Source: a virus (taxonomy: Duplodnaviria; Heunggongvirae; Uroviricota; Caudoviricetes). Taken from it: a DNA stretch of 14,169 nucleotides. Shown piece after piece: positions 1-14,169 of this stretch. How positions within the stretch are numbered: position 1 is the first letter of the stretch; every line of letters begins with the position of its first letter. The stretch lies in the IMG/VR virus record IMGVR_UViG_2687453466_000005. One strand, written 5' to 3'. The position numbers and the translations under genes were made by a program. Below the pieces are notes generated by a model, which ran no database searches, had not been told where the DNA came from, and saw only the letters and a program-made list of their open reading frames with translations.

Positions 1-7568: not shown

Positions 7569-8936
7569 TTAAAGCGAGCGGATCCCGTAGGACTCAATGT
7601 GATCAGACAGCGTGTCTTCTTTCTCGTACAGCATGGCTCTGCCAACCGCCATAATCAGCGCAACTGCACCATCGATTTTGTTTTCCGCCTGCTCCTTGAC
7701 GGGCTTCACCACATCATCGTTACCCGGAATGGTTTTGCCGACCACGTTGCCGATACACCAGGTCATGATGGGATTGCCGTCATGATGAAAGCGCCCCGAT
7801 TCAATCGCCGCTTCCAGCTCTTTCATCGGATCGGACATGTTGGTGTAGTTCTGAATGATGGTGACGGGGTTCAGGTCTTCATCAGCAAGGTCATGTGACA
7901 GCCCGGTCGCCCCGAAGGGGTCGATGGGTGACTCACTGACCGGGCTGATTTTGTTCGCCGCTTTGGCCTCTTCGAGGATGTAGCGATAATCCACCTCCGC
8001 ACCATCGGTAACGGTCAGAACGCCCATTTCCACCCATTTCTGAAAGCGTTCGGCTGTCCGGCGATCTTCATTTTTCTCGACGCTGTACACCGTGTCATAC
8101 GGTACCCAGAAACGCGGGGCCACACTGTAGTAATGCGTTTTACCGTCAATCTCGCGGGTATAAAGTCGCGCCATGCTGTTCATATCCAGCTTACGCGCCA
8201 GGTCAAAGGCCAGAATGCACGGCTGCCCCTCGAACTGCTCAAGGGTCAGTGATTTATCCTCGCAGCTCTGCCAGCTCACCAGGTTGAAATACGCCGAACG
8301 CGCCGACGCCCAGATATTGAGGTGTTTTGTTTTAAAGACGTTTGCCAGACGGGCGTTATTTTTCGCACGCTGCTGCTGACTTAACAAAAATTCGCGATAA
8401 ACCGACACGCCAATATTTGGATTGGCTTTTTCCAGCACCTGCGGGTCGGTCCAGTCGTCACCTTCATCAACGGTATAGATGATCCCGAACAGTTCATCGT
8501 TTGGCACCGAGCCGTTGAGCATCTCGATGACTTCCCGCCGTTTGTCGTAGCACGGCCCCTCAATGTTGTACCCGGCGGTGGTAATGGCCCACATCAGTGG
8601 CTGGCGTCGCGCCCCCATCCCGGTAAGCATCGTGGTGTAAAGCGCATCTGTGGCGTGCTCGTGATATTCATCCACCACGGCACAGTGGGGTGATGAACCA
8701 TCACCCTGGCGACGCGCCTTACGCGTTAACCAGCCTTCTGCTTCCAGCCGTGCGATAGCCGTTCTGACGGTACTCATCCCCGCGCCAATCTGACGGGCAA
8801 TGGTTTCAATTGATGGCCAGCACACACCTTCGTCATTACTGAAATCAGCCAGGCGGGCCATAATTGCCACGCTGGATAACTTCATGCCTGATGCAGCGCA
8901 ACCATCCCATACATAGCCGGTTAATTTAGTGCTCAT
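7569..8936 (-). CDS. oweE: Chimeric ORF: replication-initiator-like winged-helix N-terminus (OweE) fused in frame to the C-terminal part of a terminase large subunit (AaaE)
   Basis: 455-aa ORF; the first ~80 aa ([34 protein letters not shown]...) look like a wHTH replication/regulatory domain; the remainder (...VVDEYHEH...WAITTAGYN...ILAFDLARK...[15 protein letters not shown]...) looks like terminase ATPase-C/nuclease regions; no intact terminase N-terminus. Confidence 0.7.
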
Positions 8937-8945
8937 GACCGACCT

Positions 8946-9284
8946 CTATTTCCCTGAATTTACGACGAAACTGTTCGAGCGGGCTGAAGCATTCATGCTC
9001 ATAACCTTCGCGGAGGTAGATAACCCGTTGTGTTTCCGGCTCCCAACGAATGACTCTGACGGGCACTCCGTAGTGATCTTTGAACCAGCGGTTAACTTGT
9101 CGCAAAGGACTGTCTCCTTCTGCCGGTTGAAATCACCCACAGCCCACTCTGCAAAGCTGTGGGTTACAATTTCCCTGTCACCTGGTACATTCACTGCATA
9201 GCAATATTCCACCTTCGCTTTTCCACCCGGTACAGGAAGCGCAATCAGTTGCGAGCGACGGTAGTGTGTTGTTAAACTGTTCAT
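8946..9284 (-). CDS. ymfM: YmfM, reported SOS-inducible cell-division inhibitor of e14
   Basis: 112-aa ATG-initiated ORF; start overlaps the ymfL stop (ATGA), indicating translational coupling. Confidence 0.7.
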
Positions 9285-9850
9285 GCGTTAGTTTCTCCAC
9301 AACCAGAAGCAATCGACGCCACGACGCCCGGAGCTGCACACTCGCGGGCGTCATTACTTTCTGAAATGCAAAAAATTTTGTAGACAAGTGCTGCATGCTC
9401 CTGCAGCTTCGAAATTGAGAGATACAGCTCGTCGTTAATTGCTGTCTTCTCATGCGGTTCCACTACACCGTCTTCGATTGCTGAACGAATCTGTTTTGAA
9501 TAACTGCCGATCTGTTCAATGACTTCCAGCAGACGCTGGTTAATATCGGCGTTGTCCACATCCTCGACGTCAGGAAGAGACACAAAGACGCCATTTGCAG
9601 ACTGCGCCACAGCATCAGCAATGAAGTGAGTGCCACCAGCACGCTGTAAAACCATTGCCCATCCCAGCGGGAAAATCTGATCGCCATCTGCACGAAGGCG
9701 GTTGAATAAAGCGTTTTCTGTTACATCGAGCCAGTCAGCCGCTTCAGCGTAACCACTCGGCAACGCCGCGATAGTTTTTCTGACAGCTTTCACGTACCAC
9801 TCAGGCTGTTTTTCTATTTTCCAGTGATGCTTACCCACGATTAGCCTCAT
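9281..9850 (-). CDS. ymfL: YmfL, phage CII-like regulatory protein
   Basis: 189-aa ATG-initiated ORF immediately downstream of croE in the early leftward operon. Confidence 0.7.
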
Positions 9851-9881
9851 CGTTCTGTGGTTAAAAATTGAAAGTGTTCTG

Positions 9882-10082
9882 CTAATCTTTCGGATAGATA
9901 TCCGGTCTTAAGTCAGATTTCGTAATTGCACCTGATGTGTATTGCTCAAGTTTTTTAGCCAGCACAAAACTGGCTTTTTTATAGCCATTGAAAACCAGCC
10001 GTAAGTAGCCAGGTGTTGAGCCAACTTTTCCGGCCAACTCGCCCTGCTGTTCTTTGGTTAAAGAGTCCCAATACGCTTTCAT
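9882..10082 (-). CDS. croE: Cro-like HTH repressor CroE
   Basis: 66-aa product MKAYWDSLTKEQQGELAGKVGSTPGYLRLVFNGYKKASFVLAKKL... from the internal ATG preceded by GGAGG about 10 nt upstream; divergent from cohE. Confidence 0.7.
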   Translation of the reverse strand: MKAYWDSLTKEQQGELAGKVGSTPGYLRLVFNGYKKASFVLAKKLEQYTSGAITKSDLRPDIYPKD

Positions 10083-10085
10083 ACA

Positions 10086-10157
10086 ATATGTACCTCCGGT
10101 GTACATATTACATGATTGAAATGAACCTTCAAGATACTTGTACCTTAACGGTACAAG
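10086..10157. promoter_or_regulatory. Divergent cohE/croE promoter-operator region with two GTAC-core palindromes
   Basis: ATATGTAC-N7-GTACATAT (about 10086-10108, overlapping the croE RBS) and CTTGTACC-TTAAC-GGTACAAG (about 10137-10157, 16 bp upstream of the cohE ATG); candidate -10 TTTAAT just upstream of the cohE start suggests a short or leaderless cohE mRNA. Confidence 0.45.
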
Positions 10158-10172
10158 GGTTTTAATTTCGTT

Positions 10173-10847
10173 ATGAAAACAATCCATGACATCCGGCGGT
10201 CTAACGCCAGAAAACTGAGAGATGGTGTTGGCGGGAATTCTTCCTTTGCCACTATGATTGATCGCGAGCCAACCCAGACCAGCAGGTTTATGGGAGATGG
10301 TGCTACTAAAAATATCGGTGACAGCATGGCACGACACATCGAAAAATGTTTCGACCTGCCTGTAGGATGGCTCGATCAAGAACACCAGACAACGAACATC
10401 ACAAAAAAACCTGATGTTTCAATCACTAATAAACAAATCACATTAGTCCCTGTCATATCATGGGTACAGGCCGGAGCATGGAAAGAAGTTGGATATTCTG
10501 AGGTTGATTTGAGCACAGCAGAAACGTATCCCTGCCCTGTACCCTGTGGGGAAATGACTTATATCTTGCGGGTAATAGGTGATTCAATGATTGATGAGTA
10601 CCGCCCGGGAGACATGATTTTTGTCGATCCTGAAGTACCTGCCTGCCACGGTGACGACGTTATTGCATTGATGCACGATACAGGTGAAACCACCTTCAAA
10701 AGGTTGATAGAAGATGGGACACAGCGTTATCTCAAAGCGTTAAACCCAAACTGGCCTGAGCCTTACATTAAGATCAACGGTAATTGCTCTATAATTGGTA
10801 CTGTGATTTTCTCAGGAAAACCAAGAAGATACAAAATCAAAGCCTAA
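10173..10847 (+). CDS. cohE: CI-like prophage repressor CohE (HTH N-terminus, LexA/S24 autopeptidase C-terminus)
   Basis: 224-aa ORF; contains a candidate Ala-Gly cleavage site (VQAGAW), the Ser nucleophile motif GDSM and the Lys motif FKRL typical of LexA/CI self-cleaving repressors. Confidence 0.85.
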   Translation: MKTIHDIRRSNARKLRDGVGGNSSFATMIDREPTQTSRFMGDGATKNIGDSMARHIEKCFDLPVGWLDQEHQTTNITKKPDVSITNKQITLVPVISWVQAGAWKEVGYSEVDLSTAETYPCPVPCGEMTYILRVIGDSMIDEYRPGDMIFVDPEVPACHGDDVIALMHDTGETTFKRLIEDGTQRYLKALNPNWPEPYIKINGNCSIIGTVIFSGKPRRYKIKA

Positions 10848-10861
10848 TCAATGTTTATGAA

Positions 10862-10882
10862 CCTGCTTCGGCAGGTTTTTTT
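10862..10882 (+). terminator. Rho-independent terminator after cohE
   Basis: CCTGC-TTCG-GCAGG hairpin followed by a run of seven T, 15 nt after the cohE stop. Confidence 0.7.
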
Positions 10883-10886
10883 ATAC

Positions 10887-10915
10887 TTGACAATGTACCT
10901 TTGAGATACATAATG
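10887..10915 (+). promoter_or_regulatory. Candidate sigma70 promoter for ymfJ, carrying two direct ATGTACC motifs
   Basis: TTGACA at 10887-10892, CATAAT/ATAATG about 16-17 bp downstream; the spacer and -10 contain ATGTACC twice, the same core as the cohE/croE palindromes. Confidence 0.45.
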
Positions 10916-11021
10916 TACCCAAGAGAAACAACAAACAGGCAGGACGCCCACGAAGTAGCCCGCCCGGTACGTACGAAGACCGGGATGATTCGTTAGCGGA
11001 TGATTTCAGTGGAGAGAATAG

Positions 11022-11330
11022 ATGAATGAGCAGAATTTGAAGCATGTGATCGCATTGTTGCTGGAAGACGCTAAACGTTTGCAGCAGATAGAGCCAAATG
11101 CAGGCACTGAGGCCCGCATTTTGTTAGCAAAACAGGCATTAAAGACTTGCGGGGCGCAAGCCCCTGGTCGAACCGAGTTCATGAATTTCATGGCTAACAC
11201 ACTCACCCCTCTGCCATGCAATGGAGAGAAGGTGAGCCGTGTTTATCACGACACAATGGTTAAGGCTTTAAGAATCGAGCTTGATGGGCTTAGGCGTAAG
11301 ATCGTAATGAACGAAATCGTTACCAACTAA
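11022..11330 (+). CDS. ymfJ: Uncharacterised protein YmfJ
   Basis: 102-aa ATG-initiated ORF with GGAGAG RBS; its 3' end overlaps the 3' end of convergent ymfI by about 63 nt. Confidence 0.7.
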   Translation: MNEQNLKHVIALLLEDAKRLQQIEPNAGTEARILLAKQALKTCGAQAPGRTEFMNFMANTLTPLPCNGEKVSRVYHDTMVKALRIELDGLRRKIVMNEIVTN

Positions 11331-11609
11331 GGAAGCAGACGGAAGTAAGCATGCGCTTTGTTCAAATTTACAGACAAATATATTTGCGTCAACACCGGCA
11401 CTGTTAGCAATTGAAAATGTTTGATCAAGGATTTGTTGGCAGTTCATTGTACTTTTGAGGATATATCCCTCTGGAATCAGTCTGCAGCAGCTATCGTCAG
11501 ACTCTTTAACTGTTTTCTGGTACAGAAAGTTAAGCATTAATTCTTCAAATTTTTTGGTCTGTTCGGCTGTGTCTTCAAATAGACGAACGTGAACATAAAA
11601 CTGGTTCAT
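11268..11609 (-). CDS. ymfI: Uncharacterised protein YmfI
   Basis: 113-aa product from the internal ATG (MNQFYVHVRLFED...) preceded by AAGGAAA about 7 nt upstream; the track ORF extends 15 codons further 5'. Confidence 0.65.
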   Translation of the reverse strand: MNQFYVHVRLFEDTAEQTKKFEELMLNFLYQKTVKESDDSCCRLIPEGYILKSTMNCQQILDQTFSIANSAGVDANIFVCKFEQSACLLPSASLVGNDFVHYDLTPKPIKLDS

Positions 11610-11865
11610 TAAGTTTCCTTGCTTGCTGGCTGTGTGAGAACTCCAGCATACCACCGAGCCTGAAGTGGTGAAAAGACAGGCACATAACAGCTAAGTATTT
11701 TCAACCAGAGAGAATCCTTAGCGTTGTGGTGAATGCGGCTCAGCGCACGCGGGTTAAGGTTGAGGCTGACAATCGACCTTCTGTGGATACCCACCCGCCT
11801 GGTGTGCAACCTTCGCCAGGCACCGGGGGCACCCGACACCACAACTTTATGCTGTGTGTAGTCTT

Positions 11866-12000
11866 GGCGGTACCAGTTTTTTCCTTAGTCCTTTCTGGTA
11901 CCGCCCTTTTTACAAAACAGAGAAGAGTATCCCCGGATGACGGGTTAATAACCCGACCCATCCTGATAGCTGTGGCCACAGGTGCTCTTCTCTGTTTTGT
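11866..12000. repeat. Cluster of perfect inverted repeats in the ymfI/xisE divergent intergenic region (structured RNA or protein-binding element of unknown function)
   Basis: GGCGGTACCAG-N18-CTGGTACCGCC (11866-11905) followed by CTTTTT; ACAAAACAGAGAAGAG-N57-CTCTTCTCTGTTTTGT (11912-12000) enclosing palindromes CGGGTTAaTAACCCG (11941-11955) and CTGTGGCCACAG (11970-11981). Confidence 0.6.
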
Positions 12001-12073
12001 GGAGAAACTAACCGACCGTGCAGGGTCGATATGCTGAGACTAAGCAGTTAGTGTAGTAATAAGGTGATCGCAT

Positions 12074-12319
12074 ATGCTTCAAATGTTAACTCTTGAAGAA
12101 TGGGCTGCTGAAAAATACAGAAGTAATCCTCCAAGTGTGTCCACATTGCGTCGTTATGCTAAGCAGAATTTATTTTGTCCACCGGCCATGAAACAAGGCC
12201 GGTTATGGCGAGTGCGTGAGGACGCCGAGTTAGTTGGGGAGTTGGTAACACCTGTAATCAAGAAAAATGACTCATTACTTTTGCAACGGATTTTGAGTAA
12301 TGGCAGCCAGACCGCGTAA
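12074..12319 (+). CDS. xisE: Excisionase XisE (small HTH DNA-binding protein)
   Basis: 81-aa ORF with AAGGTGA RBS; overlaps the intE start by 20 nt. Confidence 0.75.
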   Translation: MLQMLTLEEWAAEKYRSNPPSVSTLRRYAKQNLFCPPAMKQGRLWRVREDAELVGELVTPVIKKNDSLLLQRILSNGSQTA

Positions 12320-13241
12320 GAATAATGTTTCAGTCCCTAACTTATATCCGCTTTATAGTAGGAAGGTAAATAAAGTCTATTGGCGGTATAAGCATCCAGT
12401 GACAGGAAAATTCCATGCTTTGGGAACAAACGAAGCTGAAGCTATCGCTATTGCCACTGAGGCCAACACTCGCCTGGCTGAACAAAGAACCCGGCAGATT
12501 CTGGCTATCAGTGACAGGATCGCAACCAGCAAAGGAAAGGCTATCACAACGTCAACCTGGTTAGATCGCTATCAAGCGATCCAGGATGACAGGCTTAAAA
12601 GTGGTGATATAAGACTCAACACCTATAAACAAAAAGCTAAACCAGTATCCTTGCTCAGAGAACGAGCAGGAATGAAGTTGATCTCAGCCGTTGATGTCAG
12701 AGATATAGCACAATTGCTTGATGAGTATATCGCCGCTGGGCGGCCAAGAATGGCACAAGTAGTTCGCTCCGTCCTGATTGATGTTTTCAAAGAGGCGCAG
12801 CACTACGGAGAAGTACCTCCTGGCTATAACCCAGCATTAGCCACTAAACAACCAAGAAGAAAAATTACCCGACAACGGCTGAGCCTTGAAGAATGGAAAA
12901 AAATCTTCGATATCGCAGACGCTACTCATCGTTACATGGGAAATGCCATGCTGTTAGCGCTGGTTACTGGTCAGCGGTTAGGTGATATTTCGCGTATGAA
13001 ATTTAGCGATATTTGGGATGATCATCTTCATGTCATTCAGGAAAAGACCGGGAGCAAAATCGCAATTCCTCTTTCTCTTCGCCTCAATGCGATTAACTGG
13101 AGTTTACGCGATGTAGTAGCCCGCTGCCGTGACTATGCAGTCAGTGCATACTTAGTGCATTTTTTTCGTTCAACTTCACAAGCAGAGCGCGGAGCGCAGG
13201 TTAAAGCCAATACATTGACGATGAATTTTGATAAAAACTAA
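12300..13241 (+). CDS. intE: Lambda-family tyrosine integrase IntE, apparently C-terminally truncated (313 aa; ends before the box II HxxR / His / Tyr catalytic motifs)
   Basis: N-terminal and core-binding regions plus the box I Arg (LVTGQRLGD) and the Lys (QEKTGSKIAIP) are present, but the ORF stops 64 aa after that Lys; all three forward frames have stops within about 55 nt downstream. Confidence 0.75.
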   Translation: MAARPRKNNVSVPNLYPLYSRKVNKVYWRYKHPVTGKFHALGTNEAEAIAIATEANTRLAEQRTRQILAISDRIATSKGKAITTSTWLDRYQAIQDDRLKSGDIRLNTYKQKAKPVSLLRERAGMKLISAVDVRDIAQLLDEYIAAGRPRMAQVVRSVLIDVFKEAQHYGEVPPGYNPALATKQPRRKITRQRLSLEEWKKIFDIADATHRYMGNAMLLALVTGQRLGDISRMKFSDIWDDHLHVIQEKTGSKIAIPLSLRLNAINWSLRDVVARCRDYAVSAYLVHFFRSTSQAERGAQVKANTLTMNFDKN

Positions 13242-13275
13242 AAAGTCCACTTTAAGCGAGCGGCGGACAGCCATA

Positions 13276-14169
13276 TCAGTTACTGGTAAGACGTGAAATA
13301 TCACAGAGAAGATCACCTAAAATCGATGAAAAGGACTCCCCATCTAGATTCACATTGATATTTTTGCCATGGAAAAGATATTGAAGCATCACTGTACATA
13401 GAGCTTCAATCAACTCTTCATTTCCGACAGGGTAGCATGAAATATTCGAATATATACGCTCATATGCAGCTGGGTGTGTATTTTGTAAACAGAAGTAATT
13501 TTCAACTTCTAAGCTTTGTATACAAAGCACTGCCGTAGCAATGCCAAGTGCACGTTTCTTTAATTCAGGAGCGGATTCATACAGGTTGCCTAATATCCAT
13601 TTTGTAGCATGTGAATCTGCTTCACGCTCCTCTTGAGTGGAGAATGCTGTAGTGACCAATGGATGCTGTAAAACAACATGACTTATTTCATGATGAAGAA
13701 TCCAAGCAATAGCACAAAGAAATATCTCGCTAGCAACTTGTGAGTCTTCGCTTCCTTGTAAATATGCTTCTGGCTTGGGACATTTTTTAGGCCATGATTC
13801 GCAACCTGTTGTTTGCAAGTTTTTCCTTGCCCATTTAAGAAGTTCATCAGACTTTTTAAGCCTATTTTTTCCTGTTAAATCAAAGTGCTCATCATTATTT
13901 TTCTGAGATTTGGAGTACTCTTGCGTAAAAACCCAAAAGAAATTGGAAAATGCCCAAATATATTCAAGTGAAGCTACTGTTAGAACTATTTCATGTGAAT
14001 TATTACTCTCATTCTTCCTGACTCGGATATTAAAACCAGGTTCACTCACAACTGAAATTATAATTTTTTTGTCGTCAACTATCGTTTTAAGATCTTGCTC
14101 CTTCTCTGGTGCAATCTTAAATGGTGATGAATTAATTGCTGAGAAAAGATGACAAATTGGTGAGCGCAT
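13276..14169 (-). CDS. lit: Lit zinc metalloprotease (phage-exclusion / abortive-infection protease that cleaves EF-Tu when triggered by the T4 Gol peptide)
   Basis: 297-aa ORF starting with ATG exactly at the window end; contains the HExxH zinc-binding motif (ILHHEISHVV); translation recognised as Lit; markedly AT-rich compared with neighbouring intE. Confidence 0.9.
   Translation of the reverse strand: MRSPICHLFSAINSSPFKIAPEKEQDLKTIVDDKKIIISVVSEPGFNIRVRKNESNNSHEIVLTVASLEYIWAFSNFFWVFTQEYSKSQKNNDEHFDLTGKNRLKKSDELLKWARKNLQTTGCESWPKKCPKPEAYLQGSEDSQVASEIFLCAIAWILHHEISHVVLQHPLVTTAFSTQEEREADSHATKWILGNLYESAPELKKRALGIATAVLCIQSLEVENYFCLQNTHPAAYERIYSNISCYPVGNEELIEALCTVMLQYLFHGKNINVNLDGESFSSILGDLLCDISRLTSN

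Follow-up and report, generated by a model that had tools for sequence, protein, structure and literature searches.

How a single uninterrupted reading frame came to begin as a phage replication initiator and to end as the large subunit of a packaging terminase is the question raised by this locus. It lies in a window of 14,169 nucleotides, the whole stretch of DNA analysed here, and the original prediction regarded it as a 455-residue protein in which the two parts had been joined by a deletion that left the frame open. Such an ORF is present in both the ORF list and the translation, running from ATG to stop through 455 codons plus the stop codon on the minus strand, an orientation that the prediction had not given. 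A plus-strand reading of 7569-8936 was rejected, its translation being riddled with stops. The protein motifs on which attention had been drawn are all found in the minus-strand translation: VVDEYHEH at residues 87-94, WAITTAGYN at 116-124, ILAFDLARK at 241-249 and a 13-residue motif at 420-432.

The identity of the locus is provided by comparison with Escherichia coli K-12. In a megablast search of 5,426 complete E. coli genomes, positions 7300-9300 of the window (2,001 nt) gave 100 % matches to strains MG1655, C600 and J53. Over these 2,001 nt, and over a 120-nt junction probe as well, the nucleotide identity of ymfN to NC_000913.3 1204170-1205537 is 100 %, and the longer interval 5301-13229 is 100 % identical to prophage e14 of MG1655, the window running in reverse relative to NC_000913.3. 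In MG1655 the order of e14 is icd', mcrA, pinE, tail-fibre genes, ymfQ, a baseplate J fragment, a portal fragment, ymfR, a terminase fragment, a helix-turn-helix (HTH) fragment, DUF4222, ymfL, ymfT, ymfK, ymfJ, ymfI, ymfH, xisE, intE and lit. When the annotated MG1655 region was aligned to the window, the context of the ORF matched that of e14, with ymfK-ymfT-ymfL-ymfM upstream and ymfR-beeE-jayE-ymfQ downstream.

The annotations of this gene already describe a composite. In NC_000913.3 the product of b1149 is named 'chimeric replication protein/phage terminase YmfN', and two pseudogene features, oweE (b4692, 234 nt) and aaaE (b4693, 1,137 nt), cover ymfN with a 3-nt overlap; in other K-12 assemblies PGAP names the halves 'helix-turn-helix domain-containing protein, missing C-terminus' and 'terminase large subunit, missing N-terminus'. 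The gene of the window is thus the same as that of MG1655, with the same neighbours and the same division at 78 codons with a 3-nt overlap, and without any difference inside the ORF, since the private changes of this copy of e14 all fall outside it. The ORF is almost certainly ymfN of the defective K-12 prophage e14, and a deletion scar rather than a designed two-domain protein; nothing in the analysis contradicts this reading. The features discussed below are collected in Table 1.

Table 1. Position of ymfN, its parts and associated features in the analysed window.
Feature	Position	Strand	Basis
Chimeric ORF ymfN (b1149)	7569..8936	minus	ORF list, translation, 100 % identity to MG1655, NC_000913.3 product name
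oweE' part, codons 1-78 of O-like initiator gene (winged helix-turn-helix)	8703..8936	minus	HTH_36, PHROGs, identity
aaaE' part, codons 200-577 plus stop of terminase large subunit gene	7569..8705	minus	A27 TerL identity, PHROG 9, PGAP
Junction, codon 78 (GGT, Gly), 3-nt microhomology common to both parent genes	8703..8705	minus	megablast breaks, parent sequences
Inverted repeat GGGTGATG-GTT-CATCACCC	8688..8706	minus (coding strand)	sequence and repeat-finding script
VVDEYHEH, Walker B region of truncated ATPase domain, residues 87-94	8655..8678	minus	position and TerL_ATPase match
Complete terminase nuclease domain (RNase-H-like), residues 146-436	7629..8501	minus	PF20441
Shine-Dalgarno-like AGAGG, 6 nt upstream of ATG, overlapping the ymfM stop codon	8943..8947	minus	upstream sequence
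Second deletion scar beeE/jayE	6902-7375, junction 6968-6971	minus	4-nt overlap, Pfam, A27 comparison

The composite nature of the protein is evident from profile searches. Pfam divides YmfN between HTH_36 on one side and TerL_ATPase plus TerL_nuclease on the other, as had been described from the sequence, and neither Pfam nor NCBIfam holds a single family spanning the whole protein (NCBIfam gave sub-threshold HTH matches only). As there is no whole-protein model and the two parts belong to unrelated Pfam families, a contiguous architecture, which would have spoken against a fusion, can be rejected.

The N-terminal part had been assigned to a winged-helix initiator domain of about 80 residues. 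The assignment holds, and the boundary falls at codon 78. HTH_36 matches residues 23-70 (E 7e-11), whereas residues 1-78 match PHROG 11896, 'primosomal protein' (E 3e-50), and PHROG 391, 'replication initiation O-like' (E 8e-32), the latter over profile positions 1-74 of 298. The match of YmfN ends at residue 77-78, whereas the initiator of the intact relative covers all 298 positions of PHROG 391. Furthermore, residues 1-78 are identical (78/78) to the start of an intact 313-residue O-like initiator of related prophages, and the 234 nt of this part show no differences from the intact gene of strain A27. YmfN therefore has the N-terminal winged helix-turn-helix of an O-like initiator and lacks the C-terminal domain of the full-length protein.

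The rest of the protein is terminase. The predicted kinship stands, with both ATPase and nuclease matches, and the terminase part begins at codon 78 and not near residues 80-85. Residues 78-455 of YmfN share 377 of 378 amino acids with residues 200-577 of the 577-residue large subunit (TerL) of A27, and PHROG 9, 'terminase large subunit', matches residues 79-455 (E 2e-131). The two domains were unequally affected: TerL_ATPase (PF03354) is matched at residues 78-134 over profile positions 118-174 of 178 only (E 4e-9), and TerL_nuclease (PF20441) at residues 146-436 over positions 4-284 of 286 (E 3e-34). Walker A (PRKNGKS) occupies residues 116-122 of the intact terminase, upstream of the breakpoint at residue 200, and is lost in YmfN; Walker B (VVDE, residues 87-90) is kept and is identical to that of the intact relative. 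The gene is also isolated from its usual partners, with ymfM upstream in place of a small subunit gene and a 136-codon portal fragment downstream in place of a complete portal gene, while the intact relatives possess a P27-family small terminase subunit and a full-length portal gene.

The junction was mapped by megablast with a 701-nt probe spanning it, which matches 2,242 genomes, 283 of them across the whole junction. The query breaks at 398 on one side and at 392/396 on the other, which correspond to window positions 8703-8705. Among the matches listed, all others that reach the junction from the initiator side end at 8703, and those from the terminase side begin at 8705, or at 8709 in one genome. 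The parent sequences meet here as CAGGGT|AACCGC in the initiator and CCCGGT|GATGGT in the terminase, or, in a wider context, as CGTCGCCAGGGT|AACCGCAATG and GGTAACCCCGGT|GATGGTTCATCACCCC, respectively; the e14 sequence across the junction (28 nt) is CGTCGCCAGGGTGATGGTTCATCACCCC. The shared GGT specifies residue 78 of the initiator and residue 200 of the terminase, and because both triplets stand in the same codon phase, a one-in-three chance, the reading frame stayed open.

What lay between the two genes can be seen in two intact relatives, the prophages of strains A27 (NZ_CP028748.1) and AH02 (NZ_CP081701.1). The A27 prophage, which is apparently complete, contains ymfK, ymfT, ymfL, DUF4222, the 313-residue HTH protein, PerC-like, methyltransferase, LexA-like, RusA, KilA-N, DUF968, Q, holin, lysozyme, spanin and HNH genes, the P27-family small terminase subunit, the 577-residue terminase large subunit, ymfR, portal, protease, capsid and further genes. 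In AH02, the initiator protein is identical and the terminase segment shows 98.9 % DNA identity. Of the immunity and early region of e14, A27 shares ymfK, ymfT, ymfL and DUF4222, and AH02 shares ymfL and DUF4222; both have in common with it the identical O-like initiator N-terminus, the terminase large subunit, ymfR, portal and baseplate J. Both are integrated elsewhere than e14, the A27 prophage adjoining a tRNA-Thr gene and not icd. The two parent genes are 10,579 bp apart in A27 and 10,198 bp apart in AH02, and the alignment to these prophages places the endpoints at initiator codon 78 and terminase codon 200. The 10.2-10.6 kb that both retain between these codons is missing from e14. The original claims of a scar left in an open frame, and of the loss of the terminase N-terminus together with the intervening genes, are in this way borne out against two intact relatives. 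Both comparators are mosaic relatives of e14 and neither is its direct ancestor, so that the extent and gene content of the deletion are estimates.

Since the parent genes reside in one prophage, in the same orientation and with a conserved order of the genes around them, the simplest origin of ymfN is a single internal deletion. A recombination between two co-resident prophages would also join the two genes, and the unequal identity of the sides (99.2-100 % on the left of the comparators, against 97.2 % on the right in A27 and 98.9 % in AH02) could be taken as a mark of mosaic ancestry. Lambdoid mosaicism explains this inequality without a second element, and the flanks in A27 and AH02 are those of e14, with ymfL-DUF4222-initiator on one side and terminase-ymfR-portal on the other. 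In addition, e14 carries a second scar of the same kind 1.7 kb away, so that an origin from two prophages seems very unlikely.

This second scar, beeE/jayE, joins the first 136 codons of the portal gene (Phage_portal profile positions 2-92 of 321) to a baseplate J gene deprived of its first ~90 codons. Compared to A27, ~12.7 kb are missing, including protease, capsid, connectors, sheath, tube, tape measure and baseplate; both A27 and AH02 keep 12.7 kb between portal and baseplate J. Like ymfN, beeE/jayE is an internal deletion of e14, here with an overlap of 4 nt. Unlike ymfN, it is joined out of frame, the portal frame continuing for 21 codons before a stop, and no long chimeric ORF resulted.

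Additionally, a 7-nt sequence, GGTAACC, stands beside both breakpoints in A27 and AH02 (30966-30972 and 20396-20402 of locus L002, with equivalents in L006). It was considered as a crossover site and rejected, because AACC is absent at the e14 junction, which places the join at GGT. Its presence may be due to chance, or may be the trace of a two-step event in which a join at GGTAACC was followed by a 9-nt slippage.

Inside the intact A27 initiator gene, we found at least six copies of GTCAAAATCTGAC with a spacing of 15 bp (L002 20467-20572), an array that begins 69 bp beyond the e14 breakpoint; in the whole of that locus, eight matches were observed against 1.1 expected. A search of the window for the same iteron, allowing up to two mismatches, returned no matches. 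In phage lambda, the origin of replication lies within gene O, and the N-terminal DNA-binding domain of the O protein recognises iterons in its own gene. The intact relative has a like layout, with its 15-bp-period array inside the initiator gene, and by analogy with ori-lambda the array is the presumptive origin of that phage. If so, the deletion would have removed the origin together with the C-terminal domain of the initiator. Compared to lambda O, YmfN keeps only the DNA-binding end, and its Pfam match is the generic HTH_36 and not a lambda-O-specific model. With the iterons and the C-terminal domain deleted, YmfN cannot be an initiator.

These findings allow us to propose how ymfN may have arisen. 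The ancestor of e14 would have been a temperate phage of ~38 kb, with a contractile tail and head genes of the HK97 type. One event, which we infer to have been illegitimate recombination at the shared GGT, would have joined codon 78 of the O-like initiator gene to codon 200 of the terminase large-subunit gene. The ~10 kb lost would comprise the C-terminal two thirds of the initiator with its iteron array, the genes for the PerC-like regulator, methyltransferase, RusA, KilA-N and Q antiterminator, the lysis cassette, HNH and the small terminase subunit. Of the large subunit, the first 199 residues would have gone as well, and Walker A with them. The chimera keeps the ribosome-binding site and the start codon of the initiator gene.

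An inverted repeat had been pointed out near the apparent junction, at about 8690-8707 and with a loop of four nucleotides. The repeat exists and abuts the junction, in a slightly different position (Table 1) and form: GGGTGATG-GTT-CATCACCC has an 8-bp stem and a 3-nt loop, and starts one base before the junction codon GGT. The predicted hairpin energy is -12.1 kcal/mol in e14, compared to -8.9 kcal/mol for the 7-bp stem of the intact terminase gene, values computed with RNA parameters that serve as a rough guide. That the repeat begins at the junction triplet might suggest a functional element, such as a protein binding site, a terminator or a recombination site, that directed the rearrangement, and a breakpoint placed at random has, by a rough and post hoc estimate, a chance well below 1 % of meeting the edge of a hairpin of this kind, of which 14 kb hold ~12. 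The 7-bp version is, on the other hand, native terminase coding sequence in A27 and AH02, the eighth pair having been created by the fusion, and no T-run follows the repeat. Moreover, the window contains 14 perfect 7-bp stems with loops of 3-8 nt against 4.9 +/- 2.6 in mononucleotide shuffles, such that the repeat by itself is not distinctive. A directing role is accordingly improbable; at most, and this too we rate low, the repeat could have acted passively, as a site prone to breakage or to stalling of the polymerase.

The distribution of the junction points to a recent event. A probe of 120 nt centred on it, used with an E-value cutoff that only full-length matches pass, detects it in 283 of 5,426 complete E. 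coli genomes, in 281 of them with at least 99 % identity. Among the 60 matches listed, the junction is 100 % identical in 59, and nearly all of the genomes are by name or size those of K-12-type laboratory strains or recipients, with MG1655, W3110, BW25113, C600, J53, DH5a and AB1157 among the carriers. Strain BS-04 provides one of the two matches below 99 % (97.5 %); it carries a complete e14 at icd, arranged as in the others and with frameshifts in several genes, and was rejected as an independent natural lineage, for it looks K-12-like, with some assembly noise or a slight divergence. An unfused terminase segment occurs in ~1,100 further genomes, and most of the other ~1,950 genomes that match the 701-nt probe are explained by the initiator side. 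Given the identity of the junction, its restriction to K-12 and the wide occurrence of the unfused parent genes, the fusion appears to be a recent, lineage-specific event, apparently confined to K-12. Compared to A27, the terminase part has 34 synonymous and one non-synonymous codon changes; these predate the fusion and reflect selection in phage lineages, so they are uninformative on any selection acting on the fusion itself.

With respect to expression, the sequence upstream of the gene, AAATAGAGGTCGGTC followed by ATG, holds a Shine-Dalgarno-like motif (Table 1), and the start region is the native start of the O-like gene in the intact relatives. ymfN belongs to the early rightward operon ymfT/croE-ymfL-ymfM-ymfN, thought to be under the cI-like repressor YmfK/CohE, and such control would lead to its transcription after DNA damage. 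In line with this idea, PMC1764438 reports that the ymfN transcript peaks with norfloxacin, and a preprint (bioRxiv 10.1101/2020.11.19.390815) suggests cohE as the repressor of SOS-inducible e14 genes; the ymfN transcript has also been measured by qRT-PCR (PMC5811629). The passages on ymfN covered from the literature contain no evidence for a function of YmfN itself.

Most probably, YmfN is inert. Its DNA-binding domain is left without its partner domain and without iterons, its ATPase is cut through the middle of the fold, and its nuclease domain lacks the small subunit, portal and capsid with which it would act. As a caveat, the ORF is intact and transcribed and retains a complete nuclease domain. 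These same features, together with the native ribosome-binding site, lend some appeal to the notion that the chimera is a functional, retained protein, either an HTH-tethered nuclease induced by DNA damage or a transcription factor, with a part in e14 toxicity, defence or regulation. In this regard, PMC1764438 describes, besides the norfloxacin-induced transcript, a network inference that treats YmfN as a putative regulator and finds a motif common to its predicted targets, and PMC3614548 links an e14 region including ymfM-N to cell death. The division-inhibition phenotype of the region, an SOS-linked division block, is assigned to ymfM in the preprint cited above (bioRxiv 10.1101/2020.11.19.390815), and the co-expression 'targets' in PMC1764438 are enriched for prophage genes, which fits shared control and not regulation by YmfN.

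The protein and its distribution argue in the same direction. The ATPase fold survives only from profile position 118 of 178 onwards, without Walker A, and the iterons, the presumptive targets of the HTH domain, were deleted; and since the junction is seen in the K-12 lineage only and without divergence, there is no evolutionary signal of retention. A retained function thus seems highly improbable, and we give just as little credit to the narrower proposal that the chimera is made after DNA damage with some residual activity, for instance DNA cutting that contributes to e14-linked toxicity or to phage exclusion in K-12. In this proposal, the intact nuclease domain, now tied to a winged-helix domain and freed from ATPase and small-subunit control, would do the cutting.

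Several features of this copy of e14 outside ymfN deserve mention. Immediately upstream, two annotated minus-strand genes overlap in different frames, at 8946-9284 and 8926-9105: ymfM encodes 112 residues without a Pfam match and is a reported cell-division inhibitor, and its partner, a 59-residue TTG-start ORF with a strong DUF4222 match (E 9e-19), overlaps the first 11 nt of ymfN. At 3483-5321 the Pin-invertible P segment, which contains tail-fibre C-termini and tfa genes, is inverted with respect to the MG1655 assembly NZ_CP032667.1, with alignment blocks that overlap by 21 nt at each end. At 13229/13230, 242 bp of MG1655 are absent, corresponding to approximately the final 65 codons of intE plus the next 43 nt; this deletion junction was not found in any of the 5,426 complete E. 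coli genomes, so that it is private to the source strain or else an artefact in the sequence itself. mcrA, frameshifted by the loss of 1 bp at 2237, is split into ORFs at 1928-2182 and 2215-2760, a change for which the complete genomes gave no exact match (best 99.2 %), and a run of G8 near 1019 is shortened to G7. Finally, a partial isocitrate dehydrogenase pseudogene at 1530-1697 marks the prophage end; it is the 3' end of icd, whose duplication at the attachment site of e14 is known.

The original reading is correct, yet the chimera it describes was already known, from the literature since 2004 and from the K-12 reference annotation. According to PMC3614548, an analysis of e14 by Mehta et al. 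(2004) had described the fusion, and PMC6018989 notes the re-annotation of the locus as oweE plus aaaE. Our analysis adds to that knowledge the confirmation of the junction at base level, as a single shared GGT codon; an estimate of the lost DNA, which places the presumptive iteron origin just past the breakpoint; the recognition of the inverted repeat as pre-existing terminase coding sequence; and the apparent confinement of the junction to the K-12 lineage.

Beyond correct annotation, the importance of the finding is slight. It carries a warning for regulatory-network studies, in which it is ill-advised to treat YmfN as a transcription factor, as has been done in PMC5811629 and PMC1764438. 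For the biology of e14, ymfN offers a clean textbook case of prophage decay yielding an open chimeric frame.

Follow-up and report, generated by a model that had tools for sequence, protein, structure and literature searches.

The croE-cohE locus raises the question of whether two divergent regulatory genes and a promoter downstream of them share one family of operators, and whether a repressor acting at such sites would account for induction of the surrounding element by DNA damage. The window, by which we mean the whole 14,169-nucleotide stretch that was analyzed, is the e14 prophage of Escherichia coli K-12 MG1655, with 100% identity over window positions 9800-11400, the region compared. 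The genes of interest are the following:

9281 to 9838, minus strand: ymfL, second in the croE operon and encoding a CII-like regulator (Pfam, PHROG, and annotation)
9882 to 10082, minus strand: croE (ymfT), a 66-residue Cro-like helix-turn-helix protein (translation)
10083 to 10172: croE-cohE intergenic region, 90 bp between the divergent genes
10173 to 10847, plus strand: cohE (ymfK), a 224-residue repressor
11022 to 11330, plus strand: ymfJ, first gene 3' of the PL-like promoter, function unknown (annotation)

YmfL matches Pfam Phage_CP76 at 8.9e-13 and the PHROG 'CII-like transcriptional activator' at 1.3e-69, and CroE gives a weak Pfam match to YdaS_toxin/HTH_3 and a PHROG transcriptional repressor match at 7e-14. 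The divergent pairing of repressor and cro, with a short regulatory region between them, is conserved among relatives; CroE homologues of 35-71% identity lie opposite the repressor in 11 of the 11 loci from which a divergent ORF was extracted. In the Morganella and S. marcescens loci, a search opposite the repressor gave no cro-like ORF, although the operator sites described below are kept in both. Because the repressor and cro genes travel together, co-occurrence does not separate sites for CohE from sites for CroE.

It is very probable that this region is the immunity (lysis-lysogeny) switch of an e14/SfV-type lambdoid prophage, built like the lambda cI-cro region. Phage SfV carries the same cro-operator-cI-terminator-promoter block at 98% identity, and the switch blocks of SfV, SfIV, Ayreon, the cdtI phage, and Stx2c-converting phages are 95-99% identical in DNA to that of e14. 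In the SfV GenBank record, the equivalent of window positions 10088-10156 is annotated as 'putative operator region'; a terminator is annotated after cI in the SfV and Ayreon records, and a promoter after cI in the Ayreon record. Given the prior annotation of the SfV operator region, the first-pass reading of the e14 switch is not new. The e14 switch is a textbook lambdoid immunity module of the ordinary kind, largely annotated already, and it offers no new principle in an element that lies in the best-annotated bacterial genome. The repressor and Cro sites were reportedly identified by similarity to SfV in the analysis of e14 by Mehta, Casjens and Krishnaswamy in 2004. The SfV and Ayreon records annotate neither the 17-bp sites one by one nor the OL pair described here. 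It should be noted that e14 is defective, unlike the phages of the SfV group, and that the first-pass annotation of this DNA overlooked the earlier annotation of the same region in SfV.

The 17-bp site family and its conservation

The first-pass annotation described two palindromes with GTAC cores in the 90-bp croE-cohE gap, and both are present, as are all the other sequence features that it reported, each where it had placed them. Palindrome 1 consists of ATATGTAC (10086-10093) and GTACATAT (10101-10108) with a 7-base gap, and palindrome 2 consists of CTTGTACC (10137-10144) and GGTACAAG (10150-10157) with a 5-base gap, ending 15 nt 5' of the cohE ATG. The outer parts of the 8-bp arms (ATAT...ATAT and CT...AG) are without conservation, and the functional core is TGTACC...(G)RTACA. 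Both palindromes have the same 17-bp geometry, TGTACC-N5-(G)RTACA, and thus belong to one family. Five sites of this family were located, three in the intergenic region and two downstream of cohE:

10089 to 10105, plus strand: O1, TGTACCTCCGGTGTACA; 19.7 bits; overlaps the predicted croE -10 and start
10122 to 10138, plus strand: O2, TGAACCTTCAAGATACT; degenerate third site, 11.7 bits; overlaps the predicted croE -35
10139 to 10155, plus strand: O3, TGTACCTTAACGGTACA; perfect palindrome, 21.8 bits; spans -34 to -18 of the cohE promoter
10894 to 10910, plus strand: OL1, TGTACCTTTGAGATACA; top matrix score in the window, 25.0 bits; fills the spacer of the PL-like promoter and overlaps its -10
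10914 to 10930, plus strand: OL2, TGTACCCAAGAGAAACA; 18.1 bits; over the predicted start

The first-pass annotation overlooked the degenerate middle site O2, and also that the two palindromes are equivalent in geometry.

The scores were obtained with a matrix that was trained solely on non-E. coli relatives and applied to the 14-kb window. The top ranks in the window are exactly these five sites (25.0, 21.8, 19.7, 18.1, and 11.7 bits), and the best score in shuffled sequence had a mean of 7.3 (sd 3.3) with the same matrix. When at most one mismatch was allowed, TGTAC-N7-GTACA gave three matches in the window versus 0.35 expected, all three at the switch promoters. The pattern TGTACC-N5-RRTACA, searched at the same tolerance in the element and its flanks (19.6 kb), matched only O1, O3, OL1, and OL2, with 7 strand-hits versus 0.22 expected, a count that was equalled in 0 of 200 shuffles. 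A motif search across the window, which the first-pass annotation had suggested, therefore gave matches far above chance and confined to two promoter regions. CohE would bind sites of this family as a dimer.

Conservation was assessed in a footprint set of 15 loci from about 12 genera, consisting of E. coli, SfV, Pantoea, Klebsiella, Rahnella, Serratia (two loci), Yersinia, Sodalis, Symbiopectobacterium, Providencia, Rosenbergiella, Salinicola, Morganella, and an Enterobacterales lineage. At least five close relatives came from a contig scan, and ten more loci, from nine homologues, from exact-protein look-up. Across the set, the half-sites hold about 2 bits per position and the spacer positions less than about 0.5 bit, and the O3 spacer is fully variable. 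O1 lies at -84/-85 and O3 at -34/-35 from the repressor ATG, with shifts of ±3 nt in two distant relatives, and the O1 offset is kept in most of the 15 loci. The left half of O2 reads TG(A/T)ACC in 13 of the 15 loci and is exactly TGTACC in Providencia, Salinicola, and Morganella. This combination of identical geometry, offsets that are fixed across about 12 genera, and freely varying spacers argues for the GTAC-core operator family that the first-pass annotation had proposed.

Polymorphism within E. coli, sampled from near-identical E. coli prophages in the viral-contig scan, is confined to the spacers and the ambiguous position 13. The e14 and SfV intergenic regions have six differences, of which five spare the half-sites and one is at the ambiguous position 13. 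In e14, O1 has the right half GTACA, which makes a perfect palindrome; SfV, Ayreon, and about one-third of the distinct upstream variants compared within E. coli have ATACA instead. Spacer bases also differ between e14 and the SfV and Ayreon phages. The perfect symmetry of palindrome 1 in e14 is one of two common alleles. All five sites are kept in one Stx2c-converting phage.

Promoters, operator layout, and the lambda comparison

The transcription signals that accompany the five sites are as follows:

10105 to 10132, minus strand: predicted croE promoter (PR analogue), -35 TTGAAG (10132 to 10127), 16-nt spacer, -10 TAATAT (10110 to 10105)
10138 to 10173, plus strand: cohE promoter (PRM analogue), putative -35 TTGTAC (10138-10143), 17-nt spacer, putative -10 TTTAAT (10161-10166)
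10859 to 10885, plus strand: cohE rho-independent terminator, a hairpin kept with different stem sequences in relatives
10887 to 10914, plus strand: PL-like promoter, TTGACA (10887-10892), 16-nt spacer, CATAAT (10909-10914)

The croE promoter was read directly from the sequence; with 8 of 12 consensus matches it is under the promoter-scan threshold, and its position and its TTG and TAATAT/CATAAT elements are conserved in relatives. The croE transcript is predicted to start near 10098 on the minus strand. The cohE start was mapped by dRNA-seq to 10173, the A of the ATG, which gives a leaderless mRNA (leader 0 nt; Romero et al. 2014, PMC4681348). A TnTAAT hexamer located 6-7 nt 5' of the cohE-type ATG is conserved in relatives. 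With the start at the ATG, the implied -35 TTGTAC falls within O3. This agrees with the earlier proposal that palindrome 2 overlaps the cohE promoter, and it points to negative autoregulation of cohE from O3.

Three related operators overlap both divergent promoters, with the croE-side overlap depending on the predicted promoter. O1 would cover the croE -10 and start, and its spacer holds the croE Shine-Dalgarno (GGAGG, minus strand, 10093-10097). O2, which would cover the croE -35, has three mismatches to the consensus, and since its conserved bases are partly those of the predicted -35, part of its conservation could be that of a promoter rather than an operator. Relative to the cohE start, the center of O2 is at -43 and that of O3 at -26. 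Lambda CI bound at OR2 activates PRM from the former position, and by this analogy the cohE promoter may be activated from O2. O1 and O2 are 33 bp apart center to center and in phase; O2 and O3 abut, 17 bp center to center on nearly opposite helix faces, an arrangement that may preclude their simultaneous occupancy.

An alternative reading of the palindromes, that they are nucleic-acid hairpins (terminators or attenuators) or chance matches and not protein sites, is scarcely credible. A consensus scan did flag 10137-10157 and its T-rich tail as terminator-like. However, the cohE start at 10173 is downstream of this hairpin, the predicted croE transcript (~10098) reads away from it, and the match counts given above are far above chance. 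In addition, it is the sequence of the palindrome arms that is conserved: departures from it are uncompensated, covariation is not above shuffles, and arms without compensatory change suggest protein sites rather than hairpins. The hairpin/terminator reading was rejected on the absence of arm covariation and the position of the mapped cohE start 3' of the hairpin, and we retain the operator reading.

Downstream of cohE, the first-pass annotation noted a TTGACA-CATAAT promoter-like element with an ATGTACC direct repeat and proposed a second operator set. The promoter is present, has 11 of 12 consensus matches, and has a conserved counterpart in 13 of the 15 loci. The two ATGTACC copies (10893-10899 and 10913-10919) are part of a 19-nt direct repeat at 20-bp spacing and form the strong left halves of OL1 and OL2, which are 20 bp apart center to center. 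Thirteen of the 15 loci retain OL1, with a variable spacer; the left half of OL2 is conserved in closer relatives and lost in distant ones. The pattern suggests that OL1 and OL2, situated inside and just past a near-consensus promoter, would form the proposed second operator set. The promoter appears to be a PL analogue, a character that the first-pass annotation overlooked, and would head not ymfJ alone but the genes from ymfJ through, probably, the xisE-intE side. The ymfJ transcript is predicted to have a leader at 10921-11030, whose folding is no better than that of shuffles (z = -0.97), and no Rfam family reached its gathering score anywhere in the window.

Lambda offers a template for this layout. 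It has the same divergent cI and cro genes, three 17-bp sites in the right operator (over the cro -10, over the cro -35 at about -42/-43 from the cI start, and over the cI promoter), a leaderless cI mRNA as for cohE, a CII-like gene after cro (ymfL in e14), and a second operator cluster at the leftward promoter past cI, toward xis and int. The differences are several. Lambda sites are of the TATCACCGCCAGTGGTA type, unrelated to the e14 TGTACC-N5-GGTACA; lambda operator centers are spaced 24 and 23 bp apart versus 33 and 17 bp in e14, with no abutting pair like O2/O3; only two left operators were detected in e14; and no analogue of N or nut was identified in e14. Moreover, the autorepressing OR3 of lambda is weak, whereas O3 of e14 is the best palindrome, and this opposite strength means that the lambda analogy may fail in detail.

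CohE as a putative self-cleaving repressor

The first-pass annotation assigned CohE to the LexA-like self-cleaving repressors from its Ala-Gly, GDSM, and KRL motifs. The parts of the protein relevant to this assignment are listed below:

Residues 1-70: predicted N-terminal helix-turn-helix
Linker: Ala100-Gly101 (10470-10475)
Residues 93-212: S24 domain, Pfam Peptidase_S24 (PF00717), E 1.5e-26, 92.8 bits versus a cut-off of 23.3
10578 to 10589: motif G-D-S138-M, Ser138 codon 10584-10586
10698 to 10706: motif K176-R-L, Lys176 codon 10698-10700

The segment PVISWVQA100-G101AW aligns with PVFSHVQA-GMF of lambda CI, Ser138 (GDSM) with Ser149 (GNSM), and Lys176 (FKRL) with Lys192 (FKKL). Among 23 homologues, Ser138 and Lys176 are each at least 90% conserved, and most keep Ala-Gly, with few exceptions. 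Among solved structures, the C-terminal domain of lambda CI is the nearest, both by sequence (2e-9) and by fold (3bdn_A, 1f39_A), and the C-terminal fold of CohE matches the C-terminal domains of lambda CI, LexA, and UmuD. The S24 domain and the residues aligned with lambda CI thus lend weight to the earlier assignment, and self-cleavage of CohE is predicted at Ala100-Gly101. A search of the literature on CohE and CroE found no experiments on binding or cleavage, footprints and ChIP included.

The two halves of CohE resemble different proteins. Lambda CI shares with it the S24 C-terminal domain (35% identity), including the cleavage and catalytic residues, but the N-terminal domain of CI has no detectable sequence similarity to that of CohE. 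The CohE N-terminal domain alone has no Pfam match, HTH included, even at E<=10. Its residues 1-74 match PHROG transcriptional-repressor families, and residues 1-70 are modeled as four helices with an HTH at pLDDT 80-90. LexA and UmuD share with CohE the catalytic domain fold, the Ser-Lys dyad, and the Ala-Gly scissile bond. LexA, however, has a winged-helix DNA-binding domain and the site CTGT-N8-ACAG, versus the four-helix Cro/CI-type HTH predicted for CohE, and the outer TGT/ACA triplets are 8 bp apart in LexA sites versus 11 bp in CohE sites.

The N-terminal domain resembles that of SPC32H Rep (5d50), with 35-36% identity and an rmsd of 2.8 Å over 78 columns, and Rep is a tetramer that is inactivated by the antirepressor Ant. 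This likeness raises the alternative that CohE binds the operators and that an antirepressor, as in phages of the Gifsy and SPC32H kind, inactivates it in place of RecA-stimulated self-cleavage; ANT/pRha genes do occur 3' of cro in some related loci. We consider this very improbable. The match to Rep is limited to the N-terminal ~78 residues, and the remainder of CohE matches S24 proteins instead, with a complete domain, a Ser, a Lys, and an Ala-Gly pair that align with those of lambda CI, and catalytic residues conserved across the 23 homologues. The ANT-like genes of the relatives sit in the cro operon and would be under repressor control themselves, and no ANT homologue was seen among the e14 genes scanned. 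The reading favored here is that of a CI-type repressor in which a predicted helix-turn-helix at the N terminus is joined to a C-terminal S24 domain that would serve both autopeptidase activity and oligomerization.

Induction of e14 by DNA damage

If CohE acts as proposed, RecA filaments formed after DNA damage would stimulate it to cut itself at Ala100-Gly101 by means of Ser138 and Lys176, cleavage would free both promoters, and CroE would then occupy the same sites and shut off cohE. The protein assigned to each site, and its affinity, are putative in this scheme. Azidothymidine (AZT) induces 17 of 22 e14 genes with a mean of 36-fold (PMC11228462), and ymfJ, ymfM, and intE respond late to DNA damage (PMC11002266), as would be expected if a CI-type repressor is cleaved slowly. 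ymfJ is among the most strongly damage-induced transcripts and heads those that are up-regulated in a dam mutant.

The cause of this SOS induction is disputed between weak LexA boxes (PMC11228462) and the CI-like repressor (PMC11002266), and a recent attribution combines weak LexA boxes with SspA. On the LexA account, host LexA directly represses the e14 early genes at weak LexA boxes, and the GTAC palindromes are irrelevant to induction. A 2024 study found that induction depends on LexA cleavage, with AZT induction of the 17 genes lost in lexA3, and ascribed this to 13 weak LexA boxes predicted in e14 (PMC11228462); an exact CTGT-N8-ACAG core is present at 11510-11525. Even so, no LexA box (CTGT-N8-ACAG, at most one mismatch) was found in 10083-10172 or 10880-10930, so that both switch promoters have CohE-type sites and no such box. 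The e14 genes are induced at ~50 min versus ~10 min for LexA targets, and they deviate from the relation that links heterology index to induction (PMC11002266). The Keio collection places cohE among the essential genes, as a prophage repressor (PMC5992433), which indicates that CohE, not LexA, holds toxic genes off. The operator family is also conserved along with the CohE family across genera. Direct repression by LexA is thus very improbable as the cause of induction.

The dependence on LexA cleavage can be reconciled with CohE only if LexA acts indirectly, for instance by way of RecA amplification. Lambda induction in lexA(Ind-) hosts behaves in this way, and lexA3 dependence is expected indirectly for slowly cleaving CI-type repressors. 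A stronger form of the CohE reading would hold that the large and late induction of e14 proceeds wholly via the five CohE operators at the two promoters, with indirect LexA dependence, and that the right operator works by cooperativity between O1 and O2 with mutually exclusive or independent occupancy of O3, not by the alternate pairwise cooperativity of lambda. This version is possible but, in our view, rather doubtful. The explicit operator coordinates and the consensus TGTACC-N5-(G)RTACA have a modest practical value for one repressor family, which also controls the SfV/SfIV serotype-converting phages, the CDT-I phage, and Stx2c-converting phages.

Candidate operator sites of the croE-cohE switch

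Across positions 9800-11400, the window matches the E. coli K-12 MG1655 e14 prophage with 100% identity. RefSeq annotation mapped to the window gives the genes listed below, with ymfI, ymfH, xisE, intE, and lit following ymfJ. The candidate 17-bp operators defined here (O1-O3 in the 90-bp croE-cohE intergenic gap, OL1 and OL2 beyond the cohE terminator) are entered among them.

9281-9838, - strand, ymfL
9882-10082, - strand, croE (ymfT), Cro-like gene
10089-10105, candidate operator O1
10122-10138, candidate operator O2
10139-10155, candidate operator O3
10173-10847, + strand, cohE (ymfK), predicted self-cleaving repressor gene
10894-10910, candidate operator OL1
10914-10930, candidate operator OL2
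11022-11330, + strand, ymfJ

The first-pass annotation had described GTAC-core operators and a LexA-like repressor here; every element that it listed is present, and its interpretation is supported. Palindrome 1, ATATGTAC-N7-GTACATAT at 10086-10108, and palindrome 2, CTTGTACC-N5-GGTACAAG at 10137-10157, share the geometry TGTAC-N7-GTACA. With up to one mismatch, this geometry occurs three times in 14 kb (0.35 expected), each time at these promoters. The two copies of ATGTACC located 3' of cohE are each part of a 19-nt direct repeat, AATGTACCnnnGAGAwACA, with 20-bp spacing, which on sequence grounds makes two additional, imperfect instances of the 17-bp site. A search for TGTACC-N5-RRTACA (≤1 mismatch) across the 19.6 kb comprising all of e14 and its flanks recovered only O1, O3, OL1, and OL2, a count equalled in 0 of 200 shuffles. 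The motif is thus not equally frequent elsewhere.

A weight matrix was built from 37 sites, all of them in loci outside E. coli, and run across the window. The highest scores were at 10894 (25.0 bits), 10139 (21.8), 10089 (19.7), 10914 (18.1), and 10122 (11.7); the best match in Markov shuffles averaged 7.3 (sd 3.3). The sixth-ranked match, TGTACCCTGTGGGGAAA at 10538-10554 (9.9 bits), lies inside cohE and encodes a conserved PVPCG motif, and it probably reflects coding constraint rather than binding.

Conservation of the sites and their promoters

CohE homologues with 43-90% identity occur across Enterobacterales and also in Halomonadaceae and Salinivibrio. Fifteen loci were compared (E. coli, SfV, Pantoea, Klebsiella, Rahnella, two Serratia, Yersinia, Sodalis, Symbiopectobacterium, Providencia, Rosenbergiella, Salinicola, Morganella, and a further Enterobacterales lineage). 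Relative to the ATG of the repressor gene, O1 keeps a near-constant position at -84/-85 and O3 at -34/-35, and a third, weaker site lies at -51/-52. Half-sites carry ∼1.5 to 2 bits per position and the five central spacer positions less than ∼0.5 bit. The outer parts of the 8-bp palindrome arms drawn in the first-pass annotation lack conservation. Among 80 E. coli prophage copies, variants lie in spacers, in flanks, and at the ambiguous (G/A) position 13 of O1; likewise, five of the six intergenic differences between e14 and SfV fall outside half-sites and the remaining one is position 13. The palindromes could alternatively be read as hairpins. This reading was rejected because departures in the arms are uncompensated and covariation is not above shuffles, which argues that the sites are conserved as sequence and thus as protein sites. 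The O1 spacer in K-12 also contains CCGG (10096-10099), a HpaII-type site that is a target of e14's own McrA when methylated; relatives do not keep it, and it is probably a coincidence.

Differential RNA-seq by Romero et al. 2014 identified ymfK as one of five leaderless E. coli mRNAs, starting at the A of the ATG with a leader of 0 nt (PMC4681348). This start implies a -10 of TTTAAT (10161-10166) and a -35 of TTGTAC (10138-10143), the latter inside O3, and places O3 at -34 to -18 and the centers of O2 and O1 at -43 and -76. A TnTAAT hexamer 6 to 7 nt 5' of the ATG is kept in relatives. For croE, we infer a promoter on the - strand (10132 to 10105; -35 TTGAAG, -10 TAATAT) with 8 of 12 consensus matches and element positions kept in relatives; if used, it would put O1 over about -8 to +10 and O2 over the -35. 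Read on the opposite strand, the conserved TCC within the O1 spacer is the Shine-Dalgarno of croE.

The predicted promoter 3' of cohE (TTGACA-16-CATAAT, 10887-10914) has 11 of 12 consensus matches. Its order, consisting of the terminator hairpin, TTGACA, one base, OL1 with its right half running into the -10 CATAAT, TAA, and OL2, is kept in 13 of 15 loci, and the hairpin persists in relatives while its stem sequences vary. Lambda PL/OL has the same topology, oriented as cI and toward the xis/int side. The ymfJ 5' leader contains a direct repeat, GGATGATT, at 10983-10990 and 10998-11005; as a whole, this leader folds no better than shuffles. Soon after OL2, at ∼10930-10997, lies a mosaic breakpoint, lineage-dependent in position, beyond which K-12 e14 and other E. 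coli prophages are no longer homologous. This suggests that the operator-promoter block moves with the repressor gene and that ymfJ is exchangeable.

The CohE repressor and its prior description

CohE residues 93-212 form a Peptidase_S24 domain (E 1.5e-26). Among solved structures, the C-terminal domain of lambda CI is closest (E 2e-9; Foldseek 3bdn_A, 3e-8, and 1f39_A, TM 0.74), followed by LexA and UmuD. BLASTP with lambda CI gave a 35% identity alignment, consistent with the PDB matches, which sets VQA100-G101 opposite the lambda cleavage site and pairs GDS138M with GNS149M and FK176RL with FK192KL. The cleavage-site and catalytic-pair residues are conserved across the family. A second GDSM at residues 49-52 (10317-10328) in the N-terminal domain was rejected as a catalytic motif and considered coincidental, as homologues carry GDDL or GDAM there. 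Residues 1-70 (10173-10382) match nothing in Pfam at E ≤ 10 and are confidently predicted as a four-helix HTH. This domain is highly conserved, with R31, T34, Q35, S37, and R38 invariant in the predicted recognition helix, and is 35 to 36% identical to that of Salmonella phage SPC32H Rep (PDB 5d50), a repressor inactivated by an antirepressor. CroE is a 66-aa YdaS/Cro-type HTH protein whose homologues accompany CohE homologues in 11 of 11 loci with an extracted divergent ORF; YmfL is CII-like.

The switch is of a textbook type and its genes are already named cohE and croE, so the element is known in kind and largely also in its e14 instance. Mehta et al. in 2004 reportedly predicted where the repressor and Cro bind in e14. 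The GenBank record of phage SfV, in which the region is 98% identical, marks a "putative operator region" equivalent to 10088-10156 and a terminator after cI, and the Ayreon record marks a promoter after cI. Added here are the explicit site definition, the degenerate O2, the OL pair, the cross-genus conservation, and the tie to the leaderless start that has been mapped. A cdtI (CDT-I) phage and Stx2c-converting phages carry this cI-cro module too (95% identical in the Stx2c-converting phage LC727876.1, 1740-2581, where none of the five operator sites is missing), which suggests that the CohE repressor family controls toxin-phage induction.

Damage induction and a proposed mechanism

cohE is listed as essential in the Keio collection, as a prophage repressor (PMC5992433). 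AZT induces nearly all e14 genes, by a mean of 36-fold (PMC11228462), and the response of ymfJ, ymfM, and intE comes late (about 50 min), which sets them apart from LexA targets (PMC11002266); ymfJ also heads the list of up-regulated transcripts in a dam mutant. Induction has been assigned either to weak LexA boxes (PMC11228462) or to a CI-like repressor (PMC11002266). No LexA-box core (≤1 mismatch) lies within either switch promoter, which favors the repressor route. The lexA3 dependence of e14 induction would then be indirect, by analogy with lambda in lexA(Ind-) hosts. The window's only exact CTGT-N8-ACAG match, CTGTTTTCTGGTACAG at 11510-11525, is inside ymfI, ∼200 bp 5' of ymfH, and might be one of the weak boxes cited.

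In the model that we propose, where we infer site occupancy, affinity order, activation, and CohE cleavage, CohE dimers on O1 and O2 would repress croE, ymfL, ymfM, and genes beyond, and dimers on OL1 and OL2 would do likewise for ymfJ and the excision side. From its position at -43, O2 may activate the cohE promoter, which is weak and leaderless; occupancy of O3 would provide negative autoregulation. The center spacings of O1-O2 (33 bp, in phase) and OL1-OL2 (20 bp) would both allow the lambda-like C-terminal domain to mediate cooperative binding; the abutting O2-O3 pair (17 bp) has no counterpart in lambda. Upon DNA damage, RecA-stimulated self-cleavage at Ala100-Gly101 would part the DNA-binding and oligomerization domains, after which CroE may bind the same sites.

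Elsewhere in the window, 241 bp of the MG1655 record (L001 12431-12671) are absent at ∼13229, at the intE 3' end and intE-lit spacer, shortening intE to a 313-aa ORF (12300-13241) versus 375 aa; all best-matching E. coli genomes require two aligned pieces across this junction. The tail-fiber/tfa region beside pinE (3483-5321) is inverted relative to NZ_CP032667.1, which fits a Pin-invertible P segment in the opposite orientation.

Follow-up and report, generated by a model that had tools for sequence, protein, structure and literature searches.

The convergent genes ymfJ and ymfI of prophage e14 are a conserved, mobile pair best described as a variant of the N/sieB-type arrangement

Introduction

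Few transcripts of Escherichia coli K-12 respond to SOS induction as strongly as that of ymfJ, which is often listed as LexA-regulated without explanation. At its 3' end ymfJ runs into an oppositely oriented neighbour, ymfI. What is this pair of uncharacterised genes, which position does it hold in its prophage, and what might it do there? The first-pass annotation, made from the letters of a 14,169-nucleotide stretch of viral DNA (the window, which is the whole stretch analysed here), had placed ymfJ where lambda carries rexAB, and had proposed the pair as a candidate exclusion or toxin/antitoxin-like module or as a case of antisense cross-regulation. Here we argue that a PL-type placement of ymfJ, together with placement of ymfI in the slot of sieB, gives both genes a regulatory logic. 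Nothing in the locus is categorically new; the result is a reinterpretation of two uncharacterised K-12 genes, and it brings out a hot spot for the exchange of cargo, equipped with a predicted portable promoter.

Results and discussion

A convergent gene pair with a conserved 3' overlap

The window corresponds to e14, a defective lambdoid prophage of E. coli K-12, with 100% identity to MG1655 in the ymfJ-ymfI region. From left to right, minus-strand croE (ymfT) is followed by cohE (ymfK) and ymfJ on the plus strand, by minus-strand ymfI, by the plus-strand genes 'ymfH' (as annotated), xisE and intE, and finally by minus-strand lit. In the list of open reading frames ymfJ occupies positions 11022–11330 (+) and encodes 102 residues, and ymfI (11268–11609, −) is annotated as a protein of 113 residues that starts from the ATG at 11609, within an enclosing open reading frame of 11268–11654. 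These coordinates confirm the convergent layout with a 3' overlap of about 63 nt that had been read from the sequence at the outset. The dual-coding overlap spans 11268–11330 (63 nt, both strands), and synonymous change is depressed there in both frames.

A convergent 3' overlap is retained at all of the related loci examined: it measures 63–72 nt among close relatives, 42 nt in a pair of about 47% identity, 30 nt in phage phiES15 and 4 nt in the remotest homologue. Such retention at every related locus examined shows that the overlap is more than an accident of a single genome. The suggestion that the two transcripts would be mutually antisense has backing in the literature, since an RNA-seq survey of MG1655 includes ymfI-ymfJ among its 165 convergent overlapping transcription units (PMC12288877).

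ymfJ as the first gene of a repressor-controlled operon

Upstream of ymfJ lies cohE (10173–10847, +), which is annotated as a repressor of the CI/LexA type and matches Peptidase_S24 (Pfam PF00717, E = 1.5e-26). The lambda cI transcript made from PRM is leaderless. The cohE mRNA has likewise been reported to be leaderless (PMC4681348), and its transcript is closed by an intrinsic terminator at 10859–10885 (+), consisting of a hairpin (10859–10878, 8-bp stem) and a T run. The ymfJ promoter follows at 10887–10914 (+); it reads TTGACA-16-CATAAT, agrees with the consensus at 11 of 12 positions and is read here as the equivalent of PL/OL. Both the terminator and the promoter-like element that had been noticed ahead of ymfJ are therefore present.

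Two perfect operator palindromes, TGTAC-N7-GTACA, lie in the divergent control region of cohE and croE (10089–10105 and 10139–10155) and are read as OR-type. A third copy, TGTACCTTTGAGATACA, carries one mismatch and lies at 10894–10910, between the −35 and −10 elements of the ymfJ promoter. With up to one mismatch allowed, the word has 3 matches in 14 kb versus 0.35 expected. In four prophages with unrelated repressors, the operator words of each prophage's own repressor/cro region recur upstream of its ymfJ-like gene. The repeat is an exact 18-mer in one of them (L008) and an exact 18-mer plus a one-mismatch copy in a second (L007), and it is less exact in the other two, with two mismatches (L009) and three (L013). 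Since the operators co-vary with immunity type in this way, the ymfJ-like gene is placed first behind the OL/PL of each element.

Five independent published data sets put ymfJ among the induced early genes. In the SOS response it rises late, by about 4–4.8 log2, following the same time course as ymfM and intE, and its product has been detected as protein (PMC11002266). With LP-600 the increase is 4.76 log2 for ymfJ, 4.56 for xisE and 4.54 for ymfM (PMC10012262), and in hupAB cells ymfJ is up 41-fold, xisE 34-fold and ymfL 48-fold (PMC2634741). ymfJ is also the top up-regulated transcript in published data on a dam mutant, and the published YmfT iModulon includes ymfJ, ymfH, xisE and intE. Taken with the operators, this operon logic makes it well supported that ymfJ is the first gene of a CohE-repressed early-left operon of the PL type. 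The early-left order would then run from cohE through the terminator, the operator-bearing promoter, ymfJ and a small-RNA element to xisE and intE. CohE is predicted to bind the operators, and ymfJ would be silent in the lysogen and come on once the SOS response inactivates CohE. Control by LexA was considered and rejected: the sole perfect CTGT-N8-ACAG core lies inside ymfI (11510–11525) and, being K-12-specific and absent from homologues, is probably fortuitous.

Comparison with lambda, P22 and Rac

The lambda record lists cI, rexA, rexB, OL3–OL1/PL, nutL and N in this order, with rexAB co-transcribed with cI. The resemblance that led the first-pass annotation to rexAB is a real one, in that rexAB are also accessory genes downstream of the repressor gene and on the same strand in a lambdoid prophage. 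The assignment itself does not hold, however: rexAB lie before OL/PL and share the cI transcript, whereas ymfJ is preceded by a terminator and then by an operator-bearing promoter, and responds to SOS induction along with xisE, ymfL and ymfM. ymfJ therefore occupies the position of N and not that of rexAB. The true slot between repressor and promoter sometimes holds DUF6414 or DUF3626 genes in related prophages. No homology to RexA or RexB was found with Pfam, PADLOC or NCBIfam, and tblastn against lambda was blank.

The reverse gene has its counterpart in sieB. In lambda, N (35037–35438, −) converges on and abuts sieB (34482–35036, +), and in P22 the order is c2, OL/PL, nutL and gene 24, which faces sieB/esc, with a mapped promoter and RNA start for sieB. 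N/sieB of lambda, 24/sieB-esc of P22 and ydaF/sieB of Rac share the order seen in e14, which runs from the repressor gene through a terminator, a leftward early promoter under operator control and the first early gene to the converging reverse gene. ymfI resembles sieB in being reversed within the early-left operon, in converging on the first PL gene and in having its own predicted promoter. SieB is a membrane protein of about 190 residues, unlike YmfI, which is small and modelled as soluble. Rac sieB-ydaF appears in the same list of convergent overlaps as ymfI-ymfJ (PMC12288877). The likeness is one of layout: the sequences show no similarity to N, gene 24, gp17 or SieB, and lambda N and sieB abut whereas the 3' ends of ymfJ and ymfI overlap by 63 nt. 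Comparison with the lambda and P22 proteins gave no similarity to YmfJ, and no nut site was identified. We conclude that the pair is not rexAB-like, and that its most fitting description is a variant on the N/sieB type of arrangement.

A predicted portable promoter and separate regulation of ymfI

ymfI would be a separate reverse gene with its own conserved promoter, pointing into the 3' end of ymfJ as sieB faces N. Its predicted promoter and leader occupy 11610–11690 (−). A −35 element (TTCACC/TTTTCA, at about 11674–11667) is followed by a 16-nt spacer and an extended −10 element (TGgTATGCT, 11653–11645), and then by a leader of about 35 nt, the Shine-Dalgarno sequence AAGGAA and the ATG. Across all loci there is almost no variation in the 78 nt upstream of ymfI, even in the 47%-identical pair. 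In K-12 the promoter agrees with the consensus at only 8 of 12 positions, in addition to the extended −10. In the E. coli prophage L020 an unrelated 77-aa reverse gene is preceded by the same module, there with a −10 of TATACT, which a promoter scan calls as a promoter of the extended −10 type. Variants of it are found ahead of the cargo genes of S88 and EC4 (partly shared) and of a remote homologue in L028. On this sequence evidence we read the module as a portable sigma-70 promoter and leader for reverse-oriented cargo.

On SOS induction ymfI rises by 1.8 to 2.0 log2, as do lit and ymfD, in data sets that may not separate the strands (PMC11002266, PMC10012262), and ymfI is missing from the published YmfT iModulon list. 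Separate regulation of ymfI and ymfJ is well supported. The pair resembles an excludon in having convergent genes with overlapping transcripts, and belongs to the core excludome of MG1655, but it may differ in one respect: ymfI RNA rises modestly along with ymfJ upon SOS induction, and does not fall, so that mutual exclusion of the two genes is not apparent in these data.

Exchange of the cassette between prophages

Strains S88 and EC4 carry e14-like prophages with an identical CohE, flanks in common with K-12 and other genes inside. The blastn homology edges in these two prophages, at 10997 and 11651, delimit a replaceable cassette at 10998–11650. The cargo of S88 is an LprI-like minus-strand gene (a weak LprI match), and that of EC4 is a plus-strand gene of 68 aa overlapping a minus-strand gene of the ECs1072 family. 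The cassettes of L020 and EC4 are unrelated, yet both join a small plus-strand gene to a reverse gene by a 3' overlap. Prophages of Klebsiella, Salmonella, Enterobacter, Raoultella, Citrobacter and Scandinavium share with e14 a segment that ends at about 11690 and, by blastn, starts at 10879, 11031, 11141, 11180 or 11238 depending on the locus. The slot is a recombination hot spot, in which the reverse cargo is swapped between YmfI, the ECs1072 family, an LprI-like protein and the 77-aa protein.

A YmfI homologue and the C-terminal module of YmfJ, in convergent overlap, are found together at 17 of 17 non-K-12 loci, and no genome with one gene only was seen among the sampled E. coli matches. 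The first-pass annotation had named a lack of conserved co-occurrence across prophages as an argument against a joint module; the co-occurrence found is strict. In a diverged pair (48% identity for the YmfJ-like protein, 47% for the YmfI-like protein), the arrangement and the helix motif RxYHxTMV..LR.E are kept, and the YmfI tail is not. A diverged YmfJ/YmfI pair occurs in a Salmonella Rac-like prophage, directly ahead of kilR, ydaE and recE. Within the species, the cassette was present in 303 of 5426 complete E. coli genomes. In 286 of the 303 it is at least 99% identical to K-12, so that these genomes amount in essence to the K-12 lineage, and among natural E. coli the cassette is rare. The cassette structure is well supported: the C-terminal helix of ymfJ, ymfI and the ymfI promoter probably form one mobile cassette, which recombines into the same slot of enterobacterial prophages with different immunity regions.

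Selection and the modules of YmfJ

YmfJ can be divided into three parts. The N-module (residues 1–42; 11022–11147, +) is a helical hairpin with a dN/dS of 0.06–0.08 at a dS of about 2. The linker (residues 43–58; 11148–11195, +) is sequence-variable, with a dN/dS of about 1.2 and low pLDDT. The C-module (residues 59–102; 11196–11330, +) contains a long helix (73–101) and is always linked to ymfI. In the AlphaFold2 model the protein is all-helical, with helices at 3–23 and 29–43, a flexible linker and the helix at 73–101, and has a pTM of 0.28 and no compact fold. Outside the overlap, residues 59–82 of the C-module give a dN/dS of 0.16–0.52, and selection on this part is moderate only. The YmfI core (residues 1–91) gives 0.09–0.28 at a dS of 0.5–1.4. 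Purifying selection on both ymfJ and ymfI is well supported, and the dN/dS values rule out that ymfI is a spurious open reading frame.

The N-module is widespread in the early-left operons of temperate phages, where it is joined to many different C-termini, and it forms a 42-aa protein by itself in Serratia phage BZS1. It is present at 13 of the 17 non-K-12 YmfI loci, the others having an N-terminus of the MEFKDLP or MESPKE type, and the same C-module is carried by three different N-terminal modules. Three sequenced phages, phiES15 among them, have the N-module with neither the YmfJ C-module nor a detectable close homologue of YmfI. The N-terminal 42 residues of YmfJ are an independent and widespread early-protein module. 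For the C-module, the linkage to ymfI could be a trivial result of the shared nucleotides.

Two identities were considered for YmfJ and rejected. The N-module lies just upstream of kil in several phages, which suggested lambda CIII, but has no sequence similarity to it, and the presence in Klebsiella loci of a separate 36-aa open reading frame abutting kil counts further against the CIII reading. An N-like antiterminator was also rejected, as YmfJ is without an arginine-rich motif.

The YmfI protein and its family

The AlphaFold2 model of the YmfI core (residues 1 to about 90; 11340–11609) is a soluble, ferredoxin-like beta-alpha-beta-alpha-beta fold, and the tail (residues 84–113) is predicted to be disordered. 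YmfI would be a cytoplasmic, ferredoxin-like accessory protein, and is probably made independently of the lytic programme. Two independent methods give GhoS as the top solved-structure match, with Cas2 proteins next. The match is weak, with 10–11% identity, scores at the ferredoxin-like background and no Foldseek E-value at or below 1e-3. YmfI has no match in Pfam at E up to 1, and the family profile did not retrieve GhoS when run against PDB sequences.

Pfam, NCBIfam and PADLOC returned no defence, toxin or antitoxin match for YmfJ or YmfI, and so the profile searches agree with the earlier statement that neither protein has an assignable function. The same three resources were blank for 'YmfH' and the alternative cargo, the exceptions being the name-only family YmfI_phage and the weak LprI match of S88. 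Searches of PHROGs returned only families of unknown function, a BFVD structure search gave no meaningful match, and tblastn of YmfI against 50,697 phage records gave none. The suggestion of a toxin/antitoxin-like module fares poorly on this evidence: the convergent layout is unlike that of a classical operon, and type II systems differ from the pair in having co-directional genes and toxin and antitoxin domains. In a comparison with type V systems, the partner of YmfI is a 102-aa protein modelled as soluble and all-helical, and not a small membrane toxin. The pair further differs from GhoS and Cas2 systems in its genomic context, in having no ghoT-like partner and in giving no profile match. 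The defence-system check with PADLOC, which the first-pass annotation had proposed, was likewise negative for either protein. What the searches and the distribution describe is a genuine, conserved and mobile two-gene unit with no toxin-antitoxin or known defence signature.

YmfI belongs to a very small family: from 1.84 billion cluster representatives, a profile search retrieved 15 matches at E ≤ 1e-3, among them remote members of about 92 aa. The remote members always lie in the same slot, one of about 92 aa also being reverse-oriented in an early-left operon. Their LPxGxY loop is conserved, and there are no obvious conserved catalytic (acidic or histidine) residues across them. The UV-inducible Cronobacter phage phiES15 has an unannotated 95-aa open reading frame, 37% identical to another remote member, which converges on gp10 (the N-module protein of this phage) with a 30-nt overlap. 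This member was found by reading the open reading frames and is linked to the family transitively, via P0158; hhalign of the shallow YmfI alignment against it was not significant.

What the pair may do

We favour an explanation in which ymfJ heads a PL-type operon, ymfI is a separate reverse gene and the two travel as a mobile cassette, and we put the probability of this reading as a whole at roughly 0.55. Its slot makes YmfI a candidate for a sieB-like role in exclusion or in benefit to the lysogen. The YmfJ helix and the antisense overlap may give an induced prophage a means to modulate or neutralise the YmfI that it encodes, comparable to the action of Esc on SieB in P22, and on this analogy an exclusion or self-neutralising role is plausible. 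We hold a real functional coupling of ymfJ and ymfI to be less likely than not. Rather improbable, in our estimation, is the fuller proposal of a class of self-neutralised exclusion (abortive-infection) cassettes at the sieB slot, with YmfI as the effector in the lysogen and a cognate C-terminal helix as its inhibitor. Under this proposal the inhibitor would come as the C-terminal helix of the first early protein, whatever protein the cassette has joined there, and only the resident prophage would disarm the effector upon induction. If the cognate-helix idea is true, the pair would give a prophage a compact escape from its own exclusion factor.

Among the alternatives, the one that survives best holds that the genes are not coupled at all. 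ymfI would then be a stand-alone moron, the C-terminal part of YmfJ an overprinted read-through extension that accompanies ymfI solely through their shared nucleotides, and the activity of YmfJ would reside entirely in its N-terminal 42 residues. The modular behaviour of YmfJ is in keeping with this: the N-module occurs alone, as in BZS1, or with many C-termini, three N-modules share one C-module, the linker evolves neutrally, and the overlap shrinks to just 4 nt in the remotest homologue. We nevertheless regard it as doubtful, given that residues 59–82 are constrained outside the overlap (dN/dS 0.16–0.52), that RxYHxTMV..LR.E is kept in the pair of about 48% identity where the YmfI tail is lost, and that the unrelated EC4 and L020 cassettes also pair a plus-strand gene with a reverse gene via a 3' overlap.

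An effect at the level of RNA is unlikely to be the main function. Here antisense transcription from the reverse promoter would dampen leaky or early PL expression, in the manner of an excludon (compare lambda oop and P22 sar), and the protein would be secondary. The promoter and leader are more conserved than any coding sequence and are common to unrelated reverse genes, the pair is in a published list of convergent excludons, and the minus strand showed no terminator from the ymfI stop codon to the ymfJ 5' UTR, all of which speaks for such a device. Against it, the YmfI core is strongly selected (dN/dS 0.09–0.28) and the family is conserved as far as the remote 92-aa members in the same slot, which argues that the YmfI protein matters; moreover, the induction of ymfJ equals that of xisE and ymfM.

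We think it very unlikely that YmfI is an endoribonuclease like GhoS or Cas2, working in the manner of a type V antitoxin or as an RNA-processing factor and cleaving a specific RNA, for instance the early-left transcript or the adjoining small-RNA element, which is of the STnc100/DicF-like kind. The ranking of GhoS and then Cas2 by two structural methods, and the proximity of that element to ymfI, speak for such an activity, but the scores fall within the ferredoxin-like background, sequence and Pfam signals are lacking, acidic or histidine catalytic residues are not conserved and no small membrane toxin lies adjacent. Least probable of all is a lysogen-expressed exclusion or toxin-antitoxin-like module of ymfJ and ymfI in the rexAB slot, which would suit a strictly co-occurring pair without assigned function downstream of cohE, but which is opposed by the terminator and operator promoter that split ymfJ from cohE, by SOS induction and membership of the e14 iModulon, by the position of lambda rexAB before OL/PL and the filling of the true slot by DUF3626 and DUF6414 genes in relatives, by the absence of PADLOC and Pfam matches, and by a layout that is convergent and not co-transcribed.

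A small-RNA element downstream of the pair

Within the annotated 'ymfH' open reading frame, ahead of xisE, lies an element with features of the STnc100/PasD family and of DicF (11693–11914, +). It contains a strong intrinsic terminator (11866–11912), and its fold has a z-score of −5.3. The operon resembles the dicB operon of Qin with its DicF, and STnc100/PasD loci, in being a repressor-controlled early operon with small open reading frames, a small RNA and kil-type genes; it differs in that the e14 matches fall below the Rfam gathering scores and in that the element lies outside 11022–11609. The Rfam score is 29 bits in e14 and reaches 43–45 bits in related loci, against a gathering score of 47–48. 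The STnc100/PasD family itself has been described recently (bioRxiv 10.64898/2026.05.13.724894).

A probable small-RNA element within ymfH

The annotated ymfH open reading frame (11726–12037, plus strand) is overlapped by a small-RNA-like segment on the same strand (11693–11914), which matches the STnc100 and DicF families of prophage small RNAs at 29 bits; in related loci the matches to these families reach 43–45 bits, against gathering scores of 47–48. Inside the reading frame, and on its strand, lies a strong intrinsic terminator (11866–11912) formed by a GC-rich 11-bp stem followed by a U run, and this region has a fold z-score of −5.3. At approximately 90% identity, the 11693–11914 segment recurs in over 2000 E. 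coli genomes. Instead of encoding a protein, ymfH probably specifies a small RNA of the STnc100/PasD/DicF type.

On the early-right side of the e14-like prophages L009 (7744–7932) and EC4 (L006, 443–631), clear matches to isrK (59–64 bits) and to C4 antisense RNA (82–83 bits) adjoin Rha/Ash-type genes. In Cronobacter phage phiES15 (L002, NC_018454), an unannotated 95-aa ORF (4247–4534, minus strand in the locus) shares 37% identity with P0158, a remote member of the YmfI family; it is convergent with gp10, which it overlaps by 30 nt, and is followed, upstream of kil, by a promoter-like module and an STnc100-like sequence.

The early-left leader and neighbouring cargo

In L007, L008, L010, L013, L011 and L020, the first early-left gene is preceded at approximately 20–50 nt by the conserved leader motif AACGTTCCGC(T/C)ACCCGGCG(A/T)TAAGGG, which may serve as a nut-like element or in translation. 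The prophages with this common motif differ both in their first early genes and in their repressors. e14 and L009 carry another leader, containing a CCCGGT...ACCGGG hairpin.

In some relatives, DUF3626 and DUF6414 genes (L026/L027 941–2065, minus strand; L007 6048–6851) fill the true interval that separates the early-left promoter from the repressor gene, and PADLOC returned no match for DUF6414. The ymfJ-ymfI slot itself holds alternative cargo: an LprI-like protein with a signal peptide in S88 (L005 2751–3263, minus strand), in EC4 (2783–3395) a protein of the ECs1072 family, whose gene overlaps a plus-strand gene of 68 aa, and in an E. coli prophage (L020 1994–2494) a protein of 77 aa, whose gene overlaps a plus-strand gene of 101 aa. 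The plus-strand genes in this slot have N-terminal and C-terminal modules that are shuffled from locus to locus.

A perfect LexA-box core (CTGT-N8-ACAG) occurs only once in the window, within the ymfI coding sequence (11510–11525). It is absent from the homologous position in nine other loci and, judged on this comparison, is therefore probably fortuitous; it may account for the listing of both ymfI and ymfJ among genes with a LexA box.

Differences from MG1655

A stretch of 241 bp in the MG1655 record NZ_CP032667.1 is missing from the window at 13229/13230. It comprises the 3' end of intE, with the ...GHKTQQQTDRYHDD... region, and part of the pre-lit spacer; the intE ORF of the window encodes 313 aa versus 375 aa. 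No evident repeat flanks this gap. The segment at 3483–5321 is in the opposite orientation to that record, which fits the presence here of the PinE-invertible tail-fibre (P) segment in its other orientation.

Follow-up and report, generated by a model that had tools for sequence, protein, structure and literature searches.

Taken as a whole, our best explanation for the cluster of inverted repeats upstream of xisE, which is probably correct, is that it forms the downstream half of a long, highly structured non-coding 5′ leader RNA of the e14 early-left operon. The elements of the cluster act as plus-strand RNA and not as protein-binding DNA. The window analyzed here, a stretch of 14,169 bp, is the e14 prophage of E. 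coli K-12 according to its 100% identity and its annotation. On the plus strand, the promoter pL (10887-10914) is followed by ymfJ, the leader, and then xisE-intE, and the 3′ part of the leader currently bears the annotation of an ORF, ymfH. This “protein gene” of the best-studied bacterial genome thus seems to be a composite locus of non-coding RNA, with an unannotated, putative small RNA of the DicF/STnc100 type whose 3′ end is already present in published Term-seq data. The locus also offers a testable model of the way in which a lambdoid prophage that lacks an N-type system could hold xis and int silent yet inducible, namely by a terminator in the leader and a processing module behind it. 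Within the literature library that was searched, no paper linked ymfH to an sRNA, and the known e14 sRNA C0293 (co293) is located at the icd end of the prophage, away from the leader.

The early-left promoter is of the pL type (TTGACA, 16-nt spacer and CATAAT, as read from the sequence). It lies directly 3′ of the cohE terminator (10860-10882), and GTACC/GGTAC operator half-sites flank and overlap it. An identical promoter, scoring 11/12, occupies the same place in SfV, and equivalent promoter-plus-operator units are found 3′ of the repressor terminator in the relatives L001, L004, L005 and L008. We examined synteny in SfV, ST64B, cdtI, phiNP, sal3, phiES15 and E. coli prophages, and the homologous DNA was always located, on the same strand, between the gene for a CI/LexA-like repressor and the first gene of the early-left operon. 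An unannotated Klebsiella phage record has the same layout, judged by its sequence only. This pL-leader context had escaped the sequence-only reading that drew attention to the cluster, as had the relationship with DicF and STnc100 and the role of the longest repeat as the closing stem of a widely conserved three-way-junction domain.

The repeats are those which that reading had listed: a perfect 11-bp inverted repeat (11866-11876 and 11895-11905) with an 18-nt loop, followed by CTTTTT (11906-11911), a perfect 16-bp inverted repeat (11912-11927 and 11985-12000) whose arms are 57 nt apart, and CGACC-N6-GGTCG at 12013-12028. The two inner palindromes (CGGGTTAATAACCCG, 11941-11955, and CTGTGGCCACAG, 11970-11981) are present in e14 but are not palindromic in relatives, in which these places hold hairpins whose loop has 7 nt or whose sequence varies. 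With loops of at most 100 nt, no perfect inverted repeats in the window are longer than the 11-bp and 16-bp repeats, which stand side by side. As to the claim that arms of this length reflect selection and not chance, the 16-bp repeat is unusual on its own but the 11-bp repeat is not: among 100 dinucleotide-preserving shuffles of the whole window, arms of at least 16 bp arose in 1 and arms of at least 11 bp in 29. It is conservation and transcript data, not length, that validate the 11-bp repeat. Perfect pairing, which is true of e14, is not the conserved property either, 52 of 66 relatives having an internal mismatch in the 16-bp stem. The long terminal inverted repeats around some 60 bp might evoke a repetitive or mobile element dispersed in genomes, such as REP, ERIC or MITE, or else a chance cluster. 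This is extremely unlikely given that genomes have a median of one such place and a maximum of four, that every one of these places shares this prophage context, that 16 bp are rarely reached in shuffles, and that the stems covary.

Folding, covariation and strand-specific wobble pairs bore out the proposal that the repeats form a structured RNA. Folding of both strands over 11690-12040 yielded z = −6.45 for the plus strand and −4.73 for the minus strand. Compensatory substitutions were present in the stems of related prophages in an alignment of 66 non-redundant sequences, which also contains 31 G·U cells that can pair only on the plus strand. All three structures, that is, the first hairpin, the domain closed by the 16-bp repeat and the small GC hairpin, are conserved and covary. 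The same data bear on the suggestion that the repeats are DNA operators for dimeric regulators such as CohE, CroE or XisE. The palindromes are perfect in e14, and both arms of the first hairpin carry GGTACC, which resembles the GTAC core. We nevertheless regard this reading as very unlikely. The true CohE-type operators have the form GTACC-N5-GGTAC and are located at pR/pRM (10090-10155) and pL (10893-10925), whereas the copies in the hairpin lie 29 bp apart, with a half-site spacing of 24 nt instead of 5. The hairpin furthermore keeps GGCGGUACC in L001, L004 and L008 despite their greatly different operators and repressors, stem sequences change while pairing is kept and G·U pairs are used, the inner palindromes are lost in relatives, and an RNA 3′ end falls on the adjoining U-tract.

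A coding function fares no better. RefSeq annotates ymfH here, and the ORF (11726-12037, 103 aa) is open in K-12, so that the repeats could be incidental to a YmfH protein. This is highly improbable: no equivalent ORF is conserved in SfV, ST64B, sal3, cdtI, phiNP or Kp4866-6, in which ORFs at this place differ in frame and extent or are absent, the homologue in L002 is annotated as frameshifted, substitutions preserve base pairs and not the reading frame, and the ORF contains two RNA 3′ ends. The overlapping ORFs, annotated ymfH included, are not conserved as ORFs, as the sequence-only reading had anticipated in doubting that they are genes.

The first hairpin, together with the C and the five U residues that follow it (11866-11911, plus strand), is a DicF-type intrinsic terminator, a role that is well supported. 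Its 11-bp stem contains 7 G-C pairs and gives it the GC-rich hairpin and U-tract of such terminators. Published Term-seq data place an RNA 3′ end at MG1655 1201195(−), which corresponds to window position 11911, the last U of the tract (Adams et al. 2021, supplementary file 1). This in vivo end, compatible with termination or trimming, supports the terminator or attenuator that had been proposed upstream of xisE-intE. A processing end in the same data set maps to 1201257(−), window position 11849, and the RNA ends of the locus lie at 11683, 11849 and 11911. About 60 of the 66 non-redundant relatives carry a GC-rich hairpin at the corresponding site, with a tract of U4-U8 (in most cases U5-U8) behind it, and the stems have many different sequences whose arms remain complementary. 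A simple terminator scan did not list the e14 hairpin because of the loop limit of the scan. The hairpin probably also acts as an attenuator of xisE-intE; its 18-nt loop, longer than typical, and its tract of only five U residues count against this role. ymfH, xisE and intE are all SOS-induced, and therefore read-through of the terminator does occur. We considered an element proximal to pL (10935-11000) as the general partner of the hairpin and rejected it, since it is missing in several relatives.

The two downstream RNA ends would delimit a 62-nt DicF-like small RNA (11850-11911, plus strand) made of a single-stranded 5′ part (UGCUGUGUGUAGUCUU), the terminator hairpin and a U-tail. This candidate is identical to DicF plus its tail at 47 of 55 aligned positions, and the position of GGTACC in the hairpin reads GGTATC in DicF of Qin. 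Rfam models gave no match at gathering thresholds anywhere in the window, but the covariance search did return matches below threshold: the DicF model (RF00039) scored 28.5 bits, short of its gathering score of 48 (E 3.7e-4 when 601 nt were searched). An antisense role on ftsZ was rejected for the e14 RNA. Its duplex with the ftsZ ribosome-binding region reached −27.8 kcal/mol against a shuffle mean of −33.5, and 93% of shuffled sequences were as good or better; DicF itself gave −38.5 kcal/mol on this region. A search of the rest of the window for the complement of the conserved 5′ part, AAGACTACACACAGC, produced one site with 3 mismatches only, compatible with chance.

Upstream of the terminator hairpin and outside the repeat cluster, the same transcript contains an STnc100-like closed RNA domain (GUUGUGGUG...CACCACAAC, 11723-11845, plus strand) with a 9-bp perfect closing repeat. 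The STnc100 model (RF02076) matched 11693-11914 over its full length with 29.2 bits (E 1.8e-4; the gathering score of 47 was not reached). It scored 35-41 bits in SfV, ST64B, sal3 and phiES15; in Qin, a site immediately 3′ of dicF reached 34 bits. The model and the e14 upstream domain with its hairpin have in common GGUGAAU...CACCGGG-GGCACCCG-CACCA and the terminator. STnc100/PasD (Zhu, Shabalina and Storz 2026 preprint) and the e14 RNA are both prophage-borne and inside a long phage operon, but the known location of STnc100/PasD is the late region, close to Q, stx and the esterase gene, whereas the e14 element is in the early-left leader.

The 16-bp repeat belongs to a previously undescribed, covarying RNA structure without an Rfam family, which we named the Y domain (11907-12005, plus strand). 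This three-way junction, defined by the alignment of 66 sequences, is closed by a helix, P1, whose 16 perfect pairs (11912-11927 with 11985-12000) extend inward by 4 pairs (11928-11931 with 11981-11984) and outward by 4-5 pairs, the latter between the U-tract (11907-11911) and GGAGA (12001-12005), for a total of about 25 bp. RNAalifold predicted these extensions independently. P1 is 93% paired across the 66 sequences, with changes on both sides in 6 of 16 pairs, and it is invariant in length and without indels in at least 19 enterobacterial genera. For four of five structure measures the observed value was reached by 0 of 500 shuffles, and for the fifth, further pair types, by 24 of 500; the true structure was 86% paired, against 37-55% for slid controls. 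Inside P1, hairpin A (11933-11965) has a covarying outer stem (alignment pair 34-58: GC in 43, AU in 15) and a tip that reads CGGG-UUAAUAA-CCCG in e14 and GGG-CUCAUAA-CCC in most relatives. Hairpin B (11970-11981) has covarying pairs (66-101: GC in 48, AU in 10) and is variable in sequence and length, with insertions of up to about 40 nt in relatives. The interior GACGGGCUCAUAACCCAAUCC is near-invariant. The single-stranded GGAGAAAC located 3′ of P1 (12001-12008, plus strand) is nearly invariant in the 66 sequences, including those without a U-tract. The Y domain is carried by prophages in no fewer than 19 enterobacterial genera, among them Shigella serotype-converting phages, Salmonella ST64B and Stx2c phages. 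A leader peptide starting at GUG/AUG at the end of P1 and continuing with GAG AAA was considered and dropped: the frames have lengths between 3 and over 16 codons and encode no conserved peptide, the candidate has no Shine-Dalgarno sequence, and its start is ACG in Klebsiella.

The small GC hairpin that follows (CGACC/GGUCG with a UGCA-type loop, 12013-12028, plus strand) lies 45 nt before the xisE start codon (12074). A hairpin of at least 4 bp is found at this place in 58 of 66 relatives, typically with a 6-bp stem and a UGCA or GGCA tetraloop, and the stems covary (GGCGGU/GCCGCC, CGACCU/GGGUCG, GCCCC/GGGGC).

These elements can be assembled into a model of attenuation followed by processing, which we consider more likely than not. 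In the lysogen, leader transcripts would be cut just after the STnc100-like domain (3′ end at 11849) and would mostly stop at the U-tract (11911), and this cut and stop would release the DicF-like RNA of about 62 nt while xis and int stay low. Inactivation of the LexA-like repressor CohE would increase the flux from pL, and a read-through fraction would go on. In the read-through RNA, the U-tract and the next 20 nt would pair with 11981-12005 to form the closing helix of the Y domain, about 25 bp long and a presumed site of RNase III processing and insulation. Cleavage by RNase III would part the small-RNA segment from the xisE-intE message, which would then start with the GGAGAAAC linker and the small GC hairpin, the latter possibly serving as a 5′ stabilizer beside the ribosome-binding site.

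RNase III processing or mRNA stabilization is proposed here as the most likely function of the Y domain. P1 provides the double-stranded RNA of about two helical turns expected of an RNase III substrate. The RNase III data sets that we examined contain no entry for the leader locus. The internal mismatch of P1 in 52 of 66 relatives counts against this reading. So does the fact that an RNase III site needs neither the near-invariant GACGGGCUCAUAACCCAAUCC nor the invariant GGAGAAAC, and the processing model does not explain the invariant interior of the Y domain. In L082 and L140, the Y domain is directly downstream of pL with no terminator before it, and therefore release of a small RNA is not its general role.

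This position close to the promoter is also what a cis-acting element for processive antitermination of the early-left operon would occupy. The Y domain, with or without the small hairpin, would then act either like HK022 putL, in which RNA alone modifies RNA polymerase, or like nut, with RNA and factors, so that polymerase reads through downstream terminators and the first hairpin only feeds the small-RNA branch. The Y domain is the first conserved element between pL and the first gene, whichever gene that is (xisE, yfdP-like, rdgC-like or others), as for putL and nutL, and in L140 it begins about 20 nt after the predicted transcription start. Two stem-loops, invariant unpaired nucleotides and a rigid geometry are expected of an RNA that binds polymerase or factors, and HK022 sets a precedent for RNA-only antitermination in lambdoid phages. 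We consider this function unlikely all the same. The putL and putR sites taken from the HK022 genome have no sequence or structural similarity to the Y domain, and comparison by eye and by folding, extended to the element at 10935-11000, revealed short common strings only. There is no boxA-like single-stranded element, the candidate UGCUCUU having been rejected because it is part of P1 and covaries. The strongest leader terminator of e14 and most relatives stands upstream of the Y domain, out of its reach, and a simple scan of the SfV early-left operon found no strong intrinsic terminator inside it.

The tip of hairpin A raises another explanation, as the Y domain family bears a striking copy of the initiator-tRNA anticodon loop. 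The family consensus matches E. coli metZ exactly over the 14 nt CGGGCUCAUAACCC (three G-C pairs and the loop CUCAUAA) and CG-CGGGCUCAUAACCC matches at 16 of 17 positions; the e14 copy matches the metZ anticodon stem-loop at 14 of 16. Our IMG/VR set had been gathered by the hairpin-A motif itself, so that loop conservation was measured again with a set that used the 3′ arm as its anchor, together with BLAST hits. In this sample, gathered without the motif, the CAU triplet was kept in 32 of 34 representatives, with the loops CUCAUAA (20), CUCAUUC (8), UUCAUAA (2), CUCAUUA (1) and CCCAUCA (1). The GGG/CCC pairs are invariant in 66/66 sequences, and stable processed RNAs typically have a long closing helix. 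The Y domain could thus be a functional mimic of the initiator-tRNA anticodon arm, acting in cis on translation initiation of the operon through the 30S P site or IF3, or as an excised stable RNA that is a decoy or titrator of factors recognizing the tRNA-fMet anticodon loop (VapC-type nucleases, MetRS). Were this true, the first conserved early-left element in a large family of enterobacterial temperate phages would be a ligand of the initiation machinery, or a decoy or sensor. Such mimicry strikes us as quite unlikely, and the same doubt attaches to the broader idea of a new phage RNA class built around it, with a decayed copy in e14. The e14 loop is UUAAUAA, without CAU. The GGG/CCC pairs never vary, and therefore pairing there is unproven by covariation. 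Rfam tRNA and tRNA-like models did not match the Y domain at E values up to 10, and ARAGORN detected no tRNA in the window, SfV, ST64B, phiNP or Kp4866-6. With the Y domain of SfV, Rfam at E up to 10 returned chance matches to miRNA and hairpin-ribozyme models only, without tRNA or STnc100, and the STnc100 model did not match the Y domain itself. The similarity could also reflect descent from a captured tRNA fragment without tRNA-like function.

The Y domain resembles initiator tRNA-fMet (metZ/W/V) at the tip of the anticodon arm only; its lower stem is an internal loop, and it has no D arm, T arm or acceptor features. It shares with HK022 put a location just downstream of pL, two stem-loops and no obvious dedicated protein of the operon, but put is without a long closing helix. 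RNase III hairpins are known in phage leaders, such as the lambda N-leader site and sib, the retroregulator of int. By analogy, the e14 element may be their counterpart: in each case a long, near-perfect helix would stand between pL-proximal signals and the ribosome-binding site of the first gene, ahead of genes that need a different dosage in lysogeny and upon induction. There is no sequence relationship between them, and the e14-type element has a three-way junction and an invariant interior that RNase III sites do not need. The adjoining putative small RNA resembles DicF of Qin. Both are located at the same prophage place, in the early-left operon downstream of the repressor gene, and both combine a single-stranded 5′ part, a GGCGGUAYCAGUUUU...CCGCC hairpin and CUUUUU, although their 5′ parts (UGCUGUGUGUAGUCUU in e14, UUUCUGGUGACGUUU in DicF) and their loops differ. 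In both, a closed structured domain precedes the RNA and a long helix starting at the U-tract follows it; in Qin this helix is predicted to run from the DicF U-tract to the dicB ribosome-binding site, with roughly 25 bp in the fold. The e14 ends at 11683, 11849 and 11911 would parallel the biogenesis of DicF by RNase III, RNase E and termination, and the e14 RNA, like DicF, would thus be released by processing and termination from a repressor-proximal early-left operon.

The window is E. coli K-12 prophage e14 in the orientation opposite to that of MG1655 (MG1655 position = 1213106 − window position), and a query of 11600-12080 was 100% identical to K-12 strains, in which this segment is annotated ymfI / ymfH / xisE. 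All repeat elements listed in the sequence-only reading were confirmed at its coordinates: the perfect 11-bp repeat (11866-11876 / 11895-11905) followed by CTTTTT, the perfect 16-bp repeat (11912-11927 / 11985-12000), the inner strings CGGGTTAATAACCCG (11941-11955) and CTGTGGCCACAG (11970-11981), and CGACC-N6-GGTCG (12013-12028). The 16-bp and 11-bp repeats are the longest two perfect inverted repeats of the 14-kb window for loops of ≤100 nt. That reading took the arms to be selected rather than fortuitous; arm length alone bears this out for the longer repeat, 16 bp being reached in 1/100 dinucleotide shuffles of the window, but not for the shorter, 11 bp being reached in 29/100. Folding of both strands bore out the expectation of structure (z = −6.45 for the + strand and −4.73 for the − strand). 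Compared with MG1655, the window lacks ~236 bp between lit and intE (MG1655 1199636-1199870; junction 13229-13235, with a 7-bp overlap), a deletion that takes the 3′ end of intE (313 aa instead of 375 aa); two further point differences lie within 7106-13235.

On the + strand, the repressor gene cohE (10173-10847) is followed by its terminator (10860-10882) and by a strong promoter, TTGACA-16-CATAAT (10887-10914), here called pL, overlapped by GTACC/GGTAC operator half-sites as in the cohE/croE intergenic region. Next are ymfJ, to which ymfI is antisense, the structured region, xisE (12074) and intE. Of 5426 complete E. coli genomes, 2160 carry homologous DNA, at a per-genome median of one place, and so do 61 phage records, among them SfV, SfII, SfIV, ST64B, cdtI, mEp460 and Stx2c-converting phages. 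At every annotated locus inspected, the homologue lies between a CI/LexA-like repressor gene and the first early-left gene, on the same strand; an unannotated Klebsiella phage record, read from its sequence alone, has the same arrangement. The intergenic layout of the relatives comprises a repressor terminator, a promoter with immunity-specific operators and a long untranslated stretch of interchangeable modules, and the SfV pL is the same as that of e14 (11/12 consensus positions). This shared position and layout indicate that the repeat cluster is part of the pL leader and not a free-standing intergenic element. A dispersed repeat was also rejected, the sequence being single-copy and its prophage position always the same.

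Closer to pL, a leader element at 10935-11000 (ACAGGCAGGACGCCCACGAAGUAGCC...CCGGGAUGAUUCG) is kept in ST64B (L004, ~2665-2735) and phiNP (L008, ~2350-2420) and missing from cdtI-type and L001-type leaders; it occupies the same position as HK022 putL but has only short strings in common with it (CGAACRG, GGAUGA). On the pR side, beside antirepressor-type genes, two RNAs scoring above the Rfam gathering score, C4 antisense RNA and isrK, are present in relatives (L003 187-375, L004 409-597, L005 415-603, L006 48-124); Rfam gave no matches to either in the e14 window.

No Rfam match in the window attained its gathering score. At a permissive threshold, full-length + strand matches were obtained to STnc100 (11693-11914; 29.2 bits, gathering score 47, E 1.8e-4) and DicF (11853-11906; 28.5 bits, gathering score 48, E 3.7e-4), and relatives score 35-41 bits for STnc100. 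The DicF RNA of Qin is placed like hairpin 1 (the 11-bp repeat with its U-tract), within the early-left dicBF operon that follows the repressor DicA, and global alignment of e14 11850-11911 with DicF and its tail gave 47 identities over 55 aligned positions. For this strand, published MG1655 Term-seq (Adams et al. 2021, supplementary file 1) gives three 3′ ends, none of which is discussed in the text of that paper. One, 1201195 (window 11911), is the last U after hairpin 1, a position that is certain because the table prints the flanking sequence GTCTTGGCGGTACCAG...CCGCCCTTTTT; this in vivo end supports the proposal that hairpin 1 is a terminator. A second, 1201257 (window 11849), falls 4 nt past the closing helix of the STnc100-like domain. 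The third, an abundant “orphan” at 1201423(−) (window 11683, +) just upstream of that domain, is probably a processing site; the conserved hairpin preceding it, CCACCGAGCCUGAAGUGG, is shared with SfV, phiES15 and prophages of Enterobacter or Kosakonia. These ends parallel the biogenesis of DicF, for which the 190-nt species owes its 5′ end to RNase III and the 53-nt form its 5′ end to RNase E, the 3′ end being set by the terminator (Ragunathan et al. 2023). Elsewhere in e14, a very abundant Term-seq 3′ end antisense to ymfL (window ~9355, +; MG1655 1203751(−)) is probably the reported antisense sRNA ECS003, which overlaps ymfL/ymfM, a match made on gene overlap.

A GC-rich hairpin with a U4-U8 tract (mostly U5-U8) occupies the place of hairpin 1 in ~60 of 66 non-redundant relatives. 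Its stems have at least 10 different sequences, all complementary (GGCGGUACC, GCGGCAUC, GCGGCGUC, GUCGGCGUC, UGCCCAUC, GGCGGUUAUCC, GGCGGUGAUCGG and others), and the single-stranded 5′ part GCUGUGUGUAGUCUU is kept alongside many of these variants, a pattern that would be expected of a seed region or processing signal. We rejected an ftsZ antisense function for the e14 RNA: the strongest duplex it forms with the initiation region of ftsZ falls short of most shuffles, whereas DicF stands out. A YmfH protein was likewise discarded, as the sequence-only reading had anticipated, given that the ORF lacks conservation, carries a frameshift in a close relative and contains two of the RNA ends. In Phytobacter ursingii prophage leaders, a complete tRNA gene with an uncommon anticodon, AAU (tRNA-Ile according to ARAGORN; L136 2210-2288 (−), L170 1186-1264 (+)) sits directly upstream of the DicF-like hairpin, in the place of the e14 STnc100-like domain; T-arm-like strings (GGTTCGATTCC) occur in the leaders of L006, L008 and L009, where ARAGORN calls no tRNA gene.

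The 16-bp repeat is the core of P1, the helix closing a three-way junction that we term the Y domain (11907-12005, +). Relatives were gathered by BLAST, by an IMG/VR motif scan and by a one-genome-per-species scan anchored on the 3′ arm only, which avoids circularity and in which 39 of 47 matches were true copies. The domain occurs in Escherichia, Shigella, Citrobacter, Enterobacter, Phytobacter, Mixta, Kosakonia, Atlantibacter, Superficieibacter, Trabulsiella, Buttiauxella, Mangrovibacter, Leclercia, Pseudescherichia, Raoultella, Pseudocitrobacter, Erwinia, Klebsiella and Izhakiella; no Rfam family matches it. Across 66 non-redundant sequences, pairing in the 16-bp repeat amounts to 93%, and six of its 16 pairs are changed on both sides (17-126 is GC in 35 and CG in 31; 12-131 CG in 51 and AU in 10; 23-120 AU in 49 and GC in 15). 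Perfect 16-bp pairing is confined to e14 and SfV-type copies, column 19-124 being mismatched in 52/66 sequences. The whole named structure is 86% paired, against 37-55% in slid-register controls; its values were reached by 0/500 column shuffles on four of five measures and by 24/500 on the fifth, further pair types. The alignment contains 31 G·U cells that the other strand would turn into C·A, so the element acts as + strand RNA and not as a DNA cruciform or − strand transcript. The compensatory changes looked for among relatives were found in the stems of P1, hairpin 1 and the small GC hairpin. The suggestion that the repeats are dimeric-regulator binding sites fails: their spacing is wrong for operators, the sequence is conserved across immunity types, and stems change while pairing stays.

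RNAalifold independently extends P1 inward, pairing CAUC with GGUG (11928-11931 / 11981-11984), and outward, pairing the terminator U-tract (11907-11911) with an invariant GGAGA (12001-12005), into a helix of ~25 bp with indels in none of the sequences. The two inner “palindromes” are the e14 forms of hairpins A (11933-11965) and B (11970-11981), which elsewhere are not palindromic: the outer stem of A covaries (34-58: GC 43, AU 15), and B varies in sequence and length with its basal pairs kept. A near-invariant GGAGAAAC directly follows the Y domain, then the small GC hairpin (12013-12028), of at least 4 bp in 58/66 sequences, with a covarying stem and a UGCA or GGCA loop in most, then the first gene, which differs between phages, with its Shine-Dalgarno sequence and start codon. 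A short frame at 11999-12037 opens with GUG GAG AAA at the very end of P1 (AUG in many relatives), runs for 3 to >16 codons depending on the phage and sometimes ends on a UGA overlapping the AUG of the first gene; neither a Shine-Dalgarno sequence nor a conserved peptide was found for it among relatives, and it is probably not translated.

The evidence supports + strand transcription of the region within the pL leader, with the leader RNA cut after the STnc100-like domain and ending at hairpin 1, which would yield a small DicF-like RNA, a putative 62-nt species (11850-11911). Hairpin 1 lies 163 nt upstream of xisE. Since ymfH, xisE and intE show strong LexA-dependent induction by DNA damage (Sass et al. 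2024), transcription passes hairpin 1 once pL is derepressed, and induction of the genes downstream upon repressor inactivation is likewise supported. We propose that hairpin 1 serves as an attenuator that limits xis and int in the lysogen. In transcripts that read through, the 25-bp helix would form and sequester the U-tail, and RNase III could then cut it, uncoupling the small-RNA half from the mRNA and leaving the xisE-intE message with the GGAGAAAC linker and the small hairpin at its 5′ end. The layout of Qin is the same, its DicF U-tract being followed at once by a long helix predicted by folding at roughly 25 bp, and RNase III processes its dicBF operon (Ragunathan et al. 2023). The dicF-dicB interval (L010 2433-2642) also holds an unannotated STnc100-like domain (34.4 bits, below the gathering score), enclosed by this predicted helix, which runs from the DicF U-tract to the Shine-Dalgarno sequence of dicB; upstream of dicF lies another closed domain, this one of the cdtI type.

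The U-tract directly abuts the 5′ arm of P1 in 58 of the 63 sequences that bear one. Two loci, L140 and L082, have the Y domain without a terminator, in L140 starting ~20 nt past the predicted pL start; it is thus an independent module. This occurrence, and an invariant Y interior that the processing model does not explain, keep two other readings alive. The Y domain could be a put/nut-like antitermination element, which we judge unlikely, or a tRNA mimic, which we find somewhat more doubtful still. The most conserved stretch of the family, GACGGGCUCAUAACCCAAUCC, includes CGGGCUCAUAACCC, which shares a 14-nt identity with the anticodon stem-loop of metZ, an initiator tRNA of E. coli, the three G-C pairs and the CUCAUAA loop among the shared positions; tRNA models (Rfam, ARAGORN) did not recognise the Y domain as a whole. 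Among 34 representatives fished without the hairpin-A motif, the loop is CUCAUAA in 20, CUCAUUC in eight, UUCAUAA in two, CUCAUUA in one, CCCAUCA in one and the e14-type UUAAUAA, the only one without the CAU triplet, in two. The e14 copy keeps CGGG...CCCGA and matches metZ at 14/16 positions. The GGG/CCC is invariant in all 66 sequences, which leaves pairing there unproven but makes sequence-specific selection evident. We regard the initiator-tRNA likeness as a potentially important feature, short of demonstrated mimicry. An e14-like phage from IMG/VR (L041, 3408-3547), whose xisE-proximal sequence is that of K-12, has the consensus loop CUCAUAA, so the UUAAUAA of K-12 e14 is derived and may reflect decay in a defective prophage.

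The structured-RNA reading stands, in the form of conserved, covarying + strand structures within the pL leader. C0293/co293, the one sRNA annotated in e14, maps to the opposite end of the prophage, and the literature searched yielded no link between ymfH and an sRNA. Hairpin 1, together with its RNA, adds a new and so far unannotated member to the DicF/STnc100 kind. The Y domain is a previously undescribed conserved RNA structure, whose closest analogues in function are phage leader elements, namely the lambda RNase III hairpins and put or nut sites.

Follow-up and report, generated by a model that had tools for sequence, protein, structure and literature searches.

A 242-bp deletion in an Escherichia coli K-12 e14 prophage sequence removes the catalytic end of the IntE integrase and very probably prevents self-excision

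DNA cleavage by tyrosine recombinases requires a tyrosine nucleophile together with an Arg-Lys-His-Arg-His pocket, and loss of the integrase is a textbook route to grounded prophages. Among the systems closest to the locus examined here is the integrase of phage lambda (PDB 1Z1B, 1Z1G, 1P7D, and 1AE9), whose plan of an arm-binding, a core-binding, and a catalytic domain is shared by full-length IntE, the integrase of the e14 prophage of E. coli K-12. Among the cryptic prophages of K-12, e14 is the only one for which mitomycin C-induced excision was found: the drug raises excision 356-fold, 13% of the cells lose the element, and overproduction of IntE is sufficient to cure it (PMC3105296). Furthermore, in evolution experiments with quinolones, e14 is repeatedly excised, yielding chimeric icd alleles (PMC13626634). 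Conversely, the Qin prophage of K-12 (integrase gene intQ) shows no detectable excision, its integrase being inactive (PMC3105296), and the grounding of prophages through integrase loss has been reviewed (PMC6379469). The e14 integrase gene itself is also encountered in a disrupted form, with an IS3 element inserted in intE (PMC11148124).

The window, that is, the whole stretch of 14,169 nucleotides analyzed here (IMG/VR record IMGVR_UViG_2687453466_000005), was compared by megablast with 5,426 complete E. coli genomes and identified as the e14 region of E. coli K-12; by sequence and gene order, it is the e14 cryptic lambdoid prophage. Relative to MG1655, the window is colinear, with zero substitutions and exactly three deletions over 14.2 kb (Table 1), apart from which both the gene order (mcrA-pinE-...-xisE-intE-lit) and the sequence agree with the MG1655 element. 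The window extends from the ATG of ycgX at position 1 to the ATG of lit (reverse strand) at 14169. The icdC pseudogene, the displaced 3' end of icd, is present and marks one end of e14 inside the window, the icd-side end lying beyond the window limits. As a side observation, both window ends coincide with gene boundaries, such that ymfE, ymfD, and the icd-side att site fall outside. A TAG-recoded, mismatch-repair-deficient background such as C321.deltaA was considered as the source and rejected: the TAG stops with which ycgX, tfaE, ymfR, and ymfT end in MG1655 lie in stretches that are identical in the window.

Table 1. Features of the intE region, fate of the catalytic residues of IntE, and other differences between the window and K-12 (positions in the window)
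Feature	Position	Strand	Remarks
xisE excisionase gene, 81 aa	12074..12319	+	Intact; overlaps intE start by 20 nt
Truncated intE ORF, 313 aa including new tail	12300..13241	+	Stop TAA 13239-13241
intE codons 1-310	12300..13229	+	Identical to MG1655 intE
R226 (box I Arg; lambda R212)	codon 12975..12977	+	Kept
K249 (lambda K235)	codon 13044..13046	+	Kept
H330 (lambda H308)			Deleted
R333 (lambda R311)			Deleted
H353 (lambda H333)			Deleted
Y362, nucleophile (lambda Y342)			Deleted
Deletion 1, 242 bp (junction)	13229..13230		intE 3' end and spacer; no inserted bases, one-base (T) microhomology
New tail Asp-Lys-Asn and stop	13230..13241	+	Former intergenic DNA
Weak terminator-like hairpin 3' of lit, 5-bp stem and T-rich tail	13237..13263	-	Consensus match only
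Residual intE-lit spacer, 34 bp	13242..13275		90 bp in K-12
lit, Peptidase U49, 297 aa	13276..14169	-	Intact, identical to K-12
Deletion 2, 1 bp (G8 to G7)	1027		Spacer upstream of iraM
icdC pseudogene, displaced 3' end of icd	1530..1697	-	Marks one end of e14; same sequence as in K-12
mcrA region	1928-2760	-	Frameshifted by 1-bp deletion at 2240
mcrA ORF with HNH domain, 84 aa	1928..2182	-	
mcrA N-terminal ORF, 181 aa	2215..2760	-	
Deletion 3, 1 bp (CCC to CC)	2240		Inside mcrA

The largest of the three deletions affects the 3' end of intE. The K-12 reference protein (b1140, WP_000741310.1) is 375 aa long, in agreement with the length of about 375 aa given in the original prediction, whereas the window product has 313 aa, made up of IntE residues 1-310 followed by Asp-Lys-Asn; both the end of the ORF at residue 313 and its distance of 34 bp from the convergent lit gene had been read correctly. 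Alignment to the reference e14 defined the deletion endpoints and showed that the missing stretch corresponds to positions 2731-2972 of the K-12 locus (L001), comprising intE codons 311-375, the stop codon, and 44 bp of spacer. A deletion relative to K-12 had been anticipated and is present, although the proposed size of roughly 200 bp was too small: 242 bp are lost, of which 198 bp are coding (intE nt 931-1128) and 44 bp come from the start of the 90-bp spacer between intE and lit. The genes on either side, xisE and lit, as well as the icdC end of the element, are unchanged from K-12, and the putative terminator-like hairpin of lit is kept, with the deletion ending 7 nt past it. Because the difference is a deterministic one against an otherwise 100% identical reference, chance is not an issue.

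The lost codons are not encoded elsewhere in the window. All three forward frames close by about 13294, as had been stated: the intE frame stops at 13239, the second frame at 13216, 13222, and 13294, and the third frame at 13202, 13229, 13232, and 13253. When the whole window was searched with the lost 65 aa (tblastn) and the lost 242 bp (blastn), the outcome was weak, short matches of 8/24 aa at an E value of 0.03 and 15 nt at an E value of 0.63, respectively, none of them credible; the claim that the missing codons are not found downstream thus stands. Short repeats near the endpoints, ACATTGA (copies 237 bp apart) and TGAATTT (copies 231 bp apart), were examined as substrates for repeat-mediated slippage and rejected: since the spacing of these imperfect repeats does not fit the 242-bp junction, at which a single base is shared, simple slippage fails to account for the deletion. 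The junction carries no remnant of an FRT or lox site or of a cassette.

To establish which catalytic residues are retained, equivalences were counted along the alignment of full-length IntE with lambda Int, which extends end to end (PDB 1Z1B, E value of 3e-55). The box I Arg and the catalytic Lys, which had been placed at about residues 226 and 249, are both present, with TGQRLGD (R226) pairing with VTGQRVGD of lambda Int and QEKTG (K249) with QSKTG. The other four of the six catalytic residues are gone from the 313-aa product, just as predicted: the box II HxxR motif (H330 and R333) lies within the deleted 242 bp, and the second His (H353) and the Tyr nucleophile (Y362) are likewise deleted, leaving a product with no His beyond residue 287 and no Tyr beyond residue 284. 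No alignment places box II or the Tyr nucleophile within residues 250-313. By the full-length alignment, the window product ends at the equivalent of lambda F289, such that the counterpart of M290 to K356, which includes H308, R311, H333, and Y342 along with the C-terminal tail, is missing; by itself, the truncated product can be aligned with lambda Int no further than residue 266/356. The same picture emerges from the domain profiles. The arm-type DNA-binding domain (Arm-DNA-bind_1, PF09003) is present at residues 1-73 (E value of 9e-38), whereas the Phage_integrase profile (PF00589) is matched over positions 2-96 of 172 in the truncated product compared with 2-168 in full-length IntE. Pfam also assigned the upstream 81-aa ORF to the excisionases and the gene downstream to Peptidase U49 (Lit). 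By descent, the 313-aa ORF is thus assignable to e14 IntE, a tyrosine recombinase of the lambda family, from which the HxxR, second His, and Tyr features have been lost; judged by its sequence, it is an inactivated (pseudogene) allele, shorter than intact IntE and devoid of essential residues.

Could the shortened protein still recombine DNA, either through other residues or with its C terminus supplied in trans? An HxxR string does exist in it, HFFR at residues 287-290, along with tyrosines at 279 and 284, and the genome beyond the window could supply the remainder. As a candidate for box II, however, HFFR (window positions 13158-13169) was rejected: it falls in a segment that is inserted with respect to lambda Int, and full-length IntE contains it as well, next to the true box II, FHEQRSLS (residues 329-336). 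Moreover, Y279 and Y284 precede HFFR, so that both order and spacing are wrong, the 313-aa product has neither a His nor a Tyr after residue 287, and the window itself holds no credible coding sequence for the missing end. Nor are tyrosine recombinases known to occur in split form. Residual recombinase function is therefore considered highly improbable, the least probable of the explanations weighed here. It can be added that HFFR would be miscalled by a scan relying on motifs alone.

The preferred reading is that the truncated IntE is catalytically dead. The 313-aa product keeps its arm-type DNA-binding and core-binding domains as well as the early part of the catalytic domain, including R226 and K249. 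Given the established mechanism, a protein from which H330, R333, H353, and Y362, four of the six catalytic residues, are missing should be unable to cut or rejoin the att sites. Taken together with the published work on e14 excision, the mechanism of tyrosine recombinases indicates that SOS-induced, XisE-assisted site-specific excision of e14 would be abolished and that the element, with its intact lit gene, would stay locked at icd. It is thus very probable that this private 242-bp deletion, by removing the catalytic end of IntE, leaves e14 incapable of self-excision, a conclusion that fits the curing of e14 by IntE overproduction (PMC3105296). Both IntE activity and self-excision should accordingly be missing from a strain with this allele. 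The original prediction had gone further, describing the defense cargo, lit and the mcrA region, as fixed in the chromosome. For lit, the cargo is indeed intact; mcrA, in contrast, is not preserved, because its reading frame shifts after codon 174, splitting the N-terminal part of the protein from the HNH nuclease domain. Neither would fixation be absolute. The icd/icdC repeats, 165 bp in length with 12 mismatches (PMC11148124), suggest that e14 could be deleted without an integrase, through RecA-dependent icd/icdC recombination, and such loss would be rare.

Whether the deletion exists in a living strain was approached by searching for its junction elsewhere. A 50-mer was centered on the junction such that neither half attains the 28-base word of megablast, and it matched none of the 5,426 complete E. 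coli genomes, 280 of which carry a K-12-type intE-lit region. Positive controls performed as intended, with the IS3::intE junction recovered from 49 genomes by the same design and a 50-mer over the mcrA site from 330. No match to the junction 50-mer was found in GenBank phages either, GTDB representative genomes, JGI metagenomes, and IMG/VR contained no copy of a 36-mer junction pattern, and the exact 313-aa protein had no record among 153 billion gene positions. With neither the junction nor the exact protein present in any collection searched, the allele is private to the window sequence and may not exist in a living strain.

There is, consequently, an appreciable though minority chance that the deletion is nonbiological, arising from an error in assembly or consensus calling or from intentional editing of a K-12 sequence, and that the source strain makes a normal IntE of 375 aa. 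The uniqueness of the junction against so many genomes and collections and the unrecorded protein speak for this explanation, as does the fact that the window boundaries lie exactly on gene start codons. The other two differences from K-12 point the same way: the same 14 kb contain two single-base deletions and zero substitutions, a pattern like that of long-read consensus errors. One of these, the CCC-to-CC change in mcrA, occurs in 0 of the 330 complete genomes carrying the gene, and could represent a genuine loss of McrA or an error in the consensus. The other affects a G run at positions 1020-1027 upstream of iraM that is G7 in the window and G8 in MG1655 and DH1; G7 is shared with 157 complete genomes, including several assemblies of K-12 laboratory strains (DH5alpha, NEB 5-alpha, ER1709, DHB4, and C3026, for example), and reflects either a polymorphic homopolymer prone to slippage or undercalling that recurs in long-read data. 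On the other hand, a clean loss of 242 bp with no flanking repeat to collapse is atypical of consensus or assembly errors, the endpoints are biologically tidy, sparing lit and its putative terminator-like hairpin, and an engineered scar of the FRT, lox, or cassette type is absent. G7 was also considered as a marker of the DH1 lineage and rejected, as DH1 itself has G8 and G7 is spread over 157 assorted genomes.

If the deletion is a genuine allele, its position invites comparison with the known IS3 insertion. IS3::intE was detected in 49 complete genomes of laboratory strains (DH1, DH5alpha, NEB 5-alpha, XL1-Blue, S17-1, and ST18) as a 1258-bp insertion with a target duplication, AGC, at intE nt 936-938 (in DH1, L003 1436-2699). 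The two alleles are alike in several respects: the frame is broken at codon 312-313 by IS3 and at codon 311 by the window deletion, the same catalytic C terminus is expected to be lost, and lit and xisE are intact in both. They differ in that IS3 is an insertion, downstream of which the 3' part of the coding sequence remains, whereas in the window this part is deleted outright, and therefore no reversion is possible. The deletion starts at intE nt 931, 5 bp from the IS3 site (window position ~13230), a proximity that could point to a shared origin of the two alleles or to a fragile spot.

A common origin would imply that the window allele is real and goes back to IS3::intE as found in the MM294/DH1/DH5alpha lineage: a break or rearrangement at IS3 would have removed the insertion sequence and its flanks (5 bp to the left and ~234 bp to the right), after which the ends were joined via 1 bp of microhomology. 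The proximity gives this scenario some weight: for a random left endpoint in a gene of 1128 bp, the chance of falling within about 8 bp of the IS3 site is estimated at roughly 1-2%, and the site is occupied in 49 laboratory genomes. Against it, the junction holds no IS3 base, IS-mediated adjacent deletions usually retain the IS, and DH1 has G8 at window position 1027, where the window has G7. The orientation of the P segment is also that of MG1655 rather than that of DH5alpha, albeit the segment is switchable, and the window contains no lineage marker. With no IS3 base left and no lineage marker to draw on, the IS3 origin is a minority hypothesis and is judged unlikely. Less likely still is an elaboration of it, in which an IS3 break was repaired by microhomology-poor end joining, the resulting allele was kept because it locks e14 in place irreversibly, together with the intact abortive-infection gene lit, and the IntE remnant acts as an att-binding dominant-negative protein or regulator. 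If this were true, an SOS-induced remnant binding arm and core sites would act on the att sites without catalysis. More generally, binding of arm and core sites by the IntE remnant is a speculation, although one that may hold.

Set beside the systems described above, the window allele of IntE retains the first 310 residues and the DNA context of K-12 IntE, with xisE overlapping its start and lit convergent to it, and differs in the absence of residues 311-375, the Asp-Lys-Asn end, and a spacer shorter by 44 bp. The likeness to Qin is that of a prophage held in the chromosome through an inactive integrase; standard K-12 e14, in contrast to Qin, is still SOS inducible for excision, and the window allele would move it into the nonexcising class. 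In kind, this is ordinary prophage decay, or grounding, even if the particular allele has not been seen elsewhere, and intE loss has a precedent in the IS3 insertion that already disrupts the gene, at almost the same codon, in common cloning strains. The allele accordingly teaches no new lesson on recombinase mechanism or prophage biology. Its relevance is practical: in a strain with the truncated intE, the e14 locus should be stable and Lit-mediated exclusion of T4 kept, and the adaptive route via e14 excision and chimeric icd would be lost, which matters for tracing strain provenance and for reading laboratory evolution or phage resistance phenotypes.

Two minor features of the sequence complete the comparison. 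The Pin-invertible P segment (positions 3483-5321), which carries tail-fiber genes, has the MG1655 orientation in the window and is inverted, with 2 mismatches and 3 gaps, in the DH5alpha assembly CP025520. In K-12, the intE stop codon lies within an imperfect inverted repeat of 21 nt (76% complementary; L001 2913-2955), which is deleted in the window. No terminator-like T tract was scored at this repeat on the + strand, and no Rfam family matched in the window or the K-12 locus; the repeat could be a weak 3' structure of intE.

Follow-up and report, generated by a model that had tools for sequence, protein, structure and literature searches.

The lit gene of prophage e14 very probably sits in a swappable AT-rich cargo slot next to the integrase gene, and the lesions found in the neighbouring integrase and restriction genes of this copy are not evidence of selection. 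This joint explanation bears on an earlier note, written from the DNA sequence, which had read lit and mcrA as separately acquired defence genes flanking a lambdoid core, and the survival of lit beside damaged genes as a sign of selection. Overall, the observation made in that note was partly confirmed and its interpretation partly supported: the cargo reading was correct and the selection reading was unsupported.

The window and its differences from MG1655

We refer to the whole stretch of DNA analysed, 14,169 nt, as the window. When compared by megablast with 5,426 complete genomes of E. coli, all of it proved to be E. coli K-12 DNA, most of which is the e14 prophage. The window edges are the ycgX ATG at position 1 and the lit ATG at 14169 on the minus strand. 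According to the MG1655 annotation, the first part of the gene order is ycgX, ymgK and iraM, then icdC (the attR remnant), mcrA, pinE and the invertible tail-fibre segment; the second part comprises structural-gene remnants, the ymfL/croE/cohE early region, ymfH, xisE, intE and lit. K-12 e14 continues past the right end of the window with ymfE, ymfD and then attL inside icd, so that lit is separated from attL by ymfE and ymfD and does not form the end of the element. An Rfam scan of the window gave no match at gathering thresholds. The features used below are as follows, L001 being the K-12 (MG1655) locus.

1-1529: chromosome outside e14, with ycgX, ymgK and iraM, left of icdC
1530..1697, minus strand: icdC, the displaced icd 3' end that marks the attR end of e14 (L001 3030-3197; ORF 1530-1694)
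1928..2182, minus strand: C-terminal HNH fragment of mcrA, 84 aa, out of frame (HNH 6.8e-16; mREase_IV profile positions 194-277/277)
2215..2760, minus strand: N-terminal fragment of mcrA, 181 aa (mREase_IV profile positions 1-175/277), ended by the frameshift of a 1-bp deletion at 2237/2238
2867..3457 (K-12 annotation 2867-3421), minus strand: pinE serine invertase, not AT-rich (GC 0.488)
3483..5321: Pin-invertible P segment, with 21-nt inverted-repeat arms at 3483-3503 and 5301-5321 and 1797 nt between them
12074..12319, plus strand: xisE excisionase, intact (Pfam Exc, 2.2e-12)
12300..13241, plus strand: intE', truncated tyrosine integrase gene encoding 310 native residues followed by DKN, with the arm-binding and core-binding domains kept
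13229..13230: junction of a 242-bp deletion that removed intE codons 311-375 and 43 nt of spacer, with 1 nt of microhomology
13237..13263, minus strand: terminator-like hairpin and T-tract downstream of lit (L001 15006-14990 plus tail)
13257..13260: backbone/cargo boundary, at which homology to icd-integrated relatives stops, 16 nt from the lit stop (L001 15000-15003; window coordinate equals L001 minus 1743)
13276..14169, minus strand: lit, encoding the cell-death zinc metallopeptidase Lit, 297 aa, intact, with HEISH at residues 160-164

Base-by-base comparison revealed four differences from MG1655 in the window, which is otherwise 100% identical across lit and the backbone. The first is the 242-bp deletion with its junction at 13229/13230. 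The second is a run of eight G residues in MG1655 that has seven here (window 1020-1026, between ycgX and iraM), and the third is the 1-bp deletion in mcrA at 2237/2238. The fourth is the Pin-invertible segment, which is flipped relative to the MG1655 record. The G7 run upstream of iraM reflects either natural variation in homopolymer length or an error of sequencing. Flipping of the P segment exchanges the tail-fibre C-terminus and the assembly gene joined to the constant part; this inversion is normal Pin biology, and an identical 1797-bp inversion has been described in XL1-Blue (PMC11148124).

The lit gene is intact

Over its 894 bp, the lit DNA shows no difference from the MG1655 gene (100% identity), whose annotation is cell death peptidase Lit, and the identity to MG1655 covers the last 941 bases of the window. 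The encoded protein matched Pfam Peptidase_U49 (PF10463) with 1.7e-112 over profile positions 1-202/202 and the PADLOC Lit model with 8.5e-124 over profile positions 1-289/290. With a full-length profile match, an HExxH motif and identity to the characterised e14 protein, it belongs to the Lit / Peptidase U49 family, and the gene in this region is lit of the defective prophage e14 of E. coli K-12. Its DNA, HExxH motif, neighbours and full-length profile matches are those of Lit of K-12 e14, and the coding sequence is no different. Compared with the K-12 locus, it is the convergent intE that is truncated here, which leaves a spacer of 34 nt between the intE and lit stop codons, versus 90 nt in K-12. 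The hairpin downstream of lit is kept; the deletion junction lies 7 nt beyond its T-tract.

Because the window stops at the lit ATG, the lit promoter lies outside it. A simple consensus scan of the K-12 lit upstream region returned no sigma-70-like site on the strand of lit. Strong T4 exclusion requires up-promoter lit(Con) mutations, so an intact lit ORF is no guarantee of the phenotype.

The system of Lit, Gol and EF-Tu is already known, as a textbook case of abortive infection. Lit is a latent zinc metalloprotease of the HExxH type, with the HExxH motif as its active site (PMC3014915). Its trigger comes late in T4 infection, with translation of the Gol segment of the major capsid protein gp23. 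Gol attaches to domains II and III of EF-Tu, domain I becomes exposed as a result, and Lit then cuts EF-Tu between Gly59 and Ile60 (PMC3014915, PMC6379469). Cleavage of EF-Tu halts translation, and the cell dies before phage release, which constitutes abortive infection (PMC3014915, PMC6379469).

lit is part of an AT-rich block

Per-gene values placed lit at 36.8% GC with a GC3 of 27.5%. The corresponding figures were 44.6% and about 38-42% for xisE and intE', and about 50-54% and 52-60% for the flanking host genes; the e14 structural core has 54-60% GC. The two genes next to lit in K-12 are also AT-rich (ymfE, GC 0.309; ymfD, GC 0.348). That lit is more AT-rich than xisE-intE, as the earlier note had stated, therefore held (GC 0.368 versus 0.446, two-proportion z = -3.6). 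Within the e14 part of the stretch, only 2.7% of windows 894 bp long were as AT-rich as lit, and these lie at the mcrA/attR end.

To place the boundaries, we used segmentation by optimal-partition dynamic programming at a lenient and a strict penalty. Binary segmentation of GC was dropped since it missed the lit block, a dip that requires two boundaries together. In the full K-12 element, stable change points were found at L001 15040 and 17780 at both penalties, which makes lit-ymfE-ymfD one AT-rich block (L001 15040-17779, ~3 kb, 34.5% GC). The change point at L001 15040 is about 20 bp from the lit stop (L001 15019). With the segmentation confined to the window, the change point at lit (13201) was found at the lenient penalty and lost at the strict one, as no more than 960 bp of the AT-rich block are available there. 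The GC profile along the element, which the earlier note had proposed as a check, revealed an uneven composition, with the lit block distinct in the full K-12 element.

Different cargo occupies the slot between intE and attL in relatives of e14

The homology between K-12 and three icd-integrated relatives spans xisE-intE, reaches ~75 nt beyond the intE stop, and returns at L001 18012-18131, beside the icd 3' end. The GC edge (L001 15040) coincides with the homology break (~15003). At the position of lit, these three and a fourth relative (RM10466) hold other genes, with recognised or candidate defence systems among them:

STEC388 (L003 8347-10986): a methylase matching PD-Lambda-5_B (1.9e-121) and an AAA ATPase
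MS10860 (L004 8516-10890): a Septu-like PtuA ATPase (2e-239) and an HNH protein (PDC-M01B, 1e-114)
JNE120442 (L002 8601-12621): a Ppl-like/TrlF ATPase and a hypothetical protein
RM10466 (L011 1-534): a large TPR protein instead of lit

Across K-12 and these relatives, the slot between int and attL therefore has five different occupants. In four of them (K-12, STEC388, MS10860 and JNE120442) the slot has a GC content of 33.6-40.7%, versus about 45% in the adjoining xis-int. JNE120442 is the most informative comparison for the cargo reading: its XisE, YmfK, YmfJ and YmfT share protein accessions with K-12, and its cargo differs.

The distribution of these genes was taken from the 5,426 complete genomes. 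We found lit DNA in 283 of them, all at 99% identity or more, those listed being overwhelmingly K-12 derivatives. The xisE-intE module is present in 503 genomes, about 220 of which are non-K-12 and carry it at 80-95% identity. The ymfE-ymfD pair has the same count as lit (283 genomes, all at least 99% identical to K-12); separating the pair from lit by distribution fails, as both are in 283 K-12-type genomes. As for the two genes themselves (L001 16370-17740), ymfE had no Pfam hit, and ymfD encodes a SAM-dependent methyltransferase with a faint PADLOC mad2 match.

These observations give lit the marks of a cargo gene, namely a distinct composition and presence or absence at the same position among close relatives. 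They show that the ~3-kb AT-rich lit-ymfE-ymfD block fills a variable slot between intE and attL at icd, with lit as the integrase-proximal gene, and that icd-integrating relatives share the xis-int module of ~45% GC and hold other, mostly defence-type, cargo in the slot.

The AT-richness of lit could also be explained by constraint at the protein level or by local function, such as amino-acid composition or silencing by H-NS, with lit ancestral to e14. AT-rich DNA in E. coli is typically H-NS-bound, Lit is a toxic protease for which tight repression would be of benefit, and Lit homologues in two other contexts are AT-rich relative to their own contigs. The GC deficit of lit is, however, greatest at synonymous third codon positions (0.275 versus 0.52-0.60 in flanking host genes). 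Moreover, the compositional edge is also a homology breakpoint common to three relatives, and JNE120442 has different cargo on a nearly identical backbone. We consider an ancestral, constrained lit very improbable, and return to lit as exchangeable cargo.

The position of lit is reminiscent of the morons of HK97 and lambda and of the defence hotspots of P2 and P4 prophages, named here from general knowledge. Like these, lit is AT-rich, independently oriented and followed by a terminator-like hairpin, and its place is fixed, beside the integrase gene and the attachment site, where relatives carry other defence genes. Unlike these, the slot belongs to an icd-integrating family that has a lambda-like early region together with contractile-tail structural genes, and in K-12 it contains three genes, two of which (ymfE and ymfD) are without an assigned function. 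A tblastn search for Lit gave no match among 50,697 phage records; because no Lit was found in deposited phage genomes, calling lit a phage moron would draw only on its prophage context.

It is conceivable, although rather unlikely, that the slot between int and attL is a defence-cargo exchange hotspot at which lit-ymfE-ymfD arrived as one unit, that ymfE and ymfD are a second defence or partners of Lit and not passengers unconnected with it, and that the intE deletion locks this cargo in the chromosome.

mcrA sits in a second cargo slot

At the opposite end of e14, mcrA has 38.4% GC and a GC3 of 30%. A change point was found at the pinE 3' end, so that mcrA and the short spacer before pinE are in an AT-rich block and pinE is outside it. 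The description of the mcrA-pin end as AT-rich thus stands for mcrA (0.384) and fails for pinE (0.488). The mcrA block is continuous with the chromosomal flank ycgX-iraM (the first ~1.5 kb, 32.6% GC), and composition alone cannot set mcrA apart from this flank.

mcrA is absent from most prophages with an e14-type int, and it does not travel together with lit, being present in 340 genomes versus 283. RM10466 encodes a McrA protein identical to that of K-12 and lacks lit. In the e14-type prophage of PEC165, which has a tail module of the e14 type, an acyltransferase gene and a LEM-3-like GIY-YIG gene replace pinE-mcrA, and a 371-bp stretch by attR is kept that is homologous to window 1700-2070 and overlaps the mcrA 3' end. 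We conclude that mcrA sits in a second cargo slot, between pinE and attR. The homology break, the swapped occupants and the independent assortment of the two genes bear out the reading of lit and mcrA as defence cargo that was acquired separately and lies on either side of the core. Cargo would have entered both slots by recombination, independently of the backbone; this direction of exchange, as opposed to a backbone swapped around the cargo, is inferred from five relatives.

PEC165 carries two prophages in tandem at icd (L015 4349-9700). At the same site, RM10466 (L009, L011) has a relative of e14 that is apparently complete: early genes of lambda-like type and lysis genes are combined with a head of HK97 type and a tail that is contractile (sheath, tube, baseplate J/gp47). 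It reveals which parts were lost from K-12 e14.

The mcrA of the window is the same gene as that of e14, at the same place between pinE and attR and equally AT-rich. Unlike McrA of e14, the window copy is inactivated, as the 1-bp deletion splits the N-terminal DNA-binding part from the HNH part. The single polypeptide with both recognition and HNH domains that is expected of McrA, a type IV (methylcytosine-dependent) HNH endonuclease, is therefore missing.

The integrase is truncated

The catalytic residues of lambda Int are R212, K235, H308, R311, H333 and Y342, the last being the nucleophile. Full-length K-12 IntE aligns to residues 15-374 of lambda Int (PDB 1z1b) with E = 3e-55 and conserves all catalytic boxes of the lambda integrase (PDB 1z1b, 1z1g, 1p7d). 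Unlike lambda Int, IntE' of the window (313 aa versus 375 aa in K-12) stops after native residue 310 and has no His-x-x-Arg box, second His or tyrosine nucleophile. The equivalents of lambda R212 and K235 are retained; H330/R333 (lambda H308/R311), H353 (lambda H333) and the nucleophile Y362 (lambda Y342) are lost, which leaves the tyrosine-recombinase set Arg-Lys-His-Arg-His-Tyr incomplete. In Pfam, IntE' matched Arm-DNA-bind_1, and Phage_integrase over profile positions 2-96/172 only. Given the missing catalytic residues, IntE' would be catalytically inactive, and excision by this e14 copy is predicted to be lost.

The deletion junction was absent from the 5,426 complete E. coli genomes. This was searched with a 60-mer and then with a 90-mer that has clean flanks, since masking of an A-rich run could leave the 60-mer with no 28-base seed. 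A search of 153 billion gene positions gave no record of the truncated IntE' protein. The private intE deletion is the sole unrecorded feature of the window and could be a sequence artefact. Slipped-strand deletion between TGAATTT repeats was considered as its origin and rejected, because the predicted product differs from the observed junction.

The lesions belong to this copy

It is possible, though on balance unlikely, that the apparent sole survival of lit has no biological cause, the lesions of this one sequence being errors of sequencing or assembly, or else deliberate edits. Both 1-bp deletions shorten short homopolymers (G8 to G7; on the plus strand, CCC to CC), a typical class of error. 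The 242-bp deletion is without a counterpart in the databases searched, and its junction has no IS or repeat signature beyond the single nucleotide of microhomology. Spontaneous deletions without flanking repeats do occur, however, and the mcrA deletion has counterparts elsewhere: it is identical in contigs from at least four SRA runs (L005-L008), one of which (L008) is 100% identical to window 1401-3503 (2.1 kb), deletion included. Since it recurs in these contigs, the mcrA lesion is real.

The window's mcrA frameshift was found in none of the complete E. coli genomes, where the best identity was 99.9%. Three SRA contigs carry the deletion on a diverged background, with 2 mismatches in mcrA and a flank that encodes a DUF3626 protein. 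The deletion allele is either old and circulating, or recurrent. The mcrA frameshift of elppa4 is a different one (C5 to C6).

The reference e14 of MG1655 has both intE and mcrA intact. Prophage e14 excises precisely and often, in separate events in different lineages (PMC4444293). Among E. coli records deposited as plasmids, two circular ones of 15.2 kb, OR902851.1 (L012) and OR902858.1, appear to be excised e14; they run from mcrA through xis/int to lit with an icd fragment, and in both the ORFs are broken into many pieces, probably owing to indel errors. The truncation of the integrase and the break in mcrA characterise this copy and not e14, which is a corrective result of the analysis.

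Selection for abortive infection is an improbable explanation of the intact lit

As the earlier note had observed, an intact lit (an ORF of 297 aa) lies beside a damaged intE (IntE' of 313 aa) and a damaged mcrA (fragments of 181 and 84 aa). The note went on to suggest that selection maintains the abortive-infection function and leaves mobility and type IV restriction, being unselected, to decay. Decay of these genes is indeed repeated elsewhere. The intE gene is interrupted by IS3 in DH1 (NC_017625.1; also NZ_CP047127.1) and in XL1-Blue (PMC11148124), and is frameshifted in MS10860 (L004 7121-8247), in which the defence genes alongside are annotated as intact; these losses are independent. 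Frameshifts in mcrA occur in elppa4 and several SRA assemblies. The Lit family, moreover, shows purifying selection, with a dN/dS of 0.28 against the 74%-identical homologue.

Against this explanation, the intE deletion is unique to the window sequence, the reference e14 is intact in both genes and mobile, as described above, and other natural copies retain an intact McrA with an identical protein. In addition, the lit-bearing genomes (all at least 99% identical to K-12) appear to be one largely clonal laboratory lineage, which gives no independent sampling, so that an intact lit says nothing at the population level. Three random lesions would spare lit with a probability of about 0.81. Since the lesions belong to this copy and not to e14, there is no selection story to build on them, and the suggestion that either lesion results from selection favouring lit is not supported. 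We therefore regard selection for abortive infection as an improbable reason for the state of the window, and retain the reading in which lit is slot cargo and the lesions say nothing of selection.

lit, its mechanism, e14 and the carriage of defence cargo by prophages are already known biology. The characterisation of e14, mcrA, pin and the icd attachment site goes back decades, and the main value of the present analysis in this respect is confirmation. That both ends of e14-type prophages at icd are exchangeable, AT-rich and largely defence-type slots fits the picture of prophage defence hotspots.

Lit homologues beyond K-12

The nearest non-identical Lit homologues are 73-74% identical and come from SRA assemblies. 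The neighbourhoods of the 74%- and 58%-identical homologues shared no conserved Lit partner. Further homologues, at most 58% identical, are scattered among Proteobacteria and include ones on Aliarcobacter and Burkholderia plasmids. The 74%-identical homologue is, like lit, AT-rich relative to its own contig.
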